A DNA stretch of 64,000 nt from Acholeplasmataceae bacterium (lineage in GTDB: Bacteria > Bacillota_I > Bacilli_A > Acholeplasmatales > Acholeplasmataceae): the NCBI GenBank assembly GCA_963675245.1, contig OY775910.1, positions 384,001 through 448,000 of the forward strand, given 5' to 3'. A program made the position numbers and the translations under genes. The notes beneath the pieces are model-generated. The model saw nothing but the letters and a program-made list of their open reading frames with translations, was not told the DNA's origin and ran no database searches. Positions 1 to 64,000 of this stretch are shown here, piece by piece; position 1 is the first letter of the stretch, and each line of letters opens with the position of its first letter.

Positions 1-332
1 TGCTCATATGTTTCAGGAAGTTTTCGATCGTTTAGTAATGATATTATGAGTTTATATTTTAAACCTTGATAAACATTATTATCAATATCCAAATGATCTT
101 CATCTATACAAAAACGTTGTTTCAATTTGATAACATACTTTTCACTAGGAACAATGATATTATTTTCTAACTTTGATAAATAAGAAACACTGCATATATT
201 CTCAGATGCTTCTTCTAACGTCATTTTTAGTGCATGACGTTTAAATTTGATGGCAGAGCCAATCGGTAAATTTTCTTTCCTGTGATGTCTCTTTTTTGCT
301 GCAACCTTAAAACGTATCATATTTAATCGCAT
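1..332 (-). CDS. XRE-type HTH regulator, N-terminal part (NprR/PlcR-like HTH); runs off window start
   Basis: Manual translation from ATG at 332 after GGGGGG SD: MRLNMIRFKVAAKKRHHRKENLPIGSAIKFKRHALKMTLEEASENICSVSYLSKLENNIIVPSEKY..., open to window edge. Confidence 0.75.
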   Translation of the reverse strand, partial: MRLNMIRFKVAAKKRHHRKENLPIGSAIKFKRHALKMTLEEASENICSVSYLSKLENNIIVPSEKYVIKLKQRFCIDEDHLDIDNNVYQGLKYKLIISLLNDRKLPETYE

Positions 333-424
333 TTATAATTCCCCCCTGTTCAATAAAACATACGATTATTATTATAAAAATCAAATCATTAAAATCCACA
401 AATTTTTTGAAAAAAAAGACATCA

Positions 425-1069
425 TTAAGATGTCCTAAAATTTTTTTTGATTGGATCAGTGCACAAATCATATAGTGGACAATCTTGACATTTCGGATTC
501 CTGGCTAAGCAATGATATCTTCCAAAGAAAATCAATTGATGATGAACTTGTTGCCATTTCTCTTTTGGTATTTTTTTATTAAGTTTTTGTTCAATGACCC
601 ATACAGAGTCATTTTTTTTAGCAAGACCTAATCTTACAGCCACTCTTGCTACATGGGTATCCACAGCTAAGGCAGGAATACCAAAAGCATTACTTAAGAC
701 GACGTTAGCTGTTTTTCTACCAACACCTGATAATGCCTCAATGTCGCTTCTATTTGAAGGCACTTCACCTTGATGTCTTTCGACTAATTGTATACTTAAA
801 TTTTTGATGTGTTTTGCTTTATTCCTAAACAAACCAATAAATCTTAATTTGTTTTCTAAATCTTTTATATCCGCTTTAGCTAGCGCATAAGCATCAGGAT
901 ATGCATTAAACAAATCGGGTGTGACTTTATTGACACTTTTATCGGTTGTTTGTGCAGAAAGGACAACCGCAATCAACAATTCGAAAGGATTTTTATGGTT
1001 TAACTCAACAGTAGCGTTAGGATACATCTCATCTAATACAGTTAATATATGTACTACTTTTTGTGTCAT
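425..1069 (-). CDS. nth: Endonuclease III
   Basis: LSAQTTD, HhH GVGRKTANVV, AVDTHV, C-terminal 4Fe-4S CLARNPKCQDCPLYDLC. Confidence 0.97.
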   Translation of the reverse strand: MTQKVVHILTVLDEMYPNATVELNHKNPFELLIAVVLSAQTTDKSVNKVTPDLFNAYPDAYALAKADIKDLENKLRFIGLFRNKAKHIKNLSIQLVERHQGEVPSNRSDIEALSGVGRKTANVVLSNAFGIPALAVDTHVARVAVRLGLAKKNDSVWVIEQKLNKKIPKEKWQQVHHQLIFFGRYHCLARNPKCQDCPLYDLCTDPIKKNFRTS

Positions 1070-1677
1070 TTTATTTTCTTGAAAATAGCATCAAGTATTT
1101 TTTCGGTGTCATCATCAAGTTCAACCTTTGGCATAATTTGCTGTGTCAAGAGTCTTTCAACTTGTTTGACCGAAACTCTTGCACCAGCTGCATCGATTGC
1201 TTTCATGATTGCGTCATGTTGATATGTCTCATTTTCGTACCATGAGCGAATCATTTCTAGTTCGTATGCTTTTAAAACGCGTCCTAACCCTTGTTCAAAT
1301 AAGCGAATAGCCTCAGTAATATCTTTCTCTGATTTTTCAATAATTTCAGCTTTTTTATCTGCTGCATAAAGTTCTTCAATCCGTTTAAACGTTAATTCAA
1401 TATCGAAAATTTCACGCTCTTTACCATCTTTCTCCTCTAAATCAAGTGAAATAAAATGTTTTTTGAGAAGTGATTCAACATAATTTCCAATTTCTGGTTT
1501 TGTAAAATCTACGCGTTTGGAAATAGCGTTGATTGAAAAAGTTTTTCTTTTTTTGAAGATGGAAAAAAGTGCGACAAGCACTGTTACTTCAGGCATCGTT
1601 AATGAAAGTCTACGATATTCTTTTAACAAAATACGCTCAACTGAGAAGTCATATTCAGTAAATAATCTTTTAAGCAT
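1066..1677 (-). CDS. dnaD: DnaD-domain replication protein
   Basis: N-terminal winged helix plus FEQGLGRVLKAYELEMIRSW DnaD/DnaB_2 motif; conserved dnaD-nth adjacency. Confidence 0.8.
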   Translation of the reverse strand: MLKRLFTEYDFSVERILLKEYRRLSLTMPEVTVLVALFSIFKKRKTFSINAISKRVDFTKPEIGNYVESLLKKHFISLDLEEKDGKEREIFDIELTFKRIEELYAADKKAEIIEKSEKDITEAIRLFEQGLGRVLKAYELEMIRSWYENETYQHDAIMKAIDAAGARVSVKQVERLLTQQIMPKVELDDDTEKILDAIFKKIK

Positions 1678-2332
1678 AGATATTTCCTTTCTCTAACGCA
1701 TCCTTCGCAGCATTTTGTTCTGCCTCTTTTTTTGTTCTTCCACTGCCAGTACCTAAAACTATTTGATGATCTAATTTAACAGCAGCTTCAAAAAAACGAT
1801 GATGTGATGGACCTTTTTGACTAATAATATGATAGGATATGTTACGTTTATCGCCACCTTGAATAAATTCTTGAAGCGTTGATTTATAATCCTTAATCAC
1901 CCACACTTTATTTAAATAAGGAATAACGATACGTCTAAATAAGCTCTCTGCCTTTTTAAATCCAAGATCTAAGAAGGTCGCGCCAAAAAGTGCCTCAAAT
2001 GCATCGGCAATCATAGAATCATTGGCACCTTTAACGGTTTCACCTTTACCAAGTCTCATATAATCTTTGAGATTGATTTTAGCCGCGTAAATAACGAGCG
2101 CTTCTTCACAAACGGCTTGCGCTCTTCTTTTTGTGAGTTCACCTTCGTCTGCTAAATTTAAGCTGTAAAGATAATCACTCATCAAAAGTTCAATGACAGC
2201 GTCTCCTAGAAACTCAAGTTTTTCGTTTTTCTCTGTTTGATGTTCATTGGCATATGATGAATGCGTGAGTGCATCGACATAAAGCGATTCATCATTTACT
2301 TGTATTTTAAGTTGCTTTAAAAGCTCCTTCAT
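1670..2332 (-). CDS. rnc: Ribonuclease III
   Basis: ALTHSSY, NEKLEFLGDAV, ADAFEALFGA, C-terminal dsRBD. Confidence 0.97.
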   Translation of the reverse strand: MKELLKQLKIQVNDESLYVDALTHSSYANEHQTEKNEKLEFLGDAVIELLMSDYLYSLNLADEGELTKRRAQAVCEEALVIYAAKINLKDYMRLGKGETVKGANDSMIADAFEALFGATFLDLGFKKAESLFRRIVIPYLNKVWVIKDYKSTLQEFIQGGDKRNISYHIISQKGPSHHRFFEAAVKLDHQIVLGTGSGRTKKEAEQNAAKDALEKGNIYA

Positions 2333-2333
2333 G

Positions 2334-3332
2334 TTATTCAGCCTTCTTACTTAATGTTTCGGTAACGATGTTAATCACATCAGCTTCCACCATTTCTTTT
2401 GCTTGTCTAATACCATTATAAAAACCATATGCATCTGATGAACCATGCGCTTTAATAACCACACCATTTAATCCCATGAGTAGTGCTCCACCAATTTCTG
2501 ATGCATCTAATGACTTCTTGAAACGATCCAGTGCTTTCCTCATAAAGAGTGCACCAATCATGCCCCCTAAAGATGCTTTAATCTCTCGTTTTAATATTGT
2601 ACCAAGTCCTTTTGCTGTACCTTCCATGGTCTTCATGACCATGTTGGCTGTGAAACCATCACTTAAGAATATATCCGCGTTTGATGACAATATCTCTTTG
2701 GTTTCTAAATTACCATAAAAATTAATATCCGGATTTTCTTTTAAGAGTTTAAATGCTTCTTTATCTAACTCTCTACCCTTTCCATCTTCAGTACCGATAT
2801 TCAATAAAGCGACTTGAGGATTTTCTCTTTTTAAAATCTTGTTGGCAACAACTGATGCATAAATCGCAAAGTCTACTAAATGTTCAGGTTTTGTATCTGT
2901 ATTTGCACCTGAATCTAATAAGATACGACCTCTACCATCAATGGATGGAACAATTGGTGCGATCGCTACACGTTGCATTTGTTTCATTCTTCTTAAAATA
3001 AAATGACCGGCAACAACTAAAGCCTGTGTTGGTCCAGAACTAACTATCGCGTCAGCTTTACCATCTTTAACTGCTTGCATCGCCATAAACATCGACATTT
3101 CTTTATTTGTTCTATATTGTTTAATTGGATCTTTTTCACCCATTTCTAAAAAATAAGGTGTATGAATCACAGATAAGCGATCATGTTGTTTTAAATATGG
3201 TGCCATCTTATTTTCATCACCAAACAAAATGATTTCAATATCTTTAAATTTATTGAGTGCTAATAATGCACCATTTACGATTTCTTTAGGTGCATAATCG
3301 CCACCCATTCCGTCAACTGCAATTCGTATCAT
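2334..3332 (-). CDS. plsX: Phosphate acyltransferase PlsX
   Basis: IAVDGMGGDYAP, LLNIGTEDGKG, DGFTAN, VVIKAHGSSD. Confidence 0.97.
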   Translation of the reverse strand: MIRIAVDGMGGDYAPKEIVNGALLALNKFKDIEIILFGDENKMAPYLKQHDRLSVIHTPYFLEMGEKDPIKQYRTNKEMSMFMAMQAVKDGKADAIVSSGPTQALVVAGHFILRRMKQMQRVAIAPIVPSIDGRGRILLDSGANTDTKPEHLVDFAIYASVVANKILKRENPQVALLNIGTEDGKGRELDKEAFKLLKENPDINFYGNLETKEILSSNADIFLSDGFTANMVMKTMEGTAKGLGTILKREIKASLGGMIGALFMRKALDRFKKSLDASEIGGALLMGLNGVVIKAHGSSDAYGFYNGIRQAKEMVEADVINIVTETLSKKAE

Positions 3333-3371
3333 AATGGTTACCCTTCGCTTTCTTAAACTGTTTTTAGTATA

Positions 3372-5333
3372 TCATATCTTAAGAGATTCATTCACGTGCT
3401 TTCTTAAATATTGATAGCGTTCATTCGTGTAAAAATCTGGTCTTTCAAATAGATCAACCACATTTTTATGGGCTTCATGGAGAATGTTGTAGTCATTTGA
3501 TAACTCTAAAAAATTAAATTTAAGATATCCGGATTGTTCGACACCAATAAAATCTCCTGGACCTCTCTGAGCAAGATCAAATTCAGATAATTTAAATCCA
3601 TCATTGGTTTTAGTCATCAATTCTAAGCGTTCTAAATCCTGTTTTTCACTCACTAGATAACACGTACTTGGTAAGTCACCTCGACCGATTCTTCCACGTA
3701 ATTGGTGAAGTTGTGATAACCCAAAGTGTTCTGCTGATAAGATGATCATTTGGGTGGCTGTAGGAATATCAATGCCTACTTCTACCATCGTTGTTGATAA
3801 TAGCACACTACCTGGGGTTTCTCTGAATTTTTCCATGACATCACCTTGTTCATCTTTTGATAGTTGACCATGTAAAACAAATAATGGATGATGCATGTAT
3901 TTTAATTTTTCTTTCGTCACAATAATATTATCTTTCACTTGTTCACTTGAAATAGCAGGCACAACAATAAATGCGTGTTCACCTCTAGTTAATGCTTTTT
4001 CAATATCCATAAATACTTTTTGTTCGTTTTTTTGATCAACTAATTTGGTTATCACCGGAGTCCTTTTAGCTGGTTTTTCACGAATCACCGATACATTGGA
4101 TTCACCAAAAGAAACCATTGCTAGCGTTCTAGGAATAGGCGTCGCAGTTAAATACAACACATCTTTTGCATGACCTTTATCAATTAATGTTTGTCTTGCA
4201 TCAACACCAAATTTATGTTGCTCATCGATAATGACAAACCCTAGTTTTTTAAATTGAACATCTGTTTCAATCAGTGCTTGTGTGCCAATAACGATATCAA
4301 ATTCTTGATTTAATATCGCTTTTTTAACTTGTTCCTTGTTTTTTGTCTTTTGGGTTAATAATGCGATATTCAAGTCTTTGAGCAACGACGAAAATAATGT
4401 ATAGTGTTGATTTGCCAGTAAGGTTGTTGGTGCCATTAATGCTACTTGTTCACCTGCTGTAGCTACCGCGTATGCCGCGATTAACGAGACAATTGTTTTG
4501 CCTGAACCTACATCACCTTGAACAAGTCTTATATGAGAGTACTCACTTTTAAAATCCTTAAATATATCGTTTGTTGCCTGTTTCTGATCACTGGTTAATT
4601 CATATGGTAATTGCCGAATAAGTGTTTTCACTTTTTCGATATCATAGACTTTTGGTAGACGCTTGCTACTAGCTAATTGATTCGCAACCAATTTAAGTTG
4701 TAAGAAGAATGCTTCTTCATATTTAAAACGTCGTTCTGCGTGTTGAATATCTTCAAATGATTTAGGTATATGAAGCATTTGATATGCTTTAAGGCGTTGA
4801 GGTAAATGGTATGTTTTTAGAAACTCATGAGGAATAGTCTCAAATATTTGAACCTGTTTTGTATCAAATATTTCTTTCATCAAATTTTGAATTTGTCTGT
4901 CATACACCCCTTCTATTTTATAAATAGGTTTAATCGGTGAATGACCTGTCACTTTAGAAATGTAACTCGCGACAATCTTTTTATGATATAGATGATACGT
5001 TCCTTTAACTAAAACAAGTGATTGTTCAGTTAATTGTTTCATGAGATAAGCACGATTAAAAATAACCACATCAATCACTTGATCAACCACTTTTATTTGA
5101 CATGTAATCACATGAACTTTACCATAAGGATTCTCTTTTAAAGGAGAGACAACTGTCCCTTGAACAGTGATTTTTTCTAGATGCTTAGCTTGTGATAATG
5201 ATCGAACAGTGAAGTCTTCATAACTCCTTGGATAATGCAAAACAAGATCGTATGTCGACCATATGTTTTGATTTCGAAAATGTTTTAATAATGAAGGCCC
5301 AATGCCTTTTATGTGCTCTAGTTTGACTTCCAT
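3372..5333 (-). CDS. recG: ATP-dependent DNA helicase RecG
   Basis: QGDVGSGKT, DEQHKFGV, TATPIPRT, GLSQLHQLRGRIGRG. Confidence 0.97.
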   Translation of the reverse strand: MEVKLEHIKGIGPSLLKHFRNQNIWSTYDLVLHYPRSYEDFTVRSLSQAKHLEKITVQGTVVSPLKENPYGKVHVITCQIKVVDQVIDVVIFNRAYLMKQLTEQSLVLVKGTYHLYHKKIVASYISKVTGHSPIKPIYKIEGVYDRQIQNLMKEIFDTKQVQIFETIPHEFLKTYHLPQRLKAYQMLHIPKSFEDIQHAERRFKYEEAFFLQLKLVANQLASSKRLPKVYDIEKVKTLIRQLPYELTSDQKQATNDIFKDFKSEYSHIRLVQGDVGSGKTIVSLIAAYAVATAGEQVALMAPTTLLANQHYTLFSSLLKDLNIALLTQKTKNKEQVKKAILNQEFDIVIGTQALIETDVQFKKLGFVIIDEQHKFGVDARQTLIDKGHAKDVLYLTATPIPRTLAMVSFGESNVSVIREKPAKRTPVITKLVDQKNEQKVFMDIEKALTRGEHAFIVVPAISSEQVKDNIIVTKEKLKYMHHPLFVLHGQLSKDEQGDVMEKFRETPGSVLLSTTMVEVGIDIPTATQMIILSAEHFGLSQLHQLRGRIGRGDLPSTCYLVSEKQDLERLELMTKTNDGFKLSEFDLAQRGPGDFIGVEQSGYLKFNFLELSNDYNILHEAHKNVVDLFERPDFYTNERYQYLRKHVNESLKI

Positions 5334-6310
5334 GCTTTAGATTGTAACATCATATCAGCTAAAACAATCGCGATGACGTTTTCTAAAACGACACCAATGC
5401 GTCTGATAATCGCGACATCGTGTCTTCCCCCGATTTCAAGATCACTGACTTCATTTTTACTAAAATCAAAGGTATGTTGTTTCTTTTGAATGGATGATGT
5501 TGGTTTGACGAGTACTTTGATAATGAGATCATTACCGTTTGAAATACCACCACTTACACCACCACTATGATTAGTTTTAGTGATACCACGATCATTGATA
5601 AACGCATCATTCCATGCTGATCCGAGCTTATCTGCCGCTTCAAACCCTGCCCCAAATGAAACACCTCGTACAGCAGGAACACTCATCACCATTTTAGCTA
5701 TTTCGGCATCAAGTTTATGAAAGAAAGGTTCTCCTAAACCAATAGGTACATCTTTGACAACAACCTTGACGATACCTCCTACTGAATCGCCTGCTTTAGC
5801 GACTTCTAGAAGATATTCATCTAAATGTGATAAATCTGTTAGCGTACCAACACGTACCATTTCACTAGAAAATTGGAAAGGTAGTATCATTTTTGCTAGA
5901 CTTCCAGCAGCAACTAGTGGTGCTGTAAGTCGACCTGAAAAACGACCACCACCACGATAATCATGAAAACCATTATATTTAACATTCGCAACAAAATCAG
6001 CATGTCCCGGTCTTGGCTGATGAACTAGTTTTTCATAATCTTTTGATTTCATATTATGATTTTCAATCATTAAATGAATCGGTGAACCGGTTGCTTTTCC
6101 ATTGAAAACACCAGAAGTGATTCTAAATTCATCTGCTTCTTTTCTTGGAGTGGTTCCAACAGCACCTGGTTTTCTTCTATCTAAATCTTGTTTGATAAGA
6201 TCTAAATCAATTTCAGTGCCTGGTATCATACCATCCACAACAACACCAATCGCATCTTGATGAGATTCACCATATAATGTGACTTTAAATAAGTTCCCAT
6301 AACTATTCAT
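5318..6310 (-). CDS. aroC: Chorismate synthase
   Basis: GESH, RPGHAD, RGGGRFSGRLT, KPTSSI, GRHD. Confidence 0.96.
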   Translation of the reverse strand: MNSYGNLFKVTLYGESHQDAIGVVVDGMIPGTEIDLDLIKQDLDRRKPGAVGTTPRKEADEFRITSGVFNGKATGSPIHLMIENHNMKSKDYEKLVHQPRPGHADFVANVKYNGFHDYRGGGRFSGRLTAPLVAAGSLAKMILPFQFSSEMVRVGTLTDLSHLDEYLLEVAKAGDSVGGIVKVVVKDVPIGLGEPFFHKLDAEIAKMVMSVPAVRGVSFGAGFEAADKLGSAWNDAFINDRGITKTNHSGGVSGGISNGNDLIIKVLVKPTSSIQKKQHTFDFSKNEVSDLEIGGRHDVAIIRRIGVVLENVIAIVLADMMLQSKAWKSN

Positions 6311-7085
6311 GGATGATAGCCTCCTTTATTTCTTTCATTAATTTTGGTTTAATCTTGATTTGTTTTTCTAACCAATCCATTTCACTATATAAGGCCTGAA
6401 TAATAAGCATGTCTAGTCCACTTATACCCCGTTTAGCACTTTTAATGAATGTCGTTTCCATTGGATTATAGATCAAATCAATCACGGTTTTGTCTTTAAT
6501 CAATTCCCGGTTGATTGGACTGTCATCGACGTTTGGATAGGTCCCCACTGGCGTAGCATTAACAACGATATCAACCTCATCTGGATTAAAAGATTGATAG
6601 CCAATCACTCGTTTAAAAGTCTCTGATAAGTGTGGCTTTCTAGAAACAACCGTCACGATCGCACCCAAGTCCATTAATACGGTATAAACCGCTTTGGCTG
6701 CGCCACCTGTTCCCAATATATAAACGTGTTTCTTTTTAACTTTTATTTTATTATACTTAAGTAACCCTTTAAATCCTTCATAGTCTGTGTTGTCGCCACA
6801 TACACGACCATTTTGATAATAAAGGGTGTTTACTGCGCCAATTCGTTTCGCGTTATCCGTTAGTAGTTCAACATATTTCATGACATCTTCTTTATAAGGA
6901 ATCGTCACATTAAACCCATGATACTCGCCATTTTTTAAAGCCGTAATCATACCCGATAATTCATCAGGCTTAATATCTAATATCTCATACTTAAAAGGCA
7001 CATTTAAAAATGGTGCCATATATTGATGAATGAGTGGTGATTTTGAATAACCGATATGTTGACCGATTAGTCCAAATGTCATCAT
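6303..7085 (-). CDS. aroE: Shikimate dehydrogenase
   Basis: SKSPLIH, GFNVTIPYK, GAVNT, NTDYEG, GTGGAA, NATPVG. Confidence 0.95.
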   Translation of the reverse strand: MMTFGLIGQHIGYSKSPLIHQYMAPFLNVPFKYEILDIKPDELSGMITALKNGEYHGFNVTIPYKEDVMKYVELLTDNAKRIGAVNTLYYQNGRVCGDNTDYEGFKGLLKYNKIKVKKKHVYILGTGGAAKAVYTVLMDLGAIVTVVSRKPHLSETFKRVIGYQSFNPDEVDIVVNATPVGTYPNVDDSPINRELIKDKTVIDLIYNPMETTFIKSAKRGISGLDMLIIQALYSEMDWLEKQIKIKPKLMKEIKEAIIHE

Positions 7086-7336
7086 TTTTGAATCTCCTTG
7101 GATAACCGCATGATTTCTTTAATGAACGCTTTGTAGTATGGCCAAAAAGATTCATCGTTTAACCGTTTACGTAGTCTATCATAGACTGCCTTTTCTCTTG
7201 ATTCATCAAAAACGGGTAAACCCGCTTCTTTTTTTGCATCACCAATCTGTTTTGAAACAGCCATACGTGATTTAAAAAGTTCTAGTAGTTCTTCATCAAT
7301 TTGATTTATTTGTATTCTTAATTCATCAATAGTCAT
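7082..7336 (-). CDS. Monofunctional chorismate mutase (AroQ class, CM_2)
   Basis: MTIDELRIQINQIDEELLELFKSRM...IGDAK...PVFDESRE; start re-set to ATG 7336 after GGAGAG SD. Confidence 0.9.
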   Translation of the reverse strand: MTIDELRIQINQIDEELLELFKSRMAVSKQIGDAKKEAGLPVFDESREKAVYDRLRKRLNDESFWPYYKAFIKEIMRLSKEIQK

Positions 7337-8582
7337 CGACTTCTCCTCCGAGTGACATATAATCTTTAAAAAAGGTAGGATAAGATTTATTAATACATGA
7401 TGCGCCTTCAATCGTAATTGGACCGTCAGCCAAAATGGTTGCTACTGCGATTGACATCGCGATACGGTGATCATTAAAAGCACTTAATGTTTGATGACCT
7501 TTAAATGTTGATTGACCTGCAATTGTGACTGTATCACCATCAACAATGACATCAACCCCTAGTTTAGTCAATATTTGAATCATTGCACTTAAACGATCAC
7601 TTTCTTTTATGCGTAATCTTTCACAATTAAGAAAAACAGATTGTCCTTTAGATCTCGCAGCTAATACCATTAAAATAGGTCCCAAATCAGGGATATCTTT
7701 TAAATCAATTGTCATTCCAAAAGTGTCAGATGGATGAATAATATAACCTTGTTCTGTCGATTCAATTTTTCCACCCATTTCTTTTATCACATCAACGATT
7801 GCCTTATCACCTTGAAGACTTTTGTGTGAAAGATGGTTTAAATGAATCGGTTTTTTACCTAAAAGACCAGCAACCATCCAAAAAGCGGCTTGTGAATAAT
7901 CACCTTCTACAACTGCTTGTTGCGGTTTATAATGTTGACTTCCTTTAATGTAATAATAATGATCCACACTTAAAATATGAATACCAAATTTTTTTAAAAC
8001 TGAAAGCGTTAAATCCACATATCCCTTTGATTCCAAAGGTGTGGTTAATTCAATCACTGAATCTTCTCTTCTTAAAGGAAGCGCAAATAGTAAACCAGAA
8101 ATAAACTGACTACTCACATTACCACGAATTGGATAATGTCCCCCTTTAAGTTTACCTTTAAGTGTTAAAGGTAGTTCATCTTGACTTTCTTTTTCAAATG
8201 TTACATGCTTCGATTTAAAAAGCTCTTCATATTGGTCCAAAGGTCTCTTAACTAATCGACCCTCACCGTGAATGGTAATCCGTTCATTATCAAGTAAATA
8301 AATAGGAATCATGAAGCGTAATGTTGAACCAGATTCTTTGATGTTTACACGTGTTTTTATAATCTTATTTTTTCCACCATGAACGTGATCACCATCAAAT
8401 GTTACACCAAACGCTTCGAGTGCTTCTTTAGTCGCATCGATATCATTCGCATGTAAGACATTAGAAATATGACTGATACCATCTGCCAAACCGGCAGCAA
8501 TCAAATATCTGTGCGATAAAGATTTAGATGAAACAACATTTAATTGACCACTGAGTGGTTTTGGTGTAATTGTGACGTTCAT
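7326..8582 (-). CDS. aroA: EPSP synthase
   Basis: SKSLSHR, ESGSTLRF, SSQFISGLL, LRIKESDR, DHRIAM, KSYPTFF. Confidence 0.96.
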   Translation of the reverse strand: MNVTITPKPLSGQLNVVSSKSLSHRYLIAAGLADGISHISNVLHANDIDATKEALEAFGVTFDGDHVHGGKNKIIKTRVNIKESGSTLRFMIPIYLLDNERITIHGEGRLVKRPLDQYEELFKSKHVTFEKESQDELPLTLKGKLKGGHYPIRGNVSSQFISGLLFALPLRREDSVIELTTPLESKGYVDLTLSVLKKFGIHILSVDHYYYIKGSQHYKPQQAVVEGDYSQAAFWMVAGLLGKKPIHLNHLSHKSLQGDKAIVDVIKEMGGKIESTEQGYIIHPSDTFGMTIDLKDIPDLGPILMVLAARSKGQSVFLNCERLRIKESDRLSAMIQILTKLGVDVIVDGDTVTIAGQSTFKGHQTLSAFNDHRIAMSIAVATILADGPITIEGASCINKSYPTFFKDYMSLGGEVDDY

Positions 8583-9583
8583 GATAAATCCTCGATACCC
8601 ACTTTTTGAATCACAGGTTTACCAATCGCTTCTAATAAAATGAAATGAAAGCCATCTGCTGTATTCTTTTTATCTGTGGAAAGTCCCTCTATAAAGCGAT
8701 CTTTAGTCAGTAGTGGTTCATGAACTAACTGCCATGATAGAAGTGTTCCTTTGACTTCATCATAAAGTTCATCAGGTGTAATATTAAGTTGATTACCAAT
8801 TTCTATCGCCATCAACATACCATAGCTAATTGCTTCTCCATGTTTAAACATATTATAGTTAAAATACTTTTCAATGGCATGTCCGAATGTGTGACCAAAG
8901 TTTAAATACATGCGTTCTTTTTTATCGAAAGGATCGATATCAACAACGCTTTTTTTCACGTGAATGGCATTCACTAATTGGGCTTCTGTGAGCACAATTG
9001 GACGTCTAACTTGAGCATATAAATGCGCATTCCCAATGAGGCCAGCTTTAATCACTTCAGCCATACCATTTCGATATTCTTCTTTGCTTAATGTTGATAA
9101 AAAAGCCATATCAATCAATACCATTTTCGGTTGATAAAATACACCTAATAAATTCTTACCTTCCGGTAAATCAATGCCTGTTTTACCACCAATAGATGAA
9201 TCCACCATGGCGAGTAAAGTAGTTGGAATTTGAATAAATGGTACACCTCTATATAGGGTTGCAGCAACAAACCCAGAAAGATCTCCCACAACTCCACCAC
9301 CGAGTGCTAGAATCATGTGTTCTCTTTTTAGTCCTTTATCAATAAGATCTGAAATCACATTTAAATACGTACCGTAAACTTTTGATGTTTCTCCAGGTGG
9401 AATCACAGTGAAAGAAAGATCAAAATCAGATAATGCTTTTCTTACTTTTTCTTCATAAAGTGAAAAGACTGTTTCATCGGTGATGATAAACAGTTTACGG
9501 TATGTATATAACGATTTGATATGTGTCTGAAAATGATTTAACTTTTCAAACACAATCTCATAATTATTCATTGGAATCTTCAT
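8579..9583 (-). CDS. aroB: 3-dehydroquinate synthase
   Basis: GGGVVGDLSGF, PTTLLAMVDSSIGGKT, LNFGHTFGHAIE, HGEAIS. Confidence 0.96.
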   Translation of the reverse strand: MKIPMNNYEIVFEKLNHFQTHIKSLYTYRKLFIITDETVFSLYEEKVRKALSDFDLSFTVIPPGETSKVYGTYLNVISDLIDKGLKREHMILALGGGVVGDLSGFVAATLYRGVPFIQIPTTLLAMVDSSIGGKTGIDLPEGKNLLGVFYQPKMVLIDMAFLSTLSKEEYRNGMAEVIKAGLIGNAHLYAQVRRPIVLTEAQLVNAIHVKKSVVDIDPFDKKERMYLNFGHTFGHAIEKYFNYNMFKHGEAISYGMLMAIEIGNQLNITPDELYDEVKGTLLSWQLVHEPLLTKDRFIEGLSTDKKNTADGFHFILLEAIGKPVIQKVGIEDLS

Positions 9584-10400
9584 CGAACGATTTCCTCTTT
9601 TCGGTTGCTTTTTCCATATATGATATCAAATTTTCTTTCTCATCTTTTTTAATCATATCTTTGACTAAATCAAGTTGATATTCGAAGTTTTTAATTTGTT
9701 CTAATAATGCTTCTTTATTTTCGCTAAACAATTCAGTCCACATATTCGCGTTGATTTTAGCAATTCTTGTTAAATCTCTATAAGAATCACCAGTCGCTTC
9801 TTTTGTTTGACTAAATGAATCTGAGTTCACTAAACTTATGGCTAATACATGTGTAAGCTGACTAGTAAAAGCGATGAGTTGATCATGTGTTTTCGCATCA
9901 ACGACCATCACACGACCAAATTTTAATTCAGATGCAATCTCTCTTAATACCGTTTCATCCTGATTAGTACTTCTTTCGCTTTTAACGATGATGAAATTCG
10001 CACCTATAAAAATATCTTTATCTTTGACATCATAACCACTCGTCTCCTTACCCGCCATAGGATGATGTGATGTATAACTTATACCCTCAGGTAAAATCTT
10101 TTCGATTTCTGGTATCATCCACACTTTTGTACCACTTACATCAGTGACGAATTGTCCAGGTTTAAATAATGATTGATGCTCTTTGATAAATGCGATGTTG
10201 TGTTTAGGATATAACCCTAAAATAACAACATCTGCCTCACTCAATTTAGAGAGTGAATTATCAGCAGACACAATCCCTTCTTTAATGGCTTGTTCGATCC
10301 TACTTGTGGTTCTATTCCAAGCATATATCGTATGATGTTGTGATAGACCTTCAGCGTATGACGCACCAATAAGTCCTAAGCCTACGATAAAAATTTTCAT
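9564..10400 (-). CDS. tyrA: Prephenate dehydrogenase
   Basis: GLGLIGAS Rossmann motif, HPMAGKE, HDQLIAFTSQLTH, SYRDLTRIA. Confidence 0.93.
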   Translation of the reverse strand: MKIFIVGLGLIGASYAEGLSQHHTIYAWNRTTSRIEQAIKEGIVSADNSLSKLSEADVVILGLYPKHNIAFIKEHQSLFKPGQFVTDVSGTKVWMIPEIEKILPEGISYTSHHPMAGKETSGYDVKDKDIFIGANFIIVKSERSTNQDETVLREIASELKFGRVMVVDAKTHDQLIAFTSQLTHVLAISLVNSDSFSQTKEATGDSYRDLTRIAKINANMWTELFSENKEALLEQIKNFEYQLDLVKDMIKKDEKENLISYMEKATEKRKSFDEDSNE

Positions 10401-11416
10401 TGAATATCCTTACCTGTCACTTTCGCGATATTGTGTAATTGTTTAACCATATGATCATACTTTTGAGGTTTAAGCGATTGTGCACCATCAGAGAATGCAT
10501 GTTCTGGATCATGATGAACTTCAACGATTAAGCCATGTGCACCGACCGCTAAACTTGCTAACGATAACTCTTCAATCATTTCCCAGCGACCTGCAGCATG
10601 AGATGGATCAATAATGACTGGTAAATGAGATAATTGTTTAACCGCTAAAACAGCACTGATATCCAATGTGTTTCTAGTGTATTTTTCAAATGTACGAATA
10701 CCTCTTTCACAAAGAATGACATTGTCATTGCCTGAAGCCATGATATATTCAGCTGACATAAGCCATTCTTCAATGGTGGATGCGAGACCACGCTTTAATA
10801 AAATGGGTTTGTCTGTCTTCCCGAGTGTTTTTAATAATTCGAAGTTTTGCATGTTTCTCGCACCAATTTGAATGATATCTACGTATGCATTAAATTCATC
10901 TAATAAATTAGGATCCATTATTTCACTAACGACAAGCATACCAAATTCATCTGCAACTTTACGTAATAATTTTAACCCTTCCACACCCATTCCTTGGAAT
11001 GAATATGGTGACGTTCTTGGTTTATATGCACCACCACGTAAGATTCTTGTGCCTGTTTTAAAAACTTCTTTCGCGATTGTTCTGAGTTGATCTTCTGATT
11101 CCACAGAACATGGACCTGCCATTAATGTAAAATGATCTCCACCCACTTTAATACCCATTGGTAATTCAAGAATCGTATCTTCTGGATGAAAAGATCTGCT
11201 CGCTTTTTTAAATGGTGTGGATACACGGGTGACATCACCAACACCTTCAAACGCATAAAGATCAAATGGTTCGATTTGTGTCGTATCACCGATGATACCA
11301 AAAATCGTGACCTGATCACTGCTTACATCTTTTATTTCTAATCCTTTTTCTTGCAAAAATTCAACAAGTTTTAAGTATTGATTTCTAGTTGATTCTTTTT
11401 TCATTTTAATAATCAT
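10397..11416 (-). CDS. aroF: DAHP synthase, class I-beta with N-terminal regulatory domain
   Basis: AGPCSVES, RGGAYKPRTSPYSFQG, QIGARNMQNF, ILCERGIR, DPSH. Confidence 0.95.
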   Translation of the reverse strand: MIIKMKKESTRNQYLKLVEFLQEKGLEIKDVSSDQVTIFGIIGDTTQIEPFDLYAFEGVGDVTRVSTPFKKASRSFHPEDTILELPMGIKVGGDHFTLMAGPCSVESEDQLRTIAKEVFKTGTRILRGGAYKPRTSPYSFQGMGVEGLKLLRKVADEFGMLVVSEIMDPNLLDEFNAYVDIIQIGARNMQNFELLKTLGKTDKPILLKRGLASTIEEWLMSAEYIMASGNDNVILCERGIRTFEKYTRNTLDISAVLAVKQLSHLPVIIDPSHAAGRWEMIEELSLASLAVGAHGLIVEVHHDPEHAFSDGAQSLKPQKYDHMVKQLHNIAKVTGKDIQ

Positions 11417-11444
11417 ATTGTTGCGCTCCTTGGCTTCTTAAATA

Positions 11445-11473
11445 TAAAAATCCCCGAGGACAACCTCAAGGAT
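11445..11473 (-). terminator. Intrinsic terminator (attenuator) in aro operon leader
   Basis: AUCCUUGAGG-UUGU-CCUCGGGGAU 10-bp stem followed by U run, just upstream of the aroF SD. Confidence 0.8.
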
Positions 11474-11538
11474 ATTTGTTCATCGCTTTGGCTGTTCCCT
11501 TCATTTCATTACGAAAAGGAATGCCTCACATTCCTTAT

Positions 11539-11586
11539 TTATCTATAGTAATAATATGCGTAAGAAACAGTCTTATAATTTAACAT
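11539..11586 (-). CDS. Tyr-rich leader peptide MLNYKTVSYAYYYYR
   Basis: GAAAGGTGA SD, ATG at 11586, 6 of 15 codons Tyr including 4 in tandem, TAA at 11541-11539, upstream of aroF-tyrA. Confidence 0.85.
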   Translation of the reverse strand: MLNYKTVSYAYYYYR

Positions 11587-11668
11587 GGAAAAATCACCTT
11601 TCCTGTTTGATATAATCGTATCACAATCCCAATAAAAACACAATACAAAAAAAGTTGCAATTAGGTAT

Positions 11669-11714
11669 TGTGTTTTACACAGTAATGTGATAATCTAGTA
11701 GTGTGCAATGCACA
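11669..11714. promoter_or_regulatory. Two palindromic operator candidates upstream of padR
   Basis: TGTGT-TTT-ACACA (11669-11681) and TGTGC-AAT-GCACA (11702-11714). Confidence 0.55.
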
Positions 11715-11729
11715 ATAAGGAGGCTTTAT

Positions 11730-12047
11730 ATGAATACACAGTTTAAAAAAGGGATTGTAGAAATGTGTGTATTGAGTCTCATGGAACATAAGGATTTATA
11801 TGGATTTGAAGTAATTGAAGCGCTAGCTACAGCGATTGAAGTCAATGAAAACACCGTATATCCGATTCTAAGAAGGCTTACTGCACAAGGATTATTTTCA
11901 ACTTATGTTGAACAAACATCACTAGGTGCACCTAGAAAATATTATCATTTAACTGATCTCGGTCAAGAACGTTTAGGAGAGTACAGATATGAATGGCAAT
12001 CATTTCTAAAAGGTGTAAACAGAATATTGGGAGGTAATGAAGTATGA
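11730..12047 (+). CDS. PadR-family transcriptional regulator
   Basis: MNTQFKKG..., YGFEVI, TVYPILRRL, PRKYYHLT; AAGGAGG SD before ATG 11730. Confidence 0.93.
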   Translation: MNTQFKKGIVEMCVLSLMEHKDLYGFEVIEALATAIEVNENTVYPILRRLTAQGLFSTYVEQTSLGAPRKYYHLTDLGQERLGEYRYEWQSFLKGVNRILGGNEV

Positions 12048-13183
12048 AACAAGATTTTCTTGATCAATTAGAATCAAGCTTAAAAAAACGTCAAGTCGTT
12101 GATTCTGATATTGAAGATGTATTAAATGATTATAATGGCATGTATGATGATGCAATTGATCGTGGTTTATCTGATGAAGAAACACTGAATTTATTGGGTA
12201 ATCCTGATGATGTTGTCAAAGAATTATTAGATACACTCCGCGTTAGAGATTTTAGAGAAGTTAGAAGAAAGAATAATAAACTTGTCGCGTTAGCACCTTT
12301 TCTATCTATAATCGCGTTTATGTTATTAGGTTTTATTGGTGGTATGTGGCATCCTGGTTGGTTAGTATTCTTATTTATTCCAATCGCGGGAGTATTAGGT
12401 AACGTCAATAAAAAAGAAAAGTTTGTTGCTATTTCCCCATTTATATCACTGATTGTCTTTATCTTTTTAGGGGTAGCTTATCAAGCGTGGCATCCAGGTT
12501 GGTTGATGTTTATGCTAGTGCCTATAGCTGGCGTGTTATTTGGTGCTAAGAAAAAAGATCGTTTGTTAGGTGTATTACCATTTCTTGCACTAATTGCTTG
12601 TATATTATTTGGAACATATATGGTTAATGCGTGGGCATGGTCTTGGTTGTTCTTTATGTTAATTCCATTTTTCGGTGCTCTTTATCGTGGCACAGCCTTA
12701 GATCGTTTTTTACTCGCACCATCCATTTTGATCGCAGTTGGATTTTATTTATTCATGTATTTACAATATGATATGCTAACATATGGATTAATCGGATTTG
12801 CATTACCACTAATCATTGCGGTAATCTTAGGTAGAGTAAATATCGTCGTTAAGTTTAATAAATCATTTAAGAATGTTGCAAACTTAATGATATTAATAGT
12901 TTGTCTTGCTGCTTTTCTCATCGTTGGATTTACCGTTCCAAATGCTTGGGGTTGGGCATGGATGATCTTATTACTCATTCCGATTACGTCTGTTCTTATT
13001 CAAAAGCGTCGCGTGAGACTAACCGCTATTATGCCATTTGTTTCAGTCATCATTTTCTTTTCACTCGGCTATTTCTTAGATCTTTGGTATATTTCATGGT
13101 TAGCATTCTTACTCATTCCAATGATGGGTATTTTAGAAAATGACCCTCCTGTTAAAATCAAACACAAAAAAAATAAAGATTAA
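12044..13183 (+). CDS. DUF1700/HAAS-like N-terminus plus repeated WHPGW-type multi-TM membrane protein
   Basis: FLDQLESSL...LGNPDDVVKE N-terminus; repeats WHPGWLVFLFIP, WHPGWLMFMLVP, WAWSW, WGWAW; typical PadR partner. Confidence 0.75.
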   Translation: MKQDFLDQLESSLKKRQVVDSDIEDVLNDYNGMYDDAIDRGLSDEETLNLLGNPDDVVKELLDTLRVRDFREVRRKNNKLVALAPFLSIIAFMLLGFIGGMWHPGWLVFLFIPIAGVLGNVNKKEKFVAISPFISLIVFIFLGVAYQAWHPGWLMFMLVPIAGVLFGAKKKDRLLGVLPFLALIACILFGTYMVNAWAWSWLFFMLIPFFGALYRGTALDRFLLAPSILIAVGFYLFMYLQYDMLTYGLIGFALPLIIAVILGRVNIVVKFNKSFKNVANLMILIVCLAAFLIVGFTVPNAWGWAWMILLLIPITSVLIQKRRVRLTAIMPFVSVIIFFSLGYFLDLWYISWLAFLLIPMMGILENDPPVKIKHKKNKD

Positions 13184-13188
13184 GTAAA

Positions 13189-13218
13189 AAAAACAGCGAC
13201 ATCTAAGTCGCTGTTTTT
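13189..13218. terminator. Bidirectional intrinsic terminator
   Basis: AAAAACAGCGAC-ATCTAA-GTCGCTGTTTTT between convergent genes. Confidence 0.85.
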
Positions 13219-13224
13219 ATGATA

Positions 13225-14070
13225 TTAAATTTCTATGTAACCTAAACCTAATGCTTTAGGTCCTGTATGTGCACCAACTACTGGTGTTAAATACGTGACG
13301 ATGACCTCACGATTAGGGAATACTTTTTGAACTTCTTCTTTAAACCACTTCGCATAACCATCCGCGTGCGCATGTGATATAAAGGTAATGACGTTTTTAT
13401 CTTTTGTTTCTTCAATATATTTTTCTAAGACGCGATGATGTGCTTTTTTGGTTGTTCTAATCTTTTCAACAGTGTCTACTTTACCTTCAGCATCAATGGT
13501 TAACATTGGTTTTAATTGAAGCATCGTGCCAAGTGTACCTTGAAGTTTTGATAGGCGACCATTCTTCACTAAGTAAAGAAGTGTGTCCACAGCAAAATAC
13601 ATGTGGTGATGATCTCTAATATGTTCTAACGTTGGTAAGATTTCTTTAACAGATTTACCTTCGGCTGCTAAACGATGTGCTTCTAAAGCCATAAATGTTT
13701 CTGGATAGGCAAGTGTCTTAGAATCAAATGATGTTACTTTAATATTAACTTCTTTAGCCGCTTGTTTAACAGCTTCATTAAGACCAGAAAGTTTCGCTGA
13801 TATTGTAATAACTAGCGCTTCTTCATACCCTTCTTTTTCTAACTTTTCAAAATACTCAATCATTTTTCCAATTGACACATAACTTGTCTTTGGAATATCA
13901 TCAGGATCTTCTGAAATTCTCTTGTAGAATGTTTTTGCATCCATACCAACATAATCATCATATTCTTCATCTCCAAAATGAATGACAGATCTTAAGATGA
14001 TAATATCTTTTGGATAATCGAGATAATCTAATCCCGCATTACTGCAAACAAGTATAGCAACCTTTGGCAT
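13225..14070 (-). CDS. DegV-family fatty acid-binding protein
   Basis: PKTS, ISAKLSG, YLVKNGRL, LKPML, PVVGAHTGP. Confidence 0.93.
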   Translation of the reverse strand: MPKVAILVCSNAGLDYLDYPKDIIILRSVIHFGDEEYDDYVGMDAKTFYKRISEDPDDIPKTSYVSIGKMIEYFEKLEKEGYEEALVITISAKLSGLNEAVKQAAKEVNIKVTSFDSKTLAYPETFMALEAHRLAAEGKSVKEILPTLEHIRDHHHMYFAVDTLLYLVKNGRLSKLQGTLGTMLQLKPMLTIDAEGKVDTVEKIRTTKKAHHRVLEKYIEETKDKNVITFISHAHADGYAKWFKEEVQKVFPNREVIVTYLTPVVGAHTGPKALGLGYIEI

Positions 14071-14080
14071 GTGAAGCCTC

Positions 14081-14506
14081 CTATTTATTTTTATTAAGCT
14101 TTTTTAGCTCTTCTTTAATCTCTGTTAGTAGTTTAATATCTTCAGGAACAACAACTTCCTTTGGTGCTTCTGGTTCTTCTATTTTTTTAATTTTTTCTTT
14201 AAATTGTTTTCTACGAATAACCAGTGTTATAACAACATAAATTGAGAAGGCAATAATTAAAAAATTAACAATGGTTTGAATGAATGCACCGTATCTGATT
14301 TCTGATCCATTTAAGACCCAAATCAAATTGGTGAAATCTGATTCACCAGCGATACTTGCGAAAAGTGGCATAATGATATCATTAACAAGTGAGGTTACGA
14401 TTTCTTTAAATGAGAGACCAAGAATAAAAGCAATCGCTAAATCAATGATGTTTCCTTTCGCAATAAACGCTTTAAACCCTTCAAAAAAGACTTTTACGCG
14501 TTTCAT
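14081..14506 (-). CDS. mscL: Large-conductance mechanosensitive channel
   Basis: FKAFIAKGNIIDLAIA, IVTSLVNDIIMP, YGAFIQTIVNFLIIA, LLTEIK; start re-set to ATG 14506. Confidence 0.95.
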   Translation of the reverse strand: MKRVKVFFEGFKAFIAKGNIIDLAIAFILGLSFKEIVTSLVNDIIMPLFASIAGESDFTNLIWVLNGSEIRYGAFIQTIVNFLIIAFSIYVVITLVIRRKQFKEKIKKIEEPEAPKEVVVPEDIKLLTEIKEELKKLNKNK

Positions 14507-14588
14507 AATTTTTTCTCCTATTATCGTTTTTTCAATACAATAATATGATATCACAAAATGAAAAGGAAAGAAAAAGGGGGTACCCCCA

Positions 14589-15221
14589 TTAAATTAATTT
14601 TTTTAACGCTCTAAAATCATCAATCGTGACAAAATCAGTTAATCTTGAAGGATGTTGATGTCCTTTTGTATAGCAAATAAAATCAACACCTAAACTTTTC
14701 GCAACATCTCCATCGTGAATTGTATCTCCAATCATGACGGCGTCTTTAGGGTTAATATTCATCTTTTTCATATAGTCATTTCCCACGCCAATTTTACCGT
14801 TTGCATGAACGTTATCTGTGCCTAAAACTTCATCAAATAAATCCTCGATTTGATAGTGTTTTAATTGCGACATTAAATTATTTTTTTCAGATGCTGAAAG
14901 GACAACATTTCTATATCCTTGTGATTTGAAATATGTAATTGTTTCTACCACATAATCATGCAATTTTGCATGTAATGCACGTGTCATATAAAGAGATATA
15001 AATCGCTTTGCCAGTTCATCAAAAGGTGTTTTTTCTAAATCATAAACCTTTGCGTAATAATCACTGACTGGAAACGTGAAAATATGTAAATACTCTTCGA
15101 ATGTTACCGTTGGTCTACCAACTTCTTCTAGCATATCCACTAAGATTTCATAGACTAAATACGCATCGTCTAAAATGGTACCATTAAAGTCCCAAAAAAT
15201 TGTTTTTTTCATGGTCTTCAC
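14589..15221 (-). CDS. HAD-family hydrolase
   Basis: WDFNGTILD motif I, MIGDTIHD motif IV. Confidence 0.88.
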   Translation of the reverse strand: MKTMKKTIFWDFNGTILDDAYLVYEILVDMLEEVGRPTVTFEEYLHIFTFPVSDYYAKVYDLEKTPFDELAKRFISLYMTRALHAKLHDYVVETITYFKSQGYRNVVLSASEKNNLMSQLKHYQIEDLFDEVLGTDNVHANGKIGVGNDYMKKMNINPKDAVMIGDTIHDGDVAKSLGVDFICYTKGHQHPSRLTDFVTIDDFRALKKLI

Positions 15222-15665
15222 CTACTTGTGATAAGGATGGTTTTTGAGTATCATAAACCCTCTATAAATTTGTTCGATTAACATTAATCGCATAAGTTGA
15301 TGAGGAAATGTCATGTCTGAAAATGAAATGCGTTTATTAGCACGTTCATCTACTTTACGATCAAGTCCATATGATCCGCCAATGATAAACACTAAATCTC
15401 CTTGTGCGTATGTCTGTGCGTGTTCAATCAATTCAGCAAACCCTTCACTTGTTAATTTTTGGCCTTTAATAGCCAGAGCCACCACATAATCTGAAGCTTT
15501 TATTTTAGCAAGGATACGTTCGCCTTCAATCGTCATTCCTTGAGCGGTTGATTCGTCTTTGATTTCTATAAAAGTGATTGTGGTAGGTAATTGTTTTTGA
15601 TAATAGGTAATGCCTGTTTTCAAATATGTTTGATTGAGTTTTCCAACAGCGATAATTTTAATCAT
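15222..15665 (-). CDS. rlmH: 23S rRNA m3-pseudouridine-1915 methyltransferase
   Basis: IIAVGKL, FIIGGSYG, TFPHQLMRLMLIEQIYR, HPYHK. Confidence 0.96.
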   Translation of the reverse strand: MIKIIAVGKLNQTYLKTGITYYQKQLPTTITFIEIKDESTAQGMTIEGERILAKIKASDYVVALAIKGQKLTSEGFAELIEHAQTYAQGDLVFIIGGSYGLDRKVDERANKRISFSDMTFPHQLMRLMLIEQIYRGFMILKNHPYHK

Positions 15666-16438
15666 AATGAGATCACCGGTAAACCATCTTTTGATGCATA
15701 GAAAATCTCTACTTTCGTAGGATCATCAAATGCATTCACAATGGCTTCTTCAATCGCTAAAACCGAGTTGCAATCTTCAGAAATATGAGATACAACCCAA
15801 GTTGATTTTTTAGTTTTAATAAATGTGTTCATCAGCCATGCAGCATCTTCGTTTGATAAATGACCACGTTCAGATAAAATACGTTTTTTAAGCAGAAATG
15901 GACGTGGTGAATTCATCAACATCGCTGGATGATGATTCGCCTCTAAAATATATAAATCAGCATCTGTTAGTAATGGGTAATATGATTGATCAACATAACC
16001 TGTATCATTTAATACGACAATTTTCTTTTCTCTTTCAATGACGTAAGCGACTGGTTCATTTGCATCGTGAGACACCATAAACGGCATCACTTGAATGTCT
16101 TCAATGAGAAATGGTTGATCAGCTTTAACAATTTCATAATGTTTAATTAATTGCTTTACATCATCTTTAAGACCATCATATGTACCTTGAGTGACATAAA
16201 TTTGTTTAATTGGGTGGTGTTTGAGTAACATTTTGAGTCCCATTGTGTGATCTTGGTGTTCATGTGTGATTAAAAGTGCATCAATATCATCGAGGGATTC
16301 GTGATATGATGCCATTTTTGTATTCATTCGCTTATAACTAATCCCACAATCTACCATGAGTTTAATATGTCCTACTTTTAAGTAGGTCATATTGCCTTTA
16401 GATCCACTTGCCAAAATGTAGACTTTCAATGCAATCAC
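15662..16438 (-). CDS. MBL-fold metallo-hydrolase (YycJ/WalJ-like)
   Basis: LASGSKGN, THEHQDH, SHDA, DTG, EANH, GHLSN; adjacent to rlmH as in Firmicutes. Confidence 0.9.
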   Translation of the reverse strand: MIALKVYILASGSKGNMTYLKVGHIKLMVDCGISYKRMNTKMASYHESLDDIDALLITHEHQDHTMGLKMLLKHHPIKQIYVTQGTYDGLKDDVKQLIKHYEIVKADQPFLIEDIQVMPFMVSHDANEPVAYVIEREKKIVVLNDTGYVDQSYYPLLTDADLYILEANHHPAMLMNSPRPFLLKKRILSERGHLSNEDAAWLMNTFIKTKKSTWVVSHISEDCNSVLAIEEAIVNAFDDPTKVEIFYASKDGLPVISL

Positions 16439-16551
16439 CTCTATTTATATTATCATAAAAATGTGTGATATTAACAAATCAACTGAAAGAGGTTGCATTA
16501 CATTCTTAAACATGCTATATTATAAATGCTTGTATGAAATACAAATAAGGA

Positions 16552-19536
16552 GTGAACACAATGAATTTTAACAAGACAATAAGGAGATTTGCGGTTCTTT
16601 TTTTAAGTCTCGCGAGTATTCTTACATTGGCAGCCTGTGCACAAACCGATACTTTCCCAATTGGAGATCTCGGAGATACCGTCTACGCATCAGTCGGTGA
16701 TTACAGTGTAACAGAAGCCGAATTATACACCCAATTACGTTTACAAGGCTCATCAGCACTCGTAGACATTATTGACAAAATCTTATTTGAATCAGAAATT
16801 ACTGAAGCAAAAAACTTACTCGCTTCTGGTGATGCAGATACAGTTGAATTTCTAACCAATGAAGTGAATGCTGCCATCTATGGAACTGCTTCTACCATTG
16901 GTTATACAGTGGCTGATACAGAAGAACTTGAAGACCTTCAAGATTTCCAAAGTGACCGTTATGAACTATACGTTCGTGCTCTTGAAATCTTCGCTGACTC
17001 TTTATACTTAACTGATAATGCAGTTGATGTTGATGCACTCATTGATGACTTACTCGCATTAGGAGATACGTTTACTGGTTATGAAGATATTCCAGTATTA
17101 GTTGATGTTTATGCGGTTAGAGTTGCTGAATGGTTATATGCTAAAGATTTATTAGCTGATGAAGTTAACGATGAAGAAAGTAGTCAATACATTGAAGAAG
17201 CTGATGTTGTTAGTTACTATAAATCACAAGAAGAGGACAAATATGATGTTAATGCACTCGTTGTTCGTTTCTTGAATTTAAATGAAGCTAACGCTGCTTT
17301 ATTCGAAGTTGGTATTAAAGCTGATTCGAAAGGTAATTGGTATCAAATCCCTGATATTAGAGTCATTGATTTAACTGATCCTGACAACGGCTATATCGTT
17401 GATATTCTTGATGAACTTGAAATTGATTATTCTAATCAAGCAAACATTTCAATTGATGATTATGAAGCTTACTACAGAGCATATGTCATTAACACAGCAC
17501 GTCAAGATGGCACAACAGATATCAACTACTTACTTACTACTGCTGACGTAAAAGTTAAGTTCGTAGAATTATACAACTTATTAAATCCAACCGCTACTGT
17601 ACAAATTGATGCTGAAGGTAATGTTGTTGGTGATAGTGATACAGAATACACATCATTATTCACATATGATGAACTTACAAAATTAGATACAACATTAAGA
17701 AGTCACATTTATAATACGTTGACTGCTGAAGCGTTGATGGAAGACCCAGAAGATACATCTTCAGATACACCTTATTCATCACGTGTACAAACTGGTAGTA
17801 CATATCGTTTCTTAGTCTTTAAGTTAGATGATGACTCTGCTTCTCAAGAAAACATCTTAGTTGAAGATCCTGAAGATGCAGATGTTGAAATCTTTGGTGA
17901 TTCACAAGCAGCTCAAGATAAATATGATGAAATGCTTGCAGAACTCATTGATTCAAAATTAACGGACACATATATTTCAAACAAAATTTCTGATGTCTAT
18001 GATGAAACTACACTTGATATCTATGATCCAGTAATTCGTATTATTTACTCACAAGGTTATGACTACTCCGGTACAGATAAAACACAATCAGGTGATGTCG
18101 TAGCTAAAGTGAATGATACAGAGATCACAGTGCAGCAATTATATGATCGTTTAGAAAAAGCATACGGTATTAACTTAGCATACGATATCCTCGTGAATGA
18201 ATATTTAGATGCATCTGAATTATATACAGTTGATAGTGATAAACTTTCAGATTATCAAGATCAATTTGAAACAATCATTACATCATTCACATCTGATAGT
18301 TATGCACCTACATATCCTGCTTCTATGGGTAGACAAGCATTCTTATTAATTGCATTCGGCGCACAAACAAACGCAGAAGCTATCAACCAATTATATGTTT
18401 ATCCAGACTTAAGACAACAATACATTGATGATATTGAAAATCATTTTGATAACACTAATTCATCAATTTATGAAAAATTTGCAGACCTTGCTGGTCAACA
18501 ATATGATTACGATAAAGGTATTAGAGTAAGTCATTTACTTGTTTATGTTGACCAAGATGCAAACGGTACACCAGATGACCCTCAAGAATATTTAGATGGT
18601 TTATCAGCTGCTGCTAGAGCAGATGTTGAAGCTGGTGTTATCGATCTCGTTGATTATGTTTATGATCAAGTTGGTGATTACACAAGCATCTCTTCAGCAC
18701 TTTCAACACTAGCTGCTAGTTACGATTCTGCTATCCGTCTTGAAAGAGGTCGTTACCAAACAACACCTTATGAAGTCATCGATGAAGACCAATGGGTCCA
18801 ATTCCGTCTCTTGGGATTAAACCTCAAATTCGAATCACTCTCGATGGAAATCACTAACGCATCAAATTTATTGAGTAGTTCTTCTATTCTCGATCCAGCT
18901 TTCTATGAAAGAGCAATGACATTATATGACGATCTATATGAGTTAAGAGATGAAGATGGTGTTCTTCCATACTTAGACTTATATGAAGATTTCACATTTG
19001 ATGACAGTCTTTCATTCGCTGATATCACTGATTCAGAAAATGGTGTTGCAAATATTCAATCAACATTCGGTTGGCACTTCATCCTTGTTACATCTATTTC
19101 AGATAAATCAAGTGCAATGTTAGAAGCTGCTGATGATACTGATGGCGATTATGTAGCAACACTTGAAGATGATTCTACAATCAACTTATACAACGAAACA
19201 AGTGATGCATTAACAGCAAATCAAATTGAGTACTACTTAAAGAGCCAAGATGCTGATGAAGCATTCAACTTCGATAGTGATGTTCAAACGGCTTTAAATA
19301 CATACTTCTCACCAGTCTTATCAATCTATCAAGGCACTTACATGCAACGTGAATTAATCTTTAGATTATTAGATGATATGACATTCGGTAATAGTGCTAA
19401 TTCAGATAGAGTTGCGATGATTAGAGCAATCAACCGTCGTCAATTAGCAACATATCAACTTTCTGTAAATGGTGGCGTATATGATGAAAACTACGCTAAC
19501 CTATATGGTAACCTGTTCACAATCCTTGAAGGTTAA
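16552..19536 (+). CDS. Very large acidic lipoprotein, PrsA/SurA-like foldase
   Basis: Lipobox LTLAAC; two PrsA-like N-terminal motifs; parvulin-like VSHLLVY and IQSTFGWHFILV. Confidence 0.65.
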   Translation: MNTMNFNKTIRRFAVLFLSLASILTLAACAQTDTFPIGDLGDTVYASVGDYSVTEAELYTQLRLQGSSALVDIIDKILFESEITEAKNLLASGDADTVEFLTNEVNAAIYGTASTIGYTVADTEELEDLQDFQSDRYELYVRALEIFADSLYLTDNAVDVDALIDDLLALGDTFTGYEDIPVLVDVYAVRVAEWLYAKDLLADEVNDEESSQYIEEADVVSYYKSQEEDKYDVNALVVRFLNLNEANAALFEVGIKADSKGNWYQIPDIRVIDLTDPDNGYIVDILDELEIDYSNQANISIDDYEAYYRAYVINTARQDGTTDINYLLTTADVKVKFVELYNLLNPTATVQIDAEGNVVGDSDTEYTSLFTYDELTKLDTTLRSHIYNTLTAEALMEDPEDTSSDTPYSSRVQTGSTYRFLVFKLDDDSASQENILVEDPEDADVEIFGDSQAAQDKYDEMLAELIDSKLTDTYISNKISDVYDETTLDIYDPVIRIIYSQGYDYSGTDKTQSGDVVAKVNDTEITVQQLYDRLEKAYGINLAYDILVNEYLDASELYTVDSDKLSDYQDQFETIITSFTSDSYAPTYPASMGRQAFLLIAFGAQTNAEAINQLYVYPDLRQQYIDDIENHFDNTNSSIYEKFADLAGQQYDYDKGIRVSHLLVYVDQDANGTPDDPQEYLDGLSAAARADVEAGVIDLVDYVYDQVGDYTSISSALSTLAASYDSAIRLERGRYQTTPYEVIDEDQWVQFRLLGLNLKFESLSMEITNASNLLSSSSILDPAFYERAMTLYDDLYELRDEDGVLPYLDLYEDFTFDDSLSFADITDSENGVANIQSTFGWHFILVTSISDKSSAMLEAADDTDGDYVATLEDDSTINLYNETSDALTANQIEYYLKSQDADEAFNFDSDVQTALNTYFSPVLSIYQGTYMQRELIFRLLDDMTFGNSANSDRVAMIRAINRRQLATYQLSVNGGVYDENYANLYGNLFTILEG

Positions 19537-19557
19537 TCAAAACCACATATAAATAAA

Positions 19558-21021
19558 GGTTCTCTGTCAAGGATAGGGGTACCGAATAAGTAAATCAATG
19601 AAAAGCGTATTTTTAGGTGATTCATCTAAATGCGTTTTTTCATTATGCACTTAATGTGTAATCTTTGTTGTAAAGAAAGAGAATTCTAGATCTGAACCTG
19701 TTGAAATCAGTAAATCCATAAGCTGTTCTTTTAATGACTTTAATAAAGTTATTAATACCTTCGACAATGCCATTCGTCATCTTTTTACGTGTTTCAGGAT
19801 GAAGGTCAAATGATTGAACGATTTCTTGACGCCAATTGATAAATGTTTTCTTAATATCTCTAAATTCTTTGGTGGTTGCGTGTCTGAGTAGATCAATGAA
19901 TTGATTGATAAAAGCCGGTGCCTCTTCATAAGATAATGTTTCTATGCTGGTTTGAAAGAGATCTTTAAGATGAAAAGCTTCTTTTAAATCCGGGTGAAGA
20001 TTCGCTGCGATATCATGTATGACATAATCATTGACGTTTTGTTCTAAGAGATGATGGTAGTAATAAGTGTCATTCAAGTCGCTCGGTGACTTCATCAAGA
20101 GCTTCCAATGCTTCTTTAATATCTTATAGTTGATAGAATCCTCATCAAATGTTTTCATAATGCGTATTCTTACGGCGTTGAATGACCAATAGATATATCT
20201 TAAGAAGTGGAATGTGTCTGCGATAATGCGCGCATGAGGTAAATAAGCTTTCACGATATTCCGGTACGGTGCCCATAGGTCCATAATGACGTTTTTAACG
20301 TTGCTGCGCTCTTCATAAGGTATTTGACTGAAGTAATTCTTTAACCAGTCTGTCCGTCTGTTTCTCATCACGTCTATCACTTTCTTGTTGATGGGATCAC
20401 AGATGACAAAGGCGTATTTGCCATAGCCGAGGTTGCGCTTTTTAAATTCATCAATACTGATCGTTTCAGATAGTTTTAACCTGCTCGGTTGGATGTGTTT
20501 ATCGATATGTCTCATCGCTGTTGGCACAGAGACATTCAAACGTTTCGCGATGGCTGTATAGCTTTGGACATATTCAGCTTCCCTTAAGATGTGATGCTTC
20601 GTGACATTGGATATCTTATTGAAACGCTCAACGAACTGATTAGGTTCTGGGAACCGCTTGTGGCAGTGTTTACAGACATACCGTCTTCGTCTGTATTTTA
20701 AATACACATGGTAGCCATTGATGACACCATGCTTAATGACTCTATCTCTATAGTCGTGAACTTTAGAAGTGTAACTCCCACAATGTGGACATAATTGATA
20801 GCCTTGTGTGAATCTCAAATGGACATGCATATCATTCTCAATGGTCTCTATTTGCTTAATCTTTAAGTGCTCGTCTTCAATTCTTAGTACTTTCTTGATA
20901 TAATTGTCTTGCATAAGTAAACTCCTTATCTAAAGTGTGTGGTTACCTTTATTATAAGATTTACTTATGCTTTTTTATATCCCTTTATAAAATCATCCAC
21001 CCCTAACATAATTATAGAGCC
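19558..21021 (-). mobile_element. ISL3-family insertion sequence, 1464 bp, with 8-bp target-site duplication TAAATAAA
   Basis: Ends GGTTCT...AGAGCC with imperfect IR (both share TAGGGGT); identical TAAATAAA at 19550-19557 and 21022-21029. Confidence 0.93.
19643..20914 (-). CDS. ISL3-family transposase
   Basis: Zn finger CPHCG...CKHC, ISIDEF, MDLWAPY, ADTFHF, TNGIVEGINNFIKVIKRTAYGF. Confidence 0.96.
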   Translation of the reverse strand: MQDNYIKKVLRIEDEHLKIKQIETIENDMHVHLRFTQGYQLCPHCGSYTSKVHDYRDRVIKHGVINGYHVYLKYRRRRYVCKHCHKRFPEPNQFVERFNKISNVTKHHILREAEYVQSYTAIAKRLNVSVPTAMRHIDKHIQPSRLKLSETISIDEFKKRNLGYGKYAFVICDPINKKVIDVMRNRRTDWLKNYFSQIPYEERSNVKNVIMDLWAPYRNIVKAYLPHARIIADTFHFLRYIYWSFNAVRIRIMKTFDEDSINYKILKKHWKLLMKSPSDLNDTYYYHHLLEQNVNDYVIHDIAANLHPDLKEAFHLKDLFQTSIETLSYEEAPAFINQFIDLLRHATTKEFRDIKKTFINWRQEIVQSFDLHPETRKKMTNGIVEGINNFIKVIKRTAYGFTDFNRFRSRILFLYNKDYTLSA

Positions 21022-21025
21022 TAAA

Positions 21026-21059
21026 TAAAAAGGTAGAAACTTCGGTTTCTACCTTTTTT
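21026..21059. terminator. Bidirectional terminator, probably the original terminator of the 994-aa lipoprotein gene
   Basis: AAAAAGGTAGAAAC-TTCG-GTTTCTACCTTTTT. Confidence 0.88.
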
Positions 21060-21066
21060 CTTTTTA

Positions 21067-21687
21067 TTATTTTTCAATGACTTCAACTTGATACTCTTCT
21101 AATTCACAAAAGGATAATAGTTTTTGATTGACTTCTTTAAATCCATAGATACGATGCTTTTTACCGTTGATCTCTAAATCAATTTTTTTATTGATAATCA
21201 TTTCGCTTTGTTTATGCTTGATATAAAACTTGAATACTGTATGCGCTTTATCTGATGATATAAACGGCTTTATTCCTTTTCTTCTTAAATCTAGTAATTA
21301 AATAGATGTTTCATATAATATCATCATCGTATAAATAGACTCTGAGTTCTTGCCTCTTTGAACAATACGATATAATGGTACTTTCGTTCCCTCAGATTCA
21401 TACTCATCATATAAGGTAAATGAAAAGTGAGCTACTTCTTTTCTATCTATTCGTTTCGCTGCTATATATAGAAAGAGCGAAATGATGAGAAACACTACCG
21501 GGAGTAGTAAGATAAACCAGCGATCGATGCCTTCTGATAAATCATCAGTGAATGTCAACACCAACCATATAACGATAAATTCTAAAAGCGCAATCAAAAT
21601 CAAGGCTAAGCTACTACTATATAAATTTCTTTTTAAATGTTTACGAAGTAATGCGTCGTACTCATATTTGGAAATGATTGTATTCAT
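21067..21687 (-). pseudogene. 2-TM hypothetical membrane protein interrupted by one in-frame TAA at 21298-21300
   Basis: Frame stays open after ...YETSI* as LLDLRRKGIKPFISS...YQVEVIEK* to a stop at 21067, next to the terminator. Confidence 0.7.
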
Positions 21688-21692
21688 CAGCT

Positions 21693-22613
21693 TTATTTTT
21701 TAGGTTTATAAAATCTCATACGATCAAGCACAGAAACCATATTTGTAAATGAACCTTCAGGTGTTTCTTCTAGTACTTCACCTAAAACAGTGAATTTAGA
21801 ATCAATCGTATCGATAAACCATAGAAGTAATGCTTCACCTGTTTGCGGTTTCTTAGGAGATCCAAAGTGGAATTGACCATGATGTGATAAGATCATATGT
21901 TTCAGCATTAACACATCTTCATGATCTGTATAACCGAGCTTATCAGCCATCTTATCAATAATGATCGTTTGCATGACTAAGTGTCCGATTAATAATCCTT
22001 CTTTCGTATACTCACCATCTACACCACTAATTTCATCTAGTTTAGACATATCATGCAAAATCGTTCCTGCATATAATAAATCTCTATTTAAGTATGGATA
22101 AACTTCAATGAAATTATCAATTAAAGATAACATTGTCAATGTATGATAAGCAAGTCCACCAACATAAGCATGATGGAATTTGGTTGCTGCCGGATGAAGA
22201 TAGAATTTCTTTTCTCTACTTTCATATATCGCTTTTGTGATATCTTTTAATACATTGTTTTTAATGTGAGATAAATAACCTTCAATCCCTTTTTTAATTT
22301 CAAATAAAGATTTAGGTGCGTACACATAAAAATGATCAAGCACATGCGATAACGCTTCTGGGCTTAAAACATCTTCAGCGGGAATCATATCAACACACTT
22401 TAAAACAAGTTCATCTTCTACTTTAAGTACTGCTTTTGTTGTAAACTGATATATCTTACCTTGGATGATGACATCTAGGTGATCCATCTCGAGCTTGATA
22501 TTCACGTGTTCTCCATCTTCAGTAAGAATGGTTGTGTTTGCGAAATGTATCCCTTGATTGATATTTTCTACTTTTCCTAAATACGTATAGGTTTGATTTT
22601 CTGTTAAATCCAT
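21693..22613 (-). CDS. yhaM: 3'-5' exoribonuclease YhaM-like HD-domain protein
   Basis: HPAATKFHHAYVGGLAYHT, ILHDMSK, LIGH, HMILSHHG. Confidence 0.88.
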   Translation of the reverse strand: MDLTENQTYTYLGKVENINQGIHFANTTILTEDGEHVNIKLEMDHLDVIIQGKIYQFTTKAVLKVEDELVLKCVDMIPAEDVLSPEALSHVLDHFYVYAPKSLFEIKKGIEGYLSHIKNNVLKDITKAIYESREKKFYLHPAATKFHHAYVGGLAYHTLTMLSLIDNFIEVYPYLNRDLLYAGTILHDMSKLDEISGVDGEYTKEGLLIGHLVMQTIIIDKMADKLGYTDHEDVLMLKHMILSHHGQFHFGSPKKPQTGEALLLWFIDTIDSKFTVLGEVLEETPEGSFTNMVSVLDRMRFYKPKK

Positions 22614-22623
22614 TGTGATTCTC

Positions 22624-23769
22624 CTATTCTAAATGGCTGAGCATATACGTCTTTAAAACTTCGTAATCATTTTTTAGATTGTGCTCAAGAATCTCTATGA
22701 CCATTTTCTTTTGTAGTTGCTTAACCCATGCACCAGCTTTTTTACCTGCAATGTCGATCATATCTGTCGGTCTTAATTTTAAATCCACTTCGCTTGTAAT
22801 TGGTAATTCGTGATAAGCTCTTTGGATATCAGCTGATTGCAGCTTTGCTCTGCCTAAAACAAAGTTTACTTTATTAGATAATAAGCAAAGTTCCAAGCCA
22901 TATTGATATAAATCCATCGCAGAAATTGCTGATTTTTGATTCGCTAGTTGACTCGCTACTTGATAGCGATGTTTATGTTTATTTGAGAATTTCCATACGT
23001 TTGGAATATTGCCATCGTTTAACGCGAAAGATGCTGTAAAGAATACTTCTACAAACAATTTTTCTGCATGTTCACTAAAGAATTCAATCCCTTCTTTTAA
23101 ACCAGGAAGAACTTCATGAACTCCTGTGGTGACCATTGATTTAAACGCACGTCTTAAATATTTTGATTTCACTGTTTTAACGAGTTCATCAATCACACGT
23201 TCATTCGCGATGTCACTAATGTTATCTTTTAATTCAAAAATTGCTTCTCTTGTATCTCGATCAATTTGAAAACCTAATTTCGCTTGGAAATAAAAAGCTC
23301 TTAACATACGAAGGGCGTCTTCATCAAAGCGTGTTTTTGGATCACCAATCGCTCTGATCATCTTCGCTTCGATATCTGCTTTTCCACCCACATGATCGAT
23401 GATGTTCATCTCCCCATCCATCAAGAGACCGTTCATCGTGAAATCACGACGTTTAACATCTTCAATCACTTGATCACTATACGTAACTTCCTCAGGATGT
23501 CTGTTATCTTGATAGTCACCATCTACACGGAAAGTTGTCACTTCATATTTATCGTCTTGAAACAAGACTGTAACTGTACCATATTTTAATCCAGTAGGCT
23601 TCGTTTCAAATAGCTTAGCCACTTGATAAGGCTTCGCATTTGTCGTGATATCGACATCATTCGATGGTATATGCAAAATATAGTCGCGCACTGCACCACC
23701 AACGACATAAGCTTCATAGCCTTCTCTTTTTAATATTTTAATTATTTTCATAGCCCCTTGAAGACTCAT
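22624..23769 (-). CDS. cca: CCA-adding tRNA nucleotidyltransferase
   Basis: VGGAVRD, DVDITT, EVTTFR, DVKRRDFTMN, RFDEDALRMLRA; start re-set to ATG 23769. Confidence 0.93.
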   Translation of the reverse strand: MSLQGAMKIIKILKREGYEAYVVGGAVRDYILHIPSNDVDITTNAKPYQVAKLFETKPTGLKYGTVTVLFQDDKYEVTTFRVDGDYQDNRHPEEVTYSDQVIEDVKRRDFTMNGLLMDGEMNIIDHVGGKADIEAKMIRAIGDPKTRFDEDALRMLRAFYFQAKLGFQIDRDTREAIFELKDNISDIANERVIDELVKTVKSKYLRRAFKSMVTTGVHEVLPGLKEGIEFFSEHAEKLFVEVFFTASFALNDGNIPNVWKFSNKHKHRYQVASQLANQKSAISAMDLYQYGLELCLLSNKVNFVLGRAKLQSADIQRAYHELPITSEVDLKLRPTDMIDIAGKKAGAWVKQLQKKMVIEILEHNLKNDYEVLKTYMLSHLE

Positions 23770-23830
23770 ATTTATCACCGTTTCTATTATACCAAAATTT
23801 TGCAAAGAAAAGGGCTAGACTCTAGCCCTA

Positions 23831-24685
23831 TTATTTAAGAAATATACCAATACCGACAACATCTGGTCCGATATGTGCACCAACAACTGGTGTGTTTGGT
23901 GACTCAAATAAATTTTCTAAACCTAGTTCTTCTTTAAGGATATGTTCAAAATGTGCTTTTAAAGTTGGGTTTCCTGTATATAAGATATAAGCATCAAATG
24001 CTTGATCTCCAACAAATTCTTTCACTTTTGAAGCAATCGTTGATAATGCTGTTTTAATGTTTCTGATTTTTTCAATTGAGACAATATGTCCCGTTTCTTG
24101 AACTTGCAATATGGGTTTAATTTTTAGAAGTTTTCCGACAAAAGCAGCAGCACCTGATAAACGTCCATTCATCACTAAATACCTGAGTGAATCAACTGCG
24201 AAGAATATCGTGTTTTTCTTTCTCATATCAGCAAGCTTTTCATCAATTTCTGTAAATGATTTTCCTGCTTGAATCATCTTATCTGCTTCTAATGCAAATA
24301 GTCCTTCTGCAAAACAAACGGTTAGTGTATCAAATACATGTACCTTAATATCGGGTTCTAATTCTTTAGCAGCAAGCGACACTGAATTATATGTCCCGCT
24401 TAATTTCGAAGAAAGAGTTGTCACATAAAATTCATCATAACCTTTTTCGTTATGTAGTTTTTTGAAATAGTCTACGACTTCACCAACTGATGGTTGACTT
24501 GTTTTAGGAACAAGTTCAGGTTGTGATCTTAAGATTTCATAAAATCTATCCGCTGTTAAATCTTGACCATCGGCATATCCGACTTCATCTAAAAATATCT
24601 TGATTCTAAGTATTTCAACTTGATGTGGTTGTTGATAATAATCTAGTCCCCCAGTTGAAGTATCAATGACGACACGTTTACCCAT
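23831..24685 (-). CDS. DegV-family protein (second paralogue)
   Basis: PKTSQPS, LSSKLSGTYNS, YLVMNGRL, IKPIL, PVVGAHIGP. Confidence 0.93.
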   Translation of the reverse strand: MGKRVVIDTSTGGLDYYQQPHQVEILRIKIFLDEVGYADGQDLTADRFYEILRSQPELVPKTSQPSVGEVVDYFKKLHNEKGYDEFYVTTLSSKLSGTYNSVSLAAKELEPDIKVHVFDTLTVCFAEGLFALEADKMIQAGKSFTEIDEKLADMRKKNTIFFAVDSLRYLVMNGRLSGAAAFVGKLLKIKPILQVQETGHIVSIEKIRNIKTALSTIASKVKEFVGDQAFDAYILYTGNPTLKAHFEHILKEELGLENLFESPNTPVVGAHIGPDVVGIGIFLK

Positions 24686-24773
24686 AACAGTCCTCCAAAA
24701 AAATCGTTCGTAACCATTATATCAAAGTTTACTTGATATTGATATCCTGTGTTATACTAATTTCGGTGATCAT

Positions 24774-25376
24774 ATGTTTTATATCAAAGACATTACAGAA
24801 AATGAAATCGTCATCAATCGTTCACGTTTTATCGCGATTGCTTATCCATTAACTACGGAACAAGATTATCATACGTGTATAGCAGATGCTAAAATCAGGT
24901 ATCCTAAAGCGACACACTATACCCATGCCTATGTATTTGGTACACAAGGAGAGCATGCACATTTGGATGATGATGGTGAACCATCAAGAACGGCGGGCAT
25001 GCCTATCTATGATGTATTAAGACATCACGACATCACGAATATTATGATGATTGTTGTTCGCTATTTTGGTGGTGTTAAACTTGGTGCAGGTGGACTTATA
25101 CGTGCTTATACATCAGCAGCTGCAGATGTCTTGAAGATCGTTCAACGTTATGAAATCAAACGTGTATATCGCTATGTCATAACTTTCCCATATGCGTTAG
25201 CCGGAAAAATAGATCAGTTATTTGAAGGTCATGGCATCATAAAGCATCGTACATTTACAGATACGTTAACTTATGACTGTTTATTAAATGATGACAATCT
25301 TTTGTTCTTAGATCAGTTTACACATCTCATCAAATATAAACGACTCAACTCCGTCGATGAATTGGTTCCTGTTTAG
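24774..25376 (+). CDS. YigZ/IMPACT family protein
   Basis: SRFIA, ATHYTHAY, DDDGEPSRTAG, VVRYFGGVKLGAGGLIRAY. Confidence 0.93.
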   Translation: MFYIKDITENEIVINRSRFIAIAYPLTTEQDYHTCIADAKIRYPKATHYTHAYVFGTQGEHAHLDDDGEPSRTAGMPIYDVLRHHDITNIMMIVVRYFGGVKLGAGGLIRAYTSAAADVLKIVQRYEIKRVYRYVITFPYALAGKIDQLFEGHGIIKHRTFTDTLTYDCLLNDDNLLFLDQFTHLIKYKRLNSVDELVPV

Positions 25377-25619
25377 GGACCTTTTTTGTTTACAGAAAGT
25401 GTTTCATAAATGTATGGTGTGATAAAATTAATTTAATTTCTATTTATATCATCATTAATCAATACTTTATCAGATGAAAAAACAACACTATTACAATATG
25501 GAAATTAATGATTTTTGATCTCTATTTTTTGATGTGTTTTCACATTTCAAAAATTTTCTATTTACACTTTTTAAACAGGAAAAATGAAAGGACATTTTTT
25601 TGAAATTGTTTTAGTTAAC

Positions 25620-25639
25620 CTTTCAAGACGTCTTGAAAG
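25620..25639. repeat. Perfect 20-bp palindrome in a long intergenic region
   Basis: CTTTCAAGAC|GTCTTGAAAG. Confidence 0.9.
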
Positions 25640-26055
25640 TGATATTAAAGTGATATCATATGAAACACCGTATAAACTCTTTATAAAGCCACTTTCAAGC
25701 CATCTAATTTAGACTCAAACATGCATAGTGTATGTTGATTAAAAACGAAACACGACAAAAAGTCATCCATAAAAGTCTGAAAGACTAAACAGAAGATTCT
25801 AAAAAAAATTCTAATCAAAAAGTGAATATGGACGTTTTTTTAGACTAAATGTTACGAAAAACGAGGTTATTGTTTTAGTGACGCGATTATCAAGTGTTTT
25901 TTAAGTGATTAAGAAGAGTCGATCATCATGTCACTCCTTTTGATATAAATCCAATTTTTTAAACATATGATCTCTGATTCTCATCATTAAATAAAAAGAC
26001 CAAACCACATATCACACTTGAGATGTTGTTTGGTCAATTTCATTAATCATGAAAA

Positions 26056-27624
26056 CTATATCACGAATTCACCGTTTTCAAAAGCAGTACTTGAGACTGT
26101 TTCAAGTAGCCAATCAATCCGTGAATCTACATAATTTTTTAAATATTCAATTTGTTTGATATAGGTGTTCGCTGCAACCACTTCAGTTGGATTTGGCCAA
26201 ATATATATATCCAAAGTTGGCCATAATATGAAGTTTTCATTCACTCTATTTAACATTGATTGTGAAACATCCGTCATTATTTTATCAGCTACCGTCTTAA
26301 GGGTTGGTAATATTTCTAGTGCGCGTTCTTGATATCTCAAACGCACTTCTGGTATTTCCATGATGAGATGATACCAATAGTTTTTATCTGACCTTAATCC
26401 ATAAAATCCTTCAGGCGAATAATCAATGTAATCAGCATTGCCATAAGCGAAATCAAAATCCCATAACGGTCCGAATTTTAATTGTTCACTATCTTTCTTC
26501 TTATATAAATAAACACTTGAATAACCTACATCAACATTCTTGGTTATTTCTTGTAAGAGGAAATAATCGATCCAATTATCAATATCAACATAGACACTAA
26601 TATCATCAATATTATCTGCGTTTTTAATGCTATCTGAGACATCTTTTAAATAGCTTGCTATTGCTTCATTAAATGTCGGTGTAAATGCTTCATCTTCATA
26701 ATCTGGTTCTTTTATGTTGTAAGCAATCCCATTATAAAATGTCCATTGTCTAGGATCAGTATCTGGGTTATCATCTGCATAATATCGATTGTCATATTCG
26801 ATAAAAAACGATAAATTATTGGTATTAAAATCAATATCAAAATCCAATTTATTCTCTTTAATTTCAACTTGTTCTGTTAAAACATATAATCCACGATATT
26901 CTAAATTGATATATAAATCAACGTATCTTGTTTCTAGTGCATGTTCAATACCAGATAGCTGTTTTGATAATTCATGCGTTAAGACATTTCTTAATAATGA
27001 TTTATCTGCGTATTCAGCAAGCAATACATATTCTTTTGCTTTAGGTAATCCTAATAAACTAATCTTTTCATCAAATTTTAGTTTGTATGGTTTCTTAGGG
27101 TAAGTGTACCATGTTGAATGACCTCTTCCTCTTATACGACCAACAACGTTTGATTCTATGAGATCCATCTGACCATTGACATTCGTCATTAAGGATGTTT
27201 CCATCGCGATATAGTCATCACGATTAATATCCTCAACATCACCATCAATATGAATATAAAGTGATGATTGGTGTTCAGCGGTTGTACCTGATAAAACACG
27301 TACATGATGATCAAATGTCAATGTCGTATTTTCTCTTGAAATAGTATATTGCATAATTACTTCTTCATCTTGATAAGATGGGTGATATGTATAACGATCG
27401 CCTTCCTCATATGTCATATCATTTAGCATATACGTTACATTAAAAGGATCATATGATGGAAACTCATAATCGGATGATAGGATTTCAGGAAGGGTTTCGT
27501 TGATGGTCGTTGATATCGCTCTGATCTCATCACTATAATCGTTTTCTTCTGGTAAAACAACTTGACATGCAATAAGACCTATAAGCAACATCGCGTATAT
27601 GAATAAACCAGTTATTTTTTTCAT
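26056..27624 (-). CDS. CotH-family kinase lipoprotein
   Basis: Lipobox LIAC; IRGRGHST, KKPYKLKF, YRGLYVLTE, NVD, GPLWDFDFAYGN. Confidence 0.88.
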   Translation of the reverse strand: MKKITGLFIYAMLLIGLIACQVVLPEENDYSDEIRAISTTINETLPEILSSDYEFPSYDPFNVTYMLNDMTYEEGDRYTYHPSYQDEEVIMQYTISRENTTLTFDHHVRVLSGTTAEHQSSLYIHIDGDVEDINRDDYIAMETSLMTNVNGQMDLIESNVVGRIRGRGHSTWYTYPKKPYKLKFDEKISLLGLPKAKEYVLLAEYADKSLLRNVLTHELSKQLSGIEHALETRYVDLYINLEYRGLYVLTEQVEIKENKLDFDIDFNTNNLSFFIEYDNRYYADDNPDTDPRQWTFYNGIAYNIKEPDYEDEAFTPTFNEAIASYLKDVSDSIKNADNIDDISVYVDIDNWIDYFLLQEITKNVDVGYSSVYLYKKKDSEQLKFGPLWDFDFAYGNADYIDYSPEGFYGLRSDKNYWYHLIMEIPEVRLRYQERALEILPTLKTVADKIMTDVSQSMLNRVNENFILWPTLDIYIWPNPTEVVAANTYIKQIEYLKNYVDSRIDWLLETVSSTAFENGEFVI

Positions 27625-27656
27625 ATCTTTCTCCCTTTAAAGTAAAAGGCGTATTT

Positions 27657-27872
27657 CTACGCCTGTAAAAAACCTTGAAATAATGTTGAAAGGCGAACCA
27701 TGACTTCAGCTAATGTGTGAGCTGCGATTAATGCAATTAAAAAGTAAGCTGCCTTTATCTCCCAAACTTTAAACTTTTCAAATTTATTTTCAAAGTGTAT
27801 CGCTTGTAAAATACGAACGACAATTGCGAAAAAGATAATTAGTGATGTGAAATAAACAATGGATTCCATCAT
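27657..27872 (-). CDS. DUF1146/YwzB-like small membrane protein
   Basis: 71 aa, 2 TM, LQAIHFENKFEK; position right after atpC matches Firmicutes ywzB. Confidence 0.7.
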   Translation of the reverse strand: MMESIVYFTSLIIFFAIVVRILQAIHFENKFEKFKVWEIKAAYFLIALIAAHTLAEVMVRLSTLFQGFLQA

Positions 27873-27887
27873 ATAGATTCACTCCTT

Positions 27888-30505
<2,618 letters not shown>

Positions 30506-30506
<1 letters not shown>

Positions 30507-32011
30507 TATACGACCTTCTTCACATCGTGCACGAATTTGTGCATATCCTTTTCATCAGGAAGTGATTTTGTTTCAATTAAATGTTTATAAATCTTTTGGC
30601 CTAAATCGTTGTGGTGTAATCCTTGATGAATTTCACCTTGTAATTTAACGACTTGTTCCAAGTTAAGATCATCCATCATCCCACTTGATAATGCATAAAT
30701 CGTAACGATTTGTGTCGGCATTTCAATCAGTTCATGCACGTCTTGTTTCAAGATTTCAACAGTCTTTCTACCACGTTCTAAACGACGTTTTGCTTGTTGG
30801 TCTAAATCTGATCCAAATTGAGCAAATGATTCAAGTTCACGGTAGTTTGCTAAATTAATACGAAGCGTACCAGCCACTTTCTTCATCGCTTTCCATTGAG
30901 CAGCACCACCAACACGTGATACGGATAAACCGGCGTTAATCGCTGGACGGATACCACTGTAGAACAATTCAGTTTCTAAGAAGATTTGTCCATCTGTAAT
31001 CGAAATAACGTTGGTTGGAATATAGGCTGAAATATCGCCTGCTTTCGTTTCAATGATTGGAAGAGCGGTAATCGATCCACCACCAAGTTCCTCATTTAAT
31101 TTCGCAGAACGTTCAAGTAATCTTGAATGAAGATAGAAAACATCCCCAGGATATGCTTCACGTCCTGGTGGGCGTCTTAAGAGTAATGATAATTCACGAT
31201 ACGCAATCGCGTGTTTCGATAAATCATCATACACGATTAACACATCTTTACCTTGAGCCATGAAGTACTCACCCATCGTTACACCTGCAAATGGTGCAAG
31301 ATATAGTAGTGTCCCTTCTCTTGACGCACCGGCTGATACGATAATGGTGTAATCCATTGCATGTTGTTGTTGCAGTAATTGTGCTAATGCAGTGACAGAA
31401 GATTCTTTTTGTCCAATCGCCACATAAATACAAATAACGTCTTTACCTTTTTGATTGATAATGGTATCAATGGCTAACGTTGTTTTACCTGTTTGTCTAT
31501 CCCCAATAATAAGTTCACGTTGACCGCGCCCAATAGGTACAAGCGCATCAATGACTTTAATCCCTGTTTCCATAGATTCATTAACTGGTCCACGAGACAT
31601 AACGCCTTTCGCTTTACGCTCAACAGGTAACGTTTCTTTGGTTTCGATTAATCCAAGACCATCTAAAGGTTCTCCTAATGGATTAACAACACGTCCAAGC
31701 ATCGCTTTGCCAACAGGTACTTCAAAGATCTTTTTGGTTGTTTTAACCAAATCGCCTTCTTTAATCAAATCGCCTTGACCTAAAAGAATCACCCCAACGT
31801 GGCTTTCCTCCAAGTTAAAGACTAGGCCTTTAACATGATGTGGGAATTCTAATAATTCACCCATCATCGCTTGATGAAGACCGTATACAATGGCAATCCC
31901 ATCCCCTACGGACAAGACTTTACCAATATTTTCTAATTTAACATCCGATTCAAAAGATTCAATTTGCTGTTTAATGACCTCAGTCATTTCAGTTACTTTA
32001 ATCTTTGACAT
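30506..32011 (-). CDS. atpA: ATP synthase F1 alpha
   Basis: [36 protein letters not shown]. Confidence 0.98.
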
Positions 32012-32023
32012 AATTTCACCACC

Positions 32024-32530
32024 TTATAGTGTCGTAAATAGTTCATCGAGCTCACGTGCAATTGATCTATCTAGAGAGACCCCTTGATAGATAATCTTAA
32101 GTCCACCAATTAATGCTTTATCGACTCTTAGGTGGAGATCGATGGTCATATTTTTAAAACGAGGTTGTAGCCTTTTAATGAGTAATTCTTCTTGTTTCTT
32201 TGAAAGTTTTTCTGCAGCATATACATTCACATGCGCAATTTGTTGTTGTTTGCGAATAAGTCTGATCCAATCATGATAGACATCAAAAAATAATGACATA
32301 TGATTTTTACGAATCATTGTTTTTAGGCATGCCGTAAGGGTTGGTGATAAATTTAATTTATCAACCTTATCATCCTTATCTTTCAATTCATACATCGGAG
32401 AGTCCAGTAATTCTAACCACGTAGGATGTTCAAACACAATATCATGAAGTCGATCAAATTCAGTTGTGATTTGATCGATGTCATTGCGTTTTTGTGCAAC
32501 CTCCATCAGTGCCTTTGCATAATCACTCAT
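32024..32530 (-). CDS. atpH: ATP synthase F1 delta
   Basis: YAKALMEVA, VDKALIGGL, LDRSI; start likely MSDY (32530) after GAAAGGA SD. Confidence 0.9.
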   Translation of the reverse strand: MSDYAKALMEVAQKRNDIDQITTEFDRLHDIVFEHPTWLELLDSPMYELKDKDDKVDKLNLSPTLTACLKTMIRKNHMSLFFDVYHDWIRLIRKQQQIAHVNVYAAEKLSKKQEELLIKRLQPRFKNMTIDLHLRVDKALIGGLKIIYQGVSLDRSIARELDELFTTL

Positions 32531-32630
32531 GCGTTTCATCCTTTCTCTCACGACAAATGATAAAGATAAAGACTGCGGCAATCACCGCACCAATACCAGC
32601 GTGTATTAAGACATCTACTAATCCACCCAT
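32523..32630 (-). CDS. Unannotated 35-aa single-TM protein between atpF and atpH
   Basis: MGGLVDVLIHAGIGAVIAAVFIFIICRERKDETHE*; starts 3 nt after atpF stop, stop overlaps atpH start (ATGAGTGA). Confidence 0.7.
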   Translation of the reverse strand: MGGLVDVLIHAGIGAVIAAVFIFIICRERKDETHE

Positions 32631-32633
32631 GGC

Positions 32634-33176
32634 TTACTCTTCCACCTTTGGTTCGTCTTTTAGAAGCTCTTCAAAAATATCTTGATGTAATGATTCATCA
32701 ATTTCACGTTTAACAATTTTAGATGCTGCCACAAACGCAACTTCTTTAATGGAAGCTTTAATCTCTTCGTTTGCTTGTGAGATTTCATAATTGATATCAC
32801 GTTCAGCTTGTTCTAAACGATGTTTCGCAGAAAGTTTCGCTTCTTCAACAAGCTTTTCTTGTTCTCTATATGCTTCTTTCATTAAACGTTGTTTTAATGC
32901 ATCCGTTTCGCTTTTCATTTCAGCATAATCAGCTTTCGCTTTATCTTGTAATGCCTGTGCTTTCTTTCGTTCTTCTTCAGCGTTTTCTAACGCTTGAGAA
33001 ACAGCTTCTTGACGACGTTCTAAGAACGCGTTGATTTTATCCCATAAGAAATAACGAACAAAAAACAGCATGACAATAAATGCTAAAATGTTTAATATTA
33101 AAATGTCTGGACGTTCAAATATGGAATTGAGTCCCTCATTCAGCATATTTGACGCATATTGAAACATCTCTTTCAC
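32634..33176 (-). CDS. atpF: ATP synthase F0 subunit b
   Basis: One TM (NILAFIVMLFFVRYFLW) then long charged coiled coil; operon position. Confidence 0.93.
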   Translation of the reverse strand: MKEMFQYASNMLNEGLNSIFERPDILILNILAFIVMLFFVRYFLWDKINAFLERRQEAVSQALENAEEERKKAQALQDKAKADYAEMKSETDALKQRLMKEAYREQEKLVEEAKLSAKHRLEQAERDINYEISQANEEIKASIKEVAFVAASKIVKREIDESLHQDIFEELLKDEPKVEE

Positions 33177-33220
33177 TTTATCAAGTCCTTTAGTTTTTTA
33201 TTAAGTAAAAAATCCACAAA

Positions 33221-33523
33221 TCAGCTAGCAGAACTGATAAGAATGAACGCAATAATTAAGCCGTACAAACCAGTTGTTTCAGCAACCGCTTGACCAACGA
33301 TCATCGTGATCATAATTTTACCTTGTGCTTCCGGTTGACGTCCAACAGCTGCAGCTGCGTGTCCTGCTGCAATCCCTTGACCAATCCCTGATCCAAGACC
33401 TGTTAACACAGCTAAACCAGCACCAACATAAGCTAAACCTGATGTTAAAGCTGACATGTCTCCTGATACTTCCATAATATTTGGAATGAATTGTACAAGA
33501 CTGTTAAATAATGTAGTGAACAT
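33221..33523 (-). CDS. atpE: ATP synthase F0 subunit c, Na+-binding signature
   Basis: [25 protein letters not shown]. Confidence 0.96.
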
Positions 33524-33545
33524 ATTGATTTCTCCTTTTTTATTA

Positions 33546-34241
33546 TTATGCTATATCGAAATCTGTCTCAGCCACTTTATTGGATGAGAAGATGACAATG
33601 AGTAAGACAAATACCAAGGTTTGAATAAATCCAAACCCAATATCAAAAATTAAATGAAATACTGGTGCGACTACTACCGAGACCCAGCCGACATAATCAA
33701 TCAATGAGAATCCGCGATAAATAAGTGTCAGAATGACTGTACCACTCGCAATATTACCAAATAAACGAAGTGCCATTGATAAGATCGGTGTGAACTCACT
33801 GATGATGTTTAATGGAAACATTGCAGGAATGGGTTTAAAAATACCCAAAAGTGATTTCCAGCCTTGTGACACAAATCCCATCATTTGCACAATCACGAAT
33901 GCCATTAAAGACATTGAGAAGGTGATGGTGGTGAATCTGGTTGGAGAGGTCGCTCCGACAACACCAGAAATATTTGAAATAAAAATGTATAACGCAACAG
34001 CTATCACAATCGGTGTTAAGAATTTCCAGTGTTTCCCTACCGTATCTTTGACAAATTTATTGATCATTTCAATAAATGAAATCACCATTGTCATAAATTT
34101 ACTTGTTTTCTTTTTCTCATCAAGTCTATCGGCATGTAAGCCAACCACGATTGAGAAAATGATGATCGCTGTCATAATGATGAGTGATGTAATGAAATAG
34201 ACCGGGAGGTTTGTAATATAATCAGTTATCTTGGTCCACAT
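33546..34241 (-). CDS. atpB: ATP synthase F0 subunit a
   Basis: [31 protein letters not shown]. Confidence 0.95.
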
Positions 34242-34662
34242 GTGTTTGTTTCTCCTCCTCTAATCGTTTTAATTTCGCTGCCACTTCTTCTTTATAACTC
34301 ACTGTGTGACGATGTATGAATGGTAATAAGTGTAGTAAAATACCCACTCTGATTGTGCTAAATCCTAAGAATAAGAACACATAACTCGTAATGACAACAC
34401 TAAGTGCTTCATCTCTGATCAAGACATACAAGAATGTACATATAATGCCATACATTAAAAACCTAAAGACAACAATAATCATATATTTCTTTACACTAAA
34501 TCCATTACTTGTGATTCTAATCATGAGTGAATGATTGAAAAGTGCGGTTGCTGCACCTAAAATAGGCCATGTTACATATGGTCTAAAAAAGATGGCTGCA
34601 ACAATCGTAACGATGATGGCATATGCAATTCCTGCTAAACTAATGGCGTCTACGTCTCGCAT
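34222..34662 (-). CDS. atpI: ATP synthase subunit I-like membrane protein
   Basis: 4 TM, ILGAATALFNH, VVFRFLMY; directly upstream of atpB; start re-set to ATG 34662. Confidence 0.7.
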   Translation of the reverse strand: MRDVDAISLAGIAYAIIVTIVAAIFFRPYVTWPILGAATALFNHSLMIRITSNGFSVKKYMIIVVFRFLMYGIICTFLYVLIRDEALSVVITSYVFLFLGFSTIRVGILLHLLPFIHRHTVSYKEEVAAKLKRLEEEKQTHVDQDN

Positions 34663-34894
34663 CGCGTCGTTCCTCACTTTTGACATACTGATAAAGAAAC
34701 ATGAAAGCAACAATAACACCTAATGCAGTGCCTACTGCAGCTAAAATCATGCTTAAACCCCCTTCGGGGTCTATTCTTTCGCCAATAAAAAATCCAACGA
34801 CGGCTAAACCGAAAACCGTGAATATAAATTGGACGACGACCATATAGGTCATGAATATTTTTCTTCTTTTTTCTGTTTTTTTATTTGGTTCCAA
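34640..34894 (-). CDS. AtpZ/AtpI-family 2-TM protein
   Basis: VVGFFIGERID...LGVIVAF hairpin; probable TTG start at 34894 after GGAG, overlapping the upp stop. Confidence 0.7.
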   Translation of the reverse strand: MEPNKKTEKRRKIFMTYMVVVQFIFTVFGLAVVGFFIGERIDPEGGLSMILAAVGTALGVIVAFMFLYQYVKSEERRDARRRRH

Positions 34895-35507
34895 AAAGTC
34901 TATCTCCACAATCACCAAGACCAGGGACGATATAACCCACATCATTTAAATGTGAATCAAGTGCTGCTAAGTAAATCGCAACATCTGGATGATCTTCTTG
35001 TAGTCTTTCAACGCCTTCAGGACATCCGACTAACCCGACATATCTTATGTCTGTCGCACCATACGATTTCACAATGTCAATCGCTTTTGATGCTGATCCG
35101 CCGGTTGCTAACATAGGATCTACAACTAATACAACACTGTCACTTAAACCTGGTGGAAATTTTTGATAATACACATGAGGTGTCAATTCTTCTTCGTCTC
35201 TATATAAACCAACATGTCCAACTTTAGCCGTTGGGATAATATCATGAATCCCTTCAACCATACCTAATCCAGCTCTCAAAATAGGGACGATAACGACTTG
35301 TTTAGCAAGCTCATATACAGTCGTTTCACAAATTGGTGTGTCAATTTGTTTTGGCACTGTTTCTAAATCACGTGTGATTTCATACGTAATTAACGCGCCA
35401 ACTTCTGATACGGTTTCTCTAAATGCTTTCGTTCCCGTGTGTTTATCTCTGATCATTGACATTTTGTGATCAATTAACGGGTGTTTTAAAACAACAACTT
35501 TACTCAT
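34881..35507 (-). CDS. upp: Uracil phosphoribosyltransferase
   Basis: PILRAGLGM, VVDPMLATGGSA, YIVPGLGDCGDRLFGTK. Confidence 0.97.
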   Translation of the reverse strand: MSKVVVLKHPLIDHKMSMIRDKHTGTKAFRETVSEVGALITYEITRDLETVPKQIDTPICETTVYELAKQVVIVPILRAGLGMVEGIHDIIPTAKVGHVGLYRDEEELTPHVYYQKFPPGLSDSVVLVVDPMLATGGSASKAIDIVKSYGATDIRYVGLVGCPEGVERLQEDHPDVAIYLAALDSHLNDVGYIVPGLGDCGDRLFGTK

Positions 35508-35946
35508 CCTCTTTTTCCTCTATTCCCTGAATTTTATCTATTCTTCTTTGATGTCTAGACTCAAAAGACGCCGCTTTAAATATATCAATCATGTTGATTG
35601 CTTCTTCTACGGTCGACGTTCTTCCACCTAATGTAATCACATTAGCATTATTATGTTCTTTTGCAACTCTTGCTGTAAATTCATCATAAATTAAAGCCGC
35701 TCTTACGCCTTTAACTTTGTTTGCAGAAATGCCAATACCAATACCTGTGCCACAGACACCAATACCAAAATCATAATCACCCGTCATGACAGCTTTCCCC
35801 AATTGATAGCCGTAATCTGGATAATCAACACTATCTTCATTGTTTGTTCCTAAATCATCAATAGATAATTCAGATGGTTTATAATGTTTTTTAATTGCCT
35901 CTTTTAGGGCGTAACCAGCATGGTCACTAGCAATTGCAATCTTCAT
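35500..35946 (-). CDS. rpiB: Ribose-5-phosphate isomerase B
   Basis: IASDHAG, SVDYPDY, CGTGIG, ANKVKGVRAA, EHNNAN, RHQRR. Confidence 0.95.
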   Translation of the reverse strand: MKIAIASDHAGYALKEAIKKHYKPSELSIDDLGTNNEDSVDYPDYGYQLGKAVMTGDYDFGIGVCGTGIGIGISANKVKGVRAALIYDEFTARVAKEHNNANVITLGGRTSTVEEAINMIDIFKAASFESRHQRRIDKIQGIEEKEDE

Positions 35947-35976
35947 AAAAACCTCCACAATAATTTAATAATATTA

Positions 35977-36006
35977 TATCATAAAATGATATATCATTTA
36001 ATGATA
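35977..36006. promoter_or_regulatory. Two abutting TATCAT-N3-ATGATA palindromes over the rpiB promoter
   Basis: TATCATAAAATGATA (35977-35991) and TATCATTTAATGATA (35992-36006); minus-strand TGATATAAT extended -10 at 35973-35981. Confidence 0.55.
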
Positions 36007-36010
36007 ACTC

Positions 36011-37828
36011 TTATACGTTTCTTGCTTGATAAGTCGCTTTTTTACGTAATGTTGCGTTAAGAATACCTTTTCTTAAACGGATACTTATTGGCGTAATTTC
36101 AATGAGTTCATCATCATTGATAAATGCTAAACATGCTTCTAAGTTCATTGGTCTTGGTTTCTTTAAAACCACCGTAGAGTCTTTAGAACTAGATCTCATA
36201 TTGGTTAATTGTTTTTCTTGTGTCACATTAACCACCATATCAGTGTCTTTATTGGATTCACCAACGATCATACCTTCATAAACACCCGTACGTGGATCAA
36301 CAAACATCACGCCACGCTCTTCCAAACGACCAATTGCGTAACCCGTTGTCATCCCATTGTTCATTGAAATAAGCGCGCCAGTTCTTCTGTTGCCCACCGT
36401 TTCATAAACCATTGGTCTATAATCTAAGAAGATATGCGATAAAATACCATATCCTTTTGTGGCAGTTAAGAATTGTGTGACAAATCCAATCAACCCACGA
36501 GATGGCATAATATAGTGAATTCTTGTATAATTCCCTGATTGTTCCATATGTTGCATGTCACCTTTTCGGTCACCCAACATTTCAATGACGGTACCCATAT
36601 ATTCAGATGGAATATCCGCTTGAACTTCTTCATAAGGTTCATGTTTAACACCATCAATGGTTTTAACAATAACGCGGGGTCTAGAGACTTGAAATTCAAA
36701 GCCTTCACGACGCATATTTTCAATTAATATACCCAAGTGCAATTCGCCACGTCCAGAAACAGTCCACTCTTCAGCTTGACCATGTCTTTCCACTTTTAAA
36801 CTGACATCTTTTTGCGTTTCTTTAAACAAACGATCATCGATTTTAGATGCTGTCACATGTGAACCTTCCTTACCAGCAAATGGTGAATTGTTTGTTAAAA
36901 ATGTCATTTGCACAGTTGGTTCATCGATATGAAGATAAGGGAGTGCTTCTTCATGACCAACAGCTGTCACAGTTTCACCCACATGGATGTCAGGTAATCC
37001 AGCTATTGAGACAATATCTCCTGCAGTTGCCGTAGAAACTTCTTCTTTAGCGAGTCCTGTTGATTGATATATTTTTTGTACTCTAAATTGTACAATGGAT
37101 TCATCAGCACGAATACACGATACAGTGTCATTCACGTTAATGGTACCTTGATAGATCTTACCAATACCCATTCTTCCTACATAATCGTTATAATCAATTA
37201 ATGCAGGTTGAAACTTAAGTGGTAATTCACTTGCCATAGATGGTGCCGGTATTTCTTTTAAAATCGTATCCAAAATAGGTTCCATACGAATATGTTTGTC
37301 TAACACTGGTTTGTAATTTGATAGACCTTGTAAACCTGATGCATAAAGCACCGGGAACTCTAGTTGATGATCATCCGCACCTAAATCAATAAATAGGTCA
37401 TAAACTTCATTTACCGTTTTACTAATATCTGCGAATTCTCTATCGATTTTATTCACAACAACAATTGGAAATAACTTTTCTTCTAACGCTTTTTTTAACA
37501 CGAACCTTGTTTGAGGCATAACCCCTTCAACAGCATCTACAAGTAAAAGAACACCATCCACCATGCGCATGATACGTTCAACTTCACCACCGAAATCGGC
37601 ATGTCCTGGTGTATCAAGAATGTTGATTCTAATGTCTTTATATATAATCGCTGTATTTTTCGCGAGAATGGTAATCCCCCGTTCTCGTTCTATGTCATTT
37701 GAATCCATCGCACGTGATGTTAATTCATTGTGTTCATCGTATTTTGCACTTTCTTTTAAGAGCTGATCAACCAATGTCGTTTTTCCATGATCGACATGTG
37801 CGATAATTGCTATATTTCTAATATCCAT
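36011..37828 (-). CDS. typA: Translational GTPase TypA/BipA
   Basis: [48 protein letters not shown]. Confidence 0.97.
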
Positions 37829-37929
37829 TATAAAAATTCCTCTCTAACCTTTTCTATTATACTAGATATATAGAAAAAAGAAAGGAATAATGTTATGATA
37901 GCGTACTTATATTTTAAAAATATAAGCTA

Positions 37930-38178
37930 TTAAGAATATATCGCTACAAGTATGGATGTTGCAATGCCGATTGCAACACCAACTTTTGAGCTTTTAAATC
38001 CAAGTCCAGATATGATTGTGATTATTGGAACAGTAATCATTGTACTGACGATTTTTCTGGCTGCGATTAGCGAAATAAATTGAATAAATTGATCAATTGT
38101 TTCTCTTGGTACACTTAAAAGTACTAACAAAATAGGAATTCCTATTATCGTGCTTATTAGAGGTATTAATTTTTTCAT
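37930..38178 (-). CDS. Small hydrophobic hypothetical protein (2-3 TM)
   Basis: GAGGTGA SD; 82 aa, mostly hydrophobic; third gene of the TA insert. Confidence 0.6.
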   Translation of the reverse strand: MKKLIPLISTIIGIPILLVLLSVPRETIDQFIQFISLIAARKIVSTMITVPIITIISGLGFKSSKVGVAIGIATSILVAIYS

Positions 38179-38199
38179 GTCATCACCTCTTTTCTAAAC

Positions 38200-39150
38200 C
38201 TAAACTTGAATAGCTAAATCCTTTGCATAATAATATGATATAAATCCAAAGTCTTCGGTATTCAACCAACCACTTTCTTTATGTGATGCTTCACTAATTT
38301 CATTTGTATTAAAATATTTAAAGTGTGAATAGATCGCTTCAGCAATTTGAATTTCTTCTTCTGATAAGCTCGTATTTAATGGATCTTTTTGATATGTGAT
38401 AGATGTTCGATTTTCTTCGTCTTTTTCAAAAGATACATAAGGATTTTGATCATACTTCCATTCAGCATTATTAGGTACGGGTCCAAAAGATAATTTAACA
38501 TATTTAGAACCAGTAATACTCTTACCTAATTTGTTAAATGCATTAAAATCTGTATAATATAACAATTTGTTTAATTTTGTTAAATATACTGGTTTACTAT
38601 CTTCTACCTGCGTTTTTTTAACAAATAACGCCACCAACTGATGAAATTTCTCGATTGACCAAGATGTATTCCCTTTATTAATCTGATTGTTATGAATATT
38701 TAAATAATTCATAACAGATGACTGTCCTGATTCAGACAGTTTACTTTTGTTTTGCTCAAAATAACGTTCTAAATTGTATGTATCATTGGCACTTAAAATT
38801 GTTTGAGCATTCGTTGCACTAGGTAAGGACCCAAGTTCATACCTTGAAATGGTTATTTCCCCAAAACCTAACAATCTAGAAAAGTCTCTTTGTGTTAAGT
38901 CCAGTTTTTTTCTTGTTTGAATGATTTCTTCAATAGTAGGTAAGTCGTGATCAGCACGATAAGCATCAAAAAATACTTGTTGTACTTCTTCCTCGATTGA
39001 CATGACAAACACTTCTTCATTGCAGGATTTGCAATAGGCTACTTTAACAGGTAATGTGTATGGAATATCTTTGACGTTTCTAGTTACTTTATCTACTTTA
39101 ACAATGTACTCTTCTTTTTTTTCACTTTTAGGGCAATATGCTTCTCTCAT
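38200..39150 (-). CDS. Antitoxin: MqsA-like Zn-ribbon + XRE HTH + DUF4065 (Panacea/SocA) domain
   Basis: YCPKS...YCKSCNE, RKKLDLTQRDFSRLLGFGEITISRYE, TKLNKLLYYTDF...YVKLSFGPVP...EISEASH. Confidence 0.85.
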   Translation of the reverse strand: MREAYCPKSEKKEEYIVKVDKVTRNVKDIPYTLPVKVAYCKSCNEEVFVMSIEEEVQQVFFDAYRADHDLPTIEEIIQTRKKLDLTQRDFSRLLGFGEITISRYELGSLPSATNAQTILSANDTYNLERYFEQNKSKLSESGQSSVMNYLNIHNNQINKGNTSWSIEKFHQLVALFVKKTQVEDSKPVYLTKLNKLLYYTDFNAFNKLGKSITGSKYVKLSFGPVPNNAEWKYDQNPYVSFEKDEENRTSITYQKDPLNTSLSEEEIQIAEAIYSHFKYFNTNEISEASHKESGWLNTEDFGFISYYYAKDLAIQV

Positions 39151-39194
39151 AGTTCATCCCTCTTTTCTCGTTTTTTTTAGTTACATTTGTTTTG

Positions 39195-39530
39195 TTATTT
39201 ATATGGATAAGTCATTTCATATTTAGCTTCATGAAAACTCATGATGAATAAATCACCTTTGATTCTAAACGTAATTTTAATATATAACTCATAAGGGTCA
39301 TAATAATGTCCAAAAACATATATATTTTGATCATGTATTAAGTGATCTTTTTCAGGCCCAGATACATAATCTGTATAATTTAAAGTCTTAATGATTTGTA
39401 ATGCATCTCTATAGGCTATTCCTAAATTAGTTAAATTGATTCTATCTTGTAATTCAAAAACAAAATTATCATCATCAATGTAATCTCTGACTTTACTAAG
39501 ATAGATTTCAATTAATTCAGGAACATCCAT
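39195..39530 (-). CDS. MqsR/RelE-like toxin
   Basis: NLTNLGI...DYVSGPEKDH...IYVFG...LYIKITF...IMSFHEAKY; directly upstream of the MqsA-like gene. Confidence 0.75.
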   Translation of the reverse strand: MDVPELIEIYLSKVRDYIDDDNFVFELQDRINLTNLGIAYRDALQIIKTLNYTDYVSGPEKDHLIHDQNIYVFGHYYDPYELYIKITFRIKGDLFIMSFHEAKYEMTYPYK

Positions 39531-39560
39531 TAGTTGTTCTCCTTTCTTTTATATACACTT

Positions 39561-39602
39561 ATTATACCATGAAAAAGATAACAGTCAACTGTTTCTGTTA
39601 TC
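39561..39602 (-). promoter_or_regulatory. TA promoter with overlapping inverted repeat
   Basis: TTGACT-N16-TATAAT with TG extension; IR GATAACAG...CTGTTATC at 39577-39602. Confidence 0.6.
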
Positions 39603-39642
39603 ATTTGATAATTTTTATATTCAAAGGGTACGTTCGGATGTT

Positions 39643-40401
39643 TTAGTGTTTACTCAAATAAATCTCCATCGCGTCCACTAATAACTGTGTGGCACCAATA
39701 CCTACTTTCTCATAATATGCATTGAAGCGCTCATCTTCAAGATACATATGAACAAGTGCTAAATGTGATTTCTTGTCATAACTTGTCCAGTAATATTTTA
39801 GCCATGTTTGATGAAGTTCACATACATGTTGAGCAATATCGCTTTTCGGATCATTTTTTTCTAACGCTTCTTTTAACGTTTCTAAAATCAGTTTAGCAAG
39901 CTTTGTAGCATCTTGATAATCTGTTTCTGATTGTTTTAGGTATTTTTCGTTTGCTTGATCTACCTTTTCATTTCCAAATCTTACTCTCGCTTCTTTACCA
40001 TAAATCTTTTCATTTATATCAATATCAGATTGTTTTAAACCGTCAAATTTTTCTTCATCCTTCATTTGATATTCTCCCTCATGTGACGCGATAGATTTTT
40101 CAATCGTGTGAATTAATTGATCAAGTTTATATTTTTCTTGGTATAGCGACTCAAGGTGTTTCTTAAGCGCTTTTGTTTCGTTAAATGCTGGATCACTGAT
40201 CATCTTTTTAATTTGTTTTAAATCAAATCCTAATTTCTTATAAATCAAAATTTGCTGTAGTAAATCAACTTGTTTTTGATGATATTTTCTATAACCAGAA
40301 TCCTCTATCACAGCAGGCTTAAGTAACCCTATATCATCATAATATCTAAGGGTTCTTGTTGTGGTACCCGCTAGTTTTGCTAATTCATGAATTAAATACA
40401 T
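39643..40401 (-). CDS. MerR-family regulator with TipAS domain (Mta/TipA-like)
   Basis: TTRTLRYYDDIGLLKP, SGYRKY; C-terminal HQTWL...YLEDERFNAYYE. Confidence 0.92.
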   Translation of the reverse strand: MYLIHELAKLAGTTTRTLRYYDDIGLLKPAVIEDSGYRKYHQKQVDLLQQILIYKKLGFDLKQIKKMISDPAFNETKALKKHLESLYQEKYKLDQLIHTIEKSIASHEGEYQMKDEEKFDGLKQSDIDINEKIYGKEARVRFGNEKVDQANEKYLKQSETDYQDATKLAKLILETLKEALEKNDPKSDIAQHVCELHQTWLKYYWTSYDKKSHLALVHMYLEDERFNAYYEKVGIGATQLLVDAMEIYLSKH

Positions 40402-40416
40402 ATTATCACCACTTTC

Positions 40417-40447
40417 ATTATAAACCTTTACGTAACGTTAATGTCAA
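40417..40447 (-). promoter_or_regulatory. MerR-type promoter with 19-bp spacer and dyad
   Basis: TTGACA-TTAACGTTACGTAAAGGTT-TATAAT; imperfect dyad ACATTAACGT/ACGTAAAGGT. Confidence 0.85.
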
Positions 40448-40472
40448 TAAAAAACACCAAATTTCTTTGGTG

Positions 40473-41045
40473 CTATAAATCGAATAATTGATTTGACCTT
40501 AAGGATGCGATGTCTTCTTTTGTAATCGCGCCTTGTCTTAAAATCTCTACATGTCCGTCAGATATTTTTGCGACAGTAGATGAAAGATCCGAGCGTTTCG
40601 TATGACCTTGCCAGAAGATAGCTTTTACTTTATCCCCAAATAACGCTTTGATCTCTTCTGGATTTTCAAGTGGTGGTTCACCACTTTTATTGAGTGATGT
40701 TACGCGCATTGGTCCACATAAATTTAAGACTTCTAACGCTTTTTGATGCTTAGGAATTCTGACCGCGATTGATTCTTCACCCGTTTTTTCTTTAAACGAG
40801 TCTGTCGTATTCAATACAATCGTGAGTGGCCCTGGCCAAAAGATCTCCATGACTTTATAAGTAAAATCATCATAGTGTGCAATGTCTTCTAACTGGTCCA
40901 CAGATGAAATTAAAATGGGGATTTGTTTTGACAAGTCTCTGCCTTTTAACGCATAGATTTTATTTAAACCTTCTTCATCAAATAATTGCGTGGCTAAGCC
41001 ATAAACTGTATCTGTCGGTATAATGATTAAATCGCCTTTATTCAT
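40473..41045 (-). CDS. tsaC: Threonylcarbamoyl-AMP synthase (Sua5/YrdC)
   Basis: PTDTVYGL, IYALKGR, FWPGPLTIV, AVRIP, TSLNKSG, ILRQGAI. Confidence 0.93.
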   Translation of the reverse strand: MNKGDLIIIPTDTVYGLATQLFDEEGLNKIYALKGRDLSKQIPILISSVDQLEDIAHYDDFTYKVMEIFWPGPLTIVLNTTDSFKEKTGEESIAVRIPKHQKALEVLNLCGPMRVTSLNKSGEPPLENPEEIKALFGDKVKAIFWQGHTKRSDLSSTVAKISDGHVEILRQGAITKEDIASLRSNQLFDL

Positions 41046-41892
41046 CTTCTAACACCCCTTTAAATCCCAAAAATGTAAACCTGTCTCTGCCTTGTAAATC
41101 TTTTAATTGAATGACTTTCGCTTCTGGTAAATACATATGAGCAAATGCTAATATATCCGCTTTTTGTTGATAACCATGTTCAAATCCAATTAAACATCTT
41201 TCTTTCATAAATGGTTTTACATGTTTTAAAATATGTTCATAAAATGTAGTACCGGTATCACCACCATAAAGTGCCACACTTGGCTCTTTTTTAACGATAT
41301 CTTGAACGTCTTCTGCTGCAGGAATATACGGTGGATTTGAAATGATCATATCAAACTTTCCGGAAACTTGACTAAACCAATCACTCACTAAATAATTAAC
41401 ATCCACACCTAATAGCTGACCATTTTCTTTTGTTACTTTTAATGCGTCTTCACTAATATCTGTAACAGTCACATGCATATTGGGTTCTTCTACCGCTAAC
41501 GATAAACCAATACATCCACTACCAGTCCCTAAATCAATGACATCTAGTGTTTGATTGGTGAAATACTTATCATAATAATATAAGATGTTTTCAACGAGTT
41601 GTTCAGTTTCCACTCTAGGAATGAGGACTGCGTCAGATACATTAAACTTATGACCATAAAAATAACTATAACCCAATATATGTTGAACAGGTACATCTTC
41701 AACAATATATAAATCAGATTTTTCTTTAAACGAATAAACAAAATCATCATCTGCTTGTTCTCTTAATGCTAAATAGAACTCATGTGGCGCTAGACCACTA
41801 AGTTCTAGTAACAAAAGTTTAATCGCTTCTGCTTCCTTATTGTATGCTAAAGCTTTTTTTGTCACATCTTTTAATAATTGATCGTAGGTCAA
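41038..41892 (-). CDS. prmC: Release factor glutamine methyltransferase
   Basis: VLIPRVETE, DLGTGSGCI, SNPPY; follows prfA. Confidence 0.96.
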   Translation of the reverse strand: MTYDQLLKDVTKKALAYNKEAEAIKLLLLELSGLAPHEFYLALREQADDDFVYSFKEKSDLYIVEDVPVQHILGYSYFYGHKFNVSDAVLIPRVETEQLVENILYYYDKYFTNQTLDVIDLGTGSGCIGLSLAVEEPNMHVTVTDISEDALKVTKENGQLLGVDVNYLVSDWFSQVSGKFDMIISNPPYIPAAEDVQDIVKKEPSVALYGGDTGTTFYEHILKHVKPFMKERCLIGFEHGYQQKADILAFAHMYLPEAKVIQLKDLQGRDRFTFLGFKGVLEDE

Positions 41893-42953
41893 GCTTCTTC
41901 ACCTGCAAGTTGACGCTTTTGAAATTCATTTAATAGTGGTTCTAAAATTAAATCAAGTCGACCATCAATAATCGCGTCTAAACGTTGTAATGTTAAACCG
42001 ATACGATGATCAGTGACGCGGTTTTGTGGGTAGTTATAGGTTCTAATCTTTTCAGAACGATCGCCACGTCCAACTAAAGAACGTCGTTCTGCGCCTTCTT
42101 TAGCAAGTTTTTCTTGCTCAATCATATCGTAAATTCTAGTTACTAATAAACGATATGCTTTATCTTTATTTTCGTGTTGTGATTTACCTTCTTGACACGC
42201 CACGGCGATACCTGTTGGTATATGCGTTAAGCGAACAGCTGATTTAGTTGTATTGACGGATTGTCCGCCAGGTCCACTTGAATTAAACGTATCAAAACGA
42301 ATATCATTCCAACTAATATTTAATTCAACGTCTTCTGCTTCAGGCATCACTAAGACCGTTGCGGTTGACGTGTGAATGCGTCCTTGTGATTCAGTTTGTG
42401 GCACGCGTTGTACGCGGTGCACACCTGATTCATATTTCAAGAATGAATAAACAAGTTTGCCGCTCATCATGAATTCAATGGATGTAAAGCCGCCCATCGC
42501 ACCTTCCATAGCATTTAATATTTCAATCTTCCAACCTTGTGTTTCAGCATAACGAGAATACATTCTAAATAAGTCTCCTGCGAAGATATTCCCCTCGTCG
42601 CCACCAGCGGCACCTTTGATTTCAACAATAACGTTTTTATCATCGTTAGGATCTTTTGGTAGTAATAATATTTTTAATTCTTCAATGGTTTTCTCTAAAA
42701 AATCCTCGAGCTTACTAATCTCCGATTCTGCCATCGTAACCATGTCTTCATCGTTCTCCAATTCGAGCATTTCTTTAAGGTCTATAAGTTCTGCTTTTTT
42801 TTCTTTATAAAGCCGATAAACCTCTACTGTTTTAGCCATGCCAGCAGACTCTTTTAAGAGTTCTGTCATCTCTTTAACTTCAAGCTTTCCAGTCATGAGT
42901 TTATCTTGCATTTCTTGGTATGTTTTTTCTATGAGATTTAATCTATCAAACAT
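41889..42953 (-). CDS. prfA: Peptide chain release factor 1
   Basis: ESGVHRVQRVPQTE (PxT), GPGGQSVN, IRTYNYPQNRVTDHR. Confidence 0.98.
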   Translation of the reverse strand: MFDRLNLIEKTYQEMQDKLMTGKLEVKEMTELLKESAGMAKTVEVYRLYKEKKAELIDLKEMLELENDEDMVTMAESEISKLEDFLEKTIEELKILLLPKDPNDDKNVIVEIKGAAGGDEGNIFAGDLFRMYSRYAETQGWKIEILNAMEGAMGGFTSIEFMMSGKLVYSFLKYESGVHRVQRVPQTESQGRIHTSTATVLVMPEAEDVELNISWNDIRFDTFNSSGPGGQSVNTTKSAVRLTHIPTGIAVACQEGKSQHENKDKAYRLLVTRIYDMIEQEKLAKEGAERRSLVGRGDRSEKIRTYNYPQNRVTDHRIGLTLQRLDAIIDGRLDLILEPLLNEFQKRQLAGEEA

Positions 42954-43010
42954 TTTATATCACCCGATTTATCTTAACATAATTCTAACATATTTGCACC
43001 TATATGAGCG

Positions 43011-43050
43011 TAAGTGTTATAATTAAGGGGCTTAAGTGTTATAATTAAGG
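43011..43050 (+). promoter_or_regulatory. Tandem 18-bp direct repeat, each copy holding an extended -10, upstream of dps
   Basis: TAAGTGTTATAATTAAGG at 43011-43028 and 43033-43050. Confidence 0.75.
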
Positions 43051-43074
43051 TAGATTTAAAGGAGGAATTAAATT

Positions 43075-43509
43075 ATGGAAAAATTAGTTAAAGGTTTAAA
43101 CAAGCAAGTCGCTAATCTTAGCGTATTCTTCACAAAATTACATCACTATCATTGGTATGTAGAAGGTCCAGCTTTCTTTACATTCCATGCAAAATTAGAA
43201 GAATTATATGACGCAACAAATGAATTATATGATGCATTAGCAGAACGTGTCTTGCAAATTGGTGGTAACCCAGTTTCAAACTTGAAACAATACCTAGAAT
43301 TATCAGTCATTGAAGAAGCTTCTGGTAGAGAAGATGCAATTACAATGATGAAACATGTCTTAGAAGATTATAAGATCTTGAAAGATGAATTCTATGCAAC
43401 ATTGAAAGTCGCACAAGATGCAGGTGATGAAGTCACTGCAGATATGTTGATCGGTTCATTAGCAGATTTCGAAAAGAACATCTGGATGTTAGGCGCATTA
43501 GTTAAATAA
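43075..43509 (+). CDS. dps: Dps ferritin-like protein
   Basis: KLHHYHWYVEG..FFTFHAKLEELY, DALAERVLQIGG, EKNIWML. Confidence 0.95.
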   Translation: MEKLVKGLNKQVANLSVFFTKLHHYHWYVEGPAFFTFHAKLEELYDATNELYDALAERVLQIGGNPVSNLKQYLELSVIEEASGREDAITMMKHVLEDYKILKDEFYATLKVAQDAGDEVTADMLIGSLADFEKNIWMLGALVK

Positions 43510-43525
43510 AATAGATTTTAAAAAG

Positions 43526-43557
43526 AAAAGCTAAATACAACATCGTATTTAGCTTTT
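43526..43557. terminator. Bidirectional terminator
   Basis: AAAAGCTAAATAC-AACATC-GTATTTAGCTTTT. Confidence 0.85.
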
Positions 43558-43565
43558 TTGTTTGC

Positions 43566-44633
43566 TTAACTTATAAAAGTATCAATGACCACCGCTTCAT
43601 ACTCTGGAAAATAACTATTGTTTGATACCTGACGCATATAGACATAATAATAGTTAAAATCATCATAGTTCACAACAATCTTATTTAAATAAATGTCATC
43701 ATCTGTGTTGATATATGTTTCTGTGATGACGACGTATAATGTATCTTCATCTAAACTCATCGGATCGTTGTTTGTGATTGTATCTGTTTGGATTAATTGA
43801 TATGTTTCATCATATTGACTGATTGTCACAGACGATAATTCATCAACAAACTTATATGTGATATTAAATTCGACCGGTCCGACAAGATCGTTATTTTCAC
43901 CTTCAAAATGTCTTGTAATGGTGGTGGCTATATTTTGTTTATAGAACCCTGAACCAGAACCTAAATACATTTCTTCCTTTTCTTGATCATATAAAATCAT
44001 CATTAAATAATAAACAATTGGTATATCTTGTGTTAAAAAATATATAGTCCCATCAATGGTTGTTTCAGTGGTTGAAATCGTTGTTGTGGCATGATAGAGC
44101 TTATTATCCTCCCAAAATGGGATTTGTTCACGGATATTATAATACGCATATGGATAATCATTCGAATCCAATAGCGTATATAACGATTGAACGTTTGTAT
44201 CATCATATAAATCAAGTGCATTGCTATCTAATAATATATATCCTAATAAAGGATCAGGAATGATGTTATCATCAAACGCTGTTAATTCAATTTGATTAAT
44301 TCTACCATTAAGTAACACAATCCCAATAATAGAACCAACTAAAACAATCAATATGGCAGATAAAATGAACATGGTTCTTCTTTTCACATGATTAATCTTA
44401 GTGTTATTATCAATTGATATAAGTGCCAATTCATCAGGATCTAATAAATCCTTGAACGTCACATGAAAGACTTCTATTAACTGATGAATCATGTGATTGG
44501 TTGGATATGACAATCCATTTTCCCATTTGGAAATAGATTGCCTTGTTATATTTAGTTTTGTCGCGAGATCTTCTTGTGTAAAATCATTTTCTAATCTGAG
44601 TTTTTTGATCTGATCTTTGAACATGGCCCTCAC
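43566..44633 (-). CDS. Membrane-anchored XRE regulator (HTH + TM + extracytoplasmic domain)
   Basis: LRLENDFTQEDLATKLNITRQSISKWENGLSYP; one TM near aa 88-110; long C-terminal domain. Confidence 0.85.
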   Translation of the reverse strand: MRAMFKDQIKKLRLENDFTQEDLATKLNITRQSISKWENGLSYPTNHMIHQLIEVFHVTFKDLLDPDELALISIDNNTKINHVKRRTMFILSAILIVLVGSIIGIVLLNGRINQIELTAFDDNIIPDPLLGYILLDSNALDLYDDTNVQSLYTLLDSNDYPYAYYNIREQIPFWEDNKLYHATTTISTTETTIDGTIYFLTQDIPIVYYLMMILYDQEKEEMYLGSGSGFYKQNIATTITRHFEGENNDLVGPVEFNITYKFVDELSSVTISQYDETYQLIQTDTITNNDPMSLDEDTLYVVITETYINTDDDIYLNKIVVNYDDFNYYYVYMRQVSNNSYFPEYEAVVIDTFIS

Positions 44634-44778
44634 CTCACATATAGTCTACAATAAATATACGCATATGTCATGTGCTGTTTCGCACTTTGTGGTTGCGTTC
44701 GTTGTAGCAAAACCATATATTCATTTTTTGCCTTTGTTATGCTATAATATATACAAATACAAATCGAGGGAACTTCAT

Positions 44779-45111
44779 ATGAAATTAACGGTTAAGCGTC
44801 TTCATGAATCGGTGGGAATTTTCACGAAATTTGATGTTTATGCAGATGACAAAAAATTAGGGACATTGAAACCAAACGCGAGTTTTACTCTGGATATCGA
44901 GAGGCCATACAAGATTACGTTCAAAAGAAACGCGACCATTATTTATTATCTTGAGAGCAGTGAAATACCGGTTTATCAAGATTATAATGAATTAACCATC
45001 ATACCAATGATGATTACCGGCAAAGTTGTATTTCATTATGTAATCAGATCAATAGTGATGTCGGAAGATAAACTCATTGGCATTTACAACGACAAAGAAA
45101 AAATTTATTAA
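44779..45111 (+). CDS. Hypothetical protein
   Basis: GAGGG SD, ATG 44779 (MKLTVKRL...), followed by a terminator at 45120-45140. Confidence 0.65.
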   Translation: MKLTVKRLHESVGIFTKFDVYADDKKLGTLKPNASFTLDIERPYKITFKRNATIIYYLESSEIPVYQDYNELTIIPMMITGKVVFHYVIRSIVMSEDKLIGIYNDKEKIY

Positions 45112-45144
45112 ACCAAAAGAAAAGGACAACTTGTCCTTTTCATT

Positions 45145-46635
45145 TTAGAGATTAAATAATTTTTGATTCAATGTCTCAAAATCAGACTTTTCAAAATACT
45201 GTAAGATACGATTTCTCGCTAATCCTTTAAAGACAATATGAATGTTGCCTGTGCGTTCTAATAATAAGATGGGTCCTTGTACATATTTAGTTGATTGAAT
45301 GCGTGTATTTTTGACAAGTGTCTTCTTCAATGTGAACATACCTTGCTGAATGAGCAATTTATCATCATATAATTGATAACCATGTTGTCTATAATAAAGC
45401 ATGAAAGATATCATTAATAGTGAGACAGGTAATATGATAAATAAACTATAATAGATTGAAGATCCTTGTTCATCAAATATCGTCGCCGCAAACAAACCTA
45501 AAAAAATCACAATAAAACTCATAGGAAACACGATGAAATTGAATTTTCTTAACCGTTGGGGATGTTTTATATCCTGATCGATTAATTGTTTATAGTCTAA
45601 TAATGCGAGCAATTCATTTAATTTATCCAATTTAACGATTGGCATAAAGTATTGACTTTCTGATTGGTTGTTGTTATTACCTGAGGTTGCATGAATGCCA
45701 ATCACTGAAGCTTCAAGTGCATAATAATTAAATAGTCTAAATCCCAAAGCTTGTTTTAACGTTAACGCGTTAATTCTTTTTTTATGTAGTTTAAACGATA
45801 CTTTGTTAATTAAACCATATTGATACTCAATATAATCGCCATCGATGTTTAGCTCATATCCAAAATAAACAATGACATAAACTAGCGTTGTCACAATCAC
45901 TGCAGCAATGAAAACACTACATACACCAATGACTGCACCGAGAACACTAAATGCTTCATCCATCACCGTATATGAATCCAAATAAGCTAAAAACATCGTA
46001 ATCGATATCCCTGTAACAAATAATACGGGTACCCAAGATTGTAATAAACCAATAAGTCCTAGTTGATACCATTTAGCCTTGTAAAATACTTGTTCATCCT
46101 TTTTGATCACTTGATCCTTATTAGGTGCTGGCATCACTAATGTTGCGTCATCTTTTTTTTCTTCAAGGTACGCTTTTAATTGGATGGCATAGGATTTATT
46201 TAGTAATAAATCTGCTTCAGAAACAACACCCATAATCGCACCAGTATCTACTTGAAGTTTGGTTACACCTAGAATCATGTGGATAATATTTCTTTTTAAA
46301 CTAATGGTATGAATATGTTCATAAGGAATTTCTACTTTTCTTTTAATAAATAATCCCTTTTCAACAACGAACTGTTTATTCTGATTATAAAAGACATGCC
46401 GTCTCATGATCATCCACAATAGGACTAATAACACCACAAGACAAACAACGCCAATGATAATGGCGATCATAGCTTCTTGATCAGTCATGATGATATTTTC
46501 TTCATCATCACTAAAAAACATCTCCAAAACAAATATCCATATGAAGAATGTTGAGAATATCGCAGATAATATATCCGTGATATATCTTCTTTTTGAAATA
46601 TGATATTTATTTATCTTCATCTTCAAATCCTTCAC
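45145..46635 (-). CDS. YdbT-like membrane protein with bPH_2 domains
   Basis: Three TM+PH units: EKGLFIKRKVEIPYEHIHTI, YGLINKVSFKLHKKRINAL, QGMFTLKKTLVKNTRIQS. Confidence 0.85.
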   Translation of the reverse strand: MKDLKMKINKYHISKRRYITDILSAIFSTFFIWIFVLEMFFSDDEENIIMTDQEAMIAIIIGVVCLVVLLVLLWMIMRRHVFYNQNKQFVVEKGLFIKRKVEIPYEHIHTISLKRNIIHMILGVTKLQVDTGAIMGVVSEADLLLNKSYAIQLKAYLEEKKDDATLVMPAPNKDQVIKKDEQVFYKAKWYQLGLIGLLQSWVPVLFVTGISITMFLAYLDSYTVMDEAFSVLGAVIGVCSVFIAAVIVTTLVYVIVYFGYELNIDGDYIEYQYGLINKVSFKLHKKRINALTLKQALGFRLFNYYALEASVIGIHATSGNNNNQSESQYFMPIVKLDKLNELLALLDYKQLIDQDIKHPQRLRKFNFIVFPMSFIVIFLGLFAATIFDEQGSSIYYSLFIILPVSLLMISFMLYYRQHGYQLYDDKLLIQQGMFTLKKTLVKNTRIQSTKYVQGPILLLERTGNIHIVFKGLARNRILQYFEKSDFETLNQKLFNL

Positions 46636-47104
46636 CAGACGCTAAAAATGGGTCGACTTTCTTTTTAATGTCCATTAGTAAATCTTCACATACGTCTTCT
46701 GGTAAACCAATAATCATATCTGCGGATCCTGCAGTAAATATTCTCAGTGTCGCGATTTTAAAGACCATTTGAAGTGGTCCTTGTATCTTTTCAATATGTT
46801 GAATGCGTTTGATTGGTATTAAGTCGGTTCTTTGAAATAATACACCTTTCACATTCAATAAATGATCATCATTGACTTGATAACCATTAATCTTATAGAT
46901 GAATAAAGGTAAAACGAAATTCCATATCGCGAAGAAAAAGATAATGACACCAGCTACGATTTTTGCAACCAGCAACAACACTTCAGTTTCGGCATCATCT
47001 CCTTGAAGCGTTAATAAAACAATAAATCCGCCATAAAAAATGAACGAAATAAGCGTTCTTAAAACCAGTTGATACACGTTTATTTTACTGTCTAGTTTTT
47101 GCAT
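46607..47104 (-). CDS. YdbS-like bPH_2 membrane protein
   Basis: 2 TM then KGVLFQRTDLIPIKRIQHI...QGPLQ...IFTAGS...IIGL. Confidence 0.87.
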   Translation of the reverse strand: MQKLDSKINVYQLVLRTLISFIFYGGFIVLLTLQGDDAETEVLLLVAKIVAGVIIFFFAIWNFVLPLFIYKINGYQVNDDHLLNVKGVLFQRTDLIPIKRIQHIEKIQGPLQMVFKIATLRIFTAGSADMIIGLPEDVCEDLLMDIKKKVDPFLASGEGFEDEDK

Positions 47105-47215
47105 ATTAAGTTACCCCACATTATGTATTTTACAAATATTATACATTAAAAAACACACAAACTAAACACTAAATTTAGATGTGTGCTTTTTTTAATGTTA
47201 AAAATCATTATATCT

Positions 47216-48196
47216 TTAATTAAGAGTCTGTTTCTTATTTAATCGTTTATTGATGATTCGCTCGCGTTCTATTTCTCGTTGCTTATTAAACTTATTAAGA
47301 CGCATCGCTTTTTGATATTGATGCCATCTATCTTCTGTGAGCTCGCCTGTATCAAGTGCCTGCCTTATCATACATCCTGGTTCAGAGTCATGTGTACAAT
47401 CATTATATTTACATCCTTCACTTAAACTCATAATATCTTCAAATTCGTTTTCGGAAACGACATAAGATGACACGATTCGAATACCAGGTGTATCGATTAA
47501 CTTCGCACCATTATCTAATTCAATGAGTTCTCTGTTTACTGTCGTGTGTCTACCTTGTGCATCAGAGATGCGAATATCATTTGTTTTAAAGTGCTCATGA
47601 CCAATAACCCTGTTAATAAGCGTTGATTTTCCCACACCACTACTACCAATGAATACAGCGGTTTGACCTTTTAAATCGTCTTTTAAAGCCTTTATATCAT
47701 CTTCATCAAATGCAGATATGATTTTAATATCATTATCTGTAATACGTTTTACTTGATTGACATAGCTTTTATTATCATCACACAAATCTTTCTTTGTTAA
47801 AAGAATGATTGTTTTAAATGCTTGATCATAAGTGAGACTTAAGAAATTTCTTAATTTTGTGATGTTAAAATCTTCATTTAACGACATACAAATAAACGTT
47901 AGATCAATATTAGCAGCTAAAATATGTCGTTCCATAATCGTACCAACACCTTGACGTTCTAAAACACTTTTTCTTATCTCTATACGTTCAATAATGGCTA
48001 AATCGTCATCTGCTTTTCTAAACTGAACCATATCTCCTATTTGCGGGTAATCACTTTTTAAATAATGCATGTATTGAAACCTTCCACTCACTTCTGCCAT
48101 GATTTTTAATGCATCACATGAAATGAGATATCGATCTTTATAAACAGCGATCACTTGTCCTGTCATTAACTGTTTATCTTTTTGAATGCTTTCCAA
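47216..48196 (-). CDS. rsgA: Ribosome small subunit-dependent GTPase A (RsgA family)
   Basis: AANID, TKKDL, GSSGVGKSTL, GRHTT, DTPG, CKYNDCTHDSEPGC; TTG start 48196 after AAAGGAG. Confidence 0.92.
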   Translation of the reverse strand: MESIQKDKQLMTGQVIAVYKDRYLISCDALKIMAEVSGRFQYMHYLKSDYPQIGDMVQFRKADDDLAIIERIEIRKSVLERQGVGTIMERHILAANIDLTFICMSLNEDFNITKLRNFLSLTYDQAFKTIILLTKKDLCDDNKSYVNQVKRITDNDIKIISAFDEDDIKALKDDLKGQTAVFIGSSGVGKSTLINRVIGHEHFKTNDIRISDAQGRHTTVNRELIELDNGAKLIDTPGIRIVSSYVVSENEFEDIMSLSEGCKYNDCTHDSEPGCMIRQALDTGELTEDRWHQYQKAMRLNKFNKQREIERERIINKRLNKKQTLN

Positions 48197-48235
48197 TGTT
48201 CTCTCTCCTTTCTTAAAAGATAGATACATCTAAAG

Positions 48236-48264
48236 CAAACAAAAAGGATCCAAAATAGATCCTT
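48236..48264 (-). terminator. Intrinsic terminator in the rsgA leader
   Basis: AAGGAUCUA-UUU-UGGAUCCUU then UUUGUUU, ~40 nt upstream of the rsgA start. Confidence 0.7.
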
Positions 48265-48311
48265 AAAAAAAATCAAATATAAGGTTTATTTGTGGCGTTA
48301 GATGTATCTGA

Positions 48312-48347
48312 TTAAGTTGTCATTACACTTTCTCTATATGCTTTCAT
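48312..48347 (-). CDS. Putative leader peptide MKAYRESVMTT
   Basis: GGAG-containing SD region, ATG 48347, TAA 48314-48312, immediately followed by one arm of a 12-bp inverted repeat. Confidence 0.5.
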   Translation of the reverse strand: MKAYRESVMTT

Positions 48348-48405
48348 ATACACCAACTCCAATCTTTTTATTACACACATATCATAATTGATATGGTTTA
48401 AATTG

Positions 48406-49662
48406 TCAATCTTTTATGGCATTAAAGACCTCTAAGTAGTCATTTGCCATCTTTTTTTGATCAGCTAAGCTCATTTGAAACGTTGCACGGTATAAATCCC
48501 AAGGATCAGTATTGTATGGACTTTCAGGATCTTTCATCATGTGCAATGCTGCTATCAGCATTCGTTCTTTACCATCTTTTTTATAGATGTGATGTAATAC
48601 CGTCATCCATGAAGGTTTGGCTGTGATAATCGTTTCATCAAAAAAGTAGGATGATATGAGATCTGTGATAACATCTCTCGCATCAGATTCTTCGTTGCTC
48701 ATGATGATGACACCTAACTTATCCTCAGGATAAATCATTAAAAAATCAGACCACCCAAATCCCATACCACCATGAGATAGCACGTTATGTCCATGATACT
48801 CACCAACATTAAAACCAAGTCCACAAGACGCATAATAAGGTGGATAACCTCTATTCATGTGTGGTGTAACCATTACATCTAGTGTTTCAGAAAGACATAG
48901 CTTAGCTGGTTCATTCAACAATGTTTTGATGAATGATAACATATCAGGCAATGTCGCATGCAAATTGCCTGATGGGCCTTCCGAGCGGTTATAAGGATAA
49001 AATGCTAATGGTAGCGGTAGCGGTATTCTCACGTGTGGCCATACGATATCTAGTGGTTCAATGTCTTGTAATAAGTAACTACTGGAATGCATGCCTGCTT
49101 TTACTAACACTTCTTCTTTCATAAATGCTTCAAAAGATTCATTTGAAAGCTTTTGAAGCATATAACCTAAGAGGTTATACCCAATATTTGAATAAATGAA
49201 TGTTTCTCCCGGTTCAGCTTCTAAGGACATATCTTTTAAGCTTAAAATAGCATCTTCTAACGCGTGACTGGTGGTATCTTGTGCTTTAACGATATCGTTA
49301 TACGCTTCTTCAGATATATCACCTAACCCAGAGGTATGTGATAGTAACATCCTAATCGTGATTTTTCTATATCTGTCATCTGCCATTTTTAAATCAGGTA
49401 AATGTTTTATTAAATAATCATCTAACCCTATTAACCCATTTTCCACCAAACGCATGACACCAAATGCCGTAAATGTTTTACTCACTGATGTCACACAAAA
49501 AATAGATTGATTAGCAATAGGTTTATGATGATCAAGCCGTGCTATACCATGGTAATCCTCATATAAGACCTCATCATCTTTGATGATACCTATCGCCATA
49601 CCAGGAATATCATATTGTTTAATGATTGTTTGAATCGCTTTTTTGAGTTTATGAAGACTCAT
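48406..49662 (-). CDS. Serine hydrolase, beta-lactamase class C-like family
   Basis: SVSK (SxxK), LLSHTSG, YSN, HGG. Confidence 0.9.
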   Translation of the reverse strand: MSLHKLKKAIQTIIKQYDIPGMAIGIIKDDEVLYEDYHGIARLDHHKPIANQSIFCVTSVSKTFTAFGVMRLVENGLIGLDDYLIKHLPDLKMADDRYRKITIRMLLSHTSGLGDISEEAYNDIVKAQDTTSHALEDAILSLKDMSLEAEPGETFIYSNIGYNLLGYMLQKLSNESFEAFMKEEVLVKAGMHSSSYLLQDIEPLDIVWPHVRIPLPLPLAFYPYNRSEGPSGNLHATLPDMLSFIKTLLNEPAKLCLSETLDVMVTPHMNRGYPPYYASCGLGFNVGEYHGHNVLSHGGMGFGWSDFLMIYPEDKLGVIIMSNEESDARDVITDLISSYFFDETIITAKPSWMTVLHHIYKKDGKERMLIAALHMMKDPESPYNTDPWDLYRATFQMSLADQKKMANDYLEVFNAIKD

Positions 49663-49696
49663 GTCATCACCTCTTATCGTTATGATCTAAGATGAC

Positions 49697-50377
49697 TTAA
49701 TTTCTTTGTAGTAAGATAACGCGATCTTCAGGTCCGTTTTGGACTCTTTGAAATTCGGTTTGTTCAATCACTTTAAACCCATCAAATTTAGATAGCCATT
49801 CTTCCGTGGTGTGATTAACACCTCTTAGAATACCATTAATGGCGTATGCATCTTGATCGATTTCTTTCATACCAATCTTTTCGATAAGTGCTTCATCTAA
49901 ATAGAAATTAAACTTTAATAAAACAAATCCTTGAGGTTTGATTAAACGCTTTATTTCACCAATAATCTCATCACTCGTTTTTTCAGGGACAACATCCAAT
50001 GTATTAGAACATATCATACCATCAAATGATTGATCGTCATATAAAGACAACATGTCATGCGTCCCGACTTTCGGATCAATGCCGTGAATATCAGATAAAT
50101 AGCAGGTTTCTTCCATGACGTTTACGGCATTTTCTGATGGGTCAATCCCTAAGCCATATCTCATCTTATTACCTAACAACTTAGCAACAAACAATCCATA
50201 TCCCCAGCCACAACCAATATCTAAAACATCTATACAATGATCCCCTATATGTTTTAATAAACGATGAAAATCAATAGATGAATCAAAATCATCCGCTTTT
50301 AAAGTCATAGGTTCAACTTTCTCAAACGCACTATTCCAAAAATCAATTAATTTGTTGTTTTCTTCTTTAACATTCAT
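49697..50377 (-). CDS. Class I SAM-dependent methyltransferase
   Basis: VLDIGCGWG, GIDPS, SFDGMIC, RLIKPQG. Confidence 0.88.
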   Translation of the reverse strand: MNVKEENNKLIDFWNSAFEKVEPMTLKADDFDSSIDFHRLLKHIGDHCIDVLDIGCGWGYGLFVAKLLGNKMRYGLGIDPSENAVNVMEETCYLSDIHGIDPKVGTHDMLSLYDDQSFDGMICSNTLDVVPEKTSDEIIGEIKRLIKPQGFVLLKFNFYLDEALIEKIGMKEIDQDAYAINGILRGVNHTTEEWLSKFDGFKVIEQTEFQRVQNGPEDRVILLQRN

Positions 50378-50385
50378 AATATCTC

Positions 50386-50721
50386 CTAATGAACAATCGT
50401 ATCAATGACGTTGTCATCAATCGCACCAATAATCAATTGGTTATGGGTAATCCAAGTCATCCCATCATCCAATAGATCAAGTTCTTCTTGTTCATAATAA
50501 TCTCTAGCTTTCCTAAACGTTGAAAACGCATAAATATAGGCGACAAGTGTTTCCCCGTCATAAACCGAATACACGTTAAAATCACCTTCGACATTTCTTT
50601 CGTTTTCAACCACATCATATCCCGCAACTTCTAATTCATCTGTGACAGTATCAATGATTTTACAACCAAAGAGCGTGATCAATAAAGTGATCATGATGAT
50701 TATCATTCCTTTATATTTCAT
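50386..50721 (-). CDS. Small hypothetical lipoprotein
   Basis: Signal peptide with LFGC lipobox. Confidence 0.65.
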   Translation of the reverse strand: MKYKGMIIIMITLLITLFGCKIIDTVTDELEVAGYDVVENERNVEGDFNVYSVYDGETLVAYIYAFSTFRKARDYYEQEELDLLDDGMTWITHNQLIIGAIDDNVIDTIVH

Positions 50722-51731
50722 CTTAGTACCTCTCTTTTGATCATGTCATGGATAAGATCAAATGTTTGTCTAAACGTTTTACCATCATTAATATTACTTA
50801 ACATAACGAGTTTAAGATGATGGTCATATATCATATTTTGAGCAAACACACCAGGACCATTTCCGGGATGATATATGAGTTGATGTGACATGCCTTCAAC
50901 ATCACTTTTTACAGATATCACACCATACCCATAGCCACCGGTCTCATTAATCTTCGTTTGCACATCAAACATCATATCAACATATGTTTTAGATAGTATC
51001 TTATGATCTAATAATCCGTCATGCCATTTGTTTAAATCTAATGCACATGAATATAGGCCTCCAGCACCACTCGCAATCCGCATGTCAAAAGGTGTCGCTA
51101 GGACAACCTCACCATCTTTCATGTCATATAATGACGTAAATTCTTCTAAATGAACTTCATTAAAATGAAATCCCGTATGGGTCATATGAAGTGGATCTAA
51201 GATATATTTTTTTAAGTATTCATGATACGGCATGTCTGAGATCAATTCAATTAAATAACTCAATATGAAAAACCCACTGGATGAATATTCAAATTTTTCT
51301 CCTGGCTTAAAATTTAAAGGGTTTTTAAATATCTTTTCTTTGATCATGCGTAAGTGAAACTGATCACTTGCTAGTAATGGCTTAAAATCATCGTATATAT
51401 CAAAATTAGGTATCCCTGAACTATTTGATAGTAAATGATGAACCGTTATCTCTTCATCATATGGCACATCTTTAATCAAATCACTTAATGTGTCTGATAG
51501 CTTCAATAACCCTTTTTCAACGAGTTGTAAAACAGCTGCTGCAGTAAACTGCTTGGTAATTGAACCAATCCGAAAAACTGCATCTTTTGGCATCTTTTTT
51601 TTAGATGCGATATCCTTATATCCAAACCCTTGATGAAAAAGCACATCCGCATGATCCGCCACTAAAACAACACCATTAAACTGTTCTTTTTCACATATAT
51701 TTTTTATGCGTTCGGTTATATTCATAAGCAT
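50718..51731 (-). CDS. Serine hydrolase, beta-lactamase class C-like family
   Basis: FRIGSITKQFTA, LLSNSSGI, FEYSS, GAGGLYS. Confidence 0.9.
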   Translation of the reverse strand: MLMNITERIKNICEKEQFNGVVLVADHADVLFHQGFGYKDIASKKKMPKDAVFRIGSITKQFTAAAVLQLVEKGLLKLSDTLSDLIKDVPYDEEITVHHLLSNSSGIPNFDIYDDFKPLLASDQFHLRMIKEKIFKNPLNFKPGEKFEYSSSGFFILSYLIELISDMPYHEYLKKYILDPLHMTHTGFHFNEVHLEEFTSLYDMKDGEVVLATPFDMRIASGAGGLYSCALDLNKWHDGLLDHKILSKTYVDMMFDVQTKINETGGYGYGVISVKSDVEGMSHQLIYHPGNGPGVFAQNMIYDHHLKLVMLSNINDGKTFRQTFDLIHDMIKREVLR

Positions 51732-51815
51732 ATCTCCTTTAAATTTAATATACCATGTTTAGTTATAAGTGTTATAATTTAGTTGAATAATCACATAAGA
51801 AACGAGGTATATATA

Positions 51816-52184
51816 ATGAAAAACAAATGGTTAGGCATGATATATATCATCTTAGGTGTCGGCATCATCGGTTTATGGATCATGCTCATCATGACTGATC
51901 AAGTGACAGAACTTGATACCAATCCAGCTGAGATCACCATACACATGATTGTAGAATCTTTAATGGGTGTCTTCTCAATTACCACCGGTATATTACTGAT
52001 CAAACGTGTCTGGGTAAGTGACTATGCCTTACTATTCACAAATGGCGTCTTAGCCTATTCAGTCATCAACTCTTCAGGGTATTATGTTGATCTTAGAAAC
52101 TATACGATGGTGGTCTTCTTCGGTATCATATTAATATTTGTCATTTTAACGTCACTTTTCACACTCAAAAAATTAAACACATAA
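51816..52184 (+). CDS. 4-TM hypothetical membrane protein
   Basis: GAGG SD, ATG 51816; four hydrophobic segments; terminator at 52202-52230. Confidence 0.7.
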   Translation: MKNKWLGMIYIILGVGIIGLWIMLIMTDQVTELDTNPAEITIHMIVESLMGVFSITTGILLIKRVWVSDYALLFTNGVLAYSVINSSGYYVDLRNYTMVVFFGIILIFVILTSLFTLKKLNT

Positions 52185-52239
52185 GGATTGGTAACCATAA
52201 GAAAAAGACACATTAAAAAATGTGTCTTTTCTTTATCAA

Positions 52240-52806
52240 TTAATCTTTTCTACTCATGCCTGTAATGAATGTATATTTCTTCTTGTTTTCATCTTTTTGA
52301 TCATTTTGATCTAATTTATCAAATATATAGGCTTGTATCTCATCAAATTCTTCTTTAGATAGATAAACCTCAGAACTCGATAACCATCCAACATCGTAAG
52401 GATTTTTTTCTTTACTTTTGGACGCTTTTTGAGTCACTTCAATAAAATCCATTTTAAAACTTTCCAACTGACTAATCACGATATTGGTTAAGTGTTTTAG
52501 GTTTGTTTCTAGCGCATCATCATTATCTTCTAGTTGTAATTTAAATCTCATCTTAGGAAGCTTATAAAACTTAGCATTAATGCCATTAACGACTTCGATA
52601 TGATCTAATGTTAAGACATCAATCGCTAACAGCTTTTTAACATGATAATGAACCTTCGCAGGCACTTCTCCCATTAAATCTGCACAACCTTTTACCGTTA
52701 ATGGTTTTTGATGTTCTCTATACACACCTATAATTCTTAATCTAAAAGGATCACTTACGGCTTTTAATTCTTCAGTTGTAGAAATCACTCTCATGTCTTT
52801 ATCCAT
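52240..52806 (-). CDS. ArsR-like winged-helix regulator
   Basis: LKAVSDPFRLRII, VHYHVKKL, NGINAKFY. Confidence 0.82.
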   Translation of the reverse strand: MDKDMRVISTTEELKAVSDPFRLRIIGVYREHQKPLTVKGCADLMGEVPAKVHYHVKKLLAIDVLTLDHIEVVNGINAKFYKLPKMRFKLQLEDNDDALETNLKHLTNIVISQLESFKMDFIEVTQKASKSKEKNPYDVGWLSSSEVYLSKEEFDEIQAYIFDKLDQNDQKDENKKKYTFITGMSRKD

Positions 52807-52836
52807 ATCATCACCTCATAAGAAAATTATATCATA

Positions 52837-54150
52837 CTAAATAGCGGGTTGAACTTCTGGCTTGGGTTGGTCGAGTTGTTCTAAGTAAGATGTTACTTTC
52901 TTACTTCTAGTTAATCCTATTAATGGATATAACAAGGCTAACCCACAAAGTAAGCCTAAGAAGGCGACATTACTATACTGAATCACAACACCACCTAATA
53001 CCATTGATATCGGCATAGCTGCACCAGATAATGATCCTACAAGACTTAACACACGACCACGATAAGATGGGTCTATACCCTTCATTAAAGCTGTATTAAT
53101 AGGAATATTGACACGGCTTTGATAAAACGCCATTAAGATTGAAAATAAGATATACATCCCAAAGAATACCCAATAATCGATCACACCATAGGTAATTAAG
53201 AAAATAGATCCTGCCAATAATATAAAGACGCCTGCCATTTTAGGTAAATCAGAAAGTAGTGATGTTTTAATACTATCAATCTTTTTACCCCCAATATAAA
53301 TGCCTGATATTAACATCGCGATACTAAAGACGATTGAACTCGCAGCTAAATGATAACCACTTTTAGCAAGTTCTGTTTTAAATAAGAAGGGGATGCCTAC
53401 ACTAAAGAGGGGGATAAAAGCGAAGTTAATAAAGATAATATATTTCATAAACGACATGAGACCTGTCGTGTTTTTGATATATGAAAACCCAATTTTAATG
53501 TCTTCAGCTAAATGTTTTCCTTCATTCACAACTGGATGTAAATATTTGGTCTTAATGAACATTTCACTAAATCCACTTAAGATGAATGAGATCGCATTCG
53601 CTAAAATAGCCACTTCAATCCCTAAGAGTTCATACATGATGACACCGGCCAAAACACCAACAATCCCTTGAATACTCATGACAATGGATTGTGCACCGTT
53701 AGCTGCTTGAATGAGTTCATCACCAACGATGTCTGGTATACTACTTTGTACAGCTGGAGCGAAAAAGGCAGAATTTATACCCGCTAGACCACCAATCACC
53801 ACAAAGAGTATGACTTGTTGATAAATCGTTAAATCAAATCTAACTAATATGAATAATGAGATAAAGAATAATATACCATTTAAATAATCGGTTAAATAGA
53901 TAATCCTAATTCTATGCCACTTATCAACTAATGCTCCGGCAATAGGACTAATGATTAAACGTAATACAATCGGTGCCGCACTTACAATAGCAAAATAAAA
54001 CGCACCAGCATTCCCATAAACTTCTTGGGGAAAAAGCGTTAAGATATAAACCCCTGCAGCAAACCCATATAGCGATGTTCCTATGGATGAAACCAACGCA
54101 CCTTGAAACAATAATAGGAAACTTCTATTCTTAAATAAAGCTTTCATCAT
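52837..54150 (-). CDS. MFS transporter (DHA3/Mef-like)
   Basis: NRSFLLLFQGALVSSIG, AGALVDKWHR, FFAPAVQSSIPDIV, YRGRVLSL; ~12 TM. Confidence 0.9.
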   Translation of the reverse strand: MMKALFKNRSFLLLFQGALVSSIGTSLYGFAAGVYILTLFPQEVYGNAGAFYFAIVSAAPIVLRLIISPIAGALVDKWHRIRIIYLTDYLNGILFFISLFILVRFDLTIYQQVILFVVIGGLAGINSAFFAPAVQSSIPDIVGDELIQAANGAQSIVMSIQGIVGVLAGVIMYELLGIEVAILANAISFILSGFSEMFIKTKYLHPVVNEGKHLAEDIKIGFSYIKNTTGLMSFMKYIIFINFAFIPLFSVGIPFLFKTELAKSGYHLAASSIVFSIAMLISGIYIGGKKIDSIKTSLLSDLPKMAGVFILLAGSIFLITYGVIDYWVFFGMYILFSILMAFYQSRVNIPINTALMKGIDPSYRGRVLSLVGSLSGAAMPISMVLGGVVIQYSNVAFLGLLCGLALLYPLIGLTRSKKVTSYLEQLDQPKPEVQPAI

Positions 54151-54161
54151 GCACCTCTCAC

Positions 54162-54203
54162 ACAACGTTAAATAATTTTATTGTTAATTTATTTTAACGT
54201 TGT
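54162..54203. promoter_or_regulatory. Perfect 11-bp inverted repeat upstream of the MFS-regulator operon (operator candidate)
   Basis: ACAACGTTAAA-N20-TTTAACGTTGT. Confidence 0.55.
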
Positions 54204-54375
54204 TTTACTTATTTGTCAATCATTTTTTTAAAATAAAAACTAAAAAAATAAAGATATTCAAAGAATATCTTTTTAGGAAATTATATCAAATAAATGAAAC
54301 AATATGTATATTTTACTTGACACTATGTAAAATAAAGTATACAATAGAGTCAGAAAACAAAAGGAGGCTATGCAT

Positions 54376-54804
54376 ATGGCTTATCAAGTAAAAAGAAGTA
54401 TTATGACAATTGTTACAATTTTAGTAGGATTAGGTGTCTATGGTGGCATCATGTTAACAAATCTTAGTGATCCACTCACAATATATGAATATGGTATGTA
54501 TGTATTACTCGCTATACCTGTATTAGTTGTTACCCAAATCATCGGTAAAATCATCTTTGATATATTCAATCGCACAGCAGATAAAAACGAGGAAGCGAAA
54601 AAGATGGATGAATTCGATAAAATCATCGAATATAAATCTGTTCGTAATTTCAGTTTTGTCGTCTTAACAGGATTCTTTACAGCAATGCTACTTATGTGGG
54701 TCAGTACACTACTCGCATCATTCCTTACCTTATTCTTAACATTGTTTGTTGCTGGAATCGCCTTACAAATCTCTTATATCATCTATTACACAAAGGGTGT
54801 GTAA
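54376..54804 (+). CDS. 4-TM membrane protein (DUF2178-like)
   Basis: AAGGAGG SD; MDEFDKIIEYKS motif between TM pairs; paired with a small HTH gene. Confidence 0.7.
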   Translation: MAYQVKRSIMTIVTILVGLGVYGGIMLTNLSDPLTIYEYGMYVLLAIPVLVVTQIIGKIIFDIFNRTADKNEEAKKMDEFDKIIEYKSVRNFSFVVLTGFFTAMLLMWVSTLLASFLTLFLTLFVAGIALQISYIIYYTKGV

Positions 54805-54805
54805 T

Positions 54806-55030
54806 ATGGCTAAAAAACAGAGTACCATTCAAAACAACATTAGAGAGTTAAGATTTCAAATGGGAGAGATGTCTCAAGCACATCTCGCCGATTTAGTGGG
54901 TGTATCAAGACAAACAATCGTGTCTGTTGAAAAAGGAAACTACACACCCTCATTGGATCTCGCATTTCAAATATGCGAGATATTTGATAAAAAGATTGAA
55001 GAGGTCTTCTTCTATCAAAAAGACGTTTGA
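54806..55030 (+). CDS. Small XRE-family HTH regulator
   Basis: NNIRELR...MSQAHLADLVGVSRQTIVSVEKGNYTPSLDLAFQI...IEEVF. Confidence 0.92.
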   Translation: MAKKQSTIQNNIRELRFQMGEMSQAHLADLVGVSRQTIVSVEKGNYTPSLDLAFQICEIFDKKIEEVFFYQKDV

Positions 55031-55076
55031 TCATATATAAAAAAGAGACTTTAAGAAAATAGTCTCTTTTTTTGTA

Positions 55077-56468
55077 TTAACTCGTCATATTACCCATAGC
55101 TGTACCACAATCTTCAATTAATAATTGTAAGGTTGTTAAGCTTACGGTAGCGCCAGATGTGAAATCAATATTATTTTCAACTGTAATATTTTCACCGACA
55201 TATAATTGTAGGTTTGCTCTTGTTACATCCAAATAACGTGTTTGTTGTAGTGAGAGAAAGGTTGCTGATGTCACGACACCATTGGTGTCAACAATTAATA
55301 AGACTCTCATTGAACCAAAATTATTCGTTCTATATGATTCAATGGCATACCCCATTAACACATCACTAGCATCATATAATGCGGACTTTTTAACAATTGA
55401 ACTTGGATCAGCTGAATGATCAAGTTCCTCGTAAGAAGCAACATCCTCATTTAATGCTTGATATGAGATGAGCGTCTCATCTGGAATCACTTCAATCCAT
55501 TTCGCATAGACTGTCAAATCGCCAACAGGATGACTTTCATGATATGATGCTAAAGATTCCGTAAATGATGCATCTACATACCAGCCATCAAAATCAAAGC
55601 CTGCTTTATTTGGATCTTGAAATGTTAAAAGATCTTCAACTGTATATGTGTTTAAATTATTCTCGTTTTGTATACCACCATCAAGCATATAAGTAATATT
55701 ATATGTGATGGTTTGCCAAGACGATACTAATGACATATGATCTAATACTTCTGTTTCACTAAAGTTATATAAGACATCATTTAAATACCAACCATTAAAG
55801 ATGTAGCCAATTCTTTCAGGATCTATAGGTTCATCAACATATTCCCCATCAGAGACATGTACTGAAACAGTATTAGTTACACCATCATTATAATCAAATG
55901 TGACAGTCCAGGTGTTAGGTTCAATGACTTCTTCAACCCATTTCGCATAAACACTCATATCCGAAGATAAAGCTAACATGTCATCTAAAGTGAATGATGA
56001 TTCAAATGTGTCATTATCTATATACCAACCATCAAAGACATAACCTGCTCTTGTTGGATTTGTTGGCATTCCAACTATTGTTGATTCATCAATAATCACA
56101 TTGTAAGCACTTGTTACGCCATCATTGTAATTAAATGTGACAGTCCAGATGTTAGGTTCGATGACTTCTTCAATCCATTTTGCGTAAACCGTGATATCTT
56201 CAGTTAATTCTAAATTTAAGATGTTATCAACGTTAAATGGCGTTTCAAATGTGTCATCATCCAAAAACCACCCATCAAAAACATATCCTTCTTTTGTTGG
56301 ATCTTCTGGCATTGCGGTACCCATTAATCCATTAACGATTAATACGTCAATGTCAGATCCACCATTTGTATCAAAGTTGATTTCAAATGACGCTATCGCT
56401 TCTGTACAACCCGTTAGCAACAAGATTAATATAAACATAACGCTAATCATTATTTTATGTGATTTCAA
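55077..56468 (-). CDS. Lipoprotein with four InlB B-repeats (Flg_new) and a C-terminal FMN-binding domain
   Basis: LLTGC lipobox; repeats PTKEGYVFDGWF...VYAKW; C-terminal IDFTSGATVS; probable TTG start 56468. Confidence 0.8.
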   Translation of the reverse strand: MKSHKIMISVMFILILLLTGCTEAIASFEINFDTNGGSDIDVLIVNGLMGTAMPEDPTKEGYVFDGWFLDDDTFETPFNVDNILNLELTEDITVYAKWIEEVIEPNIWTVTFNYNDGVTSAYNVIIDESTIVGMPTNPTRAGYVFDGWYIDNDTFESSFTLDDMLALSSDMSVYAKWVEEVIEPNTWTVTFDYNDGVTNTVSVHVSDGEYVDEPIDPERIGYIFNGWYLNDVLYNFSETEVLDHMSLVSSWQTITYNITYMLDGGIQNENNLNTYTVEDLLTFQDPNKAGFDFDGWYVDASFTESLASYHESHPVGDLTVYAKWIEVIPDETLISYQALNEDVASYEELDHSADPSSIVKKSALYDASDVLMGYAIESYRTNNFGSMRVLLIVDTNGVVTSATFLSLQQTRYLDVTRANLQLYVGENITVENNIDFTSGATVSLTTLQLLIEDCGTAMGNMTS

Positions 56469-56575
56469 GATTATGACCTCCCCATATAATTTAAAAATAT
56501 TATAACACGAAAATCTCATATTTGAAGATTAAAAAAACACCTCTATAAATATTTATGGAGGTGTTTTATATGTTC

Positions 56576-57124
56576 TTATTTTAATGAATAAATCATTAAA
56601 TCAATCTTACCTTTGTATGGCCAAGCTTTTACGTCATGAAGTGTATCTTTTAAGACGAAGCCACATCTATTTAAGATATGATTGGTGACTTTATCTTCTT
56701 TCATTGCTGTGGCGTATATGTGTCTTACATGAATTTGATGTAATAAATACTTAATCACTAAACGACACGTCATCTCAGCATATCCCCTATGCCAATGTGC
56801 TTCGTGGAATCGATAACTCATTTCTAAACTATTCTTTTGTAAGTTAATCTTAAATAATTTCACCATACCAATGAATTGTTTGGTACTTTTTAAGTAGACA
56901 CCAATATATAAATACTTCTTTTTATAATAATCCATTTGATAACGGTCAATTAATGCACGTGCTGCCGATTCTGTTTTCTTAGGATATCCTCTGGTGTACT
57001 TAAAACAATTAGGATTCATCATCATTTGAACAAATTGATCATCGTCATCATGATCAATCATCTTCGTATACAATATGTCGTTTTCTAGCTGTGGGAAAGT
57101 ATTAAACAACATGTGTACGCTCAT
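56576..57124 (-). CDS. GNAT N-acetyltransferase (RimJ/RimL-like)
   Basis: FPQLEN, FIGMV, EMSYRFHEAHWHRGYAE, ILNRCGF. Confidence 0.82.
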   Translation of the reverse strand: MSVHMLFNTFPQLENDILYTKMIDHDDDDQFVQMMMNPNCFKYTRGYPKKTESAARALIDRYQMDYYKKKYLYIGVYLKSTKQFIGMVKLFKINLQKNSLEMSYRFHEAHWHRGYAEMTCRLVIKYLLHQIHVRHIYATAMKEDKVTNHILNRCGFVLKDTLHDVKAWPYKGKIDLMIYSLK

Positions 57125-57529
57125 CTACTTCACCAATTTCTTGAATTCAAATACTTCTTGCTTATTATAGTTTAATTGAAGGGAGATACGATCATCTTGT
57201 TTGTTATACATTTCAATGGTAGGAAATAGGATTTTTCTTTTTACGACGATATTGAGTTTTTCGTCTAACGTGCCATACTTGAAGATGGAGAAATGATCAT
57301 CGTTTACGTTATGAATGAAGTATATGTCATCATCCTTGACACAAACGATTTTTAAACGTTTATTGCCGTAAAAGAGATTCCCCGCAATCGCGTTTTGTCC
57401 AGCTCCTTCATTATAAGGAAACCCAGCGAACCACATGTTCTTCTCATCAATAAGGTCGTTCTTTCTTAAATAGCTTTCTAAATCCTTCAGGTCTTCTTTG
57501 GTATGAGGTATTTCTTTAAACTTGTTCAT
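57125..57529 (-). CDS. Hypothetical protein
   Basis: GGAGG SD, 134-aa ORF abutting the GNAT gene. Confidence 0.7.
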   Translation of the reverse strand: MNKFKEIPHTKEDLKDLESYLRKNDLIDEKNMWFAGFPYNEGAGQNAIAGNLFYGNKRLKIVCVKDDDIYFIHNVNDDHFSIFKYGTLDEKLNIVVKRKILFPTIEMYNKQDDRISLQLNYNKQEVFEFKKLVK

Positions 57530-57877
57530 AGATAACCTCCATCGCTTTTTCTTTATTTTATCATACTATTTATATAAATAATAATGATCGTCAACAAACT
57601 TATAATTAAATAGAAATACGTTCAGCATAAAATACTTTTATCAACATAAACAAGATAGCTTACTCTTCTAAGTTTCCAGTTATATTGTCTCAAAAATTCT
57701 TTTATAAATAAAATGCTACTATCATTCAAAATTTTCTTAAAATTTAAACATTTTAAAAGTTTATTTAAACTTATTCCAAATAAAATATTAATTTTTATTA
57801 AATTAAGGTATATAATAAGGCTAACCAGCATTACGATAAATAAGTGGAAAACCACATAGATAAAGAGGGGTATTTTT

Positions 57878-60529
57878 ATGTTAGACAAAAAGAAGTATTT
57901 TTTAGGGTTACTTATGATATCAATCCTAGTTTTTGTGTTATCCGGATGTGAGGAATTGTTCAATTCCAATACGAATTCACCAACATCAAAAACTGGAATT
58001 ATCACTGTCAACAATGATCTTTCACCTTTGTTAATTGATGATGATATCGTGTTAGATTTTTCAGTTGGAACATTATCATCATATGATAGCAATTTGATTA
58101 CTTTTAACCTAACTAATAATGAGGCTAATGCAACTGTTGGATTTGAAACAAACGAACATAATGAGGAAGTTGCTATTATACATGCACACAACTTTGGAAC
58201 AGTTGATTTAAAAATCACTTATGAAAGTGATATAACTTATGAATCAGATAAAATCACACTTGTTTTCTCACACTATCCATTAAGAACATCAGAAGATCTT
58301 GCCGATCTTGAAAACTCAAGCGATGTTTTCGTCTTACTAGATGATATTGACATATCAGATGAGACATGGACTCCTATTACAGGCTTTTCTGGAACATTAT
58401 TTGGCAATGGTTTTACAATTTCAAATGTTTCAATCCAAAGTACTTCTGCAGATAATATTGGTTTTTTCGATATTTTGAGTGGTCATGTATATGATTTGAA
58501 ATTAAATGTTGATATCAACGTTACTGGAGGTTATCAAAATATTGGTGGCTTAGCAGGTTCTAGTATTGGTTCAATAGAAAATGTTGAGATTACTGGTCAA
58601 ATTACAGCCCAACAAGGAACAAATGTTGGAGGTGTAGTTGGATTTTCTGATTTAGCCAATTTAAATTCTAATATAAACCACGCAACAATAGTTGGTGATA
58701 ATTCTGTTGGTGGTGTTGGTGGTTTTGTTACCATTGACGAAGAAGAAACTATTGCTGGAAACCAAAACAATGGTACTATTACTGGTAACGGTGATAATAT
58801 CGGTGGTGTTATCGGTAGTTTATCTGGTATTTACAATGACTATTCCGCAAGTGAGACTTATTTAAATAACTTTATAAACACTGGCGAAGTAACAGGATTA
58901 TCTTCAAATGTAGGTGGTATAGTAGGTTTTATTACTTCAACAAACAACTATTCATTTTCTGATCCAGATGAAATTATTTTCTTTATGATGAGTAATTGTA
59001 TTAATCAGGGTATCGTCATTGGTGAAGATTATGTCGGTGGTATTGTTGGAAATGGACATGCTGTTGGTTTAATTGAATATTCAAGTAATAATGCAAATAT
59101 TACTGGTGAAGATTATGTCGGTGGTTTTCTCGGTTTTGGTAAATGGGCAGATATTAACGGTGCAGTAAATGAAGTCATTGTTACTGGGGATGCTTACGTT
59201 GGCGGTATTGCAGGATTTGGTGCAGAATTTAGCGAGTGTGAAAACAGTGGTTCTATTATCTCTAATCACACGATTTCGGTAGAAACTGAACTTGTATCTT
59301 ATGTTGGTGGTATAGCAGGGTATATGACACTCGCAAATGACTGTTTTAACAATTCAGATATCACAGTTAACACAGGTGGTGCATATGTCGGCGGTATTGC
59401 AGGTTACATTGCTTCTGCAGAAGAAGTAACCATAGCTAATAATGAAAATAATGGCGATATCTCAAGTACTGGAGAAAGTGTTGGCGGTATTTTTGGGGCA
59501 AGTGTTGGTGTTTTTCATGATTATTCTTCTACTTCAGCATATTTAAATAACAACGTAAACAATGGAGATATTTATAGTACGCAGTCAAATGTGGGTGGTA
59601 TTATTGGTTATTCATCTTCTATTAATAAATATTCATTTGCAGATGATATAGACCGTATGTTTTTAGTCATTTCAAATAGCACTAATACTGGTACAATTAC
59701 GGGTGATAATTATGTAGGTGGTATTGTGGGCAATGGACTATCAGTATCGGATATCAATTATAGTACAAATTCAGCAAACATTACCGGTGCAGATTATGTA
59801 GGTGGATATTTAGGGTATGGTAAATATGCTAATTTTAATCAATTAACAAACGATAATACAATTACAGGTAAAACATACGTAGGTGGTATTGCTGGATATG
59901 CAAATGAATTCTATGATTGTACAAATAACGGATCTATTATTTCAACTGGTGTTACAGTTGTTAATACATTGTTCGTAGTTTATGTAGGCGGCATCGCTGG
60001 ATACATGACATTAGCCACAGATTGTATTAATAATGCGGATATTGACGTGTCAAATGAAGGTGATTATGTTGGTGGAATTGCGGGTTATATGTTAATTGAT
60101 GAATTAATAAAAGTTGAGGGTAACGAAAATAATGGCGATATTACAAGTTCAGGAGATTATGTTGGTGGCATTGTTGGTTCTATTATTGGTAAATATGATG
60201 ATTATCATTCAACATCAGCAGACTTTACAGAAAATATAAATCGTGGCAATATTACGGGCTATGGATTTGTAGGGGGATTGATTGGTTATCAAGGATCAAA
60301 TAATACGTATACGTTCGCTGATGAAACTGAACAACTCTATATTAATATTTCAAATTGTGAAAATAGCGGAGATATCACTGGTATAAACTATGTCGGTGGT
60401 TTGATTGGTTATGCAACTCATGCATATAGTTCAGATAGTTTATGGAATACAAACACATCTATTTGTATTATTACAGCTGATGAAAATGGCGGTATAATTT
60501 ATGGCTTTATTAGAAATGTGAAAAGTTAG
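57878..60529 (+). CDS. GLUG-repeat surface lipoprotein
   Basis: VLSGC lipobox; LLDDIDI...WTPI..FSGTLFGNGFTISN; many YVGGIAG/NxGxI repeats. Confidence 0.85.
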   Translation: MLDKKKYFLGLLMISILVFVLSGCEELFNSNTNSPTSKTGIITVNNDLSPLLIDDDIVLDFSVGTLSSYDSNLITFNLTNNEANATVGFETNEHNEEVAIIHAHNFGTVDLKITYESDITYESDKITLVFSHYPLRTSEDLADLENSSDVFVLLDDIDISDETWTPITGFSGTLFGNGFTISNVSIQSTSADNIGFFDILSGHVYDLKLNVDINVTGGYQNIGGLAGSSIGSIENVEITGQITAQQGTNVGGVVGFSDLANLNSNINHATIVGDNSVGGVGGFVTIDEEETIAGNQNNGTITGNGDNIGGVIGSLSGIYNDYSASETYLNNFINTGEVTGLSSNVGGIVGFITSTNNYSFSDPDEIIFFMMSNCINQGIVIGEDYVGGIVGNGHAVGLIEYSSNNANITGEDYVGGFLGFGKWADINGAVNEVIVTGDAYVGGIAGFGAEFSECENSGSIISNHTISVETELVSYVGGIAGYMTLANDCFNNSDITVNTGGAYVGGIAGYIASAEEVTIANNENNGDISSTGESVGGIFGASVGVFHDYSSTSAYLNNNVNNGDIYSTQSNVGGIIGYSSSINKYSFADDIDRMFLVISNSTNTGTITGDNYVGGIVGNGLSVSDINYSTNSANITGADYVGGYLGYGKYANFNQLTNDNTITGKTYVGGIAGYANEFYDCTNNGSIISTGVTVVNTLFVVYVGGIAGYMTLATDCINNADIDVSNEGDYVGGIAGYMLIDELIKVEGNENNGDITSSGDYVGGIVGSIIGKYDDYHSTSADFTENINRGNITGYGFVGGLIGYQGSNNTYTFADETEQLYINISNCENSGDITGINYVGGLIGYATHAYSSDSLWNTNTSICIITADENGGIIYGFIRNVKS

Positions 60530-60642
60530 TTAATATGAACATCAAATATTAAGTGATAAATGATTTGTTAATACTTTATTAAAAGTAAAAAGTCAGAGTG
60601 AAATCTGACTTTTTAGACTTTATCAAAGAATATTAAAACAAA

Positions 60643-61491
60643 TTAATATGCTACAGTTACAAGTACCCCTCTTTTCTTCTTTCGCAAGACATACCATGTA
60701 CCTACACCAAGCGCTAATGCGATATTAACAACTGACCATATCCAATACCCTGGTTGAGGAACATCTTCCATAAACAATACTGGGAAGAATGGAACTGAGA
60801 CATTGCTTATTGTATGCATGATCCATGGAATGATTAACTTCTTTCCAGATAAATTATATAGGATACCAATCACGACTGACCAACTTGTCGTGAATAACAC
60901 GAATGTGATAAACGGATAAAATGAATGTCCTTCGCCTTGGATTAACCATAGTGGTGCATGCCATACGCCCCATAATACACCGATTAATAAGCTCGCAGGT
61001 ATAATGCCTATTTTATCTTGTAGTGGAGATTGGATGAATCCTCTCCACCCAAACTCTTCTTGTCCACCACCTACAAAGAAAATCATTAAAGTATATGGAA
61101 TGAATAACACATAAGGAGATATCTCCATATCAGTGGGTATTAATGTATCAAGTAAGATATCACTGCCTAATAGGTTTGTTCCATAGTGAGCTATGATGGT
61201 TGTGATAAACCCAAACAGCACAGCAATCAGATAGAATTTCCAATGTGCCTTGAGATCAAAAGATCTTTTAAAGAACGCTTTAACAGCTAGCCATTTTCCT
61301 TGTGAGTATGTGAGGATAGTTGCTGAGACGAGTGGTCCAAACGCACCTAATATCACAACGAGACTAATGAGTGATGACAATGTATCTGTCATCAAATATA
61401 ATCCAAATGTAGGTAAAACAAATGGTAACCATAATACCCAAGCCCAAACATACGTATAAATAAAATATTTGACAATTGTTTTATTATTCAT
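60643..61491 (-). CDS. CPBP (Abi/CAAX) intramembrane glutamic endopeptidase, copy 1
   Basis: EEFGWRG, WGVWHAP, HTISN; start re-set to ATG 61491. Confidence 0.92.
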   Translation of the reverse strand: MNNKTIVKYFIYTYVWAWVLWLPFVLPTFGLYLMTDTLSSLISLVVILGAFGPLVSATILTYSQGKWLAVKAFFKRSFDLKAHWKFYLIAVLFGFITTIIAHYGTNLLGSDILLDTLIPTDMEISPYVLFIPYTLMIFFVGGGQEEFGWRGFIQSPLQDKIGIIPASLLIGVLWGVWHAPLWLIQGEGHSFYPFITFVLFTTSWSVVIGILYNLSGKKLIIPWIMHTISNVSVPFFPVLFMEDVPQPGYWIWSVVNIALALGVGTWYVLRKKKRGVLVTVAY

Positions 61492-61578
61492 TTTATGACT
61501 CCTGTTCTTGTTAATTTCTAACTTAAGCATACCACCAACAGAACAGGATGTAGCACAACGGTTTGTTGCAAGATAATA

Positions 61579-61815
61579 TTAAAAAACACCCTTGATTTCA
61601 AGGATATCTTCTAATTTAACATCTAACAATTGTGATAATACAACTAGGTGTTCAATCTTAGGTAATTTAAACCCATTAACCCAGTCATATATAACCCTTG
61701 CAGTGTTAAGATTCAAATATTCAGCAATAACGTCATACGACATGCCTGATCTTTGAATAAGTGTTCGTAAATTATCGCCAGTTTTATCTCTGTCAATAAC
61801 CATTGATTGATCCAT
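61579..61815 (-). CDS. Small XRE-family HTH regulator
   Basis: AAGGAGG SD; TGDNLRTLIQRSGMSYDVIAEYL...VIYDWVNGFKLPKIEHLVVLSQLLDVKLEDIL. Confidence 0.9.
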   Translation of the reverse strand: MDQSMVIDRDKTGDNLRTLIQRSGMSYDVIAEYLNLNTARVIYDWVNGFKLPKIEHLVVLSQLLDVKLEDILEIKGVF

Positions 61816-61937
61816 ATTAACTACCTCCTTTGGAATTAACTCTTTAATTCACATCTATAAAATGAATATCAGGTAGTCTTTGGATCAATTTCTAAATTAT
61901 AATAAATTTCTATTTTTGTCAATAGCATTTATATTCT

Positions 61938-62008
61938 TTGAACTATCAGTACAAAAATTAGCCTTGAACTAGTAGTACATTGTATAGAACATATCATTAA
62001 ACTATAAT
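61938..62008 (+). promoter_or_regulatory. Sigma70-type promoter with two upstream 16-bp operator-like repeats
   Basis: TTGTAT(61980-85)-N17-TATAAT(62003-08); TTGAACTATCAGTACA (61938-53) and TTGAACTAGTAGTACA (61964-79). Confidence 0.7.
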
Positions 62009-62014
62009 AGCGAT

Positions 62015-62575
62015 GTATTAAATGAATTCTTTGAAAATTGAATATCTCACAAGCATATGAAAAACTAGTTTAATCAACTACTATGCACATATTGTTGGGC
62101 ATGGAAGTGTGGCGATAGTCACATCCAGTAATGTTATACTACTTACAAAACATGGTAAGCAATGATATGGTGGTATGTTGAACTTATACATCATAAAGCA
62201 TCAGATCTTTTCGAGGAAGCAATAAACGCTATCGTGGATAGAAACATCAAGTTAGGAAAATGGGTTAGCATCCATAGGTCAAACCTTGAAACGCTCATAA
62301 TTCCTTGTGTCGTTGAAACACCGAAAGGTGCTATAAGAAGAGACTGGGTTGGAGTAGCACAAATTGACATTCTATTTGTTAAATAGATAATGGCTCTGAT
62401 TGTGTGAAACTTGAGGATAACCAATGCCTTTACGGTTTTTATAAAGAGACGGTTAAGATGAGGTAGCTCCTTATCTGTGCCCCGTTACTTACCGGTGGCT
62501 GAATAATGATGAAGTAGGGCATATTACGAGGAAGACTTGGTGAGATATTTAATTTTGAGAGAATTAATTCATTTT
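62015..62575 (+). ncRNA. Large multi-stem structured ncRNA, possibly ROOL-like (family not confirmed)
   Basis: 5' 62025-62053 pairs with 3' 62536-62565; more than 10 internal hairpins including GAAA and UUCG tetraloops; promoter upstream, terminator downstream; no credible ORF. Confidence 0.75.
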
Positions 62576-62580
62576 CACAA

Positions 62581-62610
62581 AAAAATCGTCCAGATGATGG
62601 ATGATTTTTT
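62581..62610. terminator. Bidirectional terminator between the ncRNA and CPBP copy 2
   Basis: AAAAATCGTCCA-GATGA-TGGATGATTTTTT. Confidence 0.75.
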
Positions 62611-62661
62611 AATTTTCTAGATATTAGTTTTGCTTTTTTATTGAATAAATACATATCAGTA

Positions 62662-63504
62662 TCATGCTGCAACAAGATACCTATGATTCTTTTGATGGAT
62701 CATATACCACGACCCTAAGACAATCGCGAATGTGATATTAACAATCACCCACACCCAATAACCAGGTTGAGGGACATCTGCCATAAACAATACCGGAAAG
62801 AATGGCACCGACACATTACTAATCGTATGCATAATCCAAGGGATGATCAGTCTCTTACCTGATAGATTATATAAAATGCCAATAACGACTGACCAACTTA
62901 TCGTAAATAATAAGAAAGCAATAAACGGATAATAAGAATGTCCTTCTCCTTCTATTAACCAGAGAGGGGCATGCCAAAATCCCCATAATAACCCTATCAA
63001 TAAACTCGCTTTAATCAATCCCATTTTATCTTGTAGTGGAGACTGAATAAACCCTCTCCATCCAAATTCTTCTTGACCTCCACCCACGAAAAAGATCATT
63101 AAGGTATAGGGAATGAATAACACAAAGACAGGCACACCTAAATCCGTTGGTATTAACGTATTCGGAAGTGTATCAATATTTAATAGTCCTGTACCATAGT
63201 GAGCAATGATGGTTGTAATAAGTGCGAAAAATACGGCCAATACATAAAACTTCCAATTCGTCTTTAAACTTAAAGACCTCTTATAGAATGCTTTAACAGC
63301 TACCCATTTTCCCTGTGAGTAGGTGAGGAGGGTTGCTGCTACGAGCGGTCCAAATGCCCCCAAGATGACTGCCACACTAAGTAAAGATGACAGTGTGTCT
63401 GTCATGTCATATAATCCGAATGTCGGCAAAACAAAAGGTAACCACAATACCCAAGCCCAAACATACGTGTAGATGAAATATCTAACTATCGCTTTATTTT
63501 CCAT
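62662..63504 (-). CDS. CPBP (Abi/CAAX) intramembrane glutamic endopeptidase, copy 2
   Basis: EEFGWRG, WGFWHAP, HTISN; collinear close paralogue of 60643..61491. Confidence 0.92.
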   Translation of the reverse strand: MENKAIVRYFIYTYVWAWVLWLPFVLPTFGLYDMTDTLSSLLSVAVILGAFGPLVAATLLTYSQGKWVAVKAFYKRSLSLKTNWKFYVLAVFFALITTIIAHYGTGLLNIDTLPNTLIPTDLGVPVFVLFIPYTLMIFFVGGGQEEFGWRGFIQSPLQDKMGLIKASLLIGLLWGFWHAPLWLIEGEGHSYYPFIAFLLFTISWSVVIGILYNLSGKRLIIPWIMHTISNVSVPFFPVLFMADVPQPGYWVWVIVNITFAIVLGSWYMIHQKNHRYLVAA

Positions 63505-63788
63505 ATTATTACTCCTATTCTTGTTTAACTCTAATTTGAGTATATCACCAATAAAATAGGATGTAACGCAACGGGTGGTTGCGGTTAAACGAACGTTAAT
63601 AAATCCCTTTCGTCAAGTGATAAAAGGCACTTTCCAATTAAAGTAACGCTCCGTTTCGTCCAATTAATGTAACTATTTGTTTTGAAAAAGTGATTGTTTG
63701 TTCTGATAGTATTGAAGCATAATTTTTAATTTTTTGATTTCCATACTACTTCTAAAAAATATCAAATTAAATTTTTCTAGATTCTATT

Positions 63789-64000
63789 TTAGGATATATA
63801 TCTTTTCAGTATATCAATGTCCAAATCAATCTTATATATACTTTTATCAAATACAATCTCATTTTCATTTACATCTATAACATAATCAATAATTTTATCA
63901 ATATCATCATTAAAGAATCCATATCTTAAAAGCCATATTCTAACTGGTTCATTAGTACCAAATTTGACTAGATTCGAAATTTCAAACGCTCTCTGATCAC
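63789..64000 (-). CDS. C-terminal fragment of a gene entering from the window end; product uncertain
   Basis: Open frame DQRAFEISNLVKFGTNEPVRIWLLRYGFFNDDIDKIIDYVIDVNENEIVFDKSIYKIDLDIDILKRYIS*. Confidence 0.55.
   Translation of the reverse strand, partial: DQRAFEISNLVKFGTNEPVRIWLLRYGFFNDDIDKIIDYVIDVNENEIVFDKSIYKIDLDIDILKRYIS

Follow-up and report, generated by a model that had tools for sequence, protein, structure and literature searches.

What is the RNA-like stretch near the end of the 64,000-nucleotide (nt) Acholeplasmataceae sequence analyzed here (the window), and what, if anything, does it work with in its surroundings? An earlier note, made from the letters alone, had placed an RNA gene at positions 62015 to 62610, with its own promoter and terminator, and had proposed either a ROOL-like RNA or a new class. 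Our scan of the whole window against Rfam 15 returned ROOL (RF03087) as the only above-threshold match, at 62029 to 62558, with a score of 194.3 bits versus a gathering score of 99.1 and an E value of 3e-42. The match covers the covariance model end to end and lies on the plus strand only. The features of the locus are:

61980 to 62008, plus strand: ROOL promoter, TTGTAT-N17-TATAAT, with a predicted start near 62015
62029 to 62558, plus strand: ROOL RNA, RF03087, model positions 1 to 574 of 574, with a paired core at ~62025 to 62565
62366 to 62399, plus strand: variable linker loop, aligned to the model's unstructured insert and holding the hairpin 62371-87
62580 to 62610, no strand assigned: intrinsic terminator, found by scan, 13 pairs and a T-run, with an A-run on the other flank

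The stretch at 62029 to 62558 is almost certainly a full-length ROOL RNA and a member of RF03087, and the locus is very probably a stand-alone gene for this RNA in a compact chromosomal form. The conserved ROOL blocks AGUAGC, GUGAAA-N-UUG, UAA-N-CAAU, GGUGGCUGAAUA, CAAUA-R-ACG and UAUAA are all present and line up with those in 36 other ROOL sequences, and the paired core extends to ~62025 and ~62565 through a terminal helix longer than that of the model. No other large-RNA family, GOLLD and OLE included, matched 61900 to 62700 in Rfam at E ≤ 1. An RF03087 search of the organism's single-contig genome of 1,626,300 bp found ROOL as a single copy. The first of the two proposals held, and the second was refuted as far as a covariance model can refute it. 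The earlier note had itself named a strong Rfam match as the outcome that would remove class novelty, and this is what the scan gave. Indeed, the ROOL class is already described and the RNA adds no novelty to it; any Rfam-based annotation would label it as ROOL, and its value lies in its context.

The transcription unit was largely as had been described. The proposed near-consensus promoter is in place and its −10 element matches the consensus at six of six positions, but its −35 element matches TTGACA at only three of six, which kept it out of the list from our promoter scan. All four related loci have the promoter in the equivalent position, with −10 elements of TATAAT, TATAAT, TACAAT and TAAAAT. 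At the other end, the claimed terminator was listed by the terminator scan, which found three sites where 0.6 were expected; its hairpin can probably also end transcription of the CPBP gene that converges on ROOL from the minus strand and has its stop at 62662. A search for sequencing runs that contain 61500 to 62800 returned three of DNA or unknown type, all from one study, and no RNA run.

To place this RNA within its family, viral contigs and genomes were scanned for a motif that covers the best-conserved loop of ROOL. Among the viral contigs it occurred at 43 loci. Rfam identified ROOL in 17 of the 20 loci sent to it (110 to 402 bits), and in 10 of these 17, tRNA genes stand no more than 700 nt from the RNA; by nhmmer, ~39 of the 43 hold ROOL, a figure that assumes all six non-viral loci to be among the 45 of 49 that were positive. 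In the genomes the motif occurred at 84 loci, only five of which were ROOL by nhmmer and Rfam; by our estimate the remainder is near the chance level for 17 specified bases in the collection. The score of 194.3 bits falls at the low end among the ROOLs scanned, 16 of the 17 viral ones reaching 275 to 402 bits. The RNA belongs to a compact subclade with three relatives. One, L121, from an Izemoplasmatales metagenome-assembled genome (MAG), is 75% identical over 411 nt and scores 164.5 bits; the other two are metagenome ROOLs found with the neighboring helix-turn-helix (HTH) protein, described below, as query (L163, 166.4 bits; L164, 121.1 bits, ending at a contig edge). A 22-nt motif of the subclade had no match in the scanned metagenomes, and none of 50,697 phage records matched in a blastn search run in distant mode.

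We next examined the fold. For the plus strand the folding energy is −164.7 kcal/mol (z = −5.2), a value that none of 100 shuffles equaled; the minus strand folds less well (z = −3.4). When the Rfam structure line was mapped to the window, both partners were present for 138 of the 159 model pairs. Standard pairs make up 117 of these 138, and 18 of the 117 are G-U, which fits the earlier observation that G-U pairs mark the plus strand. The 21 pairs that lack a partner belong mainly to a deleted 11-bp hairpin, of which only 62134-39 remains, and to a deleted small stem. The long terminal helix that had been proposed to join the two ends is part of the ROOL consensus (62035-50/62540-55, 16 of 16 pairs) and is extended outward by 62025-32/62558-65. 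The consensus helix 62178-85/62515-22 forms only four of its eight pairs, both in the window and in the subclade relatives. The junction helices 62191-94/62506-09 and 62197-99/62498-500 pair perfectly one nucleotide off the model register, and in both the shifted register carries compensatory changes.

An alignment of the window ROOL with L121, L163 and L164 bore on the fold as a whole. The Rfam-derived structure is paired in 83.0% of the cells of this four-sequence alignment, its covariation score is 0.292, and double-sided, compensatory changes occur in 36 of the 138 consensus pairs; none of 500 shuffles reached any of these three values, and structures slid along the alignment as controls gave 4 to 9 such pairs. 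These data support the view that pairing has been maintained by compensatory substitution, with four sequences backing the whole fold rather than each helix. Thus the folding comparison with shuffled controls and the covariation in homologs, both suggested beforehand as checks, came out in favor of a conserved structure, and it is pairing, not a reading frame, that the relatives keep.

The individual helices that had been read from the single sequence fared less uniformly. The quoted segments are all present and complementary as claimed, with one hairpin starting at 62166 rather than 62167. Of ten local hairpins, six are in the consensus (62066-80, 62108-23, 62142-59, 62229-41, 62319-30 and 62456-76) and 62371-87 falls in the variable linker, but the other three (62166-95, 62206-17 and 62478-521) clash with consensus helices. 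The strands used by these three and by the proposed long-range helix 62254-58/62301-05 are paired differently in the consensus, as 62088-93/62164-69, 62201-12/62337-47 and 62213-18/62301-06. Two further long-range helices, 62097-102/62424-29 and 62347-51/62418-22, lie outside the nested consensus; the RF03087 covariance model carries no pseudoknots, and three pseudoknots are described for ROOL in the available text of Weinberg et al. 2017 (PMC5737381). Pairing of 62097-102/62424-29 is broken in the relatives, and that of 62347-51/62418-22 is kept within the subclade with no compensatory change and is not kept across the 36 other ROOLs; a pseudoknot that would join 62347-52 to the conserved UAA-N-CAAU loop throughout the family was sought among them and not seen. 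Pooled, these six non-consensus helices show double changes in one of 41 pairs, a value reached by 310 of 500 shuffles, and none of them has covariation support. The linker at 62366 to 62399 is poorly conserved among the relatives; the interior of the ROOL cage is described as holding a disordered, non-conserved linker in the available text of Kretsch et al. (PMC12286853).

With the RNA identified, its neighborhood became the main question. The gene immediately upstream is divergent from ROOL and encodes a small, putative DNA-binding protein of the XRE/Cro type, and the 214-nt spacer between the two holds a pair of inverted repeats:

61579 to 61815, minus strand: XRE/Cro-type HTH gene, 78 aa, divergent from ROOL, with Pfam matches HTH_3 and HTH_26
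61896 to 61922, minus strand: possible promoter of the HTH gene, TTGACA-N15-TATAAT, read by eye
61939 to 61953, no strand assigned: candidate operator O2, a second copy of the repeat, 26 bp upstream of O1 and towards the divergent HTH gene
61965 to 61979, no strand assigned: candidate operator O1, a TGAAC-N5-GTACA inverted repeat of 15 bp that abuts the ROOL −35 element

Both Pfam matches of the HTH protein are marginal (HTH_3, 23.8 bits at a cut-off of 23; HTH_26, 23.3 bits at a cut-off of 22), and no NCBIfam or PADLOC family matched it. The promoter scan accepts spacers of 16 to 18 only, and the N15 candidate for the HTH gene is therefore unlisted. Homologs of this protein are encoded ~70 to 215 nt from ROOL in seven non-viral loci, the window among them. 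The other six are:

L121: HTH 56% identical to the window HTH; HTH then ROOL, same strand
L163 and L164: HTH 65% identical; HTH then ROOL, same strand
L081 and L094 (Erysipelotrichaceae MAGs): HTH 37 to 38% identical, family HMM E values of 8e-22 and 8e-20; ROOL then HTH
L169 (Ligilactobacillus salivarius UCC118 megaplasmid pMP118): HTH 37% identical; ROOL (130.4 bits) then HTH

The order and orientation of the two genes thus differ by lineage. The L. salivarius homolog is LSL_1884, the neighbor of the long noncoding RNA (lncRNA) in Cousin et al. 2017 (PMC5643018), and a tblastn search of 72,556 plasmids with the window HTH returned 34 records, of which L. salivarius megaplasmids account for 33. 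The link between HTH and ROOL amounts to seven loci from three lineages; because a search with the HTH brought in part of this set, the count is biased upward. In a nucleotide tree (MAFFT alignment, midpoint-rooted, without support values), the HTH-linked ROOLs fall in three separate long-branched groups.

Other loci examined did not show the association. No HTH ORF of this family turned up in the 43 viral loci with the ROOL motif (3.5-kb flanks, E ≤ 1e-3), and a search of the viral contigs with the HTH alignment gave 211 pattern matches, none of them a relative. L092, in which tRNA genes adjoin ROOL, has no such ORF either. Conversely, among 399 other genomes of the class, 52 encode HTH homologs of at most 41% identity; ROOL was found beside them in none of 29 other loci searched with nhmmer, 20 of which were also run through Rfam cmscan with the same result. 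Two metagenome homologs of 43 to 47% identity have no ROOL in the available sequence. Besides the remark on LSL_1884 in the available text of Cousin et al. (PMC5643018), our search of openly available papers found no link between ROOL and an HTH family. From the seven loci we infer that a cellular, non-phage ROOL and a small XRE-type HTH gene form a two-gene module.

The inverted repeats point in the same direction. The repeat TGWAC-N5-GTACA stands next to the −35 element in four of four subclade loci (window, L121, L163 and L164). In the window O1 and O2 also count as direct repeats (family D2) of 16 nt that are 88% identical at a spacing of 26, and two of only six sites in the 1.63-Mb genome sit inside the HTH-ROOL spacer. 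Three Erysipelotrichaceae loci carry a repeat of other sequence and like geometry, TTAAAC-N5-GTTTAA, in the corresponding position, 44 to 80 nt upstream of ROOL. In L. salivarius a version of the latter with two mismatches lies 22 nt upstream of ROOL, at chance level (one found versus 1.3 expected). Locus L049 carries the repeat, but the only HTH protein there is a different, longer one. The pattern resembles that of regulator-operator pairs that diverge together and suggests that the HTH protein binds the repeats. The repeat at the ROOL promoter is centered near −43 relative to the predicted start, a position typical of activators.

The wider surroundings agree with the earlier statement that prophage and tRNA genes are absent. 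There are no tRNA genes in the 64-kb window, 62 kb of which lie upstream of ROOL, or in the next 20 kb downstream, and no phage structural genes were found among the ORFs scanned on either side. The 55 upstream ORFs scanned are of the housekeeping kind (ATP synthase, shikimate pathway, RF-1, RecG and others), with one ISL3 transposase 41 kb from ROOL. Two tandem paralogs of a CPBP/Rce1-like membrane protease, 78% identical, flank ROOL on either side. Downstream lies a defense island: a Hachiman-type helicase (HamB models, E value of 2e-49) with a 233-aa partner is followed by an MFS transporter, then by a C5-methylase with Z1, HATPase, MTaX1 and AIPR proteins, and then by a Schlafen/AbiO-like helicase. 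ROOL is also known from regions unlike prophages according to the available text of Weinberg et al. 2017 (PMC5737381), so that the context here is unusual yet within the description of the family.

A trace of the same arrangement exists in one congener. At E 0.001, RF03087 had no match in nine congeneric species or in a second genus of the family, and control genomes were also blank. One congener, G006, shares flanking genes and retains two fragments in an 813-nt intergenic stretch among helicase and defense-type genes: 94 nt of the HTH gene (72% identity) and 133 nt from the 3′ part of ROOL (69%). This remnant suggests that the HTH-ROOL module was probably present in the common ancestor of the two species and was lost by decay in one. 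The decay fits the dispensability reported for the L. salivarius ROOL in the available text of Cousin et al. (PMC5643018). A DNA search of 41 genomes had separately given two faint partial matches, neither of them ROOL by Rfam at E ≤ 1; one of the two proved to be the G006 remnant.

Taken together, the HTH gene, the operator-like repeat and ROOL would make up a minimal chromosomal module that recurs in at least three Bacillota-related lineages; one carrier is the L. salivarius megaplasmid, the source of the first ROOL to be characterized. On balance, with moderate confidence, we read the HTH protein as the regulator of ROOL. An XRE-type dimer would most likely bind the 15-bp inverted repeat abutting the ROOL −35 element and so set the level of ROOL transcription, by activation or by repression, both being possible; O2 faces the divergent HTH gene, and the protein may also regulate itself. 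The transcript of ~550 to 600 nt would, by analogy with the solved structures of other ROOLs, fold into a flat monomer, and eight copies would assemble free of protein into a hollow cage, here from a compact form that lacks one hairpin of the model. By the same analogy it would be stable and probably abundant. Kretsch et al. 2025 (PMC12286853) and a commentary on the work of Ling et al. (PMC12515178) describe homo-octameric cages formed by three different ROOLs, and in L. salivarius the ROOL RNA is reported as a separate, very abundant and stable transcript, with the strains of highest LSL_1884 expression also having the highest ROOL level (Cousin et al. 2017, PMC5643018, available text). A cognate regulator would be an experimental handle, since its signal would tell when cells want the cage, and the conserved HTH-operator-ROOL module is in this sense a modest new lead.

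The alternative that survives best, although we hold it to be rather unlikely, is that the HTH gene is linked to ROOL in some other way, as part of a small mobile or defense cassette, as a regulator of other genes or as an RNA binder. The varying gene order (HTH first in L121, L163 and L164, ROOL first in L169, L081 and L094, divergent in the window) agrees with such a linkage, as does the location of both the window copy and the G006 remnant among defense-type genes. In L. salivarius, moreover, ROOL and the HTH gene are separate transcription units, and in the available text of Cousin et al. 2017 (PMC5643018) no growth phenotype is reported on deletion of ROOL alone or together with the HTH gene. 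Against it stand an inverted repeat kept at constant spacing from the ROOL promoter in all four subclade loci and a different repeat of like geometry in three of three Erysipelotrichaceae loci, as expected of a regulator and operator that co-evolve, and the occurrence of two of only six genomic repeat sites in the HTH-ROOL spacer. A more specific proposal, which we regard as speculative and improbable, is that the cellular HTH-operator-ROOL module, unlike the ROOLs of phages and tRNA islands, is an inducible system for phage-host conflict or stress, in which the regulator would trigger massive ROOL production and the cage would sequester or shield a cargo. If true, the placement of both the window copy and the decayed congener copy among defense genes would be meaningful.

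It is very unlikely that the locus is instead a decaying, nonfunctional ROOL relic of an old mobile element. Such a relic would be consistent with the blank results in the nine other species and the one other genus tested, with the fragments to which G006 has been reduced, with an Rfam score under that of most phage ROOLs and with the dispensability of ROOL in L. salivarius (PMC5643018, available text). But the match is full-length, promoter and terminator are intact, and the HTH reading frame is intact and 56 to 65% identical to its orthologs; the compensatory changes relative to the relatives point to continued selection on pairing.

The window RNA has the multi-junction architecture, conserved blocks and variable linker of RF03087 (PMC5737381, available text); it differs in a match of 530 nt versus a family average of 581 nt, in the missing 11-bp hairpin and small stem, in its longer terminal helix and in the absence of the frequent, non-obligatory prophage or tRNA-island setting. 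A described counterpart is the 520-nt lncRNA of L. salivarius UCC118 pMP118 (PMC5643018, available text), likewise a compact, non-phage ROOL with an adjoining HTH gene. That module is on a megaplasmid, with the HTH gene downstream on the same strand, whereas here it is chromosomal, with the HTH gene upstream and divergent, and the operator-like repeat differs, L. salivarius having only the chance-level, two-mismatch version noted above. The ROOLs env-120 and those of Enterococcus faecalis and Firmicutes bacterium CAG:227 (PMC12286853 and PMC12515178, available text) belong to the same family, so that by analogy the same fold and assembly would be expected here by default; the ROOLs studied by cryo-EM are longer than the window RNA, env-120 having 659 nt. 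GOLLD and OLE are, like ROOL, large and ornate RNAs of bacteria that build homo-oligomers from RNA alone, and GOLLD shares phage and tRNA contexts with ROOL, but their sequences, folds and stoichiometries are unlike those of ROOL and neither has an Rfam match here. A score about half that of typical phage ROOLs, a missing consensus hairpin and a context that is neither phage nor tRNA island could be taken as signs of a new class that merely resembles ROOL. We consider this highly improbable, because over the whole model the score reaches twice the curated threshold, the blocks and helices are those of ROOL and have covariation support, and the ROOL of L. salivarius, a founding member, scores lower still and has a like HTH neighbor.

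That the stretch encodes small proteins has a negligible probability: three ORFs of 74, 77 and 78 aa overlap it and the L. salivarius homolog was once annotated as hypothetical protein LSL_1885 (PMC5643018, available text), but none of the three has a Pfam match, no ORF of at least 60 aa crosses the ROOL of L121, the nearest relative, and the helix substitutions among relatives are compensatory rather than frame-preserving, in keeping with the earlier view that no credible ORF is present. Finally, a permissive Rfam scan of 61900 to 62700 added two weak minus-strand matches, both over the terminator hairpin; one of them corresponds to the terminator stem of Phe_leader and is the same hairpin as that at 62580 to 62610.

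The conserved ROOL hairpin at window positions 62457-62475 is capped by a loop that differs among loci and takes the form UAGCU, UCGCU or a UCAUGA-type sequence, as was also seen in the Erysipelotrichaceae loci L081, L094 and L049 and in two loci of the compact subclade, L163 (metagenome contig) and L121 (Izemoplasmatales MAG). Several of these variants contain a 4-nt palindrome, AGCU or CAUG, and, judged from sequence, such palindromic loops would be expected if two copies of the RNA made a symmetric loop-loop contact. In the three-way junction formed by 62191-62199 with 62498-62510, the register one nucleotide off the pairs of the Rfam model gives perfect pairing, with covariation, in the ROOL subclade of the window.

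The HTH-ROOL module is bracketed by two paralogous genes and has a relative in a congeneric genome (G006), at locus L168:

Window 60643-61530, minus strand: CPBP/Rce1-like membrane protease, on one side of the module.
Window 62662-63504, minus strand: tandem paralogue of this protease, on the other side.
L168 9157-9970: intergenic stretch that holds pieces of the HTH gene and of the 3' part of ROOL.

The two protease paralogues are 78% identical, and a tandem duplication may have received the module as an insertion or have trapped it. The L168 stretch represents the module in decayed form and lies near the same MFS transporter gene as the module in the window.

Upstream of ROOL in three Erysipelotrichaceae loci stands an inverted repeat, TTAAAC-N5-GTTTAA (L081 1264-1280, L094 2444-2460, L049 2533-2549), which has the same geometry as the repeat in the window but a different sequence. 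Clusters of tRNA genes adjoin some of the distant HTH homologues (loci L135, L137, L143), and ROOL is absent beside these homologues.

Other genes of the window and of the DNA downstream of it (L002) are as follows:

Window 63789-64000 and onward, L002 790-3820: Hachiman-type defence pair, 1.2 kb downstream of ROOL.
L002 5182-17531 (genome 452-464.5 kb, outside the window): defence-island stretch.
Window 57878-60529, plus strand: 883-aa predicted lipoprotein composed of many YVGGIAG-like repeats.
Window 38200-39150, minus strand: 316-aa protein with MqsA-antitoxin-like, HTH_3 and SocA/Panacea domains.
Window 16552-19536: 994-aa ORF adjoining the transposase gene.
Window 19643-20914, minus strand: ISL3-family transposase.

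One protein of the Hachiman-type pair, a 778-aa DEAD-box helicase, matched HamB models (E 2e-49), and the 233-aa gene overlapping it had no family match. The defence-island stretch encodes two unknown proteins, a Z1/helicase protein (MzaC-like), a HATPase_c_3 protein, a C5 cytosine methylase, MTaX1, an AIPR/AbiU-like protein and a Schlafen-group-3/AbiO-like helicase. The lipoprotein had no Pfam, NCBIfam or PADLOC match, and its gene, which shows a strong skew of G over C, had no DNA-level match at the syntenic place in G006. The 111-aa gene that follows the gene for the 316-aa protein had no family match, and the two may constitute a toxin-antitoxin pair. The 994-aa ORF had no Pfam match; apart from the adjoining transposase gene, no mobile-element gene was seen in the window.
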